Assembly: GCA_963746175.1 (NCBI GenBank)
Contig: CAVVAH010000008.1
Span: 875,701 to 939,700 of the forward strand
Reading direction: 5' to 3'
DNA length: 64,000 nt
Source: an uncultured Actinomycetota bacterium
GTDB lineage: Bacteria > Actinomycetota > Actinomycetes > JACCUZ01
Shown in pieces: positions 1 to 64,000 of this stretch; position 1 is the first letter of the stretch, and each line of letters begins with the position of its first letter. Position numbers and translations under genes: made by a program. The notes under the pieces are model-generated. The model saw only the letters and a list, made by a program, of their open reading frames with translations, was not told where the DNA came from and did not search any database.

Positions 1-351
1 GAGCTGCGCGACGCGGACGTCAGCGCCGGTGAGGCGCGCCCCGTCCAGCGCCCCGACCCAGGCGCCGCCGGTGAGGCGGCAGCCGGCCGCCTCGCGCGGT
101 GGCGTTCTCGCGTCCCGGAGCAGGACCTGCTGGCTGGTGAGACAGCCGTCGGCGTCCAGGTCGCTCCACCGTGGACGCGCGGCCGCGGCCAGGCCCCGCG
201 AGTGCTCGGCAGCCACCGTCAGGCCGGCGAGCAGGCCGCGCGTCGACGTCGCCGCCGATGCCGCCTCCGGGACGGCGAGGACGCCGGAGAGCGCGAGTGC
301 GCCCCCGAGCAGAGCCACGAGACCGCCCCGGCCCGCGCGTGATCGCGCCAT
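1..351 (-). CDS. Secreted DUF1524/HNH-endonuclease-like protein, partial (runs off window start), apparently degenerate
   Basis: Manual translation from ATG 351 (GGGGAAG upstream): signal peptide MARSRAGRGGLVALLGGALALSG.., then WSDLDADGCLTSQQVLLRD..GCRLTGGAW..LDG, resembling actinobacterial secreted HNH (DUF1524) proteins. Not in the ORF track. Confidence 0.55.
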   Translation of the reverse strand, partial: MARSRAGRGGLVALLGGALALSGVLAVPEAASAATSTRGLLAGLTVAAEHSRGLAAAARPRWSDLDADGCLTSQQVLLRDARTPPREAAGCRLTGGAWVGALDGARLTGADVRVAQL

Positions 352-435
352 GCTTCCCCCCGACCGTGCCACCCCGACCCTCTGGTGCCCGGAGGCTAAC
401 CCGGCATCGACAGGTGGTGGCGCATTTTGCCCAGG

Positions 436-918
436 TCAGGCCGAACGGCGGCGAGCACCCGGGCCCGGACGGCCGGAGATCTCCCGGGTGGCCGACAGGC
501 GGTGGCCGTCGGCGCACTCGACGACCTGCGCCAGCGGTGCTCCGCAGTCGCGGTGCACGAAGGTGAGCGGCGGACCCTCGGCCGGCGCCATGTACCGGTC
601 TCCCCACGCGGCCATGGCGAGCAGCACGGGGTAGAGGTCCAGGCCCTTCTCGGTGAGCCGGTACTCGTCCCGCGTCCGCTGCCCCGGCTCCTGGTACGGC
701 ACCCGTCGTACGATGCCGAGCTCGGTGAGGCGGGCCAGCCGGGCGGTGAGGACCTGCCGCGGGATCGTCGTCCGCACCGTGAGCTGGTCGAAGCGCCGGA
801 TCCCGGAGAACAGCTCGCGAAGCACCACCAGCGACCACCGGTCGCCGATCGCCTCCGCGGTGCGCTGGATGGTGCAGGTCTCGGTCGACCAGCCCAGCGC
901 CTCGGGCTCGTCCATCAC
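436..918 (-). CDS. HxlR-family winged-helix transcriptional regulator
   Basis: CTIQRTAEAIGDRWSLVVLRELFSGIRRFDQL..EYRLTEKGLDL; AAGGAGG RBS upstream. Confidence 0.9.
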   Translation of the reverse strand: MMDEPEALGWSTETCTIQRTAEAIGDRWSLVVLRELFSGIRRFDQLTVRTTIPRQVLTARLARLTELGIVRRVPYQEPGQRTRDEYRLTEKGLDLYPVLLAMAAWGDRYMAPAEGPPLTFVHRDCGAPLAQVVECADGHRLSATREISGRPGPGARRRSA

Positions 919-962
919 TGCCTCCTTGTCCGGATCGGAACCCGTTCGAGACCAGAGTTCAC

Positions 963-996
963 TTGACAGACCCAGAGCCTATCGCAACCCTGGGTC
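963..996 (+). promoter_or_regulatory. Putative promoter (-35 TTGACA) with GACCCAG-N14-CTGGGTC dyad, candidate HxlR operator
   Basis: TTGACA 963-968; inverted repeat 969-975/990-996 ending just before ATG 998 in the divergent intergenic region. Confidence 0.5.
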
Positions 997-997
997 C

Positions 998-1492
998 ATG
1001 GAACAGATCCAGGTGCGTCCGGCCGGCGCCGCCGACACCGACGGCCTCCGCGAGCTCGTCGCCGGCCTGTCCCCGCGCTCCGCCTTCCTGCGGTTCTGCG
1101 CCGGGGTCGGCACCCCGAGCGGCCGGCTGCTGGCCGCGCTGCTGCGCCGCGACGCCGAGCACGGCGCGTGGGTCGCGACGAGCGGCCGCGCGGTGGTGGG
1201 ACACCTCAGCTGGGCGGTCGTCGCGGACGGCGTCGTCGAGGTGGGCGCGATGGTCGCCGACCCGTGGCAGGGCCGCGGCCTGGGTCGCGCGCTGGTCGAC
1301 CACGGCCTCGCCGAGGCCGCGGCCCGGGGCGCGAGCCACGTCCGGCTCGTGGTCCACCACGAGAACCGCACCCTGCTGCGCCGCCTCGTCGCCGGGGCGA
1401 CCTCGGTGCAGCGCGAGGACTACGACGTCGTCATCGACCGCCCGCTCGCCGACCTCCTCACCACCCGCCGCGACCTGCTGCTGGTGGCCTGA
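998..1492 (+). CDS. GNAT-family N-acetyltransferase
   Basis: MEQIQVRPAG..LSPRSAFLRF..VADPWQGRGLGRAL acetyl-CoA binding motif. Confidence 0.85.
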   Translation: MEQIQVRPAGAADTDGLRELVAGLSPRSAFLRFCAGVGTPSGRLLAALLRRDAEHGAWVATSGRAVVGHLSWAVVADGVVEVGAMVADPWQGRGLGRALVDHGLAEAAARGASHVRLVVHHENRTLLRRLVAGATSVQREDYDVVIDRPLADLLTTRRDLLLVA

Positions 1493-1511
1493 GCATGCCC
1501 GTCCCGTGCAA

Positions 1512-1594
1512 ATGATCACGGGACCGTGATCAACACGCCCTGACCGCGGTGAATCCGCCGCGGTTGGCGGTCGATGATCACGGGACCGTGATCA
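1512..1594. repeat. REP-like doublet: two identical copies of palindromic ATGATCACGGGACCGTGATCA
   Basis: Copies at 1512-1532 and 1574-1594, each a hairpin (TGATCACG..CGTGATCA). Confidence 0.7.
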
Positions 1595-1736
1595 TCCTGT
1601 CGTCGGGGACAGGTGGCCGACGGCGTGGACGGCGGCCAGGCTCCTCTCCTCCCACGGCGCTCTGACCGCAACCACCTCCTTCCTGCACGTGGCGCGACGG
1701 ACCGCCGCTACCACCGATCGGCGGTAGTCTGCGCCG

Positions 1737-2384
1737 GTGCGGACGCGACGTGGTGCGGCGGTGACGGTGGCTGTGCTCCTCCTCGCCGGCTGCGGCGGCA
1801 GCAGCGGCGCGCCGACGACGGCGACCTCACCGTCGCCGACCGCCGCTGCGAGCCCGGCCACTCAGGTGCTCGAGCTCGGCAAGTCCGAGCTCGAGCTGGA
1901 CGCCGGAGCGGTCCGCTCCCCCGAAGGGTTCGCGCCGGCCGTCGAGCTCGACGTCCCCGCGGGCTGGACCAGCACCCACCGGTACGCCGACGCGTTCGAC
2001 CTGGGGCAGGCCGACCCGACGGCGGACGCGCCGCTCGTGGTCGTGGCCGTCACGACGGCTCCCGAGCCGGCGGCCGCCGCCGCGCTGACGGCTGTGGCGG
2101 TGCGTCAGCACGGCGCCGATCCCACGCGCGGGACGGGCGACCTGCTCGGATCCCCCGCGCGGTCGCTCGAGGTCGTCGGCGGCCACGGACCGGCGTACGG
2201 CAGCAGGGACGGGTCGATCGCTCTCGACGCGGTGCCCGGCTACCGGCTGCGGCTGCTGGCCGCCGACGTCTCCGGGGCCGCGCTCGTGGTCGCGGTCCTC
2301 GTGGTCGACGACGAGCGCACCGAGGACCTGCTGGCTCAGGCCGACGCCCTCGTCGGCTCGCTGCGCACGACGGACGAGGTCTAG
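1737..2384 (+). CDS. Hypothetical lipoprotein
   Basis: Signal peptide with lipobox LLAGC, Ser/Thr/Pro linker, GC3-rich codon usage. Confidence 0.7.
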   Translation: MRTRRGAAVTVAVLLLAGCGGSSGAPTTATSPSPTAAASPATQVLELGKSELELDAGAVRSPEGFAPAVELDVPAGWTSTHRYADAFDLGQADPTADAPLVVVAVTTAPEPAAAAALTAVAVRQHGADPTRGTGDLLGSPARSLEVVGGHGPAYGSRDGSIALDAVPGYRLRLLAADVSGAALVVAVLVVDDERTEDLLAQADALVGSLRTTDEV

Positions 2385-2953
2385 GTGTTGTAGGTGTTCT
2401 GGGCCCGCTCGAGGCCCTCGGTCACCAGCGCCTCGACGGCGTCCGCGGTCCGGTCCACCTCGAGGTCGAGGTCCTTGCGCTCGGTCGCGCCGAAGTCCCG
2501 CAGGACGAACGCGGCGGCGTCCATCCGGCCGGGCGGTCGCCCGATGCCGAACCGGACCCGGTTGAACTCACCGGTCCCGAGGGAGCGTCGCACCGACTTC
2601 AGGCCGTTGTGGCCGTTGTCGCCGCCGCCCAGCTTGAGCCGGAGTCCGCCGTACGGCAGGTCGAGCTCGTCGTGCACGAGCACCAGGTGGTCGTCGGGCA
2701 CCTTGAAGAAGTCCCGCAACGCCGTGACGGGGCCGCCCGAGTCGTTCATGTACGTGCGCGGCTTGGCCAGCACGACGCGGACGCCGGCGAGCCGGCCTTC
2801 GAGGACCTCGGCGCGGGCCTTGTGCGCCTTGAACCTCCCGCCCATCCGGCCGGCGAGGACGTCGACGACCATGAAGCCGACGTTGTGGCGGTTGCCGGAG
2901 TAGCCGGGCCCGGGGTTGCCGAGCCCGACCACCAGCCAGACGTCGTCGCTCAT
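2381..2953 (-). CDS. pth: Peptidyl-tRNA hydrolase
   Basis: LVVGLGNPG..NRHNVGF..HDELDL..GGDNGHNGLKS. Confidence 0.97.
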   Translation of the reverse strand: MSDDVWLVVGLGNPGPGYSGNRHNVGFMVVDVLAGRMGGRFKAHKARAEVLEGRLAGVRVVLAKPRTYMNDSGGPVTALRDFFKVPDDHLVLVHDELDLPYGGLRLKLGGGDNGHNGLKSVRRSLGTGEFNRVRFGIGRPPGRMDAAAFVLRDFGATERKDLDLEVDRTADAVEALVTEGLERAQNTYNT

Positions 2954-3009
2954 CGCGTCGCTCTCGACCCGTCCGTCGACCGAAGGGTCGCGGCGGGAGC
3001 GGAAGAGCC

Positions 3010-3720
3010 TCAGCCGTCGGCCTTGTCGCCCTCGCCGGTCGGCGCGCCACCCTCGGCTGCCGCGCCGCCACCCTCACCCTCGGGAGCGGCCTCCGCCTCG
3101 GCGGCCTGCTCCTCGTCCGTGGGCTCGTGCACGATGCCGACCTCGGCCTCGGCCTCGGCGAGCTCGGCCTCGAGCTGCTCAGCGGTCGGCGCGGCGGTGA
3201 CGTTGACCAGCAGGGCCTCGGGGTCGGTGACCAGGGTGACGCCCGACGGCAGCTGCACGTCCTTGGCGTGGATCTGGTCGCCGACGTTGAGCCCGTCGAC
3301 CGAGACCTCGAAGCCGGTGGGGATGTGGGTGGCCTCGGCCTCGACCGAGAGCGTGTTGAGGTCTGTGGTGACCAGGGTCTCCGGCGCGGCGTCGCCGACG
3401 ACGTGGACGGCGATCTCGACGACGACCTTCTCGCCCTGGCGGACGAGGACCAGGTCGACGTGCTCGATGAAGCCCTTGATCGGGTCGCGCTGGACGTCCT
3501 TGGGCAGCGCCAGCTGGTCGGAGCCACCCATGTCGAGGGTGAGCAGCACGTTCTGCGTCTTGAGCGCCATCATCAGGTCGTGGCCCGGCAGCGAGATGTG
3601 CCGCGGGTCCTCGCCGTGGCCGTAGAGGACGGCGGGCACCTTGTTGTCGCGGCGGATGCGGCGGGCGGCGCCCTTGCCGAACTCGGTGCGCTGCTCGGCG
3701 GAAATGCGGACCTCGGACAC
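3010..3720 (-). CDS. rplY: 50S ribosomal protein L25 / general stress protein Ctc
   Basis: RTEFGKGAARRIRRDNKVPAVLYGHG; acidic tail; position between pth and prs. Confidence 0.97.
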   Translation of the reverse strand: MSEVRISAEQRTEFGKGAARRIRRDNKVPAVLYGHGEDPRHISLPGHDLMMALKTQNVLLTLDMGGSDQLALPKDVQRDPIKGFIEHVDLVLVRQGEKVVVEIAVHVVGDAAPETLVTTDLNTLSVEAEATHIPTGFEVSVDGLNVGDQIHAKDVQLPSGVTLVTDPEALLVNVTAAPTAEQLEAELAEAEAEVGIVHEPTDEEQAAEAEAAPEGEGGGAAAEGGAPTGEGDKADG

Positions 3721-3919
3721 GGCGGGGGTACTCCTCGAGACGATCGTCTGGTGGGTCAGGTCGGCGAGGAGGCTCGTGGACGATCCAGGGGACCCACGGG
3801 ACCCCGTCGATCACGGAGGCCGAAGGCTCCCTCGCCGGGCAACCGCAGCAGTCTAGCCGCGCCCGCAGGCACGGTCGAACCGGCCCGTACGGCAGCGGCG
3901 CGAGCCGCGCGTCAGGGCA

Positions 3920-4708
3920 TCAGGCGTCGGGAGCGAGCCGGCGCAGCTGGGCGGCGAGGCCCTCGACCGCGGACGGGTCGGACCCGGCGGCGGCGAGCGT
4001 CCGGGCGACCTCGTCCAGCTCCGGCCCCCACCGCCAGCCCACGTCGGCCAGCCCGGCCCGGAGGTCCGCCAGCTCTCCGAGCAGCTCTGCGCCCGGTCGG
4101 TCGGCCTCGGCGGCCAGCACGTCGGTCACACCGTGCGCGTCGGCGATCTCCGCCGCGAGGCTCGCCAGCACCATCCGGCCCTTGTTGAACAAGGCGTAGG
4201 CCTGCTTGGCGGCCGAGGCACGACCGACCTCCGTGCCGAGGACCACCGGAGTCACCCGGGTGCCGGCGACCACCGCCTCGACCTGCGCCACGGCGTCCGT
4301 CGGGCCGGCCAGGTAGAGGTGCGTGCGCCCGCCGTCGCGCGGCGGCGGCCCGACGACGCCGCCGTCGACGACGGTGGCGCCGACCGCCTCGACGGCCGTC
4401 CGCACCTCGTGCAGAGTCCCGGGCGAGAGCGGGTTGGCGTCGACGTACGTGCCGTGGAACCCGGTGGCCGCCACGAGCCGGGCGACGTCGACCGCCGCCT
4501 GCGGCGGCAGCACGCTGAGGACCACCTCAGCGCCGACGACCAGCGCCGCGGCGTCGTCGACCGCGGTCAGGCTCTCGGTGCGCGCCCGCGCTCTGGTCGC
4601 GTCGGACCGTCCGGTTGCCAGCCACCGGACCTCGTGGCCGGTCGCGACCAGCTCGCCGCCGATGCGCGACCCCATCGCTCCTGGATGGAGCAGAGCGACG
4701 ACCGTCAC
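3920..4708 (-). CDS. NAD(P)-dependent oxidoreductase (6PGD/3-hydroxyisobutyrate dehydrogenase-like, DUF1932-type)
   Basis: VALLHPGAMGS Rossmann start; YVDANPLSP; VDGGVVGPPP; ASAAKQAYA. Confidence 0.75.
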   Translation of the reverse strand: MTVVALLHPGAMGSRIGGELVATGHEVRWLATGRSDATRARARTESLTAVDDAAALVVGAEVVLSVLPPQAAVDVARLVAATGFHGTYVDANPLSPGTLHEVRTAVEAVGATVVDGGVVGPPPRDGGRTHLYLAGPTDAVAQVEAVVAGTRVTPVVLGTEVGRASAAKQAYALFNKGRMVLASLAAEIADAHGVTDVLAAEADRPGAELLGELADLRAGLADVGWRWGPELDEVARTLAAAGSDPSAVEGLAAQLRRLAPDA

Positions 4709-4711
4709 GCG

Positions 4712-5692
4712 TCAGGCGTGGCCGTCGAACAGGCTGGTGACCGAGCCGTCGTCGAAGACCTCGCGCACGGCGCGGGCGAGCAGGGTGGCGATGGGCAGCA
4801 CCGTGAGCTTGTCGAAGCGGACGTCGTCCGGGATCGGCAGCGTGTCCGTGACCACGACCTCGCTGACGCCGGAGTTCTTCAACCGGTCCACGGCCGGGCC
4901 GCTGAAGATGGCGTGCGTCGCGGCGATGATGACGTCGGCAGCACCCTCGGCGAACAAGGCGTCGGCGGCCTTCGTGATGGTGCCGGCGGTGTCGATCATG
5001 TCGTCCTGCAGGATGCAGACCCGCCCGGCGACGTCACCGACCACACGGTTCGCCTTGGCCTCGTTGGGCTTGTCGGGGTCGCGCGTCTTGTGGATGAACG
5101 CCAGCGGCGCGCCGTACATCGTCTCCGACCAGCGCTCCGCGAGCCGCAGCCGACCGGCGTCGGGCGACACGATCGTGACCCGCGAGTGGTCGACCCGCCG
5201 CTTGACGTAGGAGGAGAGCAGCGGCAGCGCGTAGAGGTGGTCGACGGGCCCGTCGAAGAAGCCCTGGATCTGCGCCGTGTGCAGGTCGACGGCCATCATC
5301 CGGTCGGCGCCGGCCACCTGGAACAGGTCGGCGACGAGCCGGGCCGAGATCGGCTCGCGGCCGCGGCCCTTCTTGTCCTGGCGGGCGTAGGGGAAGAAGG
5401 GCATGACCACGGTGATCCGCTTGGCGCTGGCCCGCTTGAGGGCGTCGACCATGATGAGGGTCTCCATCACCCAGGTGTTGATCGGTGACGTGCAGCTCTG
5501 CAGCACGAACGCGTCGCAGCCGCGCACCGACTCCTTGTAGCGGATGTAGATCTCGCCGTTGGCGAAGTCGTAGGCCGTCGTCGGGGTGAGCTCGATGCCG
5601 AGCTCGGTGGCGACCGCCTCCGCGAGCTCAGGGTGTGCGCGCCCGGAGAAGAGCATCAGCTTCTTCTCGCCGGTCGTCTTGATGAAGCTCAT
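4712..5692 (-). CDS. prs: Ribose-phosphate pyrophosphokinase
   Basis: MSFIKTTGEKKLMLFSGRAHPELA..PYARQDKK..VSPDAG..DDMIDTAGT; ATGA overlap with glmU stop. Confidence 0.97.
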   Translation of the reverse strand: MSFIKTTGEKKLMLFSGRAHPELAEAVATELGIELTPTTAYDFANGEIYIRYKESVRGCDAFVLQSCTSPINTWVMETLIMVDALKRASAKRITVVMPFFPYARQDKKGRGREPISARLVADLFQVAGADRMMAVDLHTAQIQGFFDGPVDHLYALPLLSSYVKRRVDHSRVTIVSPDAGRLRLAERWSETMYGAPLAFIHKTRDPDKPNEAKANRVVGDVAGRVCILQDDMIDTAGTITKAADALFAEGAADVIIAATHAIFSGPAVDRLKNSGVSEVVVTDTLPIPDDVRFDKLTVLPIATLLARAVREVFDDGSVTSLFDGHA

Positions 5693-7197
5693 GCCTCTGG
5701 CCCTCCGCCGTCGCTGCTGCCCGCGCCCTGGTCGTGCTGCTGCTGTGCCGTCAGTCCCTCGTCGTCCGCCCCGCGTGCCAGCGCCCGCTCGGCGGCCGCG
5801 GACGTCCTCGTGCCCGCGCGCCGGCGGGCGACCCAGCCCGCGATGCCCCGCTGCTTGCCACGAGCCACCGCCAGCTCTCCCGGCTTGACGTCGTGGGTGA
5901 TGGTCGAGCCGGCCGCGACGTAGGCACCGTCGGCGATGTGGACGCCGCCGATGAGCACCGAGTCGCTGCCGACGAAGGAGTGCTCGCCCACCGTCGTGTG
6001 CTGCTTGGTCAGACCGTCGTAGTTGGCGAAGATCGTGCCGGCCCCGATGTTCGCGCCGGCCCCGATCGTGGCGTCGCCGACGTACGACAGGTGCGGCACC
6101 TTGGCGCCGTCGCCGACGTCGGCCTTCTTCATCTCGACGAAGCCGCCGGCCTTCGCCCCGCGGCCGAGCCGGGTGCCCGGGCGGAGGTAGGTATAGGGAC
6201 CGACAGTCGCCTCGGGGCCGATCAGCGCGCCGTCGGAGGTCGTGTTGCTGATGGTGGCACCGGCGCCGACCGTGGTGTCGGCCAGCAGGCAGTTGGGGCC
6301 GACCACCGCGCCGGTGGCGATGCTCGTGGTGCCCCGGAGGACCGTGTTCGGCTCGAGCAGGGTCTCCGGCTCGAGGGTCACGTCGGCGTCGATCCAGGTG
6401 GTCGCCGGGTCCATGACGGTGGTCCCGGCGAGCATCCAGCGCTCGACGGTGCGCCGGTTCAGCTCGCCGTGCAGCGCCGCGAGCTGCACCCGGTTGTTGA
6501 CGCCCTCGACCTGCCAACGGTCGGTGGTGGTGAGCGCACCGACCCGGCCGCCGGCAGCTCGAGCGTGCACGACGACGTCGGTGAGGTACAGCTCGCCCTG
6601 GGAGTTGTCGGTGTCGAGCAGAGCCAGACCGTCGCGCAGCGCGCCGGCGTCGAAGGCGTAGACCCCGGAGTTGATCTCGGTGACGGCGAGCTCGTCGGGC
6701 GTGCCGTCCTTCTGCTCGACGATCCGAGCGACCGACCCGTCGGCGGCGCGCAGCACCCGGCCGTACCCGGTGGGGTCGTCGACCACGGCGGTGAGGATCG
6801 TCGCGGCGTTGCCGTCGGCGGCGTGGGTGGCGAGCAGGTCGCGGAGGGTCTCGCTCGTGAGCAGCGGGACGTCGCCGTACGTCACGACGACAGTGCCGGT
6901 CAGCCGCGGCAGTCCCTCGAGCGCGCAGCCGACGGCGTGGCCGGTGCCCAGCTGCTGGTCCTGGACGGCTGTACCGGCCTTGGGCGTGACCTCGGCGAGG
7001 TGCGCCGCGACCTGGTCGCGGCCGTGACCGACCACGACGACGAGGTGCTCGGGCTCGAGGCCCTCGCCGGCGAGCACCGCGTGGTGCACGAGCGCGCGGC
7101 CGCCCACCTGGTGGAGGACCTTCGGGATCGACGACTTCATCCGGGTGCCCTCGCCGGCGGCGAGGACGACCACGGCGGCCGGTCGGTCGGGGCTCAC
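5689..7197 (-). CDS. glmU: Bifunctional UDP-GlcNAc pyrophosphorylase / GlcN-1-P acetyltransferase
   Basis: LAAGEGTRMKS, QLGTGHAV, hexapeptide repeats, KVPHLSYVGDA. Confidence 0.97.
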   Translation of the reverse strand: MSPDRPAAVVVLAAGEGTRMKSSIPKVLHQVGGRALVHHAVLAGEGLEPEHLVVVVGHGRDQVAAHLAEVTPKAGTAVQDQQLGTGHAVGCALEGLPRLTGTVVVTYGDVPLLTSETLRDLLATHAADGNAATILTAVVDDPTGYGRVLRAADGSVARIVEQKDGTPDELAVTEINSGVYAFDAGALRDGLALLDTDNSQGELYLTDVVVHARAAGGRVGALTTTDRWQVEGVNNRVQLAALHGELNRRTVERWMLAGTTVMDPATTWIDADVTLEPETLLEPNTVLRGTTSIATGAVVGPNCLLADTTVGAGATISNTTSDGALIGPEATVGPYTYLRPGTRLGRGAKAGGFVEMKKADVGDGAKVPHLSYVGDATIGAGANIGAGTIFANYDGLTKQHTTVGEHSFVGSDSVLIGGVHIADGAYVAAGSTITHDVKPGELAVARGKQRGIAGWVARRRAGTRTSAAAERALARGADDEGLTAQQQHDQGAGSSDGGGPEA

Positions 7198-7306
7198 GCT
7201 GGGAGCGCTCCTGGCGGCGAGGCGGCGGGCTGGCGTCGTGCGGCTCGTACAGCAGGAGGATACCCGGGGTTCAGCCCCGGGCCACCACCCCTCGATCGCC
7301 CGGGAC

Positions 7307-7380
7307 TGGCTCCCGGGCGAGGGATCGAACCTCGATAGCTGACTCCAAAGGTCAGCGTCCTGCCATTGGACGACCCGGGA
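7307..7380 (-). tRNA. tRNA-Gln(TTG)
   Basis: Cloverleaf TCCCGGG../CTGAC-CT-TTG-GA-GTCAG anticodon arm/GGTTCGATCC T-arm, ends GCCA; usual position upstream of glmU. Confidence 0.95.
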
Positions 7381-7553
7381 AGGTCACGACGTGCAGCGGT
7401 CCCTGTGCATGCTAACGACGCCGCCGGCGGCTCAAGCCCCACGCCGCCGCAGCCGACTGATGCTCTGTGAACAGGGCCGCTCCCCGGCGACCGGGACGAG
7501 CAGCTCCGGCATCTTTCGGCGGGCGTTGGCAGGGCCCCGTGCGGTGGCCGGAG

Positions 7554-7733
7554 ATGGACTTCTTCTGCCCGCAGGCAACCGCGCCGGCCCGGCCCCGACG
7601 GCGACGGCGACGGCCGCGCCGGCTGGCGGAGACCGTCCTCCCGGCATATCTCCCACCACGTCACTACGCCCTGCGGTGGCAGGTCCTGCTGTGGCTCGGG
7701 TGCGTCCTCGTCGCGCTCATCGGCTATGCGTAG
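7554..7733 (+). CDS. Possible small membrane protein
   Basis: C-terminal hydrophobic segment WQVLLWLGCVLVALIGYA; start uncertain (7467 or 7554). Confidence 0.3.
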   Translation: MDFFCPQATAPARPRRRRRRPRRLAETVLPAYLPPRHYALRWQVLLWLGCVLVALIGYA

Positions 7734-7916
7734 TCGCACGTGGGCTAGGCTTCTCGAGTCCTAGTCGCCGGCCCAGCGACTCCACGTCGGCTCACTGACG
7801 GGCGCACAGGCTCACGCACTCGCGCGTGGATGCTGCGTTGGGCGGGCCGGCGGGCCACCCCCTCGCCCAAGGAGTTGCCCCGACATGCGCGCAGCGCCTG
7901 TGCCTGGACCGGCCTG

Positions 7917-8594
7917 ATGGCCACCGCTGCGTCGTCCGGACCCGTCGACGGCAGGAAGAGCCCGAGCCGGAAGGACAGCCGGCTGCGGATGACCGGCAAG
8001 GAGCGGCGCGAGCAGCTGCTCGACGTGGGCCGGTCCCTGTTCGCGGAGAAGGGCTTCGACGCCACGTCTGTCGAGGAGATCGCTGCCAGGGCAGGCGTCT
8101 CGAAGCCCGTCGTGTACGAGCACTTCGGCGGCAAGGAAGGCCTCTACGCCGTCGTCGTCGACCGCGAGATGCGTGCGCTGCTCGACTCCATCACCGGAGC
8201 CCTGCGCAGCAGCGGCCACCCCCGGGACCTCCTCGAGCGGGCCGCCTTCGCGCTGCTCGACTACGTCGAGACCTCGTCGGACGGTTTCCGGATCCTCGTC
8301 CGTGACTCCCCCGTCGCCCAGTCGACCGGCACCTTCTCCTCGCTCATCGGTGACGCCGCGAGCCAGGTCGAGCACATCATGGCCAACCAGCTCAAGGAGC
8401 GCGGCTTCGAGCCGAAGCTCGCGCCGATGTACGCGCAGATGCTCGTGGGCATGGTCGCTCTCACCGGCCAGTGGTGGCTCGACGCCCGCAAGCCCAAGAA
8501 GGCCGAGGTCGCCGCGCACCTGGTGAACCTGGCGTGGAACGGCCTGTCCGGGCTCGAGGCGAAGCCGGGCCTGCACGACGGCACCCGGCCCTGA
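7917..8594 (+). CDS. TetR-family transcriptional regulator (Rv1019-like)
   Basis: RMTGKERREQLLDVGRSLFAEKGFDATSVEEIAARAGVSKPVVYEHFGGKEGLY; start approximate. Confidence 0.92.
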   Translation: MATAASSGPVDGRKSPSRKDSRLRMTGKERREQLLDVGRSLFAEKGFDATSVEEIAARAGVSKPVVYEHFGGKEGLYAVVVDREMRALLDSITGALRSSGHPRDLLERAAFALLDYVETSSDGFRILVRDSPVAQSTGTFSSLIGDAASQVEHIMANQLKERGFEPKLAPMYAQMLVGMVALTGQWWLDARKPKKAEVAAHLVNLAWNGLSGLEAKPGLHDGTRP

Positions 8595-8595
8595 C

Positions 8596-8991
8596 TCACT
8601 CCCGGTCGAGCGGCTCCAACAGCTCGAGCCGGTTGCCGTGCGGATCGCTGAGGTAGCAGCGGCGGTAGCCGGGGAACCCGGCGTCCCACTCGACGGCTGC
8701 CCCGCGCGCCGCGAGCCGCTCGGCGTACGCCGGCAGGTCCGCGACCAGCATCCCCGGATGTGCCTTGCGGGCCGGGTGGAAGTCGTCCTCGACGCCGAGG
8801 TGCAGCTCGAGCGCACCGGCCCGGAACCACGCGCCGCCGCGGGCGGCCAGGGCCGCGGGCTTGGACACCTCGGTCATGCCGAGCACATCGACGTAGAACT
8901 CCCGCAGCACGTCCTCGGAGCCGCGCGGGCACGCCAGCTGCACGTGGTGCAGCCCGACCAGCCCGACCGGCCCGACCGGCCCGCCGGTCAC
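8596..8991 (-). CDS. VOC/glyoxalase-family protein
   Basis: GLHHVQLACPRGSE..FY..LG..ELHLGVE..DPHGNRLELL; GTGA overlap with tam stop. Confidence 0.88.
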   Translation of the reverse strand: MTGGPVGPVGLVGLHHVQLACPRGSEDVLREFYVDVLGMTEVSKPAALAARGGAWFRAGALELHLGVEDDFHPARKAHPGMLVADLPAYAERLAARGAAVEWDAGFPGYRRCYLSDPHGNRLELLEPLDRE

Positions 8992-9791
8992 GCCGCGGCC
9001 CGTCGCGCCACGACGAAGATCCGTCGGAACGGCAGCACGGTGCCCCAGTCGTGCTGCGGGTACGCCGGGGCGAGCAGCGCGCGGTAGTCGGTGAGGAACT
9101 CCTCGCGGTCCGCCTCCTCTTCTAGCGCCTGGAGGTAGGGCCGCAGCCCGGTCCCCGTGACCCAGCGCACGACCGCGTCGTCGCCGCTGAGCACGTGCAG
9201 GTACGTCGTCTCCCACGCGTCGACGGTGCAGCCGAGTCCGGCGAGCAGCTCGAGGTAGGTCTGCGCGGACTCGACCGCCGGGCGGGCCCGGTCGCGACCG
9301 CCGAACGTGGCCGCCCAGCGCGGCGACGTCGCGACCTCGGCCATCGCGGTGTGGCTGCGCTCACCGAAGTTGCCCGGGACCTGGAAGGCGAGCCAACCAC
9401 CTGGCGAGACCTGGTGGACGAGCCCCGGCAGCAGGTCGAGGTGGCCGGGCACCCACTGCAGGGTCGCGTTGCTCACGAGGACGTCGACCGGCTCCCGCGG
9501 GTGCCACTCCCGCAGGTCGGCCACCTCGAATGACAGCCGACGAGTCGCGTGCTCGCGCTGCGCCTGCTCGATCATCTCGGGCGAGGAGTCGAGGCCGCGC
9601 ACGTCGGCGGCCGGCCAGCGGTCGGCCAGGGTGGCCGTGAGGTTGCCCGGCCCGCAGCCCAGGTCCGCGACGCGGGCCGGCCGGTCGGCGGTGACGCGTG
9701 CCATCAGGTCCTGGAAGGGCCGGCCGCGCTCCGCGGCGAACTGCAGGTACTGCTCCGGGTCCCACCGCACGACTGCCTCCGGCATTCTCAT
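8988..9791 (-). CDS. tam: Trans-aconitate 2-methyltransferase
   Basis: WDPEQYLQFAAERGRPF..DLGCGPGN..SNATLQWVP..LPFRRIF; divergent from TamR. Confidence 0.93.
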   Translation of the reverse strand: MRMPEAVVRWDPEQYLQFAAERGRPFQDLMARVTADRPARVADLGCGPGNLTATLADRWPAADVRGLDSSPEMIEQAQREHATRRLSFEVADLREWHPREPVDVLVSNATLQWVPGHLDLLPGLVHQVSPGGWLAFQVPGNFGERSHTAMAEVATSPRWAATFGGRDRARPAVESAQTYLELLAGLGCTVDAWETTYLHVLSGDDAVVRWVTGTGLRPYLQALEEEADREEFLTDYRALLAPAYPQHDWGTVLPFRRIFVVARRAAA

Positions 9792-9799
9792 CGGCAGAG

Positions 9800-9845
9800 T
9801 CTTGACGTCGAGATACTTTGCCTAGCGTGCATCTTGATGTCAAGA
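9800..9845. promoter_or_regulatory. Two TamR (UrtR-type MarR) operator palindromes
   Basis: TCTTGACGTCGAGA (9800-9813) and TCTTGATGTCAAGA (9832-9845) match the TCTTGA-NN-TCAAGA UrtR/TamR box. Confidence 0.8.
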
Positions 9846-9900
9846 GACCCATCGACGATGATCGACCCGGCGTCCTCGGCGGCGCCAGGGAGGTGTTGAC

Positions 9901-10395
9901 GTGCAGGACGAGGTCGACCGGCTGGTCGCCGCCTGGGCCCGCGAGCGCCCGGACCTCGACGTCCGGCCGCTCGAGGTGCTCAGCCGGGTGACCCGGCTCG
10001 CCCGGCACCTCGACCGGGCCCGCAGCAGCGCCTTCGAGGCGCACGAGCTCGAGGTGTGGGAGTTCGACGTGCTCGCCGCACTGCGACGCGCCGGGCGCCC
10101 GTACGTCCTCTCCCCCGGGCAGCTCCTCGCCCAGACCCTGGTGACCTCCGGCACGATGACCAACCGGGTCGACCGGCTGGAGGTCCGCGGCCTGGTGCAG
10201 CGGCTGCCCGATCCCGCCGACCGCCGTGGCGTCCACGTCCGGCTCACCCCCCGTGGCAAGGAGCGGGTGGACGCGGCGCTCGCCGACCTGCTCGCCCGCG
10301 AGCGCGACCTGCTCGCGACCCTGTCGACCAAGGAGCGCGACGCGCTCTCCGCCCTCCTCCGTCGCCTGGTCGCGCCCTTCGAGTCCGAGGCCTGA
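9901..10395 (+). CDS. tamR: MarR-family regulator TamR
   Basis: DEVDRLVAAWARERPDLD (UrtR Trp), EFDVLAALRRAG, SGTMTNRVDRLE. Confidence 0.9.
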   Translation: MQDEVDRLVAAWARERPDLDVRPLEVLSRVTRLARHLDRARSSAFEAHELEVWEFDVLAALRRAGRPYVLSPGQLLAQTLVTSGTMTNRVDRLEVRGLVQRLPDPADRRGVHVRLTPRGKERVDAALADLLARERDLLATLSTKERDALSALLRRLVAPFESEA

Positions 10396-11550
10396 CTACG
10401 TCTGTCGGCCGGCCGGGTCGGCGACCTGGGTCGGCAGCAGCGAGCCCAGCCCGAGCAGCAGCTCCTCGGAGGCCGGGCCGGCGGCCAGCTGCACCGACGG
10501 CGGCACGTCGCCGTCGCCCCGCGGCGCCCGCGCCGGCAGCGACAGCGCCGGCCAGCCCAGGTCGTTGAACGGGATGGTGAGCACTGTCAGCCGCAGCTCG
10601 TCGCTGGCTGCCAGCAGCGGCGGCGGTCCGACCAGGGTCGGGAGCGCCAGGGCATCGGCACCCGAGAGCAGCGCTGCGAGGTCCGTACCGAACGACGCCA
10701 TCGTCGAGCGGGCGCGCGCCACGTCCTCGGGGCGTTCGCGCAGGCAGGCCTCGATCGCCGCCCGCGCCCGGTCGCTGAGCAGCTCGGGCCGGTCGAGCAG
10801 GAACGCCTGCGCAGGGCCGGCCTCCGCGTCGAGGATCCGGGCGGCCGCCGAGACCGCCCGCATCCATCCGTAGACCCGCTGCTCGCGGACCTCCCACCCG
10901 GCAGCAGCGAGCGCTTCGTCCACGTCGTGCTCCACTGCGGGGTCGACCCCCACGTCCTCACCCAGTCGCAGCCGTACGACAACCGGCCGACGCGCCGGCA
11001 CCGCCACCTCGAACCCCGGCTCGAGCAGTCCCATCGCGGTGACCAGCCCGGCCACGTCGCGCGCCAGCGGGCCGACGCTGTCCAGCGGGGGTGACAGCGG
11101 GAACACGCCGGCGGTCGAGATCCGGCCACGCGTGGTCTTGAGGCCGGCGACGCCGCACGCGGCCGCCGGGATGCGGACCGAGCCGCCGGTGTCGGTGCCG
11201 AGGGCCACGTCGGCCTCGCCGAGCGCCACCGCGACCGCGGAGCCGGACGAGGAGCCGCCGGGGACCCGCCCGGGATCCAGCGGGTTGACCGGCGTGCCGG
11301 TGTGCTCGTTGACGCCGTCGGCGAACCAGCACAGCTCGCTGAGGTTCGTCTTGCCGATGACCCGGCCGCCGGACCGGCGTACCGCAGCGACGCAGGCAGC
11401 GTCCGCGGCGGCCGGCCCAGAGTCCTCCCGGCTGCGCGCACCGACCGTGGTGACCGTGCCGGCGAGGTCGATGGCGTCCTTGACCGCGACGGTGGGCCCG
11501 TCGCCGGGCGGCGGGTCGACCCGCAGCAACCAGGCCGGTCCCTGCTTCAC
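10396..11550 (-). CDS. Amidase signature family protein
   Basis: VAVKDAID, GKTNLSE, PGGSSSGSAVAV, GTDTGGSVRIPAA; start approximate. Confidence 0.88.
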   Translation of the reverse strand: MKQGPAWLLRVDPPPGDGPTVAVKDAIDLAGTVTTVGARSREDSGPAAADAACVAAVRRSGGRVIGKTNLSELCWFADGVNEHTGTPVNPLDPGRVPGGSSSGSAVAVALGEADVALGTDTGGSVRIPAAACGVAGLKTTRGRISTAGVFPLSPPLDSVGPLARDVAGLVTAMGLLEPGFEVAVPARRPVVVRLRLGEDVGVDPAVEHDVDEALAAAGWEVREQRVYGWMRAVSAAARILDAEAGPAQAFLLDRPELLSDRARAAIEACLRERPEDVARARSTMASFGTDLAALLSGADALALPTLVGPPPLLAASDELRLTVLTIPFNDLGWPALSLPARAPRGDGDVPPSVQLAAGPASEELLLGLGSLLPTQVADPAGRQT

Positions 11551-11560
11551 CGGACCGTCC

Positions 11561-12253
11561 TCATGCCGCGAGGAAACAGCCCTCGCGCAGCACGGGCACC
11601 ACGTCGCTGACGTCGACCTCGCCTGCCAGCCGGACGTCCTCGGCGAAGCCGCGCTCCACCAGCTCGATCCCCGAGGGGCACAGCTCCAGCGGTCGTAGGG
11701 CACGGAACGCGAGCGCCGCGACCTCCGCCTCGGGCGTCAGCTCGAGCGACGGGTTGCGACCGACCAGCCGGTCGACGACGGCACCGGCGCCGACCAGGTC
11801 CTCGTACGCCGGTCGCAGCGAGCCGTCACCCCACCGCTCGCCGGCGGGCACCAGCGCGATCCGCTCGAACGAGTCGAGGTAGCGGCTCACCGCGGCCGCG
11901 TTGCGCAGGCAGCCCGCGACGACCTGTACCTCGTTGTTGATCGCGGCGTACGCGATCGACGAGCCGTTCGGCGACGGCAGCACCAGCCGGGTGTCGGCGT
12001 CGACGTCGAGCAGGCTCAGCGGCGACAACGTGAGGCCCTCGTGCGAGTTGCGGTTGCCGGCGAGGACCGCGTCGATGTCACGGGCCAGCTGGCGGGCCGC
12101 CTCGCCACCCGTGTGCGGCCAGACGCGGGCGCCGCGCTCGACGGCGATGGTCAGTGCGGTCGAGAAGGACAGCACGTCGACCACGACGACGACGTCGCTG
12201 CGCTCAGCCAGCGTGCGGGCACCGAGCGGTCCCCACTCCAGAGCGACCCGCAT
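11561..12253 (-). CDS. 2-phosphosulfolactate phosphatase (ComB-like)
   Basis: VVVDVLSFST, LPSPNGS, GCLRNA, AGERW, EDLVGAGA. Confidence 0.85.
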   Translation of the reverse strand: MRVALEWGPLGARTLAERSDVVVVVDVLSFSTALTIAVERGARVWPHTGGEAARQLARDIDAVLAGNRNSHEGLTLSPLSLLDVDADTRLVLPSPNGSSIAYAAINNEVQVVAGCLRNAAAVSRYLDSFERIALVPAGERWGDGSLRPAYEDLVGAGAVVDRLVGRNPSLELTPEAEVAALAFRALRPLELCPSGIELVERGFAEDVRLAGEVDVSDVVPVLREGCFLAA

Positions 12254-12333
12254 GCGCCGGAGCGTACGCGTCAGCGGTGTCCCCGCGGGCCCGGAGACGC
12301 AATCGTGCGTTCGCGCCGTATCGCCCTGCCGGG

Positions 12334-14148
<1,815 letters not shown>

Positions 14149-14156
14149 GAGCGGGG

Positions 14157-15068
14157 CTATGCCCCGGCGGGGCGGGCGCCGGCGACCGGGCCGTGCGCCC
14201 GGCGGACCGAGCTGCAGGTGCCGGTGGCGCTCAGGCCCACCGCGATGTCGATGGCGTGCTCCTTGCCACGGGCCAGGAAGACGACGCTCGGCCCGCTGCC
14301 CGACACCAGGCCACCCAGTGCTCCGGCCTGGGCGCCGGTCTCGAGCGTCTGCAACAGCTCCGGCCGCAGGGAGCAGGCCGCGTCCTGGAGGTCGTTGTGC
14401 AGCGCGGCGCCGAGGGCGTCGGCGTCACCGGCCCGCAGCGCGGCCATCAAGCCGTCGGAGACCTTGGGCTCCGGGACGTCGGCGTCGCCGCGCAGCCGGT
14501 CGCACTCGGCGTAGACGGCGGGGGTCGAGAGCCCGCCGTCGGCGACAGCAACCACCCACTCGAAGCGGCCGCGGGCCAGCACCGGGGTCAGCACCTCGCC
14601 GCGACCGGTGCCCAGCGCGGTCCCGCCGACCAGCGAGAAAGGCACGTCGCTGCCCAGCTGGCCGGCCAGCTCCAGCAGCTCGTTGCGGGACAGGCCGGTC
14701 TGCCAGAGGGCGTCGCACGCGACGAGGGCGGCGGCCGCGTCGGCGCTGCCGCCGGCCATCCCGCCGGCCACCGGGATGGCCTTGGTGATGTGCAGCCGGA
14801 CGAGCGGGTCGACCCCGGTGCGCTCGGCGAGCGCGGCCGCGGCGGCGACGGCGAGGTTGGTCGCGTCCTGCGGGACGCCGTCGAGCGGGAGACCCTCGGA
14901 GGTGGTGACGCTGACGGACAGCTCGTCCGCCTCGGCCGCCACCACCTCGTCGTGCAGAGAGATGGCGTGGTACGCCGTCGCCACGTCGTGGAAGCCGTCC
15001 GGCCGGAGCGCGCCGACCGCCAGACCGAGGTTGACCTTCGCAGGCGCGCGGACGGTCACCGAGGTCAT
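14157..15068 (-). CDS. ispE: 4-diphosphocytidyl-2-C-methyl-D-erythritol kinase
   Basis: VRAPAKVNLGL, IPVAGGMAGGSADAAA, LGSDVPF, VSGSGPS. Confidence 0.96.
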   Translation of the reverse strand: MTSVTVRAPAKVNLGLAVGALRPDGFHDVATAYHAISLHDEVVAAEADELSVSVTTSEGLPLDGVPQDATNLAVAAAAALAERTGVDPLVRLHITKAIPVAGGMAGGSADAAAALVACDALWQTGLSRNELLELAGQLGSDVPFSLVGGTALGTGRGEVLTPVLARGRFEWVVAVADGGLSTPAVYAECDRLRGDADVPEPKVSDGLMAALRAGDADALGAALHNDLQDAACSLRPELLQTLETGAQAGALGGLVSGSGPSVVFLARGKEHAIDIAVGLSATGTCSSVRRAHGPVAGARPAGA

Positions 15069-15120
15069 GTCCACGACCCTATGAGGCGGGCAGCGCCTGC
15101 GGCGCGGACGGTGTGGTGGT

Positions 15121-15984
15121 TCATGCGGGCGGCCGGTGGGCCGCCAGCCGCGCGAACTCCTCGACGCCGAGCGCCTCGCCCCGGGTCCGCGGGTCGATGC
15201 CTGCGGCGCGCAGCGCGTCCTCGGCGCCGGCCGCGGATCCGGCCCAGCCGGCCAGCGCGGCACGCAACGTCTTGCGCCGCTGGGCGAACGCGGCGTCCAC
15301 CACGGCGAACACCTCGTGCCGGGCCGCCGTGGTCGCCGGCGGCTGCCGGCGGGTCATCGCGACCAGGCCGGAGTCGACGTTCGGCGCCGGCCAGAAGACG
15401 GTCCGGCCGACCGAGCCGGCACGGCGCACGTCGGCGTACCAGGCCGCCTTGACCGACGGCACGCCGTAGACCTTGCTCCCTGACGGCGCAGCGAGCCGGT
15501 CGGCGACCTCCGCCTGCACCATCACCAGCACCCGGCGCAGGGACGGGAACCGCTCCAGCAGGTGCAGCAGCACCGGCACCGAGATGTTGTACGGCAGGTT
15601 CGCCACGAGCGCCGTCGGCGCCGGGCCCGGCAGCGTGTCCAGCCGCAGGGCGTCGGCGGTGACGACCGTGAGCCGGTCGGCGTACGCCGGCGCGTGCCGC
15701 GCGACAGTGGTGGGCAGCTCGCCGGCCAGCCGCGGATCGACCTCGACCGCGGTGACCGACGCGACCTCCGGGAGCAGCGCCAGGGTCAACGAGCCGAGGC
15801 CAGGTCCCACCTCGACGACGTGGTCGTGGGCGCCGACCTCGGCCGTGCGGACGATGCGCCGCACGGTGTTGGGGTCGATGACGAAGTTCTGGCCCAGCGC
15901 CTTGGTCGGCCGGGCACCGAGGCGGGCGGCCAGCTCGCGCACCTCGGCCGGTCCGAGCAGTGCGGAGGCCGGGTCAGGGGTCAT
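15121..15984 (-). CDS. rsmA: 16S rRNA m62A1518/1519 dimethyltransferase
   Basis: [37 protein letters not shown]. Confidence 0.96.
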
Positions 15985-15994
15985 CCGGCCGGCG

Positions 15995-17152
15995 TCAGCT
16001 GAACAGGTAGTGGCCGCAGACCGGCCACTGGCCGGCGCCGCTGCGGTTGTAGAGGATCTGCGCCCGGTAGGTCTGCTCGGACGCGCTGGCCTGGGTCGGC
16101 AGCCCGACGCCGCCCACGGCGTGCCAGGTGCTCTCCATGAACTGGTACAGCCCGTAGAACGGGCCGGCCGAGTTGTAGGCCTGCGGGTTGCCGCTCGACT
16201 CGCAGTTGGCCAGCGCGGCCCAGTTGAGCCCGTCGGCCGTGGGCGCGTTGTCCGGTCGCTTCTTGGTGCCGACGAGCAGGACCTCGGTCACCGGGTCCTT
16301 GGCGACCTCCTTGCTCACGAGCGTGCGCGAGTCGAGCGACCCGTCGAGGTAGGTCTCGCGGTAGGTGCGTGCCTCGATGCCGACCTTGCCCTGCTCGAGG
16401 ACCTTGGTCTCGCCGGTGTAGAGCTCGTCGCTCTTCTTCTTCACGGTGTCGAACCGGATCGGCCGTTCCTCGACCACCCGCTTGCCGTCGACGCGGGTCA
16501 CGGACACGACCTGCTCGGCGTACGGCGGTGCGCTGAGGTCGGTGGACACGCGGTCCTGGGTGCGCAGCTGCACGCCGGACTCGGCGAGCGCGCCGCGCAC
16601 CGTGGTGGCCGTCGTCGTCACCTCGTGCCGGTCGCCGTCGGCGAGGAAGGTGATGTGGTGCGGCATCCGCACGTCGAGCTCGATGCCGCCGCGGGTGATG
16701 CGGCGGCTGCGCGAGGCGGAGACCCAGGCGCCGTCGGACCGGACGCCGAGCAGCAGCAGCGCCTCGGACACCGTGCGACCGGTGGTCCACACCGTGCGGG
16801 TCCGGCCGTCGACCGTGAGCAGCACCGGCCGGCCGTACCGCACCACGACGGTCTCGCCGTCGGACAGCGACGAGCCGGGCGACGGGCTGACGAGGTCGTG
16901 GGCCTGGTCGTAGCCGATGCCCTCGCTGTCGAGCAGGTCACCCACCGTGCGGGCGAAGCCGCGGACCTGGTGGTCGCGGCCGTCGATCGAGACCGTCACG
17001 GTCTTGTCCAGCCGGACGAACGCCGTGGTCCCGGCCACCAGCGCCAGCACGACGGCGAGCTGGAGCAGCAGCGTCGGCCCGGTGGTCAGCACGGTCCGCA
17101 GCAGGGACCGCCGGGGTCCTGCCGAGTGCCGACCCCGTGGCTGCCCGCTCAT
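15995..17152 (-). CDS. rpfB: Resuscitation-promoting factor RpfB-like (TM, DUF348 repeats, G5, transglycosylase)
   Basis: TM segment, ubiquitin-like repeats, [10 protein letters not shown] (G5), [27 protein letters not shown]; position between tatD and rsmA; start approximate. Confidence 0.9.
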
Positions 17153-17356
17153 AGGCCGATGACGGTACCGGCCCCTTTCGGGCATCGGCAACACGAGTCC
17201 CACATGTCACACCGCATGGAATCGGTCCCCGCCTCCCGTGCGGGTAGTGCCCGCCTCCGTCAGGCCGGCCAGGACGAGCAGATGCAGTCGTCGGTCGTCC
17301 GCCGCTCGCGACTCTCCCGCCGTCCACCCGCCTGCCGCATCTGCCCCCCGTCCCAA

Positions 17357-17440
17357 CGATGATCGTTTGCGACCTGAGTCCCCGACACGCCGGTGACAGC
17401 CCGGCGTGTCGGGGGACCAGGTCGCAAACGATCTTCATCG
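17357..17440. repeat. REP-like long hairpin with GATC ends
   Basis: GATCGTTTGCGACCTG (17361-17376)/CAGGTCGCAAACGATC (17418-17433) plus inner 14-bp stem 17380-17393/17401-17414. Confidence 0.75.
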
Positions 17441-17442
17441 GG

Positions 17443-18321
17443 CTACCAGGGGCCGAAGGCGGCGTCCGTGGCGGCCGCGACGGCGGTGGCCATCGTGTCC
17501 TCGTCGACGCCCTTGACGGCCGCCATCGCGCGCAGGGTGTGCGGGACGAGGTACGACGCGTTGGGCCGGCCGCGGTAGGGCATCGGCGTGAGGTAGGGCG
17601 CGTCGGTCTCGACCAGCAGCCGCTCGAGCGGCGCCGCCGCGAGGGCTGCCCGCAGGCCGTCGGCGTTCTTGAACGTCACGGTGCCGGCGAACGAGAGGTA
17701 CCAGCCGCGCCGCGCGCAGTGCTCGGCCATCGCGGCGTCACCGGAGAAGCAGTGGAAGACGACCCGGTCCGGGGCGCCGGCGTCCTCGAGCACGCGGAGG
17801 ACGTCGTCGTGCGCGTCCCGGTCGTGGATGACCAGGGCCTTGCCGTGCCGCCTGGCCATCTCGATGTGCGCGCGGAACGACGACTCCTGCACACCACGGC
17901 CCTCGGGCCCGGTCCGGAAGTGGTCCAGCCCCGTCTCCCCCACGGCCCGCACCACCGGGTCGGCGGCGAGCGCGTCGATCTCACCGAGGGCGGCGTCGAG
18001 CGTCCCCGCGTCGGCGAGCAGCGGCGCCTCGTTCGGGTGCAGCGCCACGCCGGCCACCAGCTCGTCGTACCGCCGCGCCGTCTCGACCGCCCACCGGGCG
18101 CCCGGGAGGTCGCAGCCGATCTGGACGATGCGGGGTACGCCGACGGCGGCCGAGGCCGTCAGCGCGTCGTCGACCGAGAGCCAGTCCTCGGGCGGGTCGG
18201 CGATGTCGAGGTGGCAGTGCGAGTCGGCCACCGGCACCCGGAGTGGTTCCGGGGCCGGTGGCCGCTCGCGAGGGCCGGCAACCCGGCCCTTGCGCGCCCG
18301 GGTGGGCCCGTCCGGGCTCAC
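17443..18321 (-). CDS. tatD: TatD-family DNase/hydrolase
   Basis: DSHCHLD, ALHPNEA, VGETGLD, IHDRDAH, FHCFSGD, VETDAPYL; GTGA overlap with metG. Confidence 0.95.
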   Translation of the reverse strand: MSPDGPTRARKGRVAGPRERPPAPEPLRVPVADSHCHLDIADPPEDWLSVDDALTASAAVGVPRIVQIGCDLPGARWAVETARRYDELVAGVALHPNEAPLLADAGTLDAALGEIDALAADPVVRAVGETGLDHFRTGPEGRGVQESSFRAHIEMARRHGKALVIHDRDAHDDVLRVLEDAGAPDRVVFHCFSGDAAMAEHCARRGWYLSFAGTVTFKNADGLRAALAAAPLERLLVETDAPYLTPMPYRGRPNASYLVPHTLRAMAAVKGVDEDTMATAVAAATDAAFGPW

Positions 18322-19931
18322 GCCTGCTCGGGCTCCTCGATGCGCGGGAACAGCGGCTCGGACTTGGTGACCGGAGCCCCGGCCGGCAGCTGGCCCCATC
18401 GGCCGGCGTCCTGCACCCGGGCGTCGGCGAGCGGACCGAGCGCCACCTCTGCGCCGAGGGACTGCCAGAGGACCGTGGTCGCCTTCGGCATCACCGGGTG
18501 CAGCAGCACCGCGACGACGCGCAGCGCCTCGGCCGTGGCGTACAGGATGCGGTCGAGGTCGGCGGCGCGGGACTCGTCCTTCGCCACCTTCCACGGCTCC
18601 TGCTCGGTGACGTAGTTGTTGACCACGCGCACGTAGTCCATCGCCGCCAGGATCGCGCCCTGCAGGTCGAGCCGGTCGATCGCCGCCTCGGCCGTCGTGA
18701 CCGCCGTCGCGGCGCCGTCCGCCAGCAGGGGCTCGTCGACCGGCGCCGGCAGCACGCCCTCGCGGTAGCGGCCGACCATCGAGGTGAGCCGCGACGCGAG
18801 GTTGCCGAGCTGGTCCGCGAGCTCCGCCTTGTAGCGCGCGCCGAGGTCCTCCCAGGAGAACGAGCCGTCCTGGCCGAACTCGATGGCCCGCAGGAAGTAG
18901 TAGCGGAACGCGTCCGAGCCGAAGACGTCGACGATCTGGCTCGGCGGGATGGCGGTGAGCTTGGACTTGCTCATCTTCTCCCCGCCGACGAGCAGCCAGC
19001 CGTGCGCGAACACGGTCTTGGGCAGCGGTACGCCGGCCGCCAGCAGCATGGCCGGCCAGATGACGGCGTGGAACCGCAGGATGTCCTTGCCGACCAGGTG
19101 GACGTCGGGCGGCCAGGTGCGGGCGAACTTCTCCGCGGCTGCCTCGTCGCCGTACCCGGCGGCGGAGAGGTAGTTGAGGAGGGCGTCGATCCAGACGTAG
19201 AGGACGTGCTTGTCGTCCCACGGGATCGGGATGCCCCAGTTGAACGTCGACCGGGAGATCGACAGGTCCTGCAGGCCCTGCCGGACGAACGAGACGACCT
19301 CGTTCCGGGCGCTGGCCGGCTGGACGAAGTCGGGCTGCGACTCGTAGAGGGCGAGCAGCTGGTCGGCGTACGCCGAGAGCCGGAAGAAGTAGTTCTGCTC
19401 GGAGAGCCACTCGACGGGGCGGCCGTGGATGGGGCAGAGCTTCTCGCCGTTCTCGCCCTCGACGAGCTCGCTCTCGAGCTTGAACTCCTCGCAGGGCACG
19501 CAGTACGGCCCCTCGTAGCTGCCCTGGTAGACGTCGCCCTTCTCGTTGAGCGTCGACCAGAACTCCTGCACCCGGCGCGTGTGCCGCGGCTCGGTGGTGC
19601 GGATGAAGTCGTCGTTGGCGGAGTCGATGGTCTGCAGGACCGGCTTCCAGGCGTTCTCGACAAGGTCGTCGGTGAACTCCTTGGCGGTCTTGCCGGCCGC
19701 CTCGGCCGACCGGAGGACCTTCTCGCCGTGCTCGTCGGTGCCGGTCAGGAACCAGACGTCCTCGCCGCGCTGCCGGTGCCACCGGCTCAGGACGTCGCCG
19801 GCCACGGTCGTGTACGCGTTGCCGATGTGCGGCGCCGCGCTCACGTAGTAGATCGGCGTCGTGACGTAGTACGCCTTCCCGGCGGGGGTCTTCTCCCCGG
19901 TCGGGACGGCGTCTGCTGCGGCGTCGGTCAT
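18318..19931 (-). CDS. metG: Methionine--tRNA ligase
   Basis: YVTTPIYYV, HIGN motif, GTDEHG, YVWIDAL, GKDILRFH, KMSKS. Confidence 0.97.
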   Translation of the reverse strand: MTDAAADAVPTGEKTPAGKAYYVTTPIYYVSAAPHIGNAYTTVAGDVLSRWHRQRGEDVWFLTGTDEHGEKVLRSAEAAGKTAKEFTDDLVENAWKPVLQTIDSANDDFIRTTEPRHTRRVQEFWSTLNEKGDVYQGSYEGPYCVPCEEFKLESELVEGENGEKLCPIHGRPVEWLSEQNYFFRLSAYADQLLALYESQPDFVQPASARNEVVSFVRQGLQDLSISRSTFNWGIPIPWDDKHVLYVWIDALLNYLSAAGYGDEAAAEKFARTWPPDVHLVGKDILRFHAVIWPAMLLAAGVPLPKTVFAHGWLLVGGEKMSKSKLTAIPPSQIVDVFGSDAFRYYFLRAIEFGQDGSFSWEDLGARYKAELADQLGNLASRLTSMVGRYREGVLPAPVDEPLLADGAATAVTTAEAAIDRLDLQGAILAAMDYVRVVNNYVTEQEPWKVAKDESRAADLDRILYATAEALRVVAVLLHPVMPKATTVLWQSLGAEVALGPLADARVQDAGRWGQLPAGAPVTKSEPLFPRIEEPEQA

Positions 19932-20097
19932 GCCTCCAGCCTACGGGCGCCTCGCCACCGACTTCCCGGTGCAGTCACCGTCGGGTGACGGACGGTCAAT
20001 GGTCCGCTCGGCCCATGGCGAGCAAGATCGCCGACGCCCTAGCGTGCGCCGGAGCGGCTGCCAACGGGGGCTCCGCACGACGGGGGGGTTCCAGCCC

Positions 20098-21087
20098 ATG
20101 CTCCGGTCTCGCACGCGAGTCGCCACCCTGCTGGCGATCAGCGCCCTGGTCGCAGTCTGTGCCGGCGAGCAGGCCGCCCATGCCGGCTCGCCGGTGTACG
20201 GGAAGGTCGTCATGGTCGACGACGGCGACACGATCGACGTCGACCTGGCCCGCGACGGCACGGCCAAGCCGAAGCGGATCCGCTACATCGGCGTGCAGGC
20301 GATGGAGATGCACAGCTACAACGTCGACCTCGCGAAGACGACCGGGGAGTGCTGGGCGAAGGAGGCCGCGCGGCTGCTCTACCGCCTCACGTTCGACAAG
20401 CGGGTACGCCTGTCCTCGCGCCTCGAGTCGTCGCACAAGGGCGCCCGGCTGCACCGTTCGGTGGCCGTCCTCAAGCACGGCTCCTGGGTGGACACCGGCG
20501 GGCGGGTGGTCTCGGCCGGCCTGGCGCTGCCGGACAACGGCAACATCGAGTACCTCAAGAACGCCGACTACCGGCTGCGCGCGCAGCAGGCGGCTGCCGC
20601 CGGCCTGGGCATGTGGGGCGACTCGCAGCACTGCGGGGCCGGCCCGTCGCAGGACGTGCCGATCACGGTGCGGGTCGAGTGGGACGCGCCCGGCAACGAC
20701 AACGCCAACATCAACGGCGAGTACGCCGCCGTCACCAACGGTGGCGCCGTGCCCCTGCCGCTCGGTGGCTGGTGGATCCGCGACAACGCCTACCGCGGCT
20801 CCAAGGCGCACGGCTACGCCTTCCCGCCCGGGTTCGTGCTGGCGCCGGGCGCGACGGTCCGCGTGCACCCGGGAGCCGGCAGCAACACCGGCGAGAACCT
20901 CTACTGGGGGTTGGCCGAGTCGGTGTACGAGAACGTCACCGGCGCACCGACGAACATGGGCGACGGGGCGTGGCTGTTCGACCCGGACGGCGACCTGCGC
21001 GCGTGGCAGATGTACCCGTGCGCGTGGGCCTGCCCGCCGCCGCCGCCGGAGCCGACCGAGCCGACCGAGCCGCCGGGCGAGTACTAG
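20098..21087 (+). CDS. Secreted thermonuclease (SNase)-like domain + lamin-tail domain protein with Pro-rich tail
   Basis: Signal peptide; VDDGDTIDV..IRYIGVQAME..AAGLGMW; DAPGNDNANINGEY..LGGWWIRD..FPPGFVLAPGATVRVH..N..GDGAWLFDPDG; PPPPPEPTEPTEPP. Confidence 0.8.
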   Translation: MLRSRTRVATLLAISALVAVCAGEQAAHAGSPVYGKVVMVDDGDTIDVDLARDGTAKPKRIRYIGVQAMEMHSYNVDLAKTTGECWAKEAARLLYRLTFDKRVRLSSRLESSHKGARLHRSVAVLKHGSWVDTGGRVVSAGLALPDNGNIEYLKNADYRLRAQQAAAAGLGMWGDSQHCGAGPSQDVPITVRVEWDAPGNDNANINGEYAAVTNGGAVPLPLGGWWIRDNAYRGSKAHGYAFPPGFVLAPGATVRVHPGAGSNTGENLYWGLAESVYENVTGAPTNMGDGAWLFDPDGDLRAWQMYPCAWACPPPPPEPTEPTEPPGEY

Positions 21088-22259
21088 CCGAGCTTGGGGA
21101 GGCCGCGCTTGAGGTTGCGGACGGCCTGCACGATCCGCTGCTCGTTCTCGATGAGCGCGAAGCGCACGAAGCCGTCGCCGGCCGGCCCGAAGCCGACGCC
21201 CGGCGACACCGCGACGTCGGCGTCCTTGACCAGCATCGTCGCGAACTCGATCGAGCCCATCTCGGCGTACGGCTCGGGAATGGGCGCCCAGGCGAACATC
21301 GTGCCGCGCGGCCGCTCGATCTCCCAGCCGATCCGGCCGAGGCCGTCGATCAGGGCGTTGCGCCGCGACTCGTAGACCGCGTTGACCTCGGCCGGGTAGT
21401 CGGACGCCTCGTTCATCGTGACGGTGGCCGCGATCTGGATCGGCTGGAAGGTGCCGTAGTCGAGGTAGCTCTTCAGCTTCGTCAGTGCGCCGACGACCTC
21501 GGCGTTGCCTACCAGGAAGGCGACCCGCCAGCCGGCCATCGAGAACGACTTCGTCATCGAGTAGAGCTCGACCGAGCACTCCCTGGCACCCTCGCACTGG
21601 AGGATCGACGGCGGCTGCCAGCCGTCGAACGCCACGTCGGCGTAGGCGAAGTCGTGCACCAGGACCACGTCGCGCTCGCGGGCCCAGTCGACCAGTCGCT
21701 GCATGTCGGCCAGCTCGACCGTCGCCGTCGTGGGGTTGTGCGGGAACGACAGCACGACCACGCGCGGCTTGGGCCAGCCGAGCTCCCACGCCTCCATGAC
21801 GTTGCCGACGTAGTCCTCGCCGGTGCCCACCGGCACCTGGCGCGCGTCGGCGCCGGCGAAGTACGGCCCCCAGATGTGGATCGGGTACGACGGGCTCGGC
21901 ACCAGCGCGGCGTCACCGGGCTGGAGCAGCACCCACATGAGGTGGCTGAAGCCCTCCTTGGCGCCGATCGTCGACAGCACCTCGGTCTCCGGGTCGAGGC
22001 TGACCCCGAACTTGCGCAGGTAGAGCGCGGCGACCGCCTGGCGCAGCTTGGGAATGCCCCGGCTCGCGGAGTAGCGGTGGTTGCGCGTGACGTGCGCCGC
22101 CTCGGCGAGCTTCTCCACCGCGATCGCCGGCGACGGCAGGTCGGGGTTGCCGAAGCCGAGGTCGATCACGTCCCGCCCGGCCCGGCGCGCCTCCTGCTTG
22201 AGCCCGTCGATGATCGTGAACACGTACGGCGGCAGGCCCGGGATGCGGCGGAACTCCAT
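21084..22259 (-). CDS. Class I/II PLP aminotransferase (AlaC-like)
   Basis: DLGFGNPD, IGAKEG, FPHNPT, HDFAY, SMTKSFSMAGWR. Confidence 0.9.
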   Translation of the reverse strand: MEFRRIPGLPPYVFTIIDGLKQEARRAGRDVIDLGFGNPDLPSPAIAVEKLAEAAHVTRNHRYSASRGIPKLRQAVAALYLRKFGVSLDPETEVLSTIGAKEGFSHLMWVLLQPGDAALVPSPSYPIHIWGPYFAGADARQVPVGTGEDYVGNVMEAWELGWPKPRVVVLSFPHNPTTATVELADMQRLVDWARERDVVLVHDFAYADVAFDGWQPPSILQCEGARECSVELYSMTKSFSMAGWRVAFLVGNAEVVGALTKLKSYLDYGTFQPIQIAATVTMNEASDYPAEVNAVYESRRNALIDGLGRIGWEIERPRGTMFAWAPIPEPYAEMGSIEFATMLVKDADVAVSPGVGFGPAGDGFVRFALIENEQRIVQAVRNLKRGLPKLG

Positions 22260-22334
22260 CCCGCCAGGCTAGACCGCCCCGCTCCGCCGGATTCGTACCC
22301 GCTCGCGCAGCGGACTCGATCTCGTGTCGTGCGG

Positions 22335-22540
22335 CCCTGTCCCGCCGTCCTCGTGACTGCCAGGTCAACGGCGCTGTGGAGGAGGGAGCGGCCACCGTGC
22401 CGTCCGCACCCTTCGCGGATCTTGAGACGGCGCGCCGTGTTCTGCACGGTGGGAGAGCCGCGCGACCGGCTGCGACCGCTCCGCTGGCTCCGCCGTCATT
22501 GCGCTCTTGACCTGGCGGCCACCACGACGGCGGGTCAGGG
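22335..22540. repeat. ~206-bp structured intergenic element with 40-bp imperfect terminal inverted repeats
   Basis: Arms 22335-22374 / 22501-22540 match at 33/40; nested inner helices. Confidence 0.65.
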
Positions 22541-22550
22541 GGCGCTCAGG

Positions 22551-23405
22551 TCACGTGCGGGCGGCGAGGACGGCGTCGTAGACGGCCTTGCGGGAGGTGG
22601 CGTGCCGGGCTGCGACGTCGGCGGAGGCCTCCTTGAGCCGGGAGCCGGCGGCCACCAGCGCCTCGACCTCGGCGACCAGGTCTGCGGGGTCGGCGGCCAC
22701 CGCCGGCTCGGCACCCGCGACCACGACGGTGATCTCGCCGCGTACGCCGGCGGCCGCCCAGTCCGCGAGCTCCCGCAGTCCGCCGCGCCGGACCTCCTCG
22801 TACGTCTTCGTCATCTCCCGGCACACCGCGGCCGGCCGGTCGTCGCCGAGCCCGTCGGCCATCGCGGCGAGGGAGGCGGCCAGCCGGTGCGGCGCCTCGA
22901 AGAACACCGTCGTGCGCGGCTCGGTCGCCAGCTCGGCGAGCCGACGGGCCCGCTCCCCCGCCTTGCGCGGCAGGAAGCCCTCGAAGCAGAACCGGTCGAC
23001 CGGCAGCCCCGAGAGCGCGAGCGCGGTGAGCACGGCCGACGGCCCGGGCGCCGCGGTGACCGCGATCCCGGCGTCGACGGCAGCCGCGACCAGCCGATAG
23101 CCCGGGTCCGAGACCGACGGCATCCCGGCATCGGTGACGAGCAGCACTCTCCGACCGGCGACCAGCGCGGCGACCAGCTCCGGGGTACGCGCTGCCTCGT
23201 TCTGCTCGTAGTAGGAGACGACCCGGCCGGCGACCGTGACACCGAGGTCGGCGGCCAGCCGCCGCAGCCGTCGGGTGTCCTCGGCGGCGACGACGTCGGC
23301 GGTCGCGAGCTCCCGCGTCAGTCGCGGCGACGCGTCGGAGGGGTCCCCGATCGGGGTGCCCGCGAGCACCAGCACGCCGTCCCCACCGTCCGCCACGCGC
23401 ACCAT
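22551..23405 (-). CDS. rsmI: 16S rRNA Cm1402 2'-O-methyltransferase
   Basis: [50 protein letters not shown]. Confidence 0.95.
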
Positions 23406-23437
23406 GGTGTCGGACGGCGGGTGCGTACGCTGGCCCG

Positions 23438-25018
23438 GTGCTGCAGCCGACCATGCCGCGGATCGACCGCGAGCGCGTCCGGGAGCGGCTGGTCCCGCCG
23501 ATGCCGGCGGACGGCATCTGGGGCTGGCTGGCGCCACTCATGGTGGCGGCGGTCGCCGGCGTGCTGCGGTTCTGGAAGCTCGGCACCCCGCACGCGTTCA
23601 TCTTCGACGAGACCTACTACGCCAAGGACGGCTGGTCGCTGTTCCACTTCGGCGCCGAGCAGAGCTACATCAAGGCTGCGAAGGACGGCGACCCCGACCC
23701 GGCGAACGTGAAGATCCTCGCCGGCCACCTCAAGGGCATCTGGACCGGCGACCCGTCGTACGTCGTGCACCCGCCGGGCGGCAAGTGGCTGATCGGGCTC
23801 GGCGAGCAGATGTTCGGCATGACGCCGTTCGGCTGGCGATTCATGGTCGCCGTCATGGGGACCCTTGCCGTGCTCATGACGGCACGGATCGGCCGCCGGC
23901 TGTTCCGCTCGACGCTGCTCGGCTGCGTGGCGGGGCTGCTGCTCACCGTCGACGGCATGGCGTACGTGCACAGCCGCACCGCGCTGCTCGACCCGATCCT
24001 CATGTTCTGGGCGCTGGCGGCGTTCGGTGCCCTGGTCGTCGACCGGGACAAGGTCCGGGAGCAGCTTGCCGCGCGGATCGACGAGACGGTCGTGTCGAGG
24101 TTCGGCCCCGCCCTCGGCCTGCGACCGTGGCGGCTGCTGGCCGGCTTCTGCCTCGGAGCGGCGTGCGCCACCAAGTGGAGCGGCCTCTACTTCGTCGCCG
24201 TCTTCGGCGTCATGGCGCTGCTGTGGGACATGGGTGCCCGGCGTACGGCGGGTGCGCGGCGGCCCTGGCTCGGCGCCGTGGTCCGCGACGCGGCGCCCGC
24301 CTTCGCGTCGCTGGTGCTGGTCGCCGTCGCGGTCTACCTCGCGTCCTGGACCGGGTGGTTCCTCGCCGGCGACCACGCGTACCTGCGGTACTGGGCGCAG
24401 GACAACCCCGGCGGTCCGGGATGGATGCCGGACGCGTTGCGCAGCCTCCTGCACTACCACCACGAGGCGTACGAGTTCCACACCAACCTGCGCACCCCGC
24501 ACGACTACCAGTCGAACCCCTGGGGCTGGCTGGTCCTCGCCCGGCCGGTCTCGTACTACTACCAGGGCCCGACCCTGGGCCAGCAGGGCTGCACCGTCGA
24601 CCAGTGCTCCAGCGCGGTCAGTGGGCTGGGGACACCGGCGATCTGGTGGGCCGCCTGCCTGGCGCTGCCGGTGCTGGTCTTCCTGTGGGCCGGGCGGCGC
24701 GACTGGCGGGCCGGCGCGATCCTGGCCGGCGTCGTCGCCGGGTACGTGCCGTGGTTCTTCTTCCAGGAGCGCACGGTCTACTCCTTCTACGCCGTGGCGT
24801 TCGTGCCGTTCCTCGTGCTGGCCGTCGCGCAGTGCCTGGGGCTGGTCATCGGCGGGCCGCGCGCGTCGCCCCAGCGCCGCCAGTGGGGAGCCGCTGCGGC
24901 CGGGGCCTACCTGCTGCTCGCGGTGGCGAACTTCCTGTGGCTGCTCCCCGTGCTGTCCGCCGAGGTGATCCCGTACGCGGACTGGGCACGACGGATGTGG
25001 TGGCGGTCCTGGATCTAG
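23438..25018 (+). CDS. pmt: Protein O-mannosyltransferase (GT39)
   Basis: [46 protein letters not shown]; multi-TM; divergent from rsmI. Confidence 0.93.
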
Positions 25019-25059
25019 GGTCCGCGTGACGTGATGACCGACAGATCCCGAGGAGCCCC

Positions 25060-26061
25060 GTGGCGACCGAGAGCAGGCGCACGGTCATGGTCGCGCTCGC
25101 GGCCAACCTGGCGATCGCCGTGGCCAAGCTGGTCGCGGGGCTGATCAGCGGGTCGAGCTCGATGCTGGCCGAGGCCGCGCACTCGGTCGCCGACACCCTC
25201 AACCAGGTGTTCCTGCTCACCAGCCTCCGGGTGTCGCAGCGGGTGGCCGACCCGGAGCACCCGTTCGGCTACGGCAAGGCGCAGTACTTCTGGTCGCTGA
25301 TCGCCGCCGCCAGCATCTTCGTGGCCGGCGCGGTGTTCTCGCTCTACGAGGGCCTGCACTCGCTGCTCTCCGGCGGCGGCGAGTCGACCGGCGTGCTCGT
25401 CGCGTTCGCCGTCCTGGGCGTCTCGTTCCTCGCCGAGGGGGTCAGCTGGCTGCGCGCCGTGCGGCAGCTGCGCAGTGAGGCGGCCCAGGAGGGCCGCACG
25501 TTCCGGCAGCACATCCGGCTCAGCAAGGATCCCAGCGTCACGACCGTGCTGGCCGAGGACAGCGCAGCCCTGATCGGCCTGCTGCTCGCGGCGGCCGGGG
25601 TCGGGCTGCACCACCTCACCGGCAACGCCGCGTGGGACGGCGTCGCCGCCGTGCTGATCGGGCTGCTGCTCGCCCTCGTCGCGTTCGTCCTCGGCCGCGA
25701 CGTCGGAGCGCTCATCATCGGCGAGTCCGCGGAGCCGGCCCTCGTCGTCGACGTCCACGACCGGCTCGCGGGCCGCCCGGAGGTCAGCTACGTGGTCGAG
25801 CTGCTGACCATGCACCTCGGCCCGGAGGAGGTCCTCGTCGCCGCCCGTCTCGACCTCGACGACAGCCTCACCGGCGCGCAGATCGAGGCGTTCAGCAACG
25901 ACGCGGACCAGGACCTGCGGACGGCGCACCCCGAGATCACGCAGGTGTTCCTCGACGCGACCCGCCCCGACCCTGACCTCGCGGCGCGCACTGCGGTGCA
26001 CGTGGAGCGGCTGCGGGCGACGGCGACCAGCGAGCGGGCGGCGGCCGGCGTCAGCCCTTGA
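25060..26061 (+). CDS. Cation diffusion facilitator family transporter
   Basis: AEAAHSVADT, HPFGYGK, EDSAAL, TMHLGP; GAGGAG RBS. Confidence 0.9.
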   Translation: MATESRRTVMVALAANLAIAVAKLVAGLISGSSSMLAEAAHSVADTLNQVFLLTSLRVSQRVADPEHPFGYGKAQYFWSLIAAASIFVAGAVFSLYEGLHSLLSGGGESTGVLVAFAVLGVSFLAEGVSWLRAVRQLRSEAAQEGRTFRQHIRLSKDPSVTTVLAEDSAALIGLLLAAAGVGLHHLTGNAAWDGVAAVLIGLLLALVAFVLGRDVGALIIGESAEPALVVDVHDRLAGRPEVSYVVELLTMHLGPEEVLVAARLDLDDSLTGAQIEAFSNDADQDLRTAHPEITQVFLDATRPDPDLAARTAVHVERLRATATSERAAAGVSP

Positions 26062-26941
26062 GCCCCGAGCGGGACACGCCCTCGATGATGTAGCGCTGCG
26101 CCACGACGTAGAGCAGCAGCACGGGCACGCTGGCGATGACCGCGCCGGCCGTGAGCAGGTCGTAGCGGACGGCGTTCGCGCTCTGCAGCGTCGCCAGGCC
26201 CGCCGGCAGCGTCTGGTTCTCCGGGCTGAAGAGGACGTAGACCGGCCACAGGAAGTCGTTGTAGTTGGTGAGGAACGACAGCAGGGCGAGCGTGACGAGG
26301 GCCGGCTTGGAAAGCGGCAGCACGATCCGCCAGAAGACCTCGAACCGGTTCGCCCCGTCGATCACCGCGGCCTCCTCGAGCTCGATCGGGAGGGTGAGGA
26401 AGAACTGGCGGAGGAAGAAGACCCCGAACGCGGAGGCCGCCGTGGGGACTATCACCGCGACCAGGGTGTCCAGCCAGTGCAGCTTGCCGACGATGAGGTA
26501 GTTCGGGATCGTGAGGATCACCGGCGGGATGAACAGCGTGGCGATGATCGCGGCGAACACGATCCGCTTCCCGCGGAAGTCCATCCGGGCCAGCGGGTAC
26601 GCGGCCAAGGCCGCCGTCGCGACGACCAGCAGGGCGTTGCCGGCCGCTGCCAGCATGCTGTTGAGGAACCAGCGCAGGATCGGCGTCTCGCCGCCGTTGA
26701 TGACGGCGCGGTAGGCCTGCAGGGTGAAGTGCTTCGGGATCCACGTCGGTGGGGTGCCAGTGGCCTCGGCCCGGGACTTGAAGCTGGTCGACAGGATGAA
26801 CAGCAGCGGCGCGATGATCGCCAGGGCCAGCGCGCCGAGCAGCACGTAGCGGAGCACCTTGCGTGCTGCGCCGCCGGGCGCCGGAGACGGCTGGCCCAGC
26901 GGCGTGGTGGGCGCGGCCGGCGGGGCGGTGGCGGTGGCCAT
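26051..26941 (-). CDS. Carbohydrate ABC transporter permease (MalG-type)
   Basis: ELEEAAVIDGA EAA motif, NDFLWP, multi-TM. Confidence 0.92.
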   Translation of the reverse strand: MATATAPPAAPTTPLGQPSPAPGGAARKVLRYVLLGALALAIIAPLLFILSTSFKSRAEATGTPPTWIPKHFTLQAYRAVINGGETPILRWFLNSMLAAAGNALLVVATAALAAYPLARMDFRGKRIVFAAIIATLFIPPVILTIPNYLIVGKLHWLDTLVAVIVPTAASAFGVFFLRQFFLTLPIELEEAAVIDGANRFEVFWRIVLPLSKPALVTLALLSFLTNYNDFLWPVYVLFSPENQTLPAGLATLQSANAVRYDLLTAGAVIASVPVLLLYVVAQRYIIEGVSRSGLKG

Positions 26942-27912
26942 CACTGCTTCCTCTCGCGGAAGAGCCAGAACACGACGACGCTCGTCAGCATGAGCACCAG
27001 GGTCAGCACGTAGCTCATCGCCGCGGCTTGGCCCATCTGGTACTGCCGCAGCCCGGTCTCCGCGATCTGGTAGATCGCCGTGCGGGTCTCGGTGCCCGGC
27101 GAGCCCTTGGTCATCAGGTAGGACTGACCGAACATGTTGGCAGAGGCGATGATCGTCACCATCGTCACGAACGCGATCACGGGACGTAGGCCCGGCACGG
27201 TGACGTGCCGGAACCGTTGCCACGCGCTCGCGCCGTCGACCTCGGCGGCCTCGTAGAGCTCCGGGGAGATGTCCTGCAGGCCGGCCAGGTAGATGACGGC
27301 GTTGAAGCCGAGCGTCCACCACACCGTGACGCCCACGAGCGCGAACCAAGCCTCCGGGACGGACGTGAGCCACGGGATGTCGTGCGGGAGGTGCAGCACG
27401 CCGAGGTAGTGGTTGACGACCCCGATGTTGTTGTCGAGCAGGAACGACCAGATGACGGCGACCACGGCGACGCCGAGCACGAACGGCGCGAAGTAGATGG
27501 CCCGGAACAGGTTGCGGCCGCGGAACTTCTGGTTCATCGCCAGCGCGACGCCGAGCGGCACGACCAGCAGCAGCGGCACGCTCATGGCCGTGAAGATCGC
27601 GGTCGCCCGCATGCTGCGCCAGAAACGCTCGAAGGCGAGCGATGAGCTGTCCACGAGGTCGCGGTAGTTGGCCAGACCCACGAACGGCTTGTTCGGCAGC
27701 GTGTAGTCGTAGTCGTGCAGGCTGATCCAGAACCCGTAGACGGCCGGGGCCACCACGAACGCGAGGAAGAGCACGAGGTACGGGGCGAGGAACAGCCAGG
27801 GGGCAGCACCGTTCCCCCGGCTGGCGCCGCCCGCACCTCGCCGCCCGCCCGGAGGAGCGATCTCGTCGCCCTCCAGACGAGCGGCGGAGTCGGCCGTGGC
27901 CATGGCGGCCAT
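26941..27912 (-). CDS. Carbohydrate ABC transporter permease (MalF-type)
   Basis: FVGLANY, LAGLQDISPELYEAAEVDGA, GQAAAMS. Confidence 0.92.
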   Translation of the reverse strand: MAAMATADSAARLEGDEIAPPGGRRGAGGASRGNGAAPWLFLAPYLVLFLAFVVAPAVYGFWISLHDYDYTLPNKPFVGLANYRDLVDSSSLAFERFWRSMRATAIFTAMSVPLLLVVPLGVALAMNQKFRGRNLFRAIYFAPFVLGVAVVAVIWSFLLDNNIGVVNHYLGVLHLPHDIPWLTSVPEAWFALVGVTVWWTLGFNAVIYLAGLQDISPELYEAAEVDGASAWQRFRHVTVPGLRPVIAFVTMVTIIASANMFGQSYLMTKGSPGTETRTAIYQIAETGLRQYQMGQAAAMSYVLTLVLMLTSVVVFWLFRERKQ

Positions 27913-27914
27913 GG

Positions 27915-29255
27915 TCAGGCGCCGTACTTCTTCAAGTTGTCCTGCATCGCCGAGGTCGCCTTCGTCGCGGCGTCCTTGAGCGCGTCGGCCGGCGAGCGCT
28001 TCATCAGGGTGGCCTCGTTGACCGCGATCTCCAGTGTCTGCGCCTGCACGTCGCCCACACCTGGGATCGGCGGCAGGAACCGCATCGCGGAGATGTTCTT
28101 GGCGACCGGCCCCTGTGCGGAGTCCGTCACCTGCACGTCCTCCTGCACCGACTTCCGCGCCGGGATCAGGCCCGACCCGGCCCACTCCGCCGACTTCTTG
28201 CTCATCCAGTCGATGAACACCCGCGCCGCGTCGAACTTGTTGTCGTCGCCGGTCGACTGCCGGGTGATGAAGAAGTGGTGCGAGTTGGCCCACACGGCAT
28301 CCTGGTCACCGATCTTCGGGATGGGGGCGAGCATGAACGGGACGTTGGCGCCCTTGAGGTCGTTGATCTGCCAGATGCCGTCCCAGGTCACCGCGAGCTT
28401 GTTGTTCTTGAAGCCGACGTACTGCGTGTCGATGGCGACGTTCTTCGGGCTGTAGCCGTTCTTGATCTGGTCGACCATCCAGGTCAGGCCGTCGACACCG
28501 GCCTGGCTGTCGAAGGTGGCCTTCGAGCCGTCCTCGGCGTAGGGCTCACCACCGTGCTGCCACAGCAGCGACAGGAACATCAGGTGGGCCGGCCACTTGG
28601 TCGGCATCCAGAACGGCTGCGCCTGCCCGGCCTTGCTCTTCAGCGCGTCCAGCGCCTCCTGGAAGGACGCGGCGTCGGCGGGAGCAGTGGTGATCCCGGC
28701 CTTGTCGGCGTCGTCCTTGCGCAGGTACATGCCGAGCGAGTGCACGTCGAGCGGGATGCCGTAGCGCTTGCCCTGGTAGATGCCGGCCTTCCACACCTCG
28801 GGGCTGAAGTCCGACTCCTGGAGACCCAGCGCCTTCGCGACGTCGTCGACCGGCACGATCACCTTGCGTGCTGCGTTGGTGGCCAGCTGGTCCTGGTGCA
28901 TCACTCCGACGTCAGGACCCTTGTTGGCCGTCACGGCGGCCGGCACCTTCTGGTAGAAGTCGGCCCACTGGATGGTGTTCTGCTTGATGGTGATCTTCGG
29001 GTTGGCCTGCTGGAACTCCTCGACCAGCTTGTCCATCGAGGGACCGTCACCGCCGGTGAACCCGTTCCAGTAGGACAGGGTCACCGCCGGCCCGGTGTAC
29101 TTCCCGGTGAACTTCGATCCGCTGCTGGTGCTGCCACCAGCGACGTCGTCAGCGGACTTGCCGCCGCCGCACGCGGTGAGGGCTGCGCCTGCTGCGACGC
29201 CGCCGCCCACGGCGAGGAACCCGCGGCGCGAGAAACCTGTCCTGTCGGTGCTCAT
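27915..29255 (-). CDS. Carbohydrate ABC substrate-binding lipoprotein (Tat signal)
   Basis: SRRGFL twin-arginine, LTAC lipobox, WNGFTGGDG, YGIPLDVH. Confidence 0.92.
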   Translation of the reverse strand: MSTDRTGFSRRGFLAVGGGVAAGAALTACGGGKSADDVAGGSTSSGSKFTGKYTGPAVTLSYWNGFTGGDGPSMDKLVEEFQQANPKITIKQNTIQWADFYQKVPAAVTANKGPDVGVMHQDQLATNAARKVIVPVDDVAKALGLQESDFSPEVWKAGIYQGKRYGIPLDVHSLGMYLRKDDADKAGITTAPADAASFQEALDALKSKAGQAQPFWMPTKWPAHLMFLSLLWQHGGEPYAEDGSKATFDSQAGVDGLTWMVDQIKNGYSPKNVAIDTQYVGFKNNKLAVTWDGIWQINDLKGANVPFMLAPIPKIGDQDAVWANSHHFFITRQSTGDDNKFDAARVFIDWMSKKSAEWAGSGLIPARKSVQEDVQVTDSAQGPVAKNISAMRFLPPIPGVGDVQAQTLEIAVNEATLMKRSPADALKDAATKATSAMQDNLKKYGA

Positions 29256-29296
29256 GTGCCTTGCCTCCTGCTCGGTGGTGCGGGGGTTGCGAGGGG

Positions 29297-31492
29297 TCAT
29301 CGGTAGGTGCGGAACCAGTCGAACTGCGCCGTCGCCGCGGGGTCCGAGAGGTTGCGGCCCTGGGAGACCAGGCCGACCCGCAGCTGCGAGCCGGCGGGCA
29401 GCGTCCACACGCCGCCCTTGACCCAGTCGGTGCCGTCGCGGCTGGTCCAGGCGCGCAGCTCGTGCTCGCCGTGGCCGGCGTCGACGTGGTGCGTGATGCG
29501 CAGGTACGTCGTGTCGGCCGGCGGGCCGACGATCGTGCCGCCGTTCTGGACGCCGTCGTCGTCGGGCCACGGCATCTCCTTGCCGAACTCCGTCTGGCGG
29601 GTGTTCCAGATCGCGACGTGCGAGAGCCTGGTGAAGAGGTCGTCGCCGACGTAGACCACCAGCCCTGCCTGCTGGTAGTTGCGGACCGTGTCGGTGCCGA
29701 GGTCGATCGTGAGCTTCGTCGTGATGGCCCAGTCGCCCGTCAGCGCGCCCCGGAGGAGGACACCGGCCGAGCTGCCGGGACCGTTCAGGTCCGCCGGCTC
29801 GGTGGGCCAGCGAAGGACGCCGCCGGCGACGGTGGCCTGCGGGTCCGGCCGCACCCAGCTCCATCCGGCCCCGAGCGCGGCACCGTCGAACTCGTCGCTC
29901 GCCGATGGCACCAGCCGTGAGGGCACGTCGTCGGCAACCGCGCGCGTGACCCGCTCCGCGGGGGCGGCGACCGTGACGTTGGTGGCGGTGCCGCCGGCTG
30001 TGACAGCACCCGCGCGCCCGGCCCCGGAGCGCAGCGACGTCGGCAGCGTCAGCGCCAGCTGCGCGAGCGGGTCTCCTAGCCGGGCCTGGCTCAGCTCGGC
30101 GTACGCAGTGCTGCCGCGGACCTGGAGGACGACGCTGTGCAGCGCGCCCGGGTCGAGGCCGGCGGGAAGCGGAGCGGTGCGCTCGACCCGCTTCCCGCCG
30201 GAGCGTGCGACGAGCCGGAGCTCGTGAGCCGCGGGCCGGACGGTGGCGCGTACGCCGTGCGTACGCCCTGACCAGCGAGCGACCAGGGACGCGCCGCCGG
30301 CGAGATCACCCTCGACCCGGACGTCGCCGCGGCGGTTCGCGCCGAGGGTGCTGCCGTCACGAACAATCAGCCGGGAGTCGGAGGACGTCAACGGTGCCGG
30401 CTGGGCGGTGTCGCTCGGTCCACGACCGGCGCGGACCAGCGGCCACCCGTCGACCCAGTCCAGGCGGTCCATCAGCATCGGTCGCTCGTTGATGCCCGAG
30501 GTGCCGTCGAGGTAGGGGTCGCCCCGGTCGAGAGCGTGGTAGACGATCCAGTCCTGGCCGGCGACGTCACGGGCGATCGCGTTGTGGCCCGCGCCGACCC
30601 AACGGTTGCCGTTCTGGTTGAGGACCGGGGTGCCGCCGGCTCGGGAGGCCACCAGTGGCGTGCCCTGGGCGTCGGCGTACGGACCGCGCAGGTCGCGGGA
30701 CCTGCCGACCTGCACGCTGTAGCCGGTCGTCGGGCCGGCGCAGCAGTTCGCCGTGGAGGCGAACAGGTACCAGTAGGCGCCGTGCCGTACGACGTACGCG
30801 CCCTCGAACTTGTTGTCGATCGCGACCATCGTCGCGGGCCCGGTCGTCGCGGTGCCGGCGTCGTTCAACGGCTGCACGAACATGCCGCCGTTGTAGGAGC
30901 CGTAGAACACCCACTGGGACCCGTCGCCGTCCGAGACGACCGACGGGTCGAAGGTCCAGAGGTAGCCGCCGTTGCCGGGGCGCGGACCCACGACGGGCGC
31001 GCCGCTGTCGGTCCACGGACCGGCCGGGGTCGGGGCCGTGGCCATGCCGATCGCGTTGTCGTCGCGGGCCGGCGTCACCGTCGTCTGGGTGACGACGTAG
31101 TACATGCGGTACTCGCCGTCGACGTAGCGGATGTCGGGTGCCCAGAGGCCGGTGTCGGCCTCGGCCCAGGTCGGCAGGGTGGCGTCGGTGAAGGCGTCGC
31201 CGATGTACGTCCAGTGCACGAGGTCGTGCGACTTCGCCATCGGGATCCGGTGCGCGGTGCCCTCACCCTCGTGCAGCGGGTCGGACGTGCCGTAGGAGTA
31301 CCACCAGCCGTCCTTGCCGCGGATCAGCGACGGGTCGGCGAACGTGTCGGCGAACTCCTTGCTGACCGGGTTGACGTACGTCGGCTGGTCCGCCGCCCGT
31401 GAGGAGGCGACCGGTCCGGCCACAAGGGCGGTCACGGCCAGCGCGAGCGCCGCGAGCAGCGCCGCGGCGCGGGTGTCGAGTCGTCGTGTCAT
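29297..31492 (-). CDS. Secreted GH43 glycoside hydrolase (arabinanase/arabinofuranosidase-like) with C-terminal beta-sandwich domains
   Basis: Signal peptide; FADPS, LWAPD, FDPS, FEGAY, GHN motifs of the GH43 five-bladed propeller; SDEFDG-started C-terminal domain. Confidence 0.88.
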   Translation of the reverse strand: MTRRLDTRAAALLAALALAVTALVAGPVASSRAADQPTYVNPVSKEFADTFADPSLIRGKDGWWYSYGTSDPLHEGEGTAHRIPMAKSHDLVHWTYIGDAFTDATLPTWAEADTGLWAPDIRYVDGEYRMYYVVTQTTVTPARDDNAIGMATAPTPAGPWTDSGAPVVGPRPGNGGYLWTFDPSVVSDGDGSQWVFYGSYNGGMFVQPLNDAGTATTGPATMVAIDNKFEGAYVVRHGAYWYLFASTANCCAGPTTGYSVQVGRSRDLRGPYADAQGTPLVASRAGGTPVLNQNGNRWVGAGHNAIARDVAGQDWIVYHALDRGDPYLDGTSGINERPMLMDRLDWVDGWPLVRAGRGPSDTAQPAPLTSSDSRLIVRDGSTLGANRRGDVRVEGDLAGGASLVARWSGRTHGVRATVRPAAHELRLVARSGGKRVERTAPLPAGLDPGALHSVVLQVRGSTAYAELSQARLGDPLAQLALTLPTSLRSGAGRAGAVTAGGTATNVTVAAPAERVTRAVADDVPSRLVPSASDEFDGAALGAGWSWVRPDPQATVAGGVLRWPTEPADLNGPGSSAGVLLRGALTGDWAITTKLTIDLGTDTVRNYQQAGLVVYVGDDLFTRLSHVAIWNTRQTEFGKEMPWPDDDGVQNGGTIVGPPADTTYLRITHHVDAGHGEHELRAWTSRDGTDWVKGGVWTLPAGSQLRVGLVSQGRNLSDPAATAQFDWFRTYR

Positions 31493-33045
31493 CGGGTCCC
31501 CCTGGACGTGGTCGGGCGCAGTGTGAGCGCGGTCCACGACGCTGCCGGCAGCGTCGCGGTGAGGCGGTCGTCGCGGATCTCGGCGTCGGTCCCGCGGCGC
31601 GGGACGACCCGGTCCGGCTCGGCGCTGGTGTTGGTCGCGCGGAGGCCGACGGGGTCGTCCCCGCCCATGACGTGGTGCTCGTCGATCTCGAGCCGGCCGT
31701 GCTCCGCGACCAGCGGCCGGAGGTTCGCTTCGAGATGCAGCGCGGCGGCGGGGTCCCGGTTGACGGCGAGCAGCACGGTGGCACCGGTCTGCAGGTCGAG
31801 CGTCGCGGTGACGTCGAGCGCCGGCACCTCGCCGTAGCGCTCGGTGGCGACCGACGGGCCGCGCGCCTCGACGCGGAGCACCTGGCCGCGCGCGAGCCGT
31901 GCGGTCAGGGCGAAGGGGTGGAAGATGCTCTGCCGCCACGCCGGGCCGCCGGGCTCGGTCCGGATCGGCGCGATGATGTTGACGAGCTGCGCCTGGCAGG
32001 CGACCCCGACGCGGTCGGCGTGCCGCAGCAGCGTGATGAGGAAGCTGCCGACCACCACGGCGTCGACCGCGGTGAACTCGTCCTCGATCAGGTCCGGCGC
32101 GAACGTCCAGTCCAGCTGCCGCTGCCCGGGGAACCGGGACTGGTACCAGACGTTCCACTCGTCGAAGGACAGCTTGAGCTTCTTGCGGCTGCGCAGCTTG
32201 GCGCCGACGTGGTCGGCGGTCGCGACCACCGCGTCGATGAACGCGTCCATGTCGGTCGACGAGGCGAGGAAGCTGGCCAGGTCGCCGTCGTGCTCCTCGT
32301 AGTAGTCGTGCAGGGAGATGTAGTCGACCTGCTCGTAGGTCTGCTCGAGCACCTCGGCCTCCCACGCGCCGAACGTCGGCATCTGGGAGTTGGAGCTGCC
32401 GACCGCGACCAGCTCGATCTGGTCGTCGACCATGCGCATGGCCTTCGCGGTCTCGGCGGCCAGCCGGCCGTACTCGTGCGCCGTCTTCTGGCCCATCTGC
32501 CACGGTCCGTCGAGCTCGTTGCCCAGGCACCAGAGGCGGATGCCGTGCGGCTTCTCGACGCCGTGGGAACGGCGCAGGTCCGACCAGTAGGTGCCGTCAG
32601 GGTGGTTGCAGTACTCGATGAGGTCGACGGCCTCCTGGACACCTCGGGTCCCGAGGTTGACCGCCATCATCGGCTCGACGCCGGCCTGTCCCGCCCAGGT
32701 CATCAGCTCGTTGACGCCGACGTCGTTGGGCTCGATCGCCCGCCATGCCAGGTCCAGCCGGGTGGGCCGCTGCTCGCGCGGGCCGACGCCGTCCTCCCAC
32801 CGGTAGCTGGAGACGAAGTTGCCGCCGGGGTACCGGACGATCGGGACGCCGAGCTCACGGGTGAGGTCGAGGACGTCGCGCCGGAACCCGTCCTGGTCGG
32901 CGGTGGGGTGGTCCGGCTCGTAGATGCCGGTGTAGACGCAGCGCCCCATGTGCTCGACGAACGAGCCGAACAGCCGGCGGTCGACCTCGCCCACGAGGAA
33001 CGCGGGGTCCAGGGTCAGCCGGACCACCCGGTCGGTGCTGGGCAC
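31489..33045 (-). CDS. abfA: GH51 alpha-L-arabinofuranosidase
   Basis: FGSFVEHMGRCVYTG, RYPGGNFVS, WCLGNELDG, SFDEWNVW, AQLVNIIAP; GGAGG RBS. Confidence 0.95.
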   Translation of the reverse strand: MPSTDRVVRLTLDPAFLVGEVDRRLFGSFVEHMGRCVYTGIYEPDHPTADQDGFRRDVLDLTRELGVPIVRYPGGNFVSSYRWEDGVGPREQRPTRLDLAWRAIEPNDVGVNELMTWAGQAGVEPMMAVNLGTRGVQEAVDLIEYCNHPDGTYWSDLRRSHGVEKPHGIRLWCLGNELDGPWQMGQKTAHEYGRLAAETAKAMRMVDDQIELVAVGSSNSQMPTFGAWEAEVLEQTYEQVDYISLHDYYEEHDGDLASFLASSTDMDAFIDAVVATADHVGAKLRSRKKLKLSFDEWNVWYQSRFPGQRQLDWTFAPDLIEDEFTAVDAVVVGSFLITLLRHADRVGVACQAQLVNIIAPIRTEPGGPAWRQSIFHPFALTARLARGQVLRVEARGPSVATERYGEVPALDVTATLDLQTGATVLLAVNRDPAAALHLEANLRPLVAEHGRLEIDEHHVMGGDDPVGLRATNTSAEPDRVVPRRGTDAEIRDDRLTATLPAASWTALTLRPTTSRGTR

Positions 33046-33118
33046 GGGCGCCTCCGTCGTGGAGTCATGGCTCGGGACGTTCGTCGGTGGGGCTTGATGG
33101 ACCGGTCTACCGGGGTTG

Positions 33119-33130
33119 TACAACGTTGTA
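33119..33130. promoter_or_regulatory. LacI-type operator TACAACGTTGTA
   Basis: Perfect 12-bp palindrome with central CG between divergent abfA and lacI. Confidence 0.8.
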
Positions 33131-33257
33131 AAGGGGTGCAGCGTGAGGAGGTACATCGATGCACGTGTTAAGCGGACGTAAACCACCGGAGGATCACGAA
33201 ATGGTCACGAGGCGTGACGACGGGGCGGTCAACCCTCGCCCCGCTACCCTCCCGAGC

Positions 33258-34325
33258 GTGACCGCCCCGGACGGACCCGCCGGACGGCCGGCCCGGCTCC
33301 AGGACGTCGCCGCACGTGCCGGGGTGTCGGTGAAGACCGTTTCCAACGTCGTCAACGGCTACGTGCACGTGTCCCGGGACACCCGGGCGCGGGTCGACGC
33401 CGCCCTGGTCGAGCTCGACTACCGCCCCAACCTCGCCGCCCGCAACCTGCGCCGGGGCCGGTCCGGCATCGTCGCGCTCGCCCTGCCCGAGCTCGAGGTG
33501 CCGTACTTCGCCGAGCTGGCCCGGCACGTCGTGGAGGCGGCCCGGCAGCGCGGCTGGACCGTCCTCATCGACCAGACCGACGGCGAGCTGCACCGCGAGC
33601 AGCTGGTGATGGACGGCTACGGCACCCACCTCATGGACGGGCTGATTCTGAGCCCGATCGCGTCCGGAGTGCGCGAGCTCTCGGCCCGGCGGGCCACCAT
33701 CCCGATGGTGCTGCTCGGCGAGCGGATCTACGACGGCCCGGACGACCACGTCTCGATCGACAACGTCGCCGCGGCCACCACCGCAGTGCGGCACCTGCTC
33801 GACCTGGGCCGCCGGCGGGTGGCAGTCGTCGGCCGCCAGTCGCAGCCGTCGGCCCAGACGGCGCGGCTGCGCGAGCAGGGCTACCGGGAGGCGCTCGCCG
33901 CCGCGGGGCTGCCCTTCGACCCGGACCTCGTGGTCTCGACGGCCACCTTCACGCGGCACGAGGGGTCCGCCGCGGTGGACCGGCTGATGGCCCTCGCCGA
34001 GCCGCCGGACGCGATGTTCTGCTTCAACGACCTGCTGGCGCTCGGGGCGCTGCGGCGGCTGCACGAGCTCCGCGCCCGGGTGCCCGGCGACGTGGCCGTG
34101 GTCGGCGTCGACGACATCGAGGACAGCCGCTACGCGACGCCCACCCTCACCACCATCCGGCCGGACAAGGCACGCATCGCGCGGCTGGCCGTGGGACTGC
34201 TGGCCGACCGGATCGGCGATGCCTCGACCGGTGCTGTACGCCCGCCGCGGGAGCTCGAGGCGCCGTACGACCTGGTGGTGAGAGAGTCGGCACCAGCAGC
34301 GCCGCCTGGAGGAACGAGGTTCTGA
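33258..34325 (+). CDS. LacI-family transcriptional regulator (probable arabinose-locus repressor)
   Basis: LQDVAARAGVSVKTVSNVVN HTH, YRPNLAARNL, FCFNDLLALG, VVRES; TACCCT -10 7 nt before GTG. Confidence 0.93.
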   Translation: MTAPDGPAGRPARLQDVAARAGVSVKTVSNVVNGYVHVSRDTRARVDAALVELDYRPNLAARNLRRGRSGIVALALPELEVPYFAELARHVVEAARQRGWTVLIDQTDGELHREQLVMDGYGTHLMDGLILSPIASGVRELSARRATIPMVLLGERIYDGPDDHVSIDNVAAATTAVRHLLDLGRRRVAVVGRQSQPSAQTARLREQGYREALAAAGLPFDPDLVVSTATFTRHEGSAAVDRLMALAEPPDAMFCFNDLLALGALRRLHELRARVPGDVAVVGVDDIEDSRYATPTLTTIRPDKARIARLAVGLLADRIGDASTGAVRPPRELEAPYDLVVRESAPAAPPGGTRF

Positions 34326-35110
34326 TGCGGGCCGTACGGGTGCACGCGCCAGGTGGGATCGAGAACCTCAGCCTGGACGAGGTCGAACCACCACGGCCCG
34401 GTGCCGGCGAGGCCCTGGTCCGTGTCCACGCTGCCGCGATCACCCGGGACGAGCTGGACTGGGTCAGCGACCGTCTCCCGGCGATCCCGTCCTACGAGCT
34501 GTCCGGCGTCGTGGCGGAGGACGCGGCCGGACACCCGGCAGGCGAGGAGGTCTTCGCGCTCACGCCCTTCGATCGTGACGGCGTGGCGGCGGACTACGCG
34601 CTGGTGCCGGTCGACGTACTGGCCGCCAAGCCGCGTTCGTTGAGCCACGTGCAGTCGGCTGCGCTGCCCATGCCGGCGCTCAGCGCCTGGCAGGCACTGA
34701 TGGTCCACGGTCAGCTGCAACCGGGAGAACGGGTCGCGGTCACCGGCGGACACGGCGGTGTCGGCCATCTGGCGACACAGCTGGCCAGGAGCAAGGATGC
34801 GGTGCTCGTTCAGGACGGCCTGGAGTGCGACCTCCTCTTCGACACCGTCGGGGGTGATGCGCTGGCCAGAGCAATACGGCACGCAGGTCGCGTCGTGACC
34901 ATCGCAGCCGAGGCGCCGGGCGCGCACTACTTCATCGTCGAGCCCAGCCGCGACCAGCTGCTCGAGGTGGCGCGCCTCGCCGATGCCGGGGAACTGGCGC
35001 CCCAGATCGACTCGACCTTCCCGCTGCACGAGGCGACGGTGGCGTTCACCCGCATCACGGCTCGCGGGAAGCACGGCAAGGTGGTCCTCGAGGTCAGCGA
35101 GCAACGCTGA
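34325..35110 (+). CDS. NADP-dependent MDR/quinone-oxidoreductase-like protein (short form)
   Basis: LVRVHAAAI, IPSYELSGVV, GGHGGVG, DTVGG, HGKVVL; only 261 aa. Confidence 0.82.
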   Translation: MRAVRVHAPGGIENLSLDEVEPPRPGAGEALVRVHAAAITRDELDWVSDRLPAIPSYELSGVVAEDAAGHPAGEEVFALTPFDRDGVAADYALVPVDVLAAKPRSLSHVQSAALPMPALSAWQALMVHGQLQPGERVAVTGGHGGVGHLATQLARSKDAVLVQDGLECDLLFDTVGGDALARAIRHAGRVVTIAAEAPGAHYFIVEPSRDQLLEVARLADAGELAPQIDSTFPLHEATVAFTRITARGKHGKVVLEVSEQR

Positions 35111-35144
35111 CGTCCGGGCGCGCGACCCTCTGACCGCCGGATGC

Positions 35145-35189
35145 GGGTGGAGCTGAGGGGACTCGAACCCCTGACCCCTCGTTGCGAAC
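35145..35189 (-). repeat. Duplicated 3' half of tRNA-Ala(CGC) (att site)
   Basis: Identical to 46095-46140 except one C missing in the C-run; extends through the anticodon loop. Confidence 0.92.
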
Positions 35190-35572
35190 TCGCGGCAGGG
35201 GGGTCGTTGATGGTCATTCATGCAGGTCAGTGACCCGCAATGGTCTGCACGAGACGCGTTTGGTCGGTGCGGCTGCTGTACTTTGCTGCTGTAGTTCCTG
35301 CCGTCGACGGGGTCAGTTGACAACGGCCGGCGCTGGTGGCCTAGCTCGTTGATCCACACCGACGAACGCCGGCCATGCGGCCGTTCACCGGTGAACCAGG
35401 ACGACGTCATTGATGGTCGGTCTTCACCGACCATCAATAACGTCGTATCAGGCGGTCCGCGGGCGTCCGTGTCAGTCCGCCGGCCGAGTGCTCGGCGGAC
35501 CAGGAGGTGGAGGCCGTCACAGCTGAGATCGTGTCGTTGGCAAGGGCCAAGGTGACCAGCCAGTCTGGATAG

Positions 35573-35737
35573 ATGGCCGGCGAGCAGATCAGTTGCGACC
35601 AGTGCGGCGAGATGATCGTCGGCGAGTTCTGGCTACTCGACGGCGACGGCCGGCGCGTAGAGGAGTCCGATCGGCCGGCGGCGTTCACGCTGCACCCGGA
35701 GTGCCTGGGGCCGTGGCGAGTGGCTCGCGGGGGCTAG
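35573..35737 (+). CDS. 54-aa putative zinc-binding microprotein (CxxC...HxxC)
   Basis: Manual translation MAGEQISCDQCGEMIVGEFWLLDGDGRRVEESDRPAAFTLHPECLGPWRVARGG*; below the ORF-track cutoff. Confidence 0.55.
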   Translation: MAGEQISCDQCGEMIVGEFWLLDGDGRRVEESDRPAAFTLHPECLGPWRVARGG

Positions 35738-35767
35738 TCCGGTCTGCGCCCTGACGATCACGACCGG

Positions 35768-35982
35768 TCAGACGGCCCGGACCTGGGCCCGGACCCGGAC
35801 GTCTGAGTGGCGCTCTTCCACGGCTGCCAGGGCGTCGTCGATGGCCTCCTGCGGCCCCTGCGACTGGCACGGTCCACGTGGTGCCTGACTCGCGACCCTG
35901 GCGTTCCCGGACCTCCACTCCGCGGTCCCGCAGCTCGTCGACCAGGACTCTGGCGAAGTAGGGCGGACCGGTGGACACCACA
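35768..35982 (-). pseudogene. Possible frameshifted small gene
   Basis: Protein-like reading VSTGPPYFARVLVDELRDRGVEV.. switches frame near 35860 to QGPQEAIDDALAAVEERH.. Confidence 0.3.
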
Positions 35983-36319
35983 TCGCGTTCGACGTACTCG
36001 TTGCGCGGAGCTTCCGCCCAGCGGGGGTCGATCAGCGAGGGATGGTTACCGGGCAGCCGACGATCGAGGCCCTGCTTCGCACGCTCCACCTGGTCGCGCT
36101 CCCAACCCAGCAGACCCGGATAGCCGGCCAGCAGCTGGCCGATCGTGCACTGATCGAACCGCTTCGAGCACCGGCATCGACCGCCGTCCAGCTCGCGATG
36201 GTCGACACGGATCTCGATCACATAGCGGAACGCGCGTGGACGGGACTTGAACGCCCGGTCGGCCCTCTCCCGTGCCTCCTCCAACCCCGACGAAGAAGGC
36301 CAGCGGCGGGACGTTCTGC

Positions 36320-36538
36320 GCGGCTGCCGGGCAGCCGAGCCCAGGGCAGCAGCAACGACAGCCCGATGATCATGGCGGCCAGGAGGCCGCCCAGCAGGAA
36401 GACCCCAGACCGGCGCATGTCGGTCAGGGCAAGCACCCCTATCGCACCCAGTGCCGTCAGTGCGAACGGCAGCACTCGAGCCAGCACGCCGGAACCGACC
36501 AGGGGGCCGGCCGAACTCGGGTGATCGGTGGAGGACAC
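36320..36538 (-). pseudogene. Truncated N-terminal membrane segment of a sensor-like protein
   Basis: GGAGAA RBS, GTG 36538, two TM helices (ARVLPFALTALGAIGVLAL; VFLLGGLLAAMIIGLSLLLPW), then loss of protein-like sequence. Confidence 0.35.
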
Positions 36539-36852
36539 AAGGGTGTTCTCCACCCACAGCGCCGACGTGTTGAGGGATTGTGTACGGAGATGTACCGAAC
36601 TCGAGCCGAGGCTTTCCGGTCTCCGCGCCGCCGGCCAGCTCATTCGCTCCCAACGTTCGCGTGCACTGCTCGACGGGCGCCGGAGTGGCGGCCTCTCGGG
36701 CGATCGGGCCGAAAGACATGGTTCACCGGTGGCGGGCCAACGACGGAGACGAGGCACCGGGACCAGTGACGCGCGGCACGAGCACGGTCGCCGTCCCGAC
36801 CTGGTCCGCTGGAGGTCGGGCACGTGATTGCTTGGCGACGCGTTTCCCGGAC

Positions 36853-37395
36853 ATGTCGAAGGACTCTGGACGCCTGTCCGTCGTGACGCTGGCGGCAGCT
36901 GCGCTGATCATCGCCGGATGCAGCGCCGAACCAGCCACCCCTGAAGCCACCGGGCCACGATCACTATCCACAGCAGCAACGCCGCCTTCGCCTTCCGGCG
37001 GAACCCCCGCGCCAGACACGACCGGCTCCCCCACCAGCCTCGGCGTCACCATCACCACCGGGGACAGCGCATTTGGCGCGATCCTGTTCGACTCGGCGGG
37101 CCAGGCCATCTACCTGTTCGACACCGAAACGACCGGCCAGCCCGCGTGCTACGGCGCGTGCGCCAAGGCATGGCCACCGGTCCTCACCTCCGGTGCCCCA
37201 CAGGCAGCCCGCGCGACCCGAGCACAGCACCTGGGCACCACCGAACGCACCGACGGCACGACCCAGGTCACCTACGCCGGGCACCCGCTGTACTACTACG
37301 CGCACGAAGGTCCCGGACAGGTGCTCTGCCACAACGTGCGCGAGTTCGGCGGCCTCTGGCTCGTCGTCACACCCAGCGGCGGGCCCGCCGCCTGA
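36853..37395 (+). CDS. Secreted lipoprotein with Yx(FWY)xxD repeats (COG4315)
   Basis: IIAGC lipobox; GQAIYLFD..CYGACAKAWPP..QVTYAGHPLYYY..GGLWLVV. Confidence 0.85.
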   Translation: MSKDSGRLSVVTLAAAALIIAGCSAEPATPEATGPRSLSTAATPPSPSGGTPAPDTTGSPTSLGVTITTGDSAFGAILFDSAGQAIYLFDTETTGQPACYGACAKAWPPVLTSGAPQAARATRAQHLGTTERTDGTTQVTYAGHPLYYYAHEGPGQVLCHNVREFGGLWLVVTPSGGPAA

Positions 37396-37851
37396 AGTCC
37401 CATCCGCGCATGCCGAGACCCGGGGGGTGGCCATCGACCCTCGGCCGACACACGTGTGCCGCATCCTGCGACACCGGCGCCCTGACCGGGATCCGTGCAT
37501 GAAGGTCGCTCGGGTACGTCCCCCCACCTTTCACCCACCATCAATGGCGTCGTATCAGGCCATCCGTCCGAGTCCGCCGGCTTTCGGTGCGTGGTCATCC
37601 GTGGCGGTGCAACTGCCGCCCCGCCGTCCAACGGCGGCAGTGGCCGCGGGCTTGTATTGATCTTGCTCTCTTGCCGTGGGCGCGTGTCGCGGAGCTGGCT
37701 ACCGGTCGGGAGAGGTAGGCGCGCCTCGAGACCCAGACGGGGCGCCGCTCCTACTGGGCGTGTCCCTGGTCGGCCGCAAGCGCGCTCGTCCGCCGAGGGA
37801 TGGGTGAAGCCGCGGTCAGCCCTGGCCCCGGATTGGCTCTCGCAGTCTTTG

Positions 37852-38295
37852 TCAGTGTCGAGGCATGAGCTCGATCGCCACTGGTCTCCCCGGTGACTCC
37901 GGAACGCAGCAGGTGAGGTCGTTGCGGCACTGCGCCAACGGGGGCTCGGCGTCAAGCGACGCGCGGACCGTGTCGAGCTGGGCGGAGAACTGCTGGAGCT
38001 CGGCGATCCTTTCGGCGATCTCCGCCTGCTTCTGTTCGACCAGCCGGCCGACGCGCTCGTGCGCGGCGCCGCAGTTGGTGCCGGCCCAGATCGGGATCAG
38101 CGCAGTGATCTGCTCGCAGCGCAGCCCCATTCGGCGGGCCCGGGTGATGAACCGCAGTCGGGCTGCCGCGTCGTCGGCATAGTCGCGGTAGCCGGCTGCC
38201 GTGCGAGCCGGAACGGCCATCAGCCCGACCCGTTCGTAGTACCGCACCGTCGAGGTCGGGACCCCCGCGGATTCGGCGAGCTCGGAGATCCGCAC
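37852..38295 (-). CDS. MerR-family regulator with Cys-rich C-terminus
   Basis: RISELAESAGVPTSTVRYYERVGL..GYRDY..LRFITRARRMG; C-terminal QCRNDLTCC. Confidence 0.9.
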   Translation of the reverse strand: MRISELAESAGVPTSTVRYYERVGLMAVPARTAAGYRDYADDAAARLRFITRARRMGLRCEQITALIPIWAGTNCGAAHERVGRLVEQKQAEIAERIAELQQFSAQLDTVRASLDAEPPLAQCRNDLTCCVPESPGRPVAIELMPRH

Positions 38296-38302
38296 ACGCC
38301 CC

Positions 38303-38370
38303 ACGGTAAACCTTGCATCCGGGTGCAGGGTCAAGGTCTTGACTTTGCACCCGAGTGCAAGTTCTACCTT
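38303..38370. promoter_or_regulatory. Back-to-back MerR-type promoters with 20-bp spacers and TGCA dyads
   Basis: + strand TTGACT(38339-44)-20 nt-TACCTT(38365-70) with TTGCAC-CCGA-GTGCAA; - strand TTGACC(38334-29)-20 nt-TACCGT(38308-03) with a related dyad. Confidence 0.78.
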
Positions 38371-38417
38371 CCAGATCGCGACCGGACACTCCGGTCTCCA
38401 GACCCGGGAGGGACGCC

Positions 38418-38774
38418 ATGGGAACCTTCAGCCGCGACAACACCGAGCTCGCCGTCGACATGGACGGGGCCGGCCAGCAGCATCGTGCCGAGGCGGGCGG
38501 GATGACCATCGCCCTCGAGCGATGGAACGCCGGACTCGACACCGCCGAGTGGTTCGCCGACCTGCCCGGCGGCGCCTGCCAGGAGCCGCACTGGGGCTAC
38601 TGCCTCCAGGGCAAGGTGACCATGAGGTACAGCGACGGTGAGACCGAGGTCCTCACCGCCGGCCAGGCCTACTACATCAGGCCCGGCCACAACGCCCACA
38701 TCGACGACGACGCCGAGTTCGTCGAGTTCACCAGGGCCGACCGGACGCCCGGCATCAACACCGTCGAGCTGTAG
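38418..38774 (+). CDS. Small cupin-domain protein
   Basis: LPGGACQEPHWGYCLQG..AGQAYYIRPGH; GGGAGG RBS. Confidence 0.8.
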   Translation: MGTFSRDNTELAVDMDGAGQQHRAEAGGMTIALERWNAGLDTAEWFADLPGGACQEPHWGYCLQGKVTMRYSDGETEVLTAGQAYYIRPGHNAHIDDDAEFVEFTRADRTPGINTVEL

Positions 38775-39001
38775 CCGGGCTTCGACGTCCTCGCCCGCCA
38801 CCATCGAACCGGCACGGCACGCTTGCCGAAATTCGGGCCCGGCGACCAGCCAAGGTTGGGTTTGTGACGTGGTGTTCTGCTTCGAGGTATCTCCGCACCG
38901 CGTCGAGGAGAACATCCCGGCGCCGTTTGTCCCATCGTTGCCATCTGACCCAACCGGAGTGATGCGGGAAGCGCTGCCTCGGCTCGTGCGATGATCCGCG
39001 A

Positions 39002-40657
39002 GTGACCGCACAGGTCCCAGAGCTCGTCGCCGATGGTCGCTCCGCGCTACGTCGCGGCGACGCAGCGACCGCTCGGCTCATCTTCGAACGCGCACCGACC
39101 GAACCAGCATCCGGTGATGTGATCGAGGGGTTGGCCCGCGCCTCCTATCTCGAGCGCGACTATTCGCGGGCCATCGAGGATTGGGAGCGCGCGTACGCCG
39201 CCCACCGCGACGCCGGGGACCTGCTCGGCGCCGTGCGCGTCGCACGGACACTCGCCTACATGCACGGCGCGATCCTCGGCGACGCCGCGGTCATGAGCGG
39301 GTGGCTGGCCCGCGCGACGACGCTGCTGGGGGACGGGAAGTCGCGCGAAGGCGGGTGGGTGACGCTCCAGCGCGGGATGTTCGAGGGCGACCGTGCCCGG
39401 AAGGAACTGCACTTCCGCGCGGCGCTCGAGGTGGCTCGCCGTTTCGGTGACGCTGACTTGGAATTCGGGACGCTCGCGTATCTCGGGGCGAGCCTCGTCC
39501 ATGCTGACCGGACCGAGGAGGGCATGTTGCTGCTCGACGAGGCCCTCGCGGCGGTGGCGGGCAGTGAGGTGGACGACTTCTGTGTCCTGGAGGAGATCTT
39601 CTGCCAGTTGTTCTCGGCTTGCGAGCGGGCGCACGACGTCACGCGCGCGGATCAGTGGATCCGCATCGGTGAGGCGATTGCCGAGCGACGACGGCTGCCG
39701 GCGGTCTCGGCGTTCTGCCGCACGCACTACGGCGGGCTGCTGACCACCGCCGGTCGGTGGCTCGAGGCGGACGTCGCGCTGACCGAAGCCGTCCGGCTCT
39801 GGGGCCTGGGTCAGCGTTACCTGCGCGGCGGTGCACTGGCGCGGTTGGCTGACCTGCGGGTCCGGCAAGGGCGCTTCGAGGAGGCCGAGCAGCTGCTCGA
39901 CGGCATCCACGACGACGTCGACGCCGCCCGTCCGCTCGCGGCCATCCAGCTCGCCAGGGGAGACGTCTCACTCGCCAGAGACACCATCGAGCGCGCCCTG
40001 GACCAATTCGACCCGCTGAGTACGGCAACTGCGCCGCTGGTGAGCCTGCTCGTCGACGTCTATCTCGCCGGCGACCTGCTCGATCAGGCCGAGGTCGCGG
40101 TGGACAGGCTGGTGGCCTGCGCAGCCCGTCACGCGAGCCCCTATCTGCTCGCCGTCGCGGCGCTGGCGCGCGGGCGGCTCAGTCTCGCGACGGGCGTGGG
40201 CGACCCGCAGGCGTGCTTGCGTGAAGCCCTCCTCGGATTTGCCCAGGCCCAGATGCCGATGGAGCTGGCCCACTCCCGGCTCGAACTCGCCAAGGTGCTG
40301 CTCACGGACCGTCCCGAGGTGGCCATGGCCGAAGCGCGGGCCGCGATGGAAGCGTTCGACCGACTTCAGGCGGCCCGCGACGCGGACTCGGCCGCCGCGG
40401 TGTTGCGGTCGCTCGGGGTGCGGACCGCGTCGGCCAGGAAGGGTGGCGGACTACTGACCAAGCGCGAAGCCGAGGTGCTCGACCTGCTGGGCCTCGGGCT
40501 GTCCAACCCGGAAATCTCCGAGCGCCTCTTCATCAGCCGCAAGACCGTCGAGCACCACGTCGGCAACATCCTCGCCAAGCTCGGCCTGCGCAGCCGGGCC
40601 GCGGCCGCCGCCGCAGCCGCGGGCTACGCCGCCCGCTCGAAACAAGGCGCGGAATAG
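39002..40657 (+). CDS. LuxR-family regulator with helical (TPR-like) N-terminal region
   Basis: C-terminal LTKREAEVLDLLGLGLSNPEISERLFISRKTVEHHVGNILAKLG. Confidence 0.88.
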   Translation: MTAQVPELVADGRSALRRGDAATARLIFERAPTEPASGDVIEGLARASYLERDYSRAIEDWERAYAAHRDAGDLLGAVRVARTLAYMHGAILGDAAVMSGWLARATTLLGDGKSREGGWVTLQRGMFEGDRARKELHFRAALEVARRFGDADLEFGTLAYLGASLVHADRTEEGMLLLDEALAAVAGSEVDDFCVLEEIFCQLFSACERAHDVTRADQWIRIGEAIAERRRLPAVSAFCRTHYGGLLTTAGRWLEADVALTEAVRLWGLGQRYLRGGALARLADLRVRQGRFEEAEQLLDGIHDDVDAARPLAAIQLARGDVSLARDTIERALDQFDPLSTATAPLVSLLVDVYLAGDLLDQAEVAVDRLVACAARHASPYLLAVAALARGRLSLATGVGDPQACLREALLGFAQAQMPMELAHSRLELAKVLLTDRPEVAMAEARAAMEAFDRLQAARDADSAAAVLRSLGVRTASARKGGGLLTKREAEVLDLLGLGLSNPEISERLFISRKTVEHHVGNILAKLGLRSRAAAAAAAAGYAARSKQGAE

Positions 40658-40727
40658 GGGAACTCCCCGATCCCGCTACGCCCGGCTCCCGTCATCGTCA
40701 GACCACCGACGAGGTGGAGGACGAGAC

Positions 40728-41948
40728 ATGGACACGACCTACGACGTGATTGTTGTGGGAGCACGATGCGCCGGCGCACCAACCGCGATGCTGCTGGCTC
40801 GCAAGGGATATCACGTGCTGCTGGTCGACCAGGCATCGTTTCCGAGCGACACCCTCTCGACGCACATGATCCATGCGCCGGGCGTGGCCGCGCTGAGCCG
40901 CTGGGGGCTGCTCGACCAGGTAGTTGCCTCCGGGTGCCCGCCGGTCGACACCTACTCGTTCGACTTCGGGCCGTTCACGATCAGGGGCACGCCGCGACCG
41001 CATGACGGCAGCTCCACGGCGTATGCGCCGCGCCGGACGATCCTCGACAAGATCCTCGTCGACGCCGCTGACCGCGGCGGGGTCGAGGTTCGCGAGCGCT
41101 TCACCGTCGACGAGGTGGTCGTCGAAGACGGCGCGGTCGTCGGCGTCCGGGGCCACGGCGAGGACGGCAGGCAGGTGACCGAGAGAGCCCGCGTCGTGGT
41201 CGGCGCCGACGGGCGCAACTCCCACGTCGCGAAGGCCGTGGACATCGAGCAATACCACAACAAGCCGAAACTGCAGTGGAGCTACTACACCTACTGGCGC
41301 GACCTGCCGGTCGACGGTTTCGAGATCTTCGTCCGTCCCGACCGGGGGTGGGCCGCGGTGTCGACGAACGACGGGGTGACCATGCTCGTCGTCGGGTGGC
41401 CGTTCGCCGAGTCGATGGCCTACAAGGCCGACTTCGAGGCCAACTACCTCAAGACCCTCGAGCTCGCGCCCGAGTTCGCCGAGCGAGTCCGCGCCGCGAC
41501 GCGGGTAGAGCGGTTCTACGGCGGGTCAGTCCCGAACTTCTTCCGCAAGCCCTTCGGCTCCGGATGGGCGCTGGTCGGTGACGCTGGCTACAACAAGGAC
41601 CCCATCACCGCCCAGGGGATCAGCGACGCGTTCCGCGACGCGGAGCTCTGCTCCGCGGCCTTGGACGAGACGTTCACCGGCCGGCGCTCGTATGACGAGG
41701 CGATGGCCGACTACCAGCGGACCCGCGACACCCACGTGCTGCCGGTCTTCGAGTTCACGACGCAACTGGCCACACTCGAAGCCCCGCCCGAGCAAATGCA
41801 GCAGCTGCTAGGCGCCGTGCACGGCAACCAGAACGCCATGGACGACTTCGTGAGTCTCACCGCCGGAACCGTGTCGCCGGTCGAGTTCTTCGAGACCGAG
41901 AACATCGGGCAAATCCTCGGCGCCGCCCAGGCGGCGTACGCGACCTGA
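40728..41948 (+). CDS. FAD-dependent oxidoreductase (geranylgeranyl-reductase-like)
   Basis: VIVVGARCAG, VVGADG, LVGDAGYNKDPITAQGISDA; GGAGG RBS. Confidence 0.88.
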   Translation: MDTTYDVIVVGARCAGAPTAMLLARKGYHVLLVDQASFPSDTLSTHMIHAPGVAALSRWGLLDQVVASGCPPVDTYSFDFGPFTIRGTPRPHDGSSTAYAPRRTILDKILVDAADRGGVEVRERFTVDEVVVEDGAVVGVRGHGEDGRQVTERARVVVGADGRNSHVAKAVDIEQYHNKPKLQWSYYTYWRDLPVDGFEIFVRPDRGWAAVSTNDGVTMLVVGWPFAESMAYKADFEANYLKTLELAPEFAERVRAATRVERFYGGSVPNFFRKPFGSGWALVGDAGYNKDPITAQGISDAFRDAELCSAALDETFTGRRSYDEAMADYQRTRDTHVLPVFEFTTQLATLEAPPEQMQQLLGAVHGNQNAMDDFVSLTAGTVSPVEFFETENIGQILGAAQAAYAT

Positions 41949-41960
41949 AGGGAGCAACCA

Positions 41961-42290
41961 ATGAGCCTGTTCGCCGTCATCCGTGAGGCCGGTCCGAGCT
42001 GGACCGAAGGAAAAGGCGCCTTCGAACAGCCCGCGGTGAACGACCACGCAGCCTTCATGAACAAGCTCGCAGAGGATGGCTTCGTGCTGTTCGCCGGCCC
42101 GCTCGCCGGCAGCGAACACGACCGCATCCGAGTGCTTCTGATCGCGGAGGCCGCCAGCGAAACCGACATCCACCGCCGTCTCGCCGACGACCCCTGGCTA
42201 CGCACACAACGACTGGTGACCACGAGCGTCGAGCCGTGGAATCTTCTCGTCGGCGCAGAGCGCCTCGGCGCGCAGCCAGCGGCCTACTGA
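41961..42290 (+). CDS. YciI-like protein
   Basis: HAAFMNKLAEDGFVLFAGPL..LADDPW; AAGGGAG RBS. Confidence 0.75.
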   Translation: MSLFAVIREAGPSWTEGKGAFEQPAVNDHAAFMNKLAEDGFVLFAGPLAGSEHDRIRVLLIAEAASETDIHRRLADDPWLRTQRLVTTSVEPWNLLVGAERLGAQPAAY

Positions 42291-42930
42291 GCTGGAAGTC
42301 AGCTGCCACTGACCCGTGAATGTCCTTTCGTCGCCAGGCGTCAGCACCGGGCCAAGCCCGGTTGGAGTTGGGCATTCCTCGAGGTCTCATGCTCGTTACA
42401 ACGAAGGCACGGGGGGCCTCGTCGACGTTTCCTACGACGGGCACATCGGCGAGTTGTCGGCTGAACCTGGTGGGAAGCTTGCCGCGCTCCGTCAGCCATC
42501 GGCCTTTCCGGGAGGCTTCACCCGAACGCGAAGCGTCCACCGAGGGGGATGCCGATGGCGTATGCATCGGAGGCAGGCCCACCTGTCGGCTTCTTGGCGC
42601 GGTAAGTCCGGCTTCGCCAGGCCGTCGATCGGCCCGGCAGGAGGGTCGATGAAGGTCTTCGCCGAGGTCAGACGGCCGGACGGTGGTCGCCGTCCACAGC
42701 TGCTCCTTCAGGTTCGAGCAGAGCGCTCGGGTCGAGCCGCCGCGGCTCGGCAGCGTCCGGCGACGCCCTCGCCGGGGCGTCGATGATGGTGATCCGCCGT
42801 GGACCGCTCTGGACGGAGTCCCGCCGTACGGGGACGGGCGCAACGGCTCTTCCTCGTCGGCGAAGTCTGCACATCACCGAGGCTTGCCGATCATTCGACT
42901 CGCCAGCGGCCGGTTCGTCGGGTCGAACCT

Positions 42931-43786
42931 TCAGGTGCCGGTGTGTCGGAGGAGAAAGGCGATGGTCGCCTCGATGACGGCGGGGGTGATGGCGTGGTCG
43001 GTGTCGGGGAGGACGGCGAGTTCACCGGACGGCAAGTTGCGGTAGGCGAGCGCGCCCTCCTCGACCGAGCAGAAGGGGTCGCGGTCGCCGGTGAGGATCA
43101 GCGTCGGTGCGGTGATCGACCGGAAGTCGTCGAGGGTGTAGCCCGGCGAACGGGTGGCGCGATCGAAGAAGATGCGCACGTACTCCCGCCAGTGGCCCTC
43201 ACCCTGGGCGCTGTCGTAGTCGGCCTTCATGAGCGCCAGCGTGGCGGCCATCGGCGGCATCGACTGCAAGGCCCGTTCAGCGGCATCGGGATCGCCCTCG
43301 GTGGCCTCGGGGCTGCCACCAAACAGCACGCGGCCCATCTCGAAGATCGGCGCCTCCGGAACGAAAATGTCGTAGCCCGCGTGTGCCGCCAGCGCCCGGA
43401 CGGCCTCCGGTTGGCGGATGGCCACCACCGTCGCGATGGCGGCGCCATCGGAGAACCCCGCCAATAACGGACGACCAAGGCCGAGCGAGTCGATGAGCGC
43501 CATTACGTCGTCGGCAAGTAGCGCGTAGGACACGGTGCCGGCGGTGTGCACGGTGGCGCCGCTGCCCGCGCGTGTCGGGGGCGATGACCCGGAAGTGCTT
43601 GGCGAGCGTGGCAATCTGGTGCACGTAGGCGACTGGACTGTCCGCCCAGGCGGGTCCGGTCGAGACGAACCCGCCGTGGAGCAGGACCAGCGGCGGTCCG
43701 TCGCCGGCATCGACGTATGCGATGTCGGTGCCGTTGGCTCGGACGAGCTGGGCTCCCCGTTCGGCGAGGGTTGCTTCGGTGATCAC
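42931..43786 (-). pseudogene. Alpha/beta hydrolase with a +1 frameshift
   Basis: N-part (PPLVLLHGG..RVIAPDTRG) and C-part (SGAT..GFSDG nucleophile..GDRD..DH) are in different frames; one extra base in the C-run at 43565-43567. Confidence 0.8.
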
Positions 43787-43864
43787 GGGTGGGCTCCCTT
43801 CAGCGGTCCACCGGATCGTGCGCCCCGGCGTGGCCTTCGGCATGGGGGGTTCACCCCATCTTCG

Positions 43865-45442
43865 TCACGAACCGCCCGGAAACCCTTCCTCCGGGAGCAG
43901 GCCCTGCTGCATGGCAAACAGCCCTGCGGCGGCCCGGCTGCTGGCGCCGATCTTGGCGTAGATGTGCTCGATGTGGTTGCCGGCGGTCTTGGGGGCGATC
44001 ACGAGGCGCTCGGCGATCTGCTTGTTCGACAGTCCCAGGGCCAGAAGCTTGAGGACCTCGACCTCGCGGGCGGTGAGACCTGCGGGACCGTCCTGACGGC
44101 GAGGGACGCGGTGGCCAGCGGCGGCGAGCACGGCGTCGACGGCATCGGCATCGAGGTGCCCGGCCCGGACCGAAGATCGCAGCTGGGCGGCGGCCGCGGT
44201 CGCGGTGTGCGCCGGCCGGTGCGGACGCTCCTCGCGCATCGCCTGGTAGGCGTCGGCGGCACCGAGGATCCGGGCCAACGGGGAGATGGTGCTGCCGGGC
44301 AATCCCCGGGGATACCCGGAGCCGTCGAGGCGTTCGCGTTGCTGGACCACGATCCTCGCCAGCGGCGCCAGCGCGTCGGACTGCTGCAACATCCGCTCGC
44401 CGTAGTACGGGTGCAGGCGCACGCGCTCCCACTCGCCGGCGCCGAGCGGGCCGGGCTTGTCCCAGATCGCGTTGGAGACGCCCAACCGGCCGAACTCGTG
44501 CACGAGCCCCGTTCGGTGCAACGTCCGGATCTCGTCGTCGCTGAGGTTGAGATGGCGTCCGGCGGCCGCCGCCAGCTCGGCCACGGCGACCGAGTGCCCG
44601 AGCATGTACGGCGACTTCAGATCGACGAACTCGGCGAGAGCCCGCAGCGCCCGGTCCACGGCGGACCCCGACAGCACCACCGCGAGCGCCGGCTCCGCGT
44701 CGATCACCGTCTGCCAGGTCCCGACATCGGCCAACCCGTCGAAGACCTCGGCCGCATGGTCGCACAGCGTCTGGACGAGGGTCGGATCGAACTGCGAGCC
44801 CGAACGCCGCTGCGCGATCTCTCGTGCCCCGGTCGTGCCACCCGTGCGATAGGCCACCTCGACGTACTCGGCGAGCTGCACGATCCGCGACGCCAGCGGA
44901 GCAGCGTCACCGGCGACCTTCCCCGGCCAGCCTTTCCCGTCCCACCGCTCATACGAGCACGCCAACGCCGACCCCACCTCGGTGGGCAGGTCGAGCCGCT
45001 CGGCCAGCTGCCGGGCAAGCGAGGCGTGCTGGGCGAGCATGTCGTCGACATCGTGCCGCCCCGAGACAGCGAACTCGACGCCGGCCCGGATTCGGTGCAG
45101 CGGTGAGCCGCCGGCGCCGAGCATGCGCACCATTCCTAGCGCCTCGCGGACCGATCGAGGTTCGTAATCGAACTTGGTCGACTTCAGGGCGATGTCGTCG
45201 CCGAACCACTTCGCCTGCTCGTGGGCATCGGAATGGCAACCGACGTTTACCAGCAATGCGCTGTAGTACACGACCGCACGAGCATCGTCATCGAGCCCGA
45301 TCCGTTCCGCGACCCGAAGCGCGATGAGACACTGTCGCAGCACGTGCTCCATCGGCTGGCTGAACCCGAGATCGATGCCCAAGGACAGCGCGGCCACGAT
45401 TTCGGCGAGCCGAACCGGCGCACTGCCGGGCATATTGGCCAT
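43865..45442 (-). CDS. Tandem HD/HD-GYP-like domain + LuxR HTH regulator
   Basis: RLAEIVAALSLGIDLG, YERWDGKGWP, DLKSPY, ERLDGSGYP, GLTAREVEVL..KTAGNHIEHIYAKIG; start approximate. Confidence 0.88.
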   Translation of the reverse strand: MANMPGSAPVRLAEIVAALSLGIDLGFSQPMEHVLRQCLIALRVAERIGLDDDARAVVYYSALLVNVGCHSDAHEQAKWFGDDIALKSTKFDYEPRSVREALGMVRMLGAGGSPLHRIRAGVEFAVSGRHDVDDMLAQHASLARQLAERLDLPTEVGSALACSYERWDGKGWPGKVAGDAAPLASRIVQLAEYVEVAYRTGGTTGAREIAQRRSGSQFDPTLVQTLCDHAAEVFDGLADVGTWQTVIDAEPALAVVLSGSAVDRALRALAEFVDLKSPYMLGHSVAVAELAAAAGRHLNLSDDEIRTLHRTGLVHEFGRLGVSNAIWDKPGPLGAGEWERVRLHPYYGERMLQQSDALAPLARIVVQQRERLDGSGYPRGLPGSTISPLARILGAADAYQAMREERPHRPAHTATAAAAQLRSSVRAGHLDADAVDAVLAAAGHRVPRRQDGPAGLTAREVEVLKLLALGLSNKQIAERLVIAPKTAGNHIEHIYAKIGASSRAAAGLFAMQQGLLPEEGFPGGS

Positions 45443-46097
45443 TGGGATCGACGCTACCGCGTGACGCACAACCAGGTGCCCGAAGGCTTCTGCCGCGCCG
45501 CTCGGCAGCCCCACCCTCGGGATAGGCAAGGGAGTCACCTCTACCTGGGTGAGCGCAGTCCCTCCGGCAACTTCAGGTTCCGCTCCGGGGTCCACCCACC
45601 GCGTCGAAATCAACGCGTGAGTCATCAGCGAGCGTTCACGTTCGGCCCGGCGAACCGCCTTGGCCCGACTCTTGCGACCCATGTCATCCACCCCGGTAAG
45701 AAGCTCCTGGATTTCTATGTGCCTGCCGGTCCGGCGAGCCGAGGGGTGGAGCGGCACTGACTTTCCGACTCCCCGAGGGGGTGACAACAACCGTTGTCAC
45801 TCGTGATGCCAGAAGAGTGACGCGGATGATCTTGCACGGGACAGCACGGATGTGATCTGGGTCTGCGCGAGGCGACACGACAGTGAGTGGCTACGGCGGC
45901 TGGGCTGAGGCGAAGTCTCGGGTGAAGGCGATGGGCGGTGTTGGCGCCAGGGTCAGCTCGGCAGAGACCCGGACCGCGCTGAGGCGCCTCGGCGAGCAGC
46001 TCCAAGGCGAGTAGCCAGATGATCTGCTGCAGTATTTTGCTGCTGTACTCGGCCGATTCGAAGATCATCCCGACAGCGGATGTGCGTCTGACCTGGG

Positions 46098-46170
46098 TGG
46101 AGCTGAGGGGACTCGAACCCCTGACCCCCTCGTTGCGAACGAGGTGCGCTACCAGCTGCGCTACAGCCCC
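46098..46170 (-). tRNA. tRNA-Ala(CGC)
   Basis: GGGGCTG acceptor, CCTCG-TT-CGC-AA-CGAGG anticodon arm, GGTTCGAGTCC T-arm; CCA not encoded. Confidence 0.95.
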
Positions 46171-46204
46171 TGGTGGAGACGTCGAGGTTACCAGGAGGCT
46201 GTGG

Positions 46205-47095
46205 TCAGTCGTTCACCGCGCGGCGGTGGATGATCGCCTCGAGCTGGTCGTCGGCGTCCTCGGCATCGGCCACCAGAGCCGACATCCCGGAGGCGGCCGG
46301 CGACGGCGCAGGCGCCTCGTCGGCGACCCGGGCACCGTCCAGCCGGGCCTCGCTCCAGGCGCCCGGCTTCGTGAGGTCGATCGGCGGCGCGCGGCGCGGT
46401 GCCGGCGGCTTGCTGACGTACGTCGGGAGCGGCACCGGGACCGGGTCCCAGCGACCGGCCTCGTCGGCAGTGCGCCGCTCCTCCTCCTCGCGCACCTGGC
46501 GCTCGGCCTCCTCCGCGGCGGCCCAACGGGCGTTCTCGGCGGCCCGCTCCTCGGCCAGCTCGCGGCGTACCGACATCAGCTTGTCGAGCGCGTCGAACCG
46601 CGTCAGCCGCGACCGCATGCTGCGACGGACCGCCGCGCGCGAACGCGAGACCTCACGGCTGCTGCGGACCTGGGCCCGCAGGTGCGCGAGGTCGGCCACG
46701 GTGAGGACCAGCAGCGCGACGGGCACCCACCACGGCACGGGGCTCAGCGGCGTGAGCACCGTGGCGACGAGCGTCGACAGCAGCAGGCCGGCCAGGATGC
46801 GCCGACGGCGGACCGAGGCGCTCGTCGGGCGGCGGGTACGACGGGCGGTGACGGTGCGCTGGGCCGGCAGCGGTGTGCGGGCCGGCAGCGTCCGCTGCGG
46901 CGCAGCCGGGCGGCGGGGCATGACGACCTGGCGCTGGTCGGGGGTGGCGTCCTTGCGGGACAGGATCCGCATCGCGTGGTCGAACTTCTCCACCGACCGC
47001 GACTCGGAGAGCTCCTCGTGCCGCCTGAGCCATCGCGGGATGAAGTACGCAGCCCACATCACGATGATGACCGCGTAGATGATCCCGCTCCCCAC
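46205..47095 (-). CDS. Divisome-associated membrane protein GlpR/SepX-like
   Basis: N-terminal TM (IIYAVIIVMWAAYFIPRWLRR), RRRR-TM-TM, WDPVPVPLPTYVSKP, RRAVND end; position between rimJ and tRNA-Ala. Confidence 0.8.
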   Translation of the reverse strand: MGSGIIYAVIIVMWAAYFIPRWLRRHEELSESRSVEKFDHAMRILSRKDATPDQRQVVMPRRPAAPQRTLPARTPLPAQRTVTARRTRRPTSASVRRRRILAGLLLSTLVATVLTPLSPVPWWVPVALLVLTVADLAHLRAQVRSSREVSRSRAAVRRSMRSRLTRFDALDKLMSVRRELAEERAAENARWAAAEEAERQVREEEERRTADEAGRWDPVPVPLPTYVSKPPAPRRAPPIDLTKPGAWSEARLDGARVADEAPAPSPAASGMSALVADAEDADDQLEAIIHRRAVND

Positions 47096-47216
47096 CCGCG
47101 TCACGGTAGGGCGCAGCGCACGGCGCACCGTGGACCTGCGCCGGTGTGTCGCACGATCAGTCCTGGGGCTGGTGTGACGACTGTGACTCGAGGGTGGGAC
47201 AGGACCCGGGACGGCA

Positions 47217-47512
47217 GCGGCCCTGTGCCGCCGTCGTGGTGCGGGTCAGAGCGGCTTGGGAGGAGGGAGCGGCTCACCCGCCGTGCGCCGCTGACCCGTC
47301 CGTCGTCGAAGTGGACCGGCTTGGTGGCGCGACACACCGCGCGGAGCCGGTCCACTCCGTGGGGAGTGCGAAGTGGCCCCGCTAGCGGGGTGCTTTCCGG
47401 GGCCATGGCGGGGCCACTTGGCTGTGTGTCGGCATGCGGCGGCGATGCCCTCGGAGGGTGGACGGCGGGAGGGTGCGGACGGTGGGTGAGCCCGCTCTGC
47501 CGTCCCGAGCCG
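47217..47512. repeat. ~300-bp structured intergenic element related to the 22335-22540 element
   Basis: Outer stem ~47251-47284/47479-47512, inner hairpins 47310-47356 and 47371-47419; shared motifs with the 22.3-kb element. Confidence 0.6.
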
Positions 47513-47572
47513 CCTGTGATCTCAGGTGCAGCTGGCGACTGCAGGTGGCGGCAGCCGAGCGACCCGTGAACG

Positions 47573-48199
47573 TCAGCGGTCGTTCTGCTGCTGGACGGCT
47601 CGCCAGCGGGCGAGCAGCCCGTCGGGGACCTCGCCGGCCGTGAGGGCGAACGAGCGATGGTCGCGCCAGGCGCCGGCGATGTGCAGGAACGCCTCGCGGG
47701 TGCCCTCCTCGCGGAAGCCGAGCTTCTCCACGACCCGCAGCGACGCGGCGTTCTCCGGCCGGATGTTCACCTCGAGCCGGTGCAGACCCACGGTGCCGAA
47801 GCAGTGGTCGGTGACCAGCGCCACCGCGGTCGGCATGACGCCGCGGCCGGCGACCCGCTGGTCGACCCAGTAGCCGACGTGCGCCGAGGCGAGCGAGCCC
47901 CAGGTGATGCCGCCGACGGTGACCTGCCCCACCAGCCGGTCGTCGTAGGTGACGACGAGCGGCAGCATCGTCCCCTGCCGCGCCTGCGCGCGCAGCGAGC
48001 GCACCATCTGGGCGAACGTCAGCACCCGGCCGCCGTCGCGCGGCGGGGTCGCCTCCCACGGCGCCAGCCACGCGGCGTTGCGCGACCGGACCTCGAGCCA
48101 GGCCGCGCGGTCGCTCCGGGCGATCGGCCGCAGCCCCACCCGCCCGGCCTGCAGCCTGACGGGCCAGCCCCTGGGTGCTCCCTGGAGCGACCTGGTCAG
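47573..48199 (-). CDS. rimJ: RimJ/RimL-type GNAT N-acetyltransferase, probable CTG start
   Basis: GWPVRLQAGRVGLRP..WLAPWEAT..GYWVD..GRGVMPTAV..LHRLEVNIRPENAASLRVVEKLGF..WRDH. Confidence 0.88.
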   Translation of the reverse strand: MTRSLQGAPRGWPVRLQAGRVGLRPIARSDRAAWLEVRSRNAAWLAPWEATPPRDGGRVLTFAQMVRSLRAQARQGTMLPLVVTYDDRLVGQVTVGGITWGSLASAHVGYWVDQRVAGRGVMPTAVALVTDHCFGTVGLHRLEVNIRPENAASLRVVEKLGFREEGTREAFLHIAGAWRDHRSFALTAGEVPDGLLARWRAVQQQNDR

Positions 48200-48666
48200 T
48201 GGTCGCTCCCGTGCACCTGCTCGACCGCGTGCACCAGCAGCGGCGCGAGCACCTCCAGCCCGTCGCGGACGCCGCCCGGCGAGCCGGGCAGGTTGACGAC
48301 CAGGGTGCGGCCGGCCAGCCCGGCCAGCCCGCGCGACAGCGCCGCGGTCGGGACCCCCTTGCCCGTGCCGTGCGCGCGCAGCGCCTCGGCGATGCCGGGC
48401 AGGTCGGTGTCGAGCACGGCGCGGGTCATCTCCGGCGTCCGGTCGGTCGGCGTGATGCCGGTGCCGCCGGACGTGACCACCACGTCGTACGCCGCGGCCA
48501 CCGCCTCGCGCAGGACGTCGGCCACCGGCTGGCCGTCGGGCACGACGCGCGGCCCGTCGACGTCGAAGCCGAGCCGTCCGAGACCCTCGACGAGCACCGG
48601 CCCGGTGCGGTCCTCGTAGACGCCGGCGCTGGCCCGGTTGGACACCGACACGACCAGGGCCCTCAT
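48196..48666 (-). CDS. moaB: MogA/MoaB molybdopterin adenylyltransferase family
   Basis: SNRASAGVYEDRTG, TSGGTGITPTDRTPE, LSRG, VNLPGS. Confidence 0.9.
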   Translation of the reverse strand: MRALVVSVSNRASAGVYEDRTGPVLVEGLGRLGFDVDGPRVVPDGQPVADVLREAVAAAYDVVVTSGGTGITPTDRTPEMTRAVLDTDLPGIAEALRAHGTGKGVPTAALSRGLAGLAGRTLVVNLPGSPGGVRDGLEVLAPLLVHAVEQVHGSDH

Positions 48667-49163
48667 GCCGCGCCGCCGTCCCGGGTCCACGTGCCGGAGC
48701 GGCCGCCGGTCTTGGACTCGACCCGGACGTCGGTGATGGTCGCGCCCTTGTCCACGGCCTTGACCATGTCGACCAGGGTCAGCCCGGCGACCGCGACGCA
48801 GGTGAGCGCCTCCATCTCGACGCCGGTGCGGTCAGCAGTCCGGACCGTCGCCGTGACGTGGACGGCGTCGTCGCCGACCCGGAGGTCGACCTCGACCCCG
48901 TGGATGGCGAGCGGGTGGCACAGCGGCACGAGGTCGGGGGTCTTCTTGGCCGCCTGGATGCCGGCGATCCGCGCCACAGCGATCGCGTCGCCCTTGGGCA
49001 CGCCGTCGCCCCGCAGAAGGGCGACGACCGCCGCCGAGACGAGCACCCGGCCCGAGGCGGTCGCGGTGCGCACCGTGACGTCCTTGCCGGACACGTCGAC
49101 CATCCGCGCCGCACCGTGCTCGTCGACGTGGGTCAGCCCGCTCGGCCGTGTCTCGTCGGTCAT
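48663..49163 (-). CDS. moaC: Cyclic pyranopterin monophosphate synthase
   Basis: LTHVDEHGAARMVDVSGK, LVPLCHPL, TGVEMEAL, KTGGRSG. Confidence 0.96.
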   Translation of the reverse strand: MTDETRPSGLTHVDEHGAARMVDVSGKDVTVRTATASGRVLVSAAVVALLRGDGVPKGDAIAVARIAGIQAAKKTPDLVPLCHPLAIHGVEVDLRVGDDAVHVTATVRTADRTGVEMEALTCVAVAGLTLVDMVKAVDKGATITDVRVESKTGGRSGTWTRDGGAA

Positions 49164-49169
49164 CGCTTC

Positions 49170-49208
49170 CTCATGACAGCCGTCGCTCTCTCATGACAGC
49201 CGTCGCTC
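49170..49208. repeat. Tandem duplication (19-bp unit, 20-bp period) of the moeA 3' end
   Basis: CTCATGACAGCCGTCGCTC at 49170-49188 and 49190-49208. Confidence 0.85.
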
Positions 49209-50453
49209 GAGGACCATCACCTCGACGGCGCCACCCTCGGGCACCTCGGTGACGTCGTCCGGCACGACGATGAGCGCGTTGGCGTGCGCCAGCGCGCGGA
49301 TGAGGTGCGAGCCGGCGCCGCCGACGGGCCGCACGACGTAGCGGCCTTCGGTGACGTCGAGCCAGCCGCGCAGGTACTGCCGTTTCCCGGCCGGCGACCG
49401 GAGCCCCTCGAGGCACACGGCCCGCACGGTCGGTCGGTGCAGCGGCTCGACACCGAGCATCCGGCGGATGACCGGGCGCACGAACACCTCGAACGACACG
49501 AAGGACGACACCGGGTTGCCCGGCAGCGTGATGATCGGCGTGGAGTCGGGCCCGATGGTGCCGAAGCCCTGCGGCTTCCCGGGCTGCATCGCGACCTTCT
49601 CGAAGGACACCGTGCCGAGCCGCGACAGCACCTCCTTCACCACGTCGTACGCCCCGACGCTGACGCCGCCGCTGGTGAGCACCAGGTCGGCGCGGATCAG
49701 CTGGTCCTCGAGCGCGTTCATCAGGGTGCGCGCGTCGTCGGGGATGATGCCGACACGGAACGCGGTCGCCCCCGCCTCGCGGGCCGCGGTGGTGAGCATG
49801 TACGAGTTGGAGTCGTGGATCTGCCCGGCCGTGGGCCGGGTGCCGGGCTCCACCAGCTCGCTGCCGGTGGACACGACGACGACCCGCGGGCGCGGCCGGA
49901 CCACGACACGGTCCCGGCCGACGGCAGCGAGCAGGCCGAGCTGGCCCGGTCCCAGCCGGGTGCCGGCCTCCAGCACCATCTGCCCGGTGGTGACGTCCTC
50001 CCCGCGGCGCCGGATGTGCGCCCCGACGACGGCGGGCCGGTCGATCGTGACGGCGGCGAGGCCGCGGTCGGTCCACTCCAGGGGTACGACGGCGTCGGCA
50101 CCGGTCGGCACCGGGGCGCCGGTCATGATGCGCACGGACAGACCGGGCTGCACGGAGTAGCTCGAGGGCGCTCCGGCGGCTACGTCGCCGACCACGGGCA
50201 GCCGCACCGGCTCGGCGGCGCTGGCCGTGGCGAGGTCCGCGACCCGCACGGCGTAGCCGTCGTGCGAGGCGTTGTCGAACGGCGGCAGGTCGACCTCCGA
50301 CGTCACGGTCTCGGCCAGGATGCACCCGTGCGCGTCGAGCAGCTGGAGGTCCAACGACTGGATCGGCTCGATCGCCCCGAGGATGTCGGCCTGGTGCTGC
50401 TCGACCGACTTCAGCTCCCCGGGCTGGTCGAGGTCGGTGCCCGCGACGGTCAT
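49191..50453 (-). CDS. moeA: Molybdopterin molybdotransferase / gephyrin-like Glp
   Basis: PPFDNASHDGYA, IMTGAPVP, STGSEL, SGGVSVG, MQPGKPQ, LPGNPVS. Confidence 0.95.
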   Translation of the reverse strand: MTVAGTDLDQPGELKSVEQHQADILGAIEPIQSLDLQLLDAHGCILAETVTSEVDLPPFDNASHDGYAVRVADLATASAAEPVRLPVVGDVAAGAPSSYSVQPGLSVRIMTGAPVPTGADAVVPLEWTDRGLAAVTIDRPAVVGAHIRRRGEDVTTGQMVLEAGTRLGPGQLGLLAAVGRDRVVVRPRPRVVVVSTGSELVEPGTRPTAGQIHDSNSYMLTTAAREAGATAFRVGIIPDDARTLMNALEDQLIRADLVLTSGGVSVGAYDVVKEVLSRLGTVSFEKVAMQPGKPQGFGTIGPDSTPIITLPGNPVSSFVSFEVFVRPVIRRMLGVEPLHRPTVRAVCLEGLRSPAGKRQYLRGWLDVTEGRYVVRPVGGAGSHLIRALAHANALIVVPDDVTEVPEGGAVEVMVLERRLS

Positions 50454-50513
50454 CGGGGCCCCCGCGTGATCGTGAGCGCAGCGAGCGATCTCGTGGGGAT
50501 GCTCATCGGTGTC

Positions 50514-51434
50514 TCACTTCGGGAGCTCCGTCGCGACGAACTGCCGGAGGAACTCGACGAAGTCGGGTCCGAGGTCGTCGCGCTCGCTCGCCAGCCGGAC
50601 GACCGTCTTGAGGTACTCGAGCCGGTCGCCGGTGTCGTAGCGGCGACCCTCGAACACCACGCCGTGCACCGGGCCGTGGTCGCCGCTGACCGCCATCTGG
50701 CGCAGCGCATCGGTCAGCTGGATCTCGCCGCCCCGGCCGGGGTCGGTCGCGCGGAGCACGTCGAAGACGCCGGGGTCGAGGACGTAGCGCCCGATGACCG
50801 CGAGGTCGCTCGGCGCATCCTCGACGGCCGGCTTCTCCACGAGGTCGGTGATGGTCACGGCGTCAGGGTCTCCTGACTCGGAGACGGCTGCGCAGCCGTA
50901 GAGGTTCACCTGGTCCTTGGGGACGCGCATCAGCGCTACGACGCTGCCGCCGTGCCGGGCCCGGATGTCGAGCATGGTCGTGAGCAGGTGGTCGCGCACG
51001 TCGATGAGGTCGTCGCCCAGCAGCACGGCGAACGCCTGGTCGCCGACGTGGCGGGCCGCGCACAGGACCGCGTGCCCCAGGCCGCGCGGGTCGCCCTGCC
51101 GCGTGTAGTGCAGGTCGGCGATCACCGCGGAGTCACGGACCCGCTGCAGGCGCTCGACGTCGCCCTTGGCCTCCAGGGCCGCCTCGAGCTCCCAGTTGCG
51201 GTCGAAGTGGTTCTCGATCGCGTTCTTGTTGCGGCCGGTCACCAGCAGGACGTCGGTGAGTCCGGCGGCGACGGCCTCCTCGACGACGTACTGGATGGCC
51301 GGCTTGTCCACGACCGGGAGCATCTCCTTGGGCGTCGCCTTCGTGGCCGGCAGGAAGCGGGTCCCGAGCCCGGCGACGGTGACGACGGCCTTCGTGACGG
51401 GCCGGCTGGGCGCGGTCGACTGGTCGCTCGCCAT
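50514..51434 (-). CDS. galU: UTP--glucose-1-phosphate uridylyltransferase
   Basis: AGLGTRFLPATKATPKEMLPVVDKP, GLGHAV, LVEKP, GEIQLTDA. Confidence 0.96.
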   Translation of the reverse strand: MASDQSTAPSRPVTKAVVTVAGLGTRFLPATKATPKEMLPVVDKPAIQYVVEEAVAAGLTDVLLVTGRNKNAIENHFDRNWELEAALEAKGDVERLQRVRDSAVIADLHYTRQGDPRGLGHAVLCAARHVGDQAFAVLLGDDLIDVRDHLLTTMLDIRARHGGSVVALMRVPKDQVNLYGCAAVSESGDPDAVTITDLVEKPAVEDAPSDLAVIGRYVLDPGVFDVLRATDPGRGGEIQLTDALRQMAVSGDHGPVHGVVFEGRRYDTGDRLEYLKTVVRLASERDDLGPDFVEFLRQFVATELPK

Positions 51435-51443
51435 GGTCCGACC

Positions 51444-53414
51444 CTAGTGGGGCGCCTCGCTCTCGACCGCCGGGACGCTCTCCACGCCGGGCACGTGCCA
51501 CCTGTCGCGGCCCGCGCCCTTGGCGACGTAGAGCGCCTTGTCGGCAGCGCGCATCAGGGTCGCCGGCGTCTGGCCGTGCTCCGGGAACGCCGCGCCGCCG
51601 ATGGAGACCGAGATGTCCAGCGGCTCCTCCCCCTCGAGCCGGAACGGCTGGCGGCGTACGGCGACGCAGATCCGCTCGGCCAGCTGGGCGGCACCCTCGC
51701 CCGACGTCTCGGGAAGGACCACGACGAACTCCTCGCCGCCGTAGCGGGCGAACGTGTCGACCTCGCGGATCTGCTCCTGCACCCGGTGCGCGAGCTCGCG
51801 AAGGACCGTGTCGCCCCGCGCGTGGCCGTGCGCGTCGTTGACCTGCTTGAAGTGGTCGAGGTCGAGCATGAGCACGGCCAGCGGGCGGTCGAACCGGGTG
51901 GACCGCTCGATCTCGCGGGCCAGGCTCATCGACAGGTAGCGGAAGTTCCACAGGCCGGTGAGCGCGTCCGTGGTGGACAGCCGCTGGGCCTCGTGGTGCA
52001 GGTGGATGTTGTCGACCGCGATGCTCGCCTGGTTGGCCAGCGTGCGCAGGGCGTCCTCGTCCGCCGGCTCGAAGCTGCGGCCGTCGAGGCGGTCGTAGAG
52101 CGCCACGACGGCGACGACACTGCCCATGCTGCGCAGGGGCACCGCGAGCACGTCGCCCACTGCCGGCTCGGTCTCGGCGGCGACGAGTCCCGGCGACCCG
52201 AGCCGGCCGCGCACGCTGTCGCCGGTGGAGAGCACCCGGCCGAGCACGCCGGTGCCCGGCGTGACCGCGGCCGGTGCCGGCAGCCCGTTCTCGAACAGCA
52301 GGTGCTCGGCGACCAGCTGGAGCCGGTCGGCCTGCAGGTGCAGCACCACACCGGCTCTCGCCTGCAGGGTGACGACAGCCGTGTCCAGCACCACCTGCAG
52401 CAGCCCGTCGAGGTCGTGCGTGCTGCTGAGCGTGTCACCGATCCGCTCCAGCGAGTCGCGCAGGTCGTCGCGGCTGCGCTCCACCTCGGCCACGCTGCGC
52501 CGCAGCTCGTCGGTCATCGTGTTCAGAGCGCTGCCCAGCCGGCCGGCGTCGCCCTCGGTCGTGGCGCTGATGCTCGTGTCGAGGTCGCCGCTGGCGACGC
52601 GTTCCGCGGCGGCAGTGATCTCGGCGTACGGCTGGCTGAGGTTGCGGGCCACCACGGTGACCAGCGCGCCGGCGGCCACCGCGCCCGCGAGCAGGATGAG
52701 CGCGAACAGCCCGTTGTTGCTGCCGCCGGTGTCGGGCACGGCGACGACCGTGGTCCAGGGCACGCCGCGCTTCGGCTCGGCGACCCGTGCGGTCCAGCCG
52801 TCGAGGTCCACCAGGCCCTTCCGGTCGCGGGTGGCGCGGACCACCGCGTCGGTCTGGTCGCGGCCGAGGGTGGACAGCACGACCTCGTCGCCGGCGAGCA
52901 GGACGATCTCGCCGGGCGTCGACCCGCGCTGCCGGATGTCGTCGAGCAGCTCGCGGTCGAGCCGCTTGGCCACGACGCCGGTCGGACCGGTGGTGGTCCC
53001 GCGCTGCGGCGCGAACCGCTGGGCCACCACCGGCGCGGTCGAGGACGTCGTCCGGTCGGAGCACTGCGGCAGCTCGGCCACCTGCGCGCCGGCGGGCAGC
53101 GCGCCGAAGGACGCCAGCGGTGTCTTGTCCGGGCCGAGCACGGCGGCGTAGTCCATCTGGTCGGCCACGGCGGCGACGGCGCCCGCCGGCGTGCCTGCCA
53201 CCGCGGTCAGGGCGACGACCTGGACGGCGAGGTTGACCTCGACGCACTCGTCGCTGAGCTCCGCACGCACCGCGGCGGACGCGGTCGACGCGTCGTCGTC
53301 GTTCCGGTCGGACCGGGCTCCCGGGACGACGAGCAGCAGGACGAGGGCACCCACGACGAGCGGAACGAAGAACAGCCCGGCGAGCACGATCCAGAGGCGG
53401 CGACGGAGGCTCAC
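51444..53414 (-). CDS. Membrane diguanylate cyclase (TM-sensor-TM-HAMP-GAF-GGDEF)
   Basis: TDALTGLWN, DLDHFKQVNDAHGHARGD, REVD I-site, RYGGEEF, ADKALYVAK. Confidence 0.92.
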   Translation of the reverse strand: MSLRRRLWIVLAGLFFVPLVVGALVLLLVVPGARSDRNDDDASTASAAVRAELSDECVEVNLAVQVVALTAVAGTPAGAVAAVADQMDYAAVLGPDKTPLASFGALPAGAQVAELPQCSDRTTSSTAPVVAQRFAPQRGTTTGPTGVVAKRLDRELLDDIRQRGSTPGEIVLLAGDEVVLSTLGRDQTDAVVRATRDRKGLVDLDGWTARVAEPKRGVPWTTVVAVPDTGGSNNGLFALILLAGAVAAGALVTVVARNLSQPYAEITAAAERVASGDLDTSISATTEGDAGRLGSALNTMTDELRRSVAEVERSRDDLRDSLERIGDTLSSTHDLDGLLQVVLDTAVVTLQARAGVVLHLQADRLQLVAEHLLFENGLPAPAAVTPGTGVLGRVLSTGDSVRGRLGSPGLVAAETEPAVGDVLAVPLRSMGSVVAVVALYDRLDGRSFEPADEDALRTLANQASIAVDNIHLHHEAQRLSTTDALTGLWNFRYLSMSLAREIERSTRFDRPLAVLMLDLDHFKQVNDAHGHARGDTVLRELAHRVQEQIREVDTFARYGGEEFVVVLPETSGEGAAQLAERICVAVRRQPFRLEGEEPLDISVSIGGAAFPEHGQTPATLMRAADKALYVAKGAGRDRWHVPGVESVPAVESEAPH

Positions 53415-53498
53415 GGTCGCTCACCGTCCCGACCCACGCGTCGTGCCGCCCCTCGGTCGGGCCTGCACCGTGCGGCATCCTGCTGGGAGCATGGTCCG

Positions 53499-54104
53499 AT
53501 GACGGCCGCGGCGGAGCGTGAGGTGGCGGTCGCCAAGGCACGGCTACGGGCGGCCGCCATCGCCGCGCGCCGCGCCGTGCCGGCCCCGGAGCGCGCTGCC
53601 GCCGCCACCCAGCTCACCGCCGCCGTGCTCTCCCTTCCCGAGGTCGGGGCCGCGCGGACCGTCACCCTCTACCTCTCCATCGGCACCGAGCCGGCCACGA
53701 CGGAGCTCCTGGACGTGCTCCGGTCGAGGGACATCACGGTCCTGCTGCCCGTCGTCCTGGACGACCTCGACCTGGACTGGGCAATCTACGCAGGCCCGGA
53801 CCATCTGTCGCGCACCGCACGGGGGTTGTGGGAGCCGACGACGCCTGCCCTGGGTGTCGACGCCGTGTCCCGCGCCGACGTCGTCCTGGTCCCGGCACTG
53901 GCCGTGGGCGCCGACGGCACCCGGCTCGGCCGCGGCGGCGGGTGCTACGACCGGGCACTGGCGCGGGTGCCGGCCGGGCGACCGGTGGTGGCGCTGCTCT
54001 ACGACGGCGAGCTGCTTCCCGCCGTACCCTCCGCGGCGCACGACAGGCGGGTCACGCTCGTCCTCACGCCATCGGGCGTCCACCCGCCGGCACCCCCCGC
54101 ATGA
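53499..54104 (+). CDS. 5-formyltetrahydrofolate cyclo-ligase
   Basis: AKARLR, EPAT, VLVPALAV..RLGRGGGCYDR, HDRRV. Confidence 0.92.
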   Translation: MTAAAEREVAVAKARLRAAAIAARRAVPAPERAAAATQLTAAVLSLPEVGAARTVTLYLSIGTEPATTELLDVLRSRDITVLLPVVLDDLDLDWAIYAGPDHLSRTARGLWEPTTPALGVDAVSRADVVLVPALAVGADGTRLGRGGGCYDRALARVPAGRPVVALLYDGELLPAVPSAAHDRRVTLVLTPSGVHPPAPPA

Positions 54105-55627
54105 GCACGCACGAGCTCGACATCCTGCTGCTCGTCGGCGCCGTCGTCCTGCTCGTCTCGATCGCGGCGGTCCGGCTCGCGGTCGGCAGCGGACTGCCGA
54201 CGCTGCTGCTCTACCTGGGCCTCGGCCTGGTGCTCGGCGAGAACGTCCTCGGCCTCGACTTCGACGACGCGGCCCTGGCCCGGTCGCTCGGCTACGCCGC
54301 CCTGGTGGTCATCCTCGCCGAGGGTGGCCTGACGACGTCCTGGGGCCACATCCGGGAGTCGGTGCCGGCGGCCGCCGCCCTCGCGACCGTGGGGACCGCC
54401 GTGTCCGTGGGCGTCGTCGGCTTCGCGGCGCACGGTCTGCTCGACGTGGGATGGCGCGACGCCATGCTCATCGGTGCCGTCCTCGCACCGACCGACTCCG
54501 CCGCGGTCTTCTCCGTGCTGCGCAAGGTGCCCCTCCCGCCGCGGCTCGGGGGCCTGCTGGAGTCCGAGTCCGGCTTCAACGACGCACCGGTCGTCATCCT
54601 GGTCGTCGCGCTCGCGGGCCACGACGCGCCGACCTGGTGGGGGCTGCTGCTGCTGATCGCCTACGAGCTCGCGCTCGGCGCGGTCGTCGGTGTCGCCGTC
54701 GGGTACGCCGGCGCGTGGGGGGTCCGGCGGATCGCGCTGCCGTCGTCCGGCCTCTACCCGCTCGCCGTCCTCGCCCTGTGCGTCACGGCGTACGGCGCGG
54801 CGGCGGTCGCGCACGGCAGCGGGTTCCTCGCGGTCTACGTCGCGGCGCTGGTGCTCGGCAACGTCCGGCTCCCGCACCGGTCGGCCACCCGTGGCTTCGT
54901 CGAGGGCGCCGGCTGGCTGGCCCAGATCGGGCTGTTCGTCATGCTCGGCCTGCTCGCGACGCCGGCCGAGCTCGGAGGGTCGATCCTGCCGGCTCTCGGG
55001 CTCGGCCTGGTGCTGCTCGTCGTCGCCCGGCCGTTGTCGGTGGTCGCCTCCCTGCTGCCGTTCCAGCGACCGTTCACCCGCTTCTCCTTCCCGGCGTGGT
55101 GGCACTTCCCGACGACCCGGCGCGAACGGCTGCTGCTGTCCTGGGCCGGCCTGCGCGGCGCCGTACCCGTCGTGCTCGCGACGGTGCCGGCCGATCAGGA
55201 CGTCTTCAACCTCGTGTTCGTCCTCGTCGTGGCGTTCACCCTCCTGCAGGCGCCCACCCTGCCGTGGGTGGCCCGGCGGCTCGGGGTGGTCGCGGAGGGC
55301 GAGGCGCAGCAGCTCGACATCGAGTCCTCGCCGCTGACCCGGCTGGACGCCGACCTGCTCCAGGTGCGCGTCGCCGAGGGGTCGTACCTGTCCGGCGTCG
55401 AGGTCGTGGAGCTGAACCTGCCGCCCGGCGCCGCCGTCACCCTCGTGGTGCGCGCCGGTCAGGCGTTCGTCCCGTCGTCGAGCACGCCCCTGCAGGTGGG
55501 CGACGACCTGCTGCTGGTGACGACGGAGTCCGTGCGCACCGAGGTCGAGCGCCGGCTCCGTGCGGTGTCCCGCTCCGGCCGGCTGGCCGACTGGAAGACC
55601 CCGCGCCGCCCGCCCCGCCGCACCTGA
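54101..55627 (+). CDS. Potassium/proton antiporter (CvrA/NhaP2-like) with TrkA-C domain
   Basis: ILAEGGL, TDSAAVFSVLR, ESESGFNDAP, WAGLRGAVP; ATGA overlap. Confidence 0.92.
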   Translation: MSTHELDILLLVGAVVLLVSIAAVRLAVGSGLPTLLLYLGLGLVLGENVLGLDFDDAALARSLGYAALVVILAEGGLTTSWGHIRESVPAAAALATVGTAVSVGVVGFAAHGLLDVGWRDAMLIGAVLAPTDSAAVFSVLRKVPLPPRLGGLLESESGFNDAPVVILVVALAGHDAPTWWGLLLLIAYELALGAVVGVAVGYAGAWGVRRIALPSSGLYPLAVLALCVTAYGAAAVAHGSGFLAVYVAALVLGNVRLPHRSATRGFVEGAGWLAQIGLFVMLGLLATPAELGGSILPALGLGLVLLVVARPLSVVASLLPFQRPFTRFSFPAWWHFPTTRRERLLLSWAGLRGAVPVVLATVPADQDVFNLVFVLVVAFTLLQAPTLPWVARRLGVVAEGEAQQLDIESSPLTRLDADLLQVRVAEGSYLSGVEVVELNLPPGAAVTLVVRAGQAFVPSSSTPLQVGDDLLLVTTESVRTEVERRLRAVSRSGRLADWKTPRRPPRRT

Positions 55628-55644
55628 CGCATCCCGGCCACCAC

Positions 55645-55704
55645 CCCCGTGATCATGAAGGTTCACCCCCGCAAGTACGTGCACGAACCTTCATGATCAC
55701 GGGG
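55645..55704. repeat. REP-like hairpin (perfect 20-bp arms) between convergent genes
   Basis: CCCCGTGATCATGAAGGTTC-N20-GAACCTTCATGATCACGGGG. Confidence 0.8.
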
Positions 55705-55782
55705 TTTCCAGCGATCGGCTACGGCCTCGTGGCAGAGCGGCACATGTCGGGTGCCAGTCGACAGGCGGTTGGAAGGCCGCTC

Positions 55783-56913
55783 TCAGCGTGGCGGCTCCGG
55801 GTAGACATCCACGTCGGTCGCCTTCGCGGACAGCCACACATGTTGGCCCGGTCGGAGCTCGAGGTCGGCGACGGCGGCGGGCGTGAGGTCGACGAGGGCG
55901 TCGGGTCGGCCGTCGATCTGGGCGCGGACTCGGTCGGCGAGCAGCTCGAGCCCGGTGATGGTTCCTGCCCAGATGTTGCGGGGGCTGGCGTGGTCTGGAC
56001 GCTCCGTGTGGAGAGCGATCGCGGAGGGCCGCACAGCAACGAGCAATTCCGAGCCGGCGGCGGGGAGTGGGGTGCCGGGTGCGGCGGTGAGCGAGCCGCC
56101 TGCCGCGAGTCGCACGGTCCCGTCGTCAGAGGCAAGGGTTCCGGAGTAGAGGTTGAGGCCGACAAGTCGTGCCACGTACTGGGTGGCGGGTCGGCGGGCG
56201 ACCTCGGCGGGAGTTCCGTGTTGCACGACGTGGCCGTCTTCGATGACCAGCAGGCGGTCGGTCATCACCATCGCCTCCAGCGGGTCGTGGGTGACGATGA
56301 GTACCGGCCCGGGGAAGTCGACGAGGTAGCGGCGCAGCTCCGTGCGCACTTCCAGGCGGGTTCGGGCGTCGAGGGCAGCCAGGGGCTCGTCGAGCAGCAG
56401 CAGCCCGGGGTCGGCTGCGAGGGCTCGGGCAAGGGCGACCCGCTGGGCTTGGCCGCCGGAGAGCTGGTTGGGCTTGTGTGACGCCAGTGACGTGAGGTCG
56501 AGCTGTTGGAGGTAGCGGTCGGCGTGCAGACGGGCGTGGCGGCGGTTGGTCCCGCGGGACCGGGCCGAGAACGCGACGTTGTCGCGGACGTCGAGGTGCG
56601 GAAAGAGGCGGTAGTTCTGGAAAACCAGCCCGACCGGGCGCCGCTCGGCCGGGACAAAGGCGCCGGTGGCTGCGTCGTCGAGGACCAGGTCACCGAGCCG
56701 GATGCTGCCCTCGGTGACCGCGGTGAGTCCGGCCAGTGCCCGCAGCAGCGAGGTCTTGCCGGCGCCGTTCGGTCCGAGCACCCCGAGCACCTCACCTGGC
56801 GCGACCGAGGTGGCGACCGCGAGGGTGAACGCGCCGCGGCGCACGATGACCGCCAGTTCCAGCGCGCCGGCTCGGCCGGGGACGTCGGTGGAGGTCCTGT
56901 CGGTGAGGGTCAT
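55783..56913 (-). CDS. modC: Molybdate ABC transporter ATPase with TOBE domain
   Basis: GPNGAGKTS, LSGGQAQR, LLLDEP, C-terminal VWLSAKA TOBE. Confidence 0.92.
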   Translation of the reverse strand: MTLTDRTSTDVPGRAGALELAVIVRRGAFTLAVATSVAPGEVLGVLGPNGAGKTSLLRALAGLTAVTEGSIRLGDLVLDDAATGAFVPAERRPVGLVFQNYRLFPHLDVRDNVAFSARSRGTNRRHARLHADRYLQQLDLTSLASHKPNQLSGGQAQRVALARALAADPGLLLLDEPLAALDARTRLEVRTELRRYLVDFPGPVLIVTHDPLEAMVMTDRLLVIEDGHVVQHGTPAEVARRPATQYVARLVGLNLYSGTLASDDGTVRLAAGGSLTAAPGTPLPAAGSELLVAVRPSAIALHTERPDHASPRNIWAGTITGLELLADRVRAQIDGRPDALVDLTPAAVADLELRPGQHVWLSAKATDVDVYPEPPR

Positions 56914-57800
56914 GCCGCGGTTCCGGTGTTCAGCCAGCGTTCGCGCAGGCCGACGAGGACGGCGACCGAGACGGCGAGCAGCACCAGCGAGAGCGCGATG
57001 GCAGCTTCGGGGTCGCGTTCGAGCGCGAGGTAGACGGCGATCGGCATGGTCTGGGTGCGGCCGGGGAAGTTGCCGGCGAAGGTGATGGTGGCGCCGAACT
57101 CGCCGAGCGCGCGGGCCCAGCACAGCACCGAGCCGGCCACCAGTGAGGGTCCGATCAACGGCAGGGTCACGCGGCGGAACACGGTGAGGCGGGACGCGCC
57201 GAGCGTGGCCGCGGCCTCCTCGTAACCGCGGTCGGCAGTGCGGAACGCACCTTCGACGGTGACGATCAGGAACGGCATCGCGACGAACGTCTCGGCCACG
57301 ACGACGCCCAGCGTGGTGAAGGGCAGGGTGAACCCGAACCAGGCATCGAGGTACTGCCCGACGATGCCGCGGCGGCCGAACGCCAGCAGCAGCGCGACGC
57401 CCCCGACGACCGGAGGCAGGACCAGCGGCAGGATCACCAGTGCCCGGACCAGGCCGCGGCCGCGGAACCGAGCCCGGGCCAGCAGCCAAGCCAGCGGCAC
57501 CCCGAAGAGCAGTGACAGGACGGTGGCCGAGGTGGCACAGATCAGGGACAGCCGCAGCGCCTCGACCACCTGGCTCTCGACCAGCACCTGGCTCAGGCTC
57601 GTCCACGGGGCGCGGATCAGCAGGCCGGCCAGCGGCAGCACGAGGAACGCGGTGGCGATCCCCGCTGGGACCATCAGTGGCCAGGGGATCAGGCCATGAC
57701 GGGCCGGGTCGTCCCCGGCCTCGCGGGTCTGCCCACTCCTCTGCCGCCCACGTGCCCGATGTGCCGGGGCCGGCCCCGAAAGCTCAGTCGGTGCGGTCAT
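56910..57800 (-). CDS. modB: Molybdate ABC transporter permease
   Basis: LPLVLPPVVGG, EEAAATLGA, WARALGEFGAT. Confidence 0.94.
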   Translation of the reverse strand: MTAPTELSGPAPAHRARGRQRSGQTREAGDDPARHGLIPWPLMVPAGIATAFLVLPLAGLLIRAPWTSLSQVLVESQVVEALRLSLICATSATVLSLLFGVPLAWLLARARFRGRGLVRALVILPLVLPPVVGGVALLLAFGRRGIVGQYLDAWFGFTLPFTTLGVVVAETFVAMPFLIVTVEGAFRTADRGYEEAAATLGASRLTVFRRVTLPLIGPSLVAGSVLCWARALGEFGATITFAGNFPGRTQTMPIAVYLALERDPEAAIALSLVLLAVSVAVLVGLRERWLNTGTAA

Positions 57801-57839
57801 GGCGACCAACCTTCCCGGTCACGGCCCCGGTGAGAACGT

Positions 57840-58646
57840 TCAGGGCTTGCTGAACCCGGCCTCGGTCAGCACCGCTGCTCCGTCCGGGGACAGGACGTAG
57901 TCGACGAACGCCCGCGCTGTTGCCTGGTTCTTCGAGGCGGTAAGGGTGGCGATCGGGTAGGTGGTGGACGCGTTGACGTCGCCGGGGATCTCGATGCCCG
58001 TCACCGAGTCGCCGGCGGCGCGAACGTCGGTGACGTAGACCACGCCTGCGTCGACCTCTCCGAGGGTGACCTTGCTCAGGGTGGCCTTCACATCGATCTC
58101 CTCCGTGACAGGCGTGACCTTGATTCCGGCGGTCTCGAACACCTCGAGGGCAGTGGCACCGCAGGGGACATCGGCCTGGCACAGCGCCACCTTCACACCC
58201 CTCTTCGCGAGGTCGTCGACCGACGTGATTCCGCCCGGGTTGTCCGGCGGCACCGCGATCTGCATCGTGTTCGACACGAAGTCCGTCGCCTGCGCGGCAT
58301 CTCCGCTGGCGACCACCTCGTCCATGCTTGCGGTGCTCGCGGACGCGAACACGTCTGCCGGTGCCCCTTGGCCGATCTGTTCGGCCAGACCTGAGCTCGG
58401 GCCGAGGTTGAACACCACCTTGCTGCCCGCGTTCTCTGCCTCGAACTGCTTCCCCAGCGTGGTGAAGGCTTCCTGCAGGGACGCGGCGGCGAACACGTTG
58501 ATCGTCCCCGTCACAGAAGCGGTCTCGCTCGTCGGGGATGAGCCGGACGACCCGGACGAGGCCCCGGAGTCGTCGGAACCCCCGCAACCAGCCAGCAACG
58601 TGGTGGCAGCGAACAGGGCGGCCACCGAGGCGGTGATGCGGCGCAC
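57840..58646 (-). CDS. modA: Molybdate-binding lipoprotein
   Basis: LLAGC lipobox, VFAAASL, GAPADVFASA, VPCG, DAGVVYVTD. Confidence 0.94.
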   Translation of the reverse strand: MRRITASVAALFAATTLLAGCGGSDDSGASSGSSGSSPTSETASVTGTINVFAAASLQEAFTTLGKQFEAENAGSKVVFNLGPSSGLAEQIGQGAPADVFASASTASMDEVVASGDAAQATDFVSNTMQIAVPPDNPGGITSVDDLAKRGVKVALCQADVPCGATALEVFETAGIKVTPVTEEIDVKATLSKVTLGEVDAGVVYVTDVRAAGDSVTGIEIPGDVNASTTYPIATLTASKNQATARAFVDYVLSPDGAAVLTEAGFSKP

Positions 58647-58691
58647 GACATTTCTCCTGGCTGCTCGGCCGGCCGTCTGGGTGACCGGGGA

Positions 58692-59099
58692 TCAAAGTGA
58701 GGCGGGAACCTCGACGACGACATTGGTGGACTTCACTGCAGCGACCGCGAGCACGCCCGGTTCCAGGCCGAGCTCATCGGCGGCCTCGCGACTCATCAAG
58801 GACACGATGCGGTGCGGACCGGCCTGGATCTCCACCTGCGCCATCACCGTGTCGCGGGTGACCTTGGTGACCAGGCCGAGGAATCGGTTGCGGGCCGACT
58901 CGGACACCACCGGCCGCGGCGCGGGCCGCTCGGCGGAGGCGGTCTCCTCGGCGAACCGGGCCAGAGCGGCGCCGTCGATCGCCTGCCGACCGGAGCCGTC
59001 CCGGGTGGTGGGCACCCGGCCGGCGTCCGCCCAGCGACGCAGGGTGTCGTCGCTGACCCCCAGCAGCGCAGCCGCCTCGCTGATCCGGAACACCTGCAT
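58692..59099 (-). CDS. HTH + TOBE molybdenum-responsive regulator (actinobacterial ModE-like)
   Basis: FRISEAAALLGVSDDTLRRW; SARNRF..MAQVEIQAGP..VKSTNV. Confidence 0.9.
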   Translation of the reverse strand: MQVFRISEAAALLGVSDDTLRRWADAGRVPTTRDGSGRQAIDGAALARFAEETASAERPAPRPVVSESARNRFLGLVTKVTRDTVMAQVEIQAGPHRIVSLMSREAADELGLEPGVLAVAAVKSTNVVVEVPASL

Positions 59100-59296
59100 A
59101 GCCGCCGACCCTATCCTCGACGGCCCGGCCCGCAACAGCAGATGCCGCTCTGTGAACCTTTCTGGGGGGGCATCGGCGGAGTCGACCAGCGTCGGGCGGT
59201 CCGCAGATGCGGTCGAGGAGGGGAGAGTTCATCGCGGTCCCACCTGTCCGGGACCTGCTCGCCCTGGAAGGAGCGGCGCGGACCGCGGCCGCGCGG

Positions 59297-60682
59297 TCAG
59301 GTCAGCGGGACACCGACGACGGCCGCCGCCGCACCGACCAGCGCACACACGCCGAGGGTGCGCAGCACCGACCACCTGAGCCGGAACAGCAGCAGAGCCG
59401 CGAGTACGGCGACGACGACCGCGAGCGGCCGGACCGTCGAGACATCGGGCAGGTCCACGTGCAGCGGACCCGCGACGTGCCCGTCGACCTGCTGGAAGAA
59501 CACGTGCAGCGCGAAGAAGAGCGCGAGGTTCGCGATCACGCCGACGACGGAGGCGGTCACGCCGGCCAGGGCCGAGGCGACCGCCCGGTTGCTGCGCAGC
59601 CGCTCGACGTACGGCGCCCCGAGGAAGACCAGCAGCATGGCCGGTACGAAGGTCACCCAGGTGGTGAGGAGGGCACCGAGGGTCGCGGCCACCCAGGGAT
59701 CCAGCGAACCCGGGTTGCGGTACGCGCCGAGGAAGCCGACGAACTGCAGCACCATGATCAGCGGCCCCGGCGTGGTCTCCGCGAGCCCGAGACCGCGCAC
59801 CATCTCGCCCGGGCCGAGCCAGCCGTAGTCCTGCACGGCGTGCTGAGCGACGTACGACAGCACGGCGTACGCGCCGCCGAAGGTCACCATGGCGGTGCCG
59901 GAGAAGAACAGCCCCTCTGTCGACAGCGTGCTGTCCCGGCCGGTCATCACGATGGTCAGCAGCACCGGCAGCCACCACACCGCGAGACCGACCGCCAGGA
60001 CCCGACCGGTCCGGCCGAGCGTGGGCCGGTCGTCATGCAGCGCCTCGTCCCCGATGAGCGGCGCCGGCCCGACCTCCTCCGCGACGGTCGAGGTCATGGA
60101 TCCCGGCCGGTGCCGGCCCAGCACCCATCCGAGACACCCCGCGGCGAGCACCACGATGGGGAACGGCATGCCGAAGAACGCCAGCGACACGAAAGCCAGC
60201 ACCGCGATGGCAACAAGTGCGGGGCTGCCCAGAGCGCGTCCGCCGATCCGGACTACTGCCTGCGCGACGATCGCGAGAACCGCCGGGGCGATGCCAGCGA
60301 ACAAGCCCGTCACCGCGGTGGTGTCGCCGAAGGCGACGTACACGGCCGACAGGGCGCCGATGGCCACTGCGCCCGGCAGCACGAACAACGTGCCGGCCAT
60401 CAGCCCGCCGCGGACGCCGTTCAGCAACCACCCGATGTAGACCGCGAGCTGGGTCGCCTCCGGTCCCGGCAGGATGGTGCAGAAGTTCAGGGCGTGCAGG
60501 AAGCGGCCGCGACCGATCCAGCGCCGCTCGTCGACGAGCGTGCGCTGCATGACGGCGATCTGGCCGGCCGGGCCGCCGAAGGACTGCAGGGCGACGAGCG
60601 CCCACACCTTCGCCGCGGTCCGCAGCGGGACGACGTCCTGCTCGCTGCGCCGCACACGGGCAGCGAACAGGACCCCCGTCAC
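59297..60682 (-). CDS. chrA: Chromate efflux transporter (long-chain CHR)
   Basis: SFGGPAGQIA, LPGPEATQ, TFGGAYAV, ETTPGP. Confidence 0.92.
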   Translation of the reverse strand: MTGVLFAARVRRSEQDVVPLRTAAKVWALVALQSFGGPAGQIAVMQRTLVDERRWIGRGRFLHALNFCTILPGPEATQLAVYIGWLLNGVRGGLMAGTLFVLPGAVAIGALSAVYVAFGDTTAVTGLFAGIAPAVLAIVAQAVVRIGGRALGSPALVAIAVLAFVSLAFFGMPFPIVVLAAGCLGWVLGRHRPGSMTSTVAEEVGPAPLIGDEALHDDRPTLGRTGRVLAVGLAVWWLPVLLTIVMTGRDSTLSTEGLFFSGTAMVTFGGAYAVLSYVAQHAVQDYGWLGPGEMVRGLGLAETTPGPLIMVLQFVGFLGAYRNPGSLDPWVAATLGALLTTWVTFVPAMLLVFLGAPYVERLRSNRAVASALAGVTASVVGVIANLALFFALHVFFQQVDGHVAGPLHVDLPDVSTVRPLAVVVAVLAALLLFRLRWSVLRTLGVCALVGAAAAVVGVPLT

Positions 60683-60774
60683 CAGGTCAAACGCGGATCT
60701 CGAGACGACACACCGCTCTCAGGCGGCGTGTCTGCCTCAAGATCCGCCCAGGGACTGGGGACTGGGGGCAGTGG

Positions 60775-63111
<2,337 letters not shown>

Positions 63112-63235
63112 GGGTGCCTCCAGGCCAGGGGGCACGCGCGCGCCGAGGGCGCGGGCGTGCGGGCGAGACGGGTACGGCGCGGCGGCCGACGCGCGGGGCG
63201 GTCGGCAGGCTGCGGTGGTGTGCGGCGCTCCGGGG

Positions 63236-63667
63236 TCAGGCGCGCGTGAGCGCCGGAGGTGCCCGGTCCCGCCTCGACGCAGCCGTACGACGGCGCACCG
63301 GCGCCGACGCACCGGCCGGCAGTCGTCCGGACACCGTGAGCACGACGAGCAGCACAGCGGCGGCCAGCAGGCCGGTGACCGGCGCCGGACCGTGCCCGAG
63401 GACGGTGCGGACCGAGGAGTCGGTCCGGGGTGCGGACTGCTCGCGGGCACCGCGGCGCGTGCCCGGCCGCGCGACGTCGCGGTGGTCGCGCAGGGCGACA
63501 CCGGCGGGTGCGGCACCGCGAGCGACGGCACGCGGGACGGCGCTCGAGCCGGCGACCTGCGCCGCCGCGGGCGTGCCCACCAGCACGGACCCGGCGACCG
63601 CGAGGGCAGCGAGCAGCACGGCAGCAGCGCTGCGGGCTCGCCGGTCGAGGCGGGTCCAGGGAGTCAC
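63236..63667 (-). CDS. apdA: ApdA-like secretion-monitoring ribosome arrest peptide (RAPP motif)
   Basis: Short ORF directly upstream of secDF, AAGGA RBS, hydrophobic signal/TM segments, C-terminal RRDRAPPALTRA*. Confidence 0.78.
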   Translation of the reverse strand: MTPWTRLDRRARSAAAVLLAALAVAGSVLVGTPAAAQVAGSSAVPRAVARGAAPAGVALRDHRDVARPGTRRGAREQSAPRTDSSVRTVLGHGPAPVTGLLAAAVLLVVLTVSGRLPAGASAPVRRRTAASRRDRAPPALTRA

Positions 63668-63712
63668 GAGTCGTCCTTCGCGAGGCGGCGGAGGGCTGCC
63701 CACCCTACCGGC

Positions 63713-64000
63713 TCAGGCCGGCGTCCCCCGGAGCGCGGAGGCGAGCGAGACGACGGCGAACAGGGCGACCGCCAGCACGTGCACCGCGGTGCACCAGAGG
63801 CAGATCGCGTCCACCCGGAACAGCTCGACCCACACCAGGTAGAGCACGAACACGGCGCCGCCGGAGACCGCCGCCAGCCGGGCGCGGTGCACCCAGGCGT
63901 GCGTCGACGCCCAGGCGACGGGCAGGCACAGCGCCGCCACGGCGAGGAAGAAGAGCAGGCCGAGCAGCGCGACGGGCACCCCGAGCAGGTCGGCGTACGA
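63713..64000 (-). CDS. Vitamin K epoxide reductase (VKOR) family protein, partial
   Basis: GVPVALLG..YLVWVELFRVDAICLWCTAVH redox CxxC; begins beyond window end. Confidence 0.85.
   Translation of the reverse strand, partial: SYADLLGVPVALLGLLFFLAVAALCLPVAWASTHAWVHRARLAAVSGGAVFVLYLVWVELFRVDAICLWCTAVHVLAVALFAVVSLASALRGTPA

Follow-up and report, generated by a model that had tools for sequence, protein, structure and literature searches.

The 64 000 nt stretch of DNA analysed here (the window) contains a region that lies between a complete tRNA gene and a partial copy of the same gene, which raises the question of whether the region is an element that can still be moved, the decayed remnant of one, or a structure of some other origin. 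The segment 46095–46140, which runs from the 3′ end of tRNA-Ala(CGC) to its anticodon loop, recurs at 35145–35189 with a run of five C residues short by one C. The two copies lie 10.9 kb apart and matched at 45 of 46 columns (97.8 % identity, blastn), the last 45 nt of the tRNA gene being duplicated, and a genome-wide search found 35145–35189 to be the sole such fragment of this gene. G+C content was 0.687 in the island, compared with 0.709 and 0.740 in the flanks. In pSAM2-type AICEs, too, the att identity segment overlaps a tRNA gene at its 3′ end and is present as a direct repeat at either end of the element; attL and attR are both kept, as in a cis-mobilizable element (CIME). A preliminary description of the locus had taken both ends of the island to be att sites, and the 45 nt tRNA-Ala(CGC) repeat (ARAGORN, blastn) bears this out.

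Table 1. Positions of the features of the island and its borders in the window
Feature	Position	Strand	Basis or remark
attR-type distal att core	35145..35189	-	Repeats tRNA-Ala(CGC) from the 3′ end to the anticodon loop, one C deleted
GCAGGTCAG box	35222..35230	+	Inward of the distal core by about 33 nt; forms an inverted pair with the CTGACCT box; conserved in related distal arms
Candidate distal arm-type site	35272..35293	+	GCTGCTGTA-CTTT-GCTGCTGTA; fits the family consensus; full 22 nt, GCTGCTGTACTTTGCTGCTGTA
Small ORF, 54 aa, CxxC...HxxC	35573..35734	+	Good coding signal
Secreted lipoprotein, Lipoprotein_15/SCO0930-like	36580..37395	+	Pfam/NCBIfam
MerR-family regulator	37852..38334	-	Pfam/NCBIfam
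Cupin-domain protein	38355..38774	+	Weak Pfam match, under cut-off
TPR + LuxR/GerE-type regulator	39002..40657	+	Pfam/NCBIfam
FAD-dependent monooxygenase (FAD_binding_3)	40728..41948	+	Pfam/NCBIfam
YCII-like protein	41961..42290	+	Weak Pfam match
Alpha/beta hydrolase	42931..43710	-	Pfam/NCBIfam
HD-GYP-type (HD_5) phosphohydrolase domain fused to LuxR/GerE HTH	43865..45790	-	Pfam/NCBIfam
Remnant of a pSAM2-type tyrosine integrase gene, its final ~21 codons (..RVSSAETRTALRRLGEQLQGE*)	45952..46014	+	Catalytic residues gone
Candidate proximal arm-type site	46026..46047	+	GCTGCAGTA-TTTT-GCTGCTGTA; two changes from the consensus; full 22 nt, GCTGCAGTATTTTGCTGCTGTA
CTGACCT box	46088..46094	+	Abuts the tRNA 3′ end; element-borne, missing from the native tRNA trailers of G033 and G008
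tRNA-Ala(CGC)	46096..46170	-	ARAGORN; attL-type proximal att core, 46095–46140

The DNA between the att sites, lower in G+C than the flanks, encodes regulators and small-molecule enzymes. Coding signal was weak and shifting at 35800–36570, which is probably degraded. An ORF of 344 aa at 35685–36719 on the reverse strand was rejected as a gene, having no family match and a poor codon-position G+C (0.76/0.64/0.68). No AICE backbone gene or phage-type gene was found among the island ORFs with Pfam or NCBIfam, and tblastn of the island proteins found no element genes in common between the island and the fetched loci.

The island had been described as integrase-less. No intact integrase was indeed present: a six-frame search of the genome with PF00589 gave four matches, none of them in the window, and the 26 ORFs of the island region included no Pfam match to an integrase. 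The label itself does not hold, since the last ~21 codons of such a gene survive at 45952–46014; an integrase remnant inside the island is what the preliminary description had itself named as counting against its reading. The remnant directly precedes the tRNA-proximal tandem motif and matches the tail of the integrase of G019 at 20 of 21 aa and, with 68 % identity over 19 aa, the C-terminus of another integrase that is intact and 423 aa long, and DNA homology to the elements of G019, G013 and G007 begins exactly at 45951. Beyond this tail the island has no integrase gene at att, no Pfam match to xis or RepSA in its ORFs and no FtsK/SpoIIIE-type Tra or Spd among 26 ORFs (Pfam) or 17 ORFs (NCBIfam), all of which belong to a pSAM2-type AICE; the gene loss seen in the integrase, backbone and RepSA/Xis searches is that of a CIME. 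When RepSA and Xis of related elements were used as tblastn queries no match was obtained in the whole genome, the positive control giving 7 and 16 loci, respectively. A six-frame genome search with PF20199 also gave no match, but the control genomes gave none either, and the absence of RepSA therefore rests on tblastn with its positive control. No Int of the cognate family was found anywhere in the genome, a 3.94 Mb assembly of nine contigs that is 95 % complete, so that a cognate element could have escaped assembly.

Just inside each end of the island lies a pair of tandem 9-mers. The two 22 nt motifs, GCTGCTGTACTTTGCTGCTGTA and GCTGCAGTATTTTGCTGCTGTA, are on the same strand and identical at 20 of 22 positions, as the preliminary description had it, and the proximal one begins 11 nt past the integrase stop codon and ends 48 nt short of the tRNA 3′ end. 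The single 9-mer GCTGCTGTA occurred 29 times on both strands of the 3.94 Mb genome (about 17 copies expected), and the tandem form had only two good copies genome-wide, one per island end. A relaxed search (at most one mismatch per half, spacer of 2–8 nt) gave seven matches, of which the five besides the island copies were clearly poorer. Two tandem 9-mers on either side of the identity segment (35272–35293 and 46026–46047) are also found in pSAM2-type AICEs.

In a scan of public genomes the motif was found at at least 120 loci. At 55 of the 120 loci listed it lay 35–115 nt from a tRNA T-arm signature, i.e. beside a tRNA 3′ end, and among these, again for the loci listed, ARAGORN placed a tRNA gene 38–62 nt from the motif in 38. 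The tRNA species next to the motif numbered at least 10, those at motif loci including Ala-CGC/TGC/GGC, Pro-CGG/GGG, Lys-TTT, Arg-ACG, Val-CAC/TAC and Met. Eleven of the 120 loci listed had an intact, stop-free integrase frame (416–583 aa between stops) that ended just before the motif, and all four integrases tested possessed both PF00589 and Phage_int_SAM_3. RepSA (PF20199) was encoded upstream of the integrase at L055, L059 and L060 and an HTH_17 Xis at L079, tblastn widening these to seven loci for RepSA and 16 for Xis; at the loci whose interior was read, the gene order RepSA-Xis-Int was that of the pSAM2-type AICE backbone. Distal-type loci had the order tRNA fragment, AGGTCAG, motif. 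Across the many genera and tRNAs represented among the loci listed, the repeats held a fixed position on either side of the core.

The inverted boxes proposed at the core, GCAGGTCAG at 35222–35230 and CTGACCTGG at 46088–46096, were located as described and proved to be conserved in related elements. A YTGASC box stood beside the tRNA at 42 of 55 proximal-type loci (control, 6.7 %) and a GSTCAR box 25–75 nt before the motif at eight of 13 distal-type loci (control, 6.5 %), in both cases among the matches listed. Judged by this enrichment over the control, the GCAGGTCAG/CTGACCTGG boxes exceed what chance would be expected to give.

Heterobivalent tyrosine integrases such as those of lambda and L5 have arm-type sites flanking the core to left and right and an N-terminal arm-binding domain. 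The family represented in the window resembles them in the flanking of its core by putative arm-type sites, and its integrases may likewise possess an arm-binding N-terminal domain; it differs from them in having two same-orientation tandem pairs, one per arm, a 45 nt identity segment taken from part of a tRNA gene and no known accessory-factor sites. Closer counterparts are pSAM2 of Streptomyces ambofaciens and pACPL of Actinoplanes sp. SE50/110, which integrate in the same way at tRNA 3′ ends, with an identity segment of about 43–58 nt, and carry int beside attP in a repSA-xis-int module, as do the intact relatives of the window element. In the account of attP given in PMC3364876, the identity segment of pACPL is flanked by two 21 nt repeats of tandem 9-mers that are likened to the arm-type sites of pSAM2, and Raynal 2002 is cited there for the findings that the integrase binds the pSAM2 repeats and that recombination is not efficient without them. 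As in that account, a 21–22 nt repeat consisting of two tandem 9-mers borders the identity segment on either side here, the 9-mer being GTCACCCAG with a 3 nt spacer in pSAM2/pACPL and GCTGCTGTA with a 4 nt spacer in the window. The window element differs from both in its target, tRNA-Ala(CGC), and in having lost int (bar ~21 codons), xis, repSA and the transfer genes and gained unrelated genes in their place. By analogy with pSAM2/pACPL and from their co-occurrence with the integrases, the tandem pairs may serve as arm-type sites for the integrase N-terminal domain; that they are conserved to either side of the att core in a large integrase family directed at tRNA genes supports the arm-like nature attributed to them. 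Among the papers listed in searches for GCTGCTGTA as a published arm site, all were unrelated primer matches, older subscription papers lying outside the literature searched.

The motif, the integrase tail, the RepSA-Xis-Int modules of the relatives and the published pSAM2/pACPL repeats therefore indicate that the island is very probably a decayed pSAM2-type AICE at tRNA-Ala(CGC), CIME-like in structure and now fixed. The att cores, arms, integrase tail and unrelated genes agree with one of the two options offered earlier, a decayed element with retained cis sites and accumulated cargo, and what is left is an ordinary genomic scar of a common actinomycete mobile element, though an unusually well resolved one. 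The putative AICE origin is read from about 63 nt of integrase tail together with non-coding att and arm sequence. A tyrosine integrase would have recombined the attP of the ancestral element with the 3′ part of tRNA-Ala(CGC), with the crossover somewhere in the identity segment between the anticodon loop and the 3′ end, which would have rebuilt the tRNA gene and left the 45 nt copy at the far end. The attP of the family would comprise, in order, the int stop codon, tandem 9-mers, about 48 nt ending in CTGACCT, the tRNA core, about 33 nt, AGGTCAG, about 40 nt and a second set of tandem 9-mers.

Comparable cases appear in PMC2440964, where passages on AICE remnants, tandem AICEs and AICE-seeded islands include an island at a tRNA-Pro gene of S. 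coelicolor (SCO6806) with a 43 bp direct repeat and non-AICE genes ascribed to later insertions. Sco3997, Sare1208 and the SCO6806 island are, as described there, decayed AICEs at tRNA genes like the present one; SCO6806 and Sco3997 retain an integrase and Sare1208 lacks clear att sites, whereas in the window att and arms are clear and the integrase is reduced to its tail. The same source presents cargo as rare in AICEs, so that the 10.9 kb of unrelated genes would require extra, unobserved insertions and deletions.

No clean empty tRNA-Ala site was found in relatives. The nearest syntenic relatives, G033 and G008, correspond to the window on the left as far as 34289 and on the right from 46095 onwards, and hold 4.86 and 6.4 kb of other genes in between (methyltransferase, YetF, TetR, MFS; redoxin, PqqD, nucleotidyltransferase), with neither an att copy nor the motif. 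Contigs from four soil-metagenome runs (X1–X4; contigs only, about 5× or less) were mapped on 34000–47000, and at that depth none joined 35145–35189 to 46095–46140; the sole long skip, in one contig, ran from 34975 to 46097, off the att borders and with 20 nt on its short side, which is under the reliability limit.

The other option offered earlier, mobilization in trans, would make the island a still-mobile non-autonomous element (CIME/IME-like) that borrows Int and Xis of an AICE belonging to the same arm family, in trans or after tandem accretion. Both att cores, the arm pairs and the inverted boxes are retained, and the structure fits the CIME as PMC5704250 defines it. In that source CIMEs are defined for ICEs of Firmicutes, including streptococcal ones, and mobilization after accretion is shown there, whereas the island in the window is known from sequence and its parent would be a replicative AICE of Actinomycetota. 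A tandem with an incoming element, possible for CIMEs, has a likeness in G007, where a second integrase abuts a decayed element. The integrase tail and spacer of the window and G013 remnants are ~89–92 % identical, compared with ~77–80 % for the adjoining host DNA, which suggests that the remnants arose after the genera had split. Against mobility, the absence of cognate Int, Xis and RepSA elsewhere in the 95 %-complete genome leaves mobilization in trans unsupported here, and integrases were decayed or missing in all six motif-carrying genomes of the host's family (its own and five relatives; the order contains just this family, so that the order-level motif search was a family-level one). 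Island interiors were unrelated between genomes, which argues that the islands have not spread as units. The distal core has its 1 nt deletion, and of the two substitutions in the proximal arm the A variant was present in three of nine motif copies in the host's family and in none of the 11 listed loci with an intact integrase. That the island is mobile in this way is thus unlikely, and equally so that it is a functional cis-mobilizable AICE derivative which any newly arrived member of the GCTGCTGTA-arm AICE family could excise and carry. If it were, this would explain why cis sites were kept in the host's family despite loss of the integrase every time, the island would be the first hitch-hiker of the CIME type on record for actinomycete elements, and one arm-site code would be common to integrases aimed at at least 10 different tRNAs. 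As a decayed AICE, the island would depend for any movement on the arrival of a related AICE that provides Int and Xis.

Similar direct repeats are left by many phages and islands that insert at tRNA 3′ ends, and no AICE backbone gene is left in the island, which is what the remnant of a temperate phage or other non-AICE tRNA-targeting island, with tandem repeats unrelated to recombination, would also look like. Such an origin is very improbable, given that the integrase tail and motif match a family found in RepSA-Xis-Int modules and not among phage genes, that the island is free of phage-type genes and that the repeats keep their place around the core in so many genera and tRNAs. It is scarcely conceivable that the tRNA-fragment repeat and motifs are a chance similarity or an assembly artefact: the assembly is in nine contigs and metagenome contigs break inside the repeat, but the repeat matches at 45 of 46 nt, no second such motif pair exists in the 3.9 Mb, independent assemblies repeat the architecture and X1 contigs cover 30 of 30 bins of the stretch.

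For annotation, a decayed AICE here means that 35145–46140 would be read as a fixed mobile-element scar where a tRNA gene forms a hypervariable hot spot, and its regulators and enzymes as foreign cargo rather than core genes. A by-product is a sequence-level picture of attP for a widespread clade of pSAM2-type integrases, with tandem GCTGCTGTA in both arms and inverted CTGACCT/AGGTCAG around a tRNA-derived core, in which the arm sites appear constant while the tRNA target varies. If confirmed at the bench, it could aid in delimiting AICEs and their remnants in actinomycete genomes and in picking minimal attP fragments for integration vectors.

Among the relatives, the distal arm of the window was 84 % identical to that of G007 and 80 % identical to that of G023. 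A deletion breakpoint common to the window and G013 was considered and rejected, the upstream sequences being unrelated and the breakpoints not identical; the starts of the two remnants are at most some 10–40 nt apart, close to a GGTCAGC of the integrase tail.

The 3' part of the tRNA-Ala(CGC) gene (46095-46140 on the + strand, comprising the 3' end, T arm, variable loop and anticodon loop) was repeated at 35145-35189 with one C deleted from a C5 run; blastn aligned the two copies over 46 columns at 97.8 % identity, and the distal copy was the sole such fragment of the gene in the genome (3.94 Mb, 9 contigs). A tandem pair of 9-mers lay within the island just inward of each repeat. The single 9-mer was present in 29 copies genome-wide, compared with ~17 expected; seven tandem matches were obtained (≤1 mismatch per half, spacer 2–8 nt), with near-perfect pairs only at the two island ends. 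The preliminary description, which had suggested this genome search, had noted the tRNA repeat, both motifs and two short boxes, and was accurate in every detail.

Features of the island and its ends
Feature	Position	Strand	Source or remark
Distal box GCAGGTCAG	35222-35230		As placed in the preliminary description
Distal tandem motif, GCTGCTGTA-CTTT-GCTGCTGTA	35272-35293	+	Just inward of distal repeat
Lipoprotein	36580-37395	+	Pfam/NCBIfam
MerR regulator	37852-38334	-	Pfam/NCBIfam
Cupin, weak match	38355-38774	+	Pfam/NCBIfam
TPR-LuxR regulator	39002-40657	+	Pfam/NCBIfam
FAD monooxygenase	40728-41948	+	Pfam/NCBIfam
YCII-like protein	41961-42290	+	Pfam/NCBIfam
Alpha/beta hydrolase	42931-43710	-	Pfam/NCBIfam
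HD-GYP-type domain fused to LuxR HTH	43865-45790	-	Pfam/NCBIfam
Proximal tandem motif, GCTGCAGTA-TTTT-GCTGCTGTA	46026-46047	+	Just inward of proximal repeat
Proximal box CTGACCTGG	46088-46096		As placed in the preliminary description
tRNA-Ala(CGC)	46096-46170	-	ARAGORN

Comparison of 26 ORFs of the region with Pfam and 17 with NCBIfam revealed no integrase, excisionase, replication or transfer genes among them. The G+C content of the island was 0.687, against 0.709 and 0.740 in the flanks. The codon-position signal of 35800-36570 was weak and shifting, and a long ORF there (35685-36719, -) is probably no gene. A 54-aa ORF directly inside the distal arm (35573-35734, +; CxxC...HxxC) gave a strong codon-position G+C signal and had no family match.

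The island had been described as integrase-less, a claim that has to be amended. A frame closed by TAG at 46012-46014, 11 nt ahead of the proximal motif, ends ...RVSSAETRTALRRLGEQLQGE*, and the integrase genes or pseudogenes at the same place in two genomes of the same bacterial family, G019 and G007, end ...VAMQVLRHSQITMNGYGEVSSAETRTALRRLGEQLQGE* and ...VAMQVLRHSQISLTMNVYSEVSSQETREALKRLGSELQGT*, respectively, the latter including the RH...Y catalytic end. The segment 45946-46005 shared 56–68 % identity over 18–19 aa with intact integrases of other genomes, to which the rest of the island gave no consistent match, and DNA homology to the elements of G019, G013 and G007 started exactly at 45951. 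Judged by sequence, ~21 codons of int remain in the island and the catalytic residues have been lost. A six-frame search of the genome with PF00589, the check proposed for an integrase, gave four matches, none of them in the window: two were Xer-like and two were weak fragments on other contigs. The integrase tail also holds GGTCAGC (45951-45960), similar to the conserved AGGTCAG box, and the remnants of the window and G013 (locus L014) both start within ~10–40 nt of it; the site may be a deletion hot spot.

The tandem motif was found in five other genomes of the bacterial family (G007, G013, G019, G020 and G023; 39 searched, including the unpublished G012 and G037, both without it). It lay ~48–56 nt from the tRNA-Ala(CGC) 3' end in four of the five, and the distal arrangement (tRNA fragment, ~85 nt, motif) was also seen in G007 and G023. 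When one genome of each prokaryotic species was scanned, at least 120 motif loci were obtained. Among the 120 listed matches, 55 were of proximal type, with a tRNA T-arm signature 35–115 nt past the motif, and in 38 of these ARAGORN placed an opposite-strand tRNA 38–62 nt from the motif. Targets among the listed matches were Ala-CGC, Ala-TGC, Ala-GGC, Pro-CGG, Pro-GGG, Lys-TTT, Arg-ACG, Val-CAC, Val-TAC and Met tRNAs, and hosts of the 55 loci include Streptomyces, Micromonospora, Amycolatopsis, Actinoplanes, Saccharothrix and Pseudonocardiaceae. By a strict test 13 of the 120 listed loci were of distal type; 52 were of neither type, including 17 low-G+C chance matches in other phyla and several that by eye were distal ends with a tRNA fragment too short for the test.

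An intact integrase frame (416–583 aa stop to stop) closed just ahead of the motif in 11 listed loci, ending ...VTMEIYxQxSSxxTRxALKRLGxSL; these integrases shared 50–76 % full-length identity. PF00589 and Phage_int_SAM_3 were detected in all four intact integrases tested. In the intact loci with a scanned interior, an HTH_17 excisionase lay ahead of the integrase in L079, and RepSA, the replication initiator of pSAM2 (PF20199, E 1e-143 to 1e-161), did so in L059, L060 and L055; by tblastn, RepSA was found in seven loci and Xis in 16, the G007 element included. Motif-family integrases (L038-L094) carry a cysteine-rich insert (CQCC...CC...CC, alignment columns ~140–170) between the SAM-like and catalytic domains, which may bind metal.

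The island is very probably a decayed pSAM2-type AICE at tRNA-Ala(CGC) in which the two att cores and the two putative arm-type sites survive and the interior has given way to foreign genes for regulators and enzymes. The repSA-xis-int-attP module is the hallmark of such AICEs (PMC2440964), and pACPL, an AICE of Actinoplanes sp. SE50/110, has tandem 9-mer repeats very similar to the pSAM2 arm-type sites (PMC3364876). The present family likewise has its core flanked on either side by a pair of tandem 9-mers, and differs only in the 9-mer itself and the spacer length. This common design and the co-occurrence with tRNA ends and integrases make the reading of the motifs as putative arm-type sites well founded by analogy, and bear out the preliminary interpretation of them as cis sites. 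The island also matches the structural definition of a cis-mobilisable element (CIME; PMC5704250); remnants of AICEs, AICEs in tandem and islands seeded by AICEs have been described before (PMC2440964).

With the ends joined, attP would consist of the int stop, 11 nt, an arm pair, 48 nt ending CTGACCT, the 45-nt core, 32 nt, GCAGGTCAG, 41 nt and an arm pair. YTGASC adjoined the tRNA in 42 of the 55 proximal-type listed loci (control 6.7 %) and GSTCAR preceded the distal motif in eight of the 13 distal-type listed loci (control 6.5 %); both boxes are family features. The native tRNA trailers of the element-free G033 and G008 lacked such a box; the tRNA-adjacent box is therefore element-borne. 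As a guess, the boxes might be core-flanking integrase or Xis sites. A G+C-rich hairpin also occurred within the spacer of many intact elements. What may be of wider use is the attP architecture across the family with its GCTGCTGTA arm code, which was not found in print in a search outside subscription papers (the matches listed were unrelated primers).

Mobilization in trans, the other fate proposed for the island, was unsupported: tblastn with 11 intact integrases detected no family homologue in the genome (a weak Xer-like match only), the L059 integrase gave no match at E≤1e-15, and neither RepSA nor Xis was found by tblastn. Integrases were decayed in all five motif-carrying relatives, G013 retaining only a tail, G019 being frame-shifted close to the end and cut off by a contig end, G007 being in pieces, with a TAG stop and with the HxxR box lost in a gap of ~70 codons (xis kept), and G020 and G023 showing no integrase trace. 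The cis sites show signs of decay too: a T-to-A variant of the 9-mer occurred in three of nine motif copies in the bacterial family but was absent from the 11 listed loci with intact integrases, the search pattern admitting this variant alone so that otherwise mutated copies would escape. Island interiors were unrelated between genomes and consisted of miscellaneous, partly fragmented genes. Recurrent entry of one AICE lineage with subsequent decay would explain the pattern better than a single ancient insertion: the window and G013 were more alike in the tail (68/76), motif (20/22) and spacer (45/49) than in neighbouring host DNA (~77–80 %), and G033 and G008, the two closest relatives, wholly lacked the element.

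This tRNA locus is a hot spot. The left flank as far as 34289, and the right flank onwards from 46095, were common to the window, G033 and G008, and between the flanks these two relatives carried 4.86 and 6.4 kb, respectively, of other genes without an att copy; the empty tRNA-Ala site sought in relatives was not found in clean form among the genomes compared. An ADH-like gene (34325-35110; ADH_zinc_N_2, ADH_N) lies outside the att-bounded island and was absent from both syntenic loci, so the variable hot spot, which includes 34290-35144, is wider than the island. The tRNA-adjacent gene (46205-47128, -) encodes a SepX/GlpR-type divisome protein (NCBIfam NF050099, 182 bits) and is syntenic in relatives. 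The outer left flank (35127-35144, ctctgacc...ggatgcg) resembles the end of the proximal spacer; this may be a trace left by an earlier element in this tRNA gene, or a chance similarity. The window also contains a second tRNA gene, tRNA-Gln(TTG) (7307-7380, -).

The decayed G007 element (L016/L017, G007:C5:12000-45999) spans 22 kb, with xis and integrase pseudogene pieces, and has two 45-nt tRNA fragments and two arm motifs at its borders. Directly outside its proximal fragment lies a different integrase of 485 aa, and the intact tRNA-Ala(CGC) gene was located on a separate contig; the locus looks like a tandem (accretion-type) array. The 1-nt C5-run deletion was common to the distal cores of the window and G007 (L017 ~12026-12061), the G023 copy being intact; either slippage occurred more than once or the distal arms have a common origin. 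Six further sites in the family (G026:C66, G032:C18, G034:C79, G011:C25, G031:C116 and G007:C10), none with the GCTGCTGTA motif, had 34-nt tRNA-Ala 3' fragments or tRNA-Ala genes near another tRNA-Ala gene; their integrases shared only 36–38 % identity with the motif family, which suggests a second AICE-like lineage without this motif.
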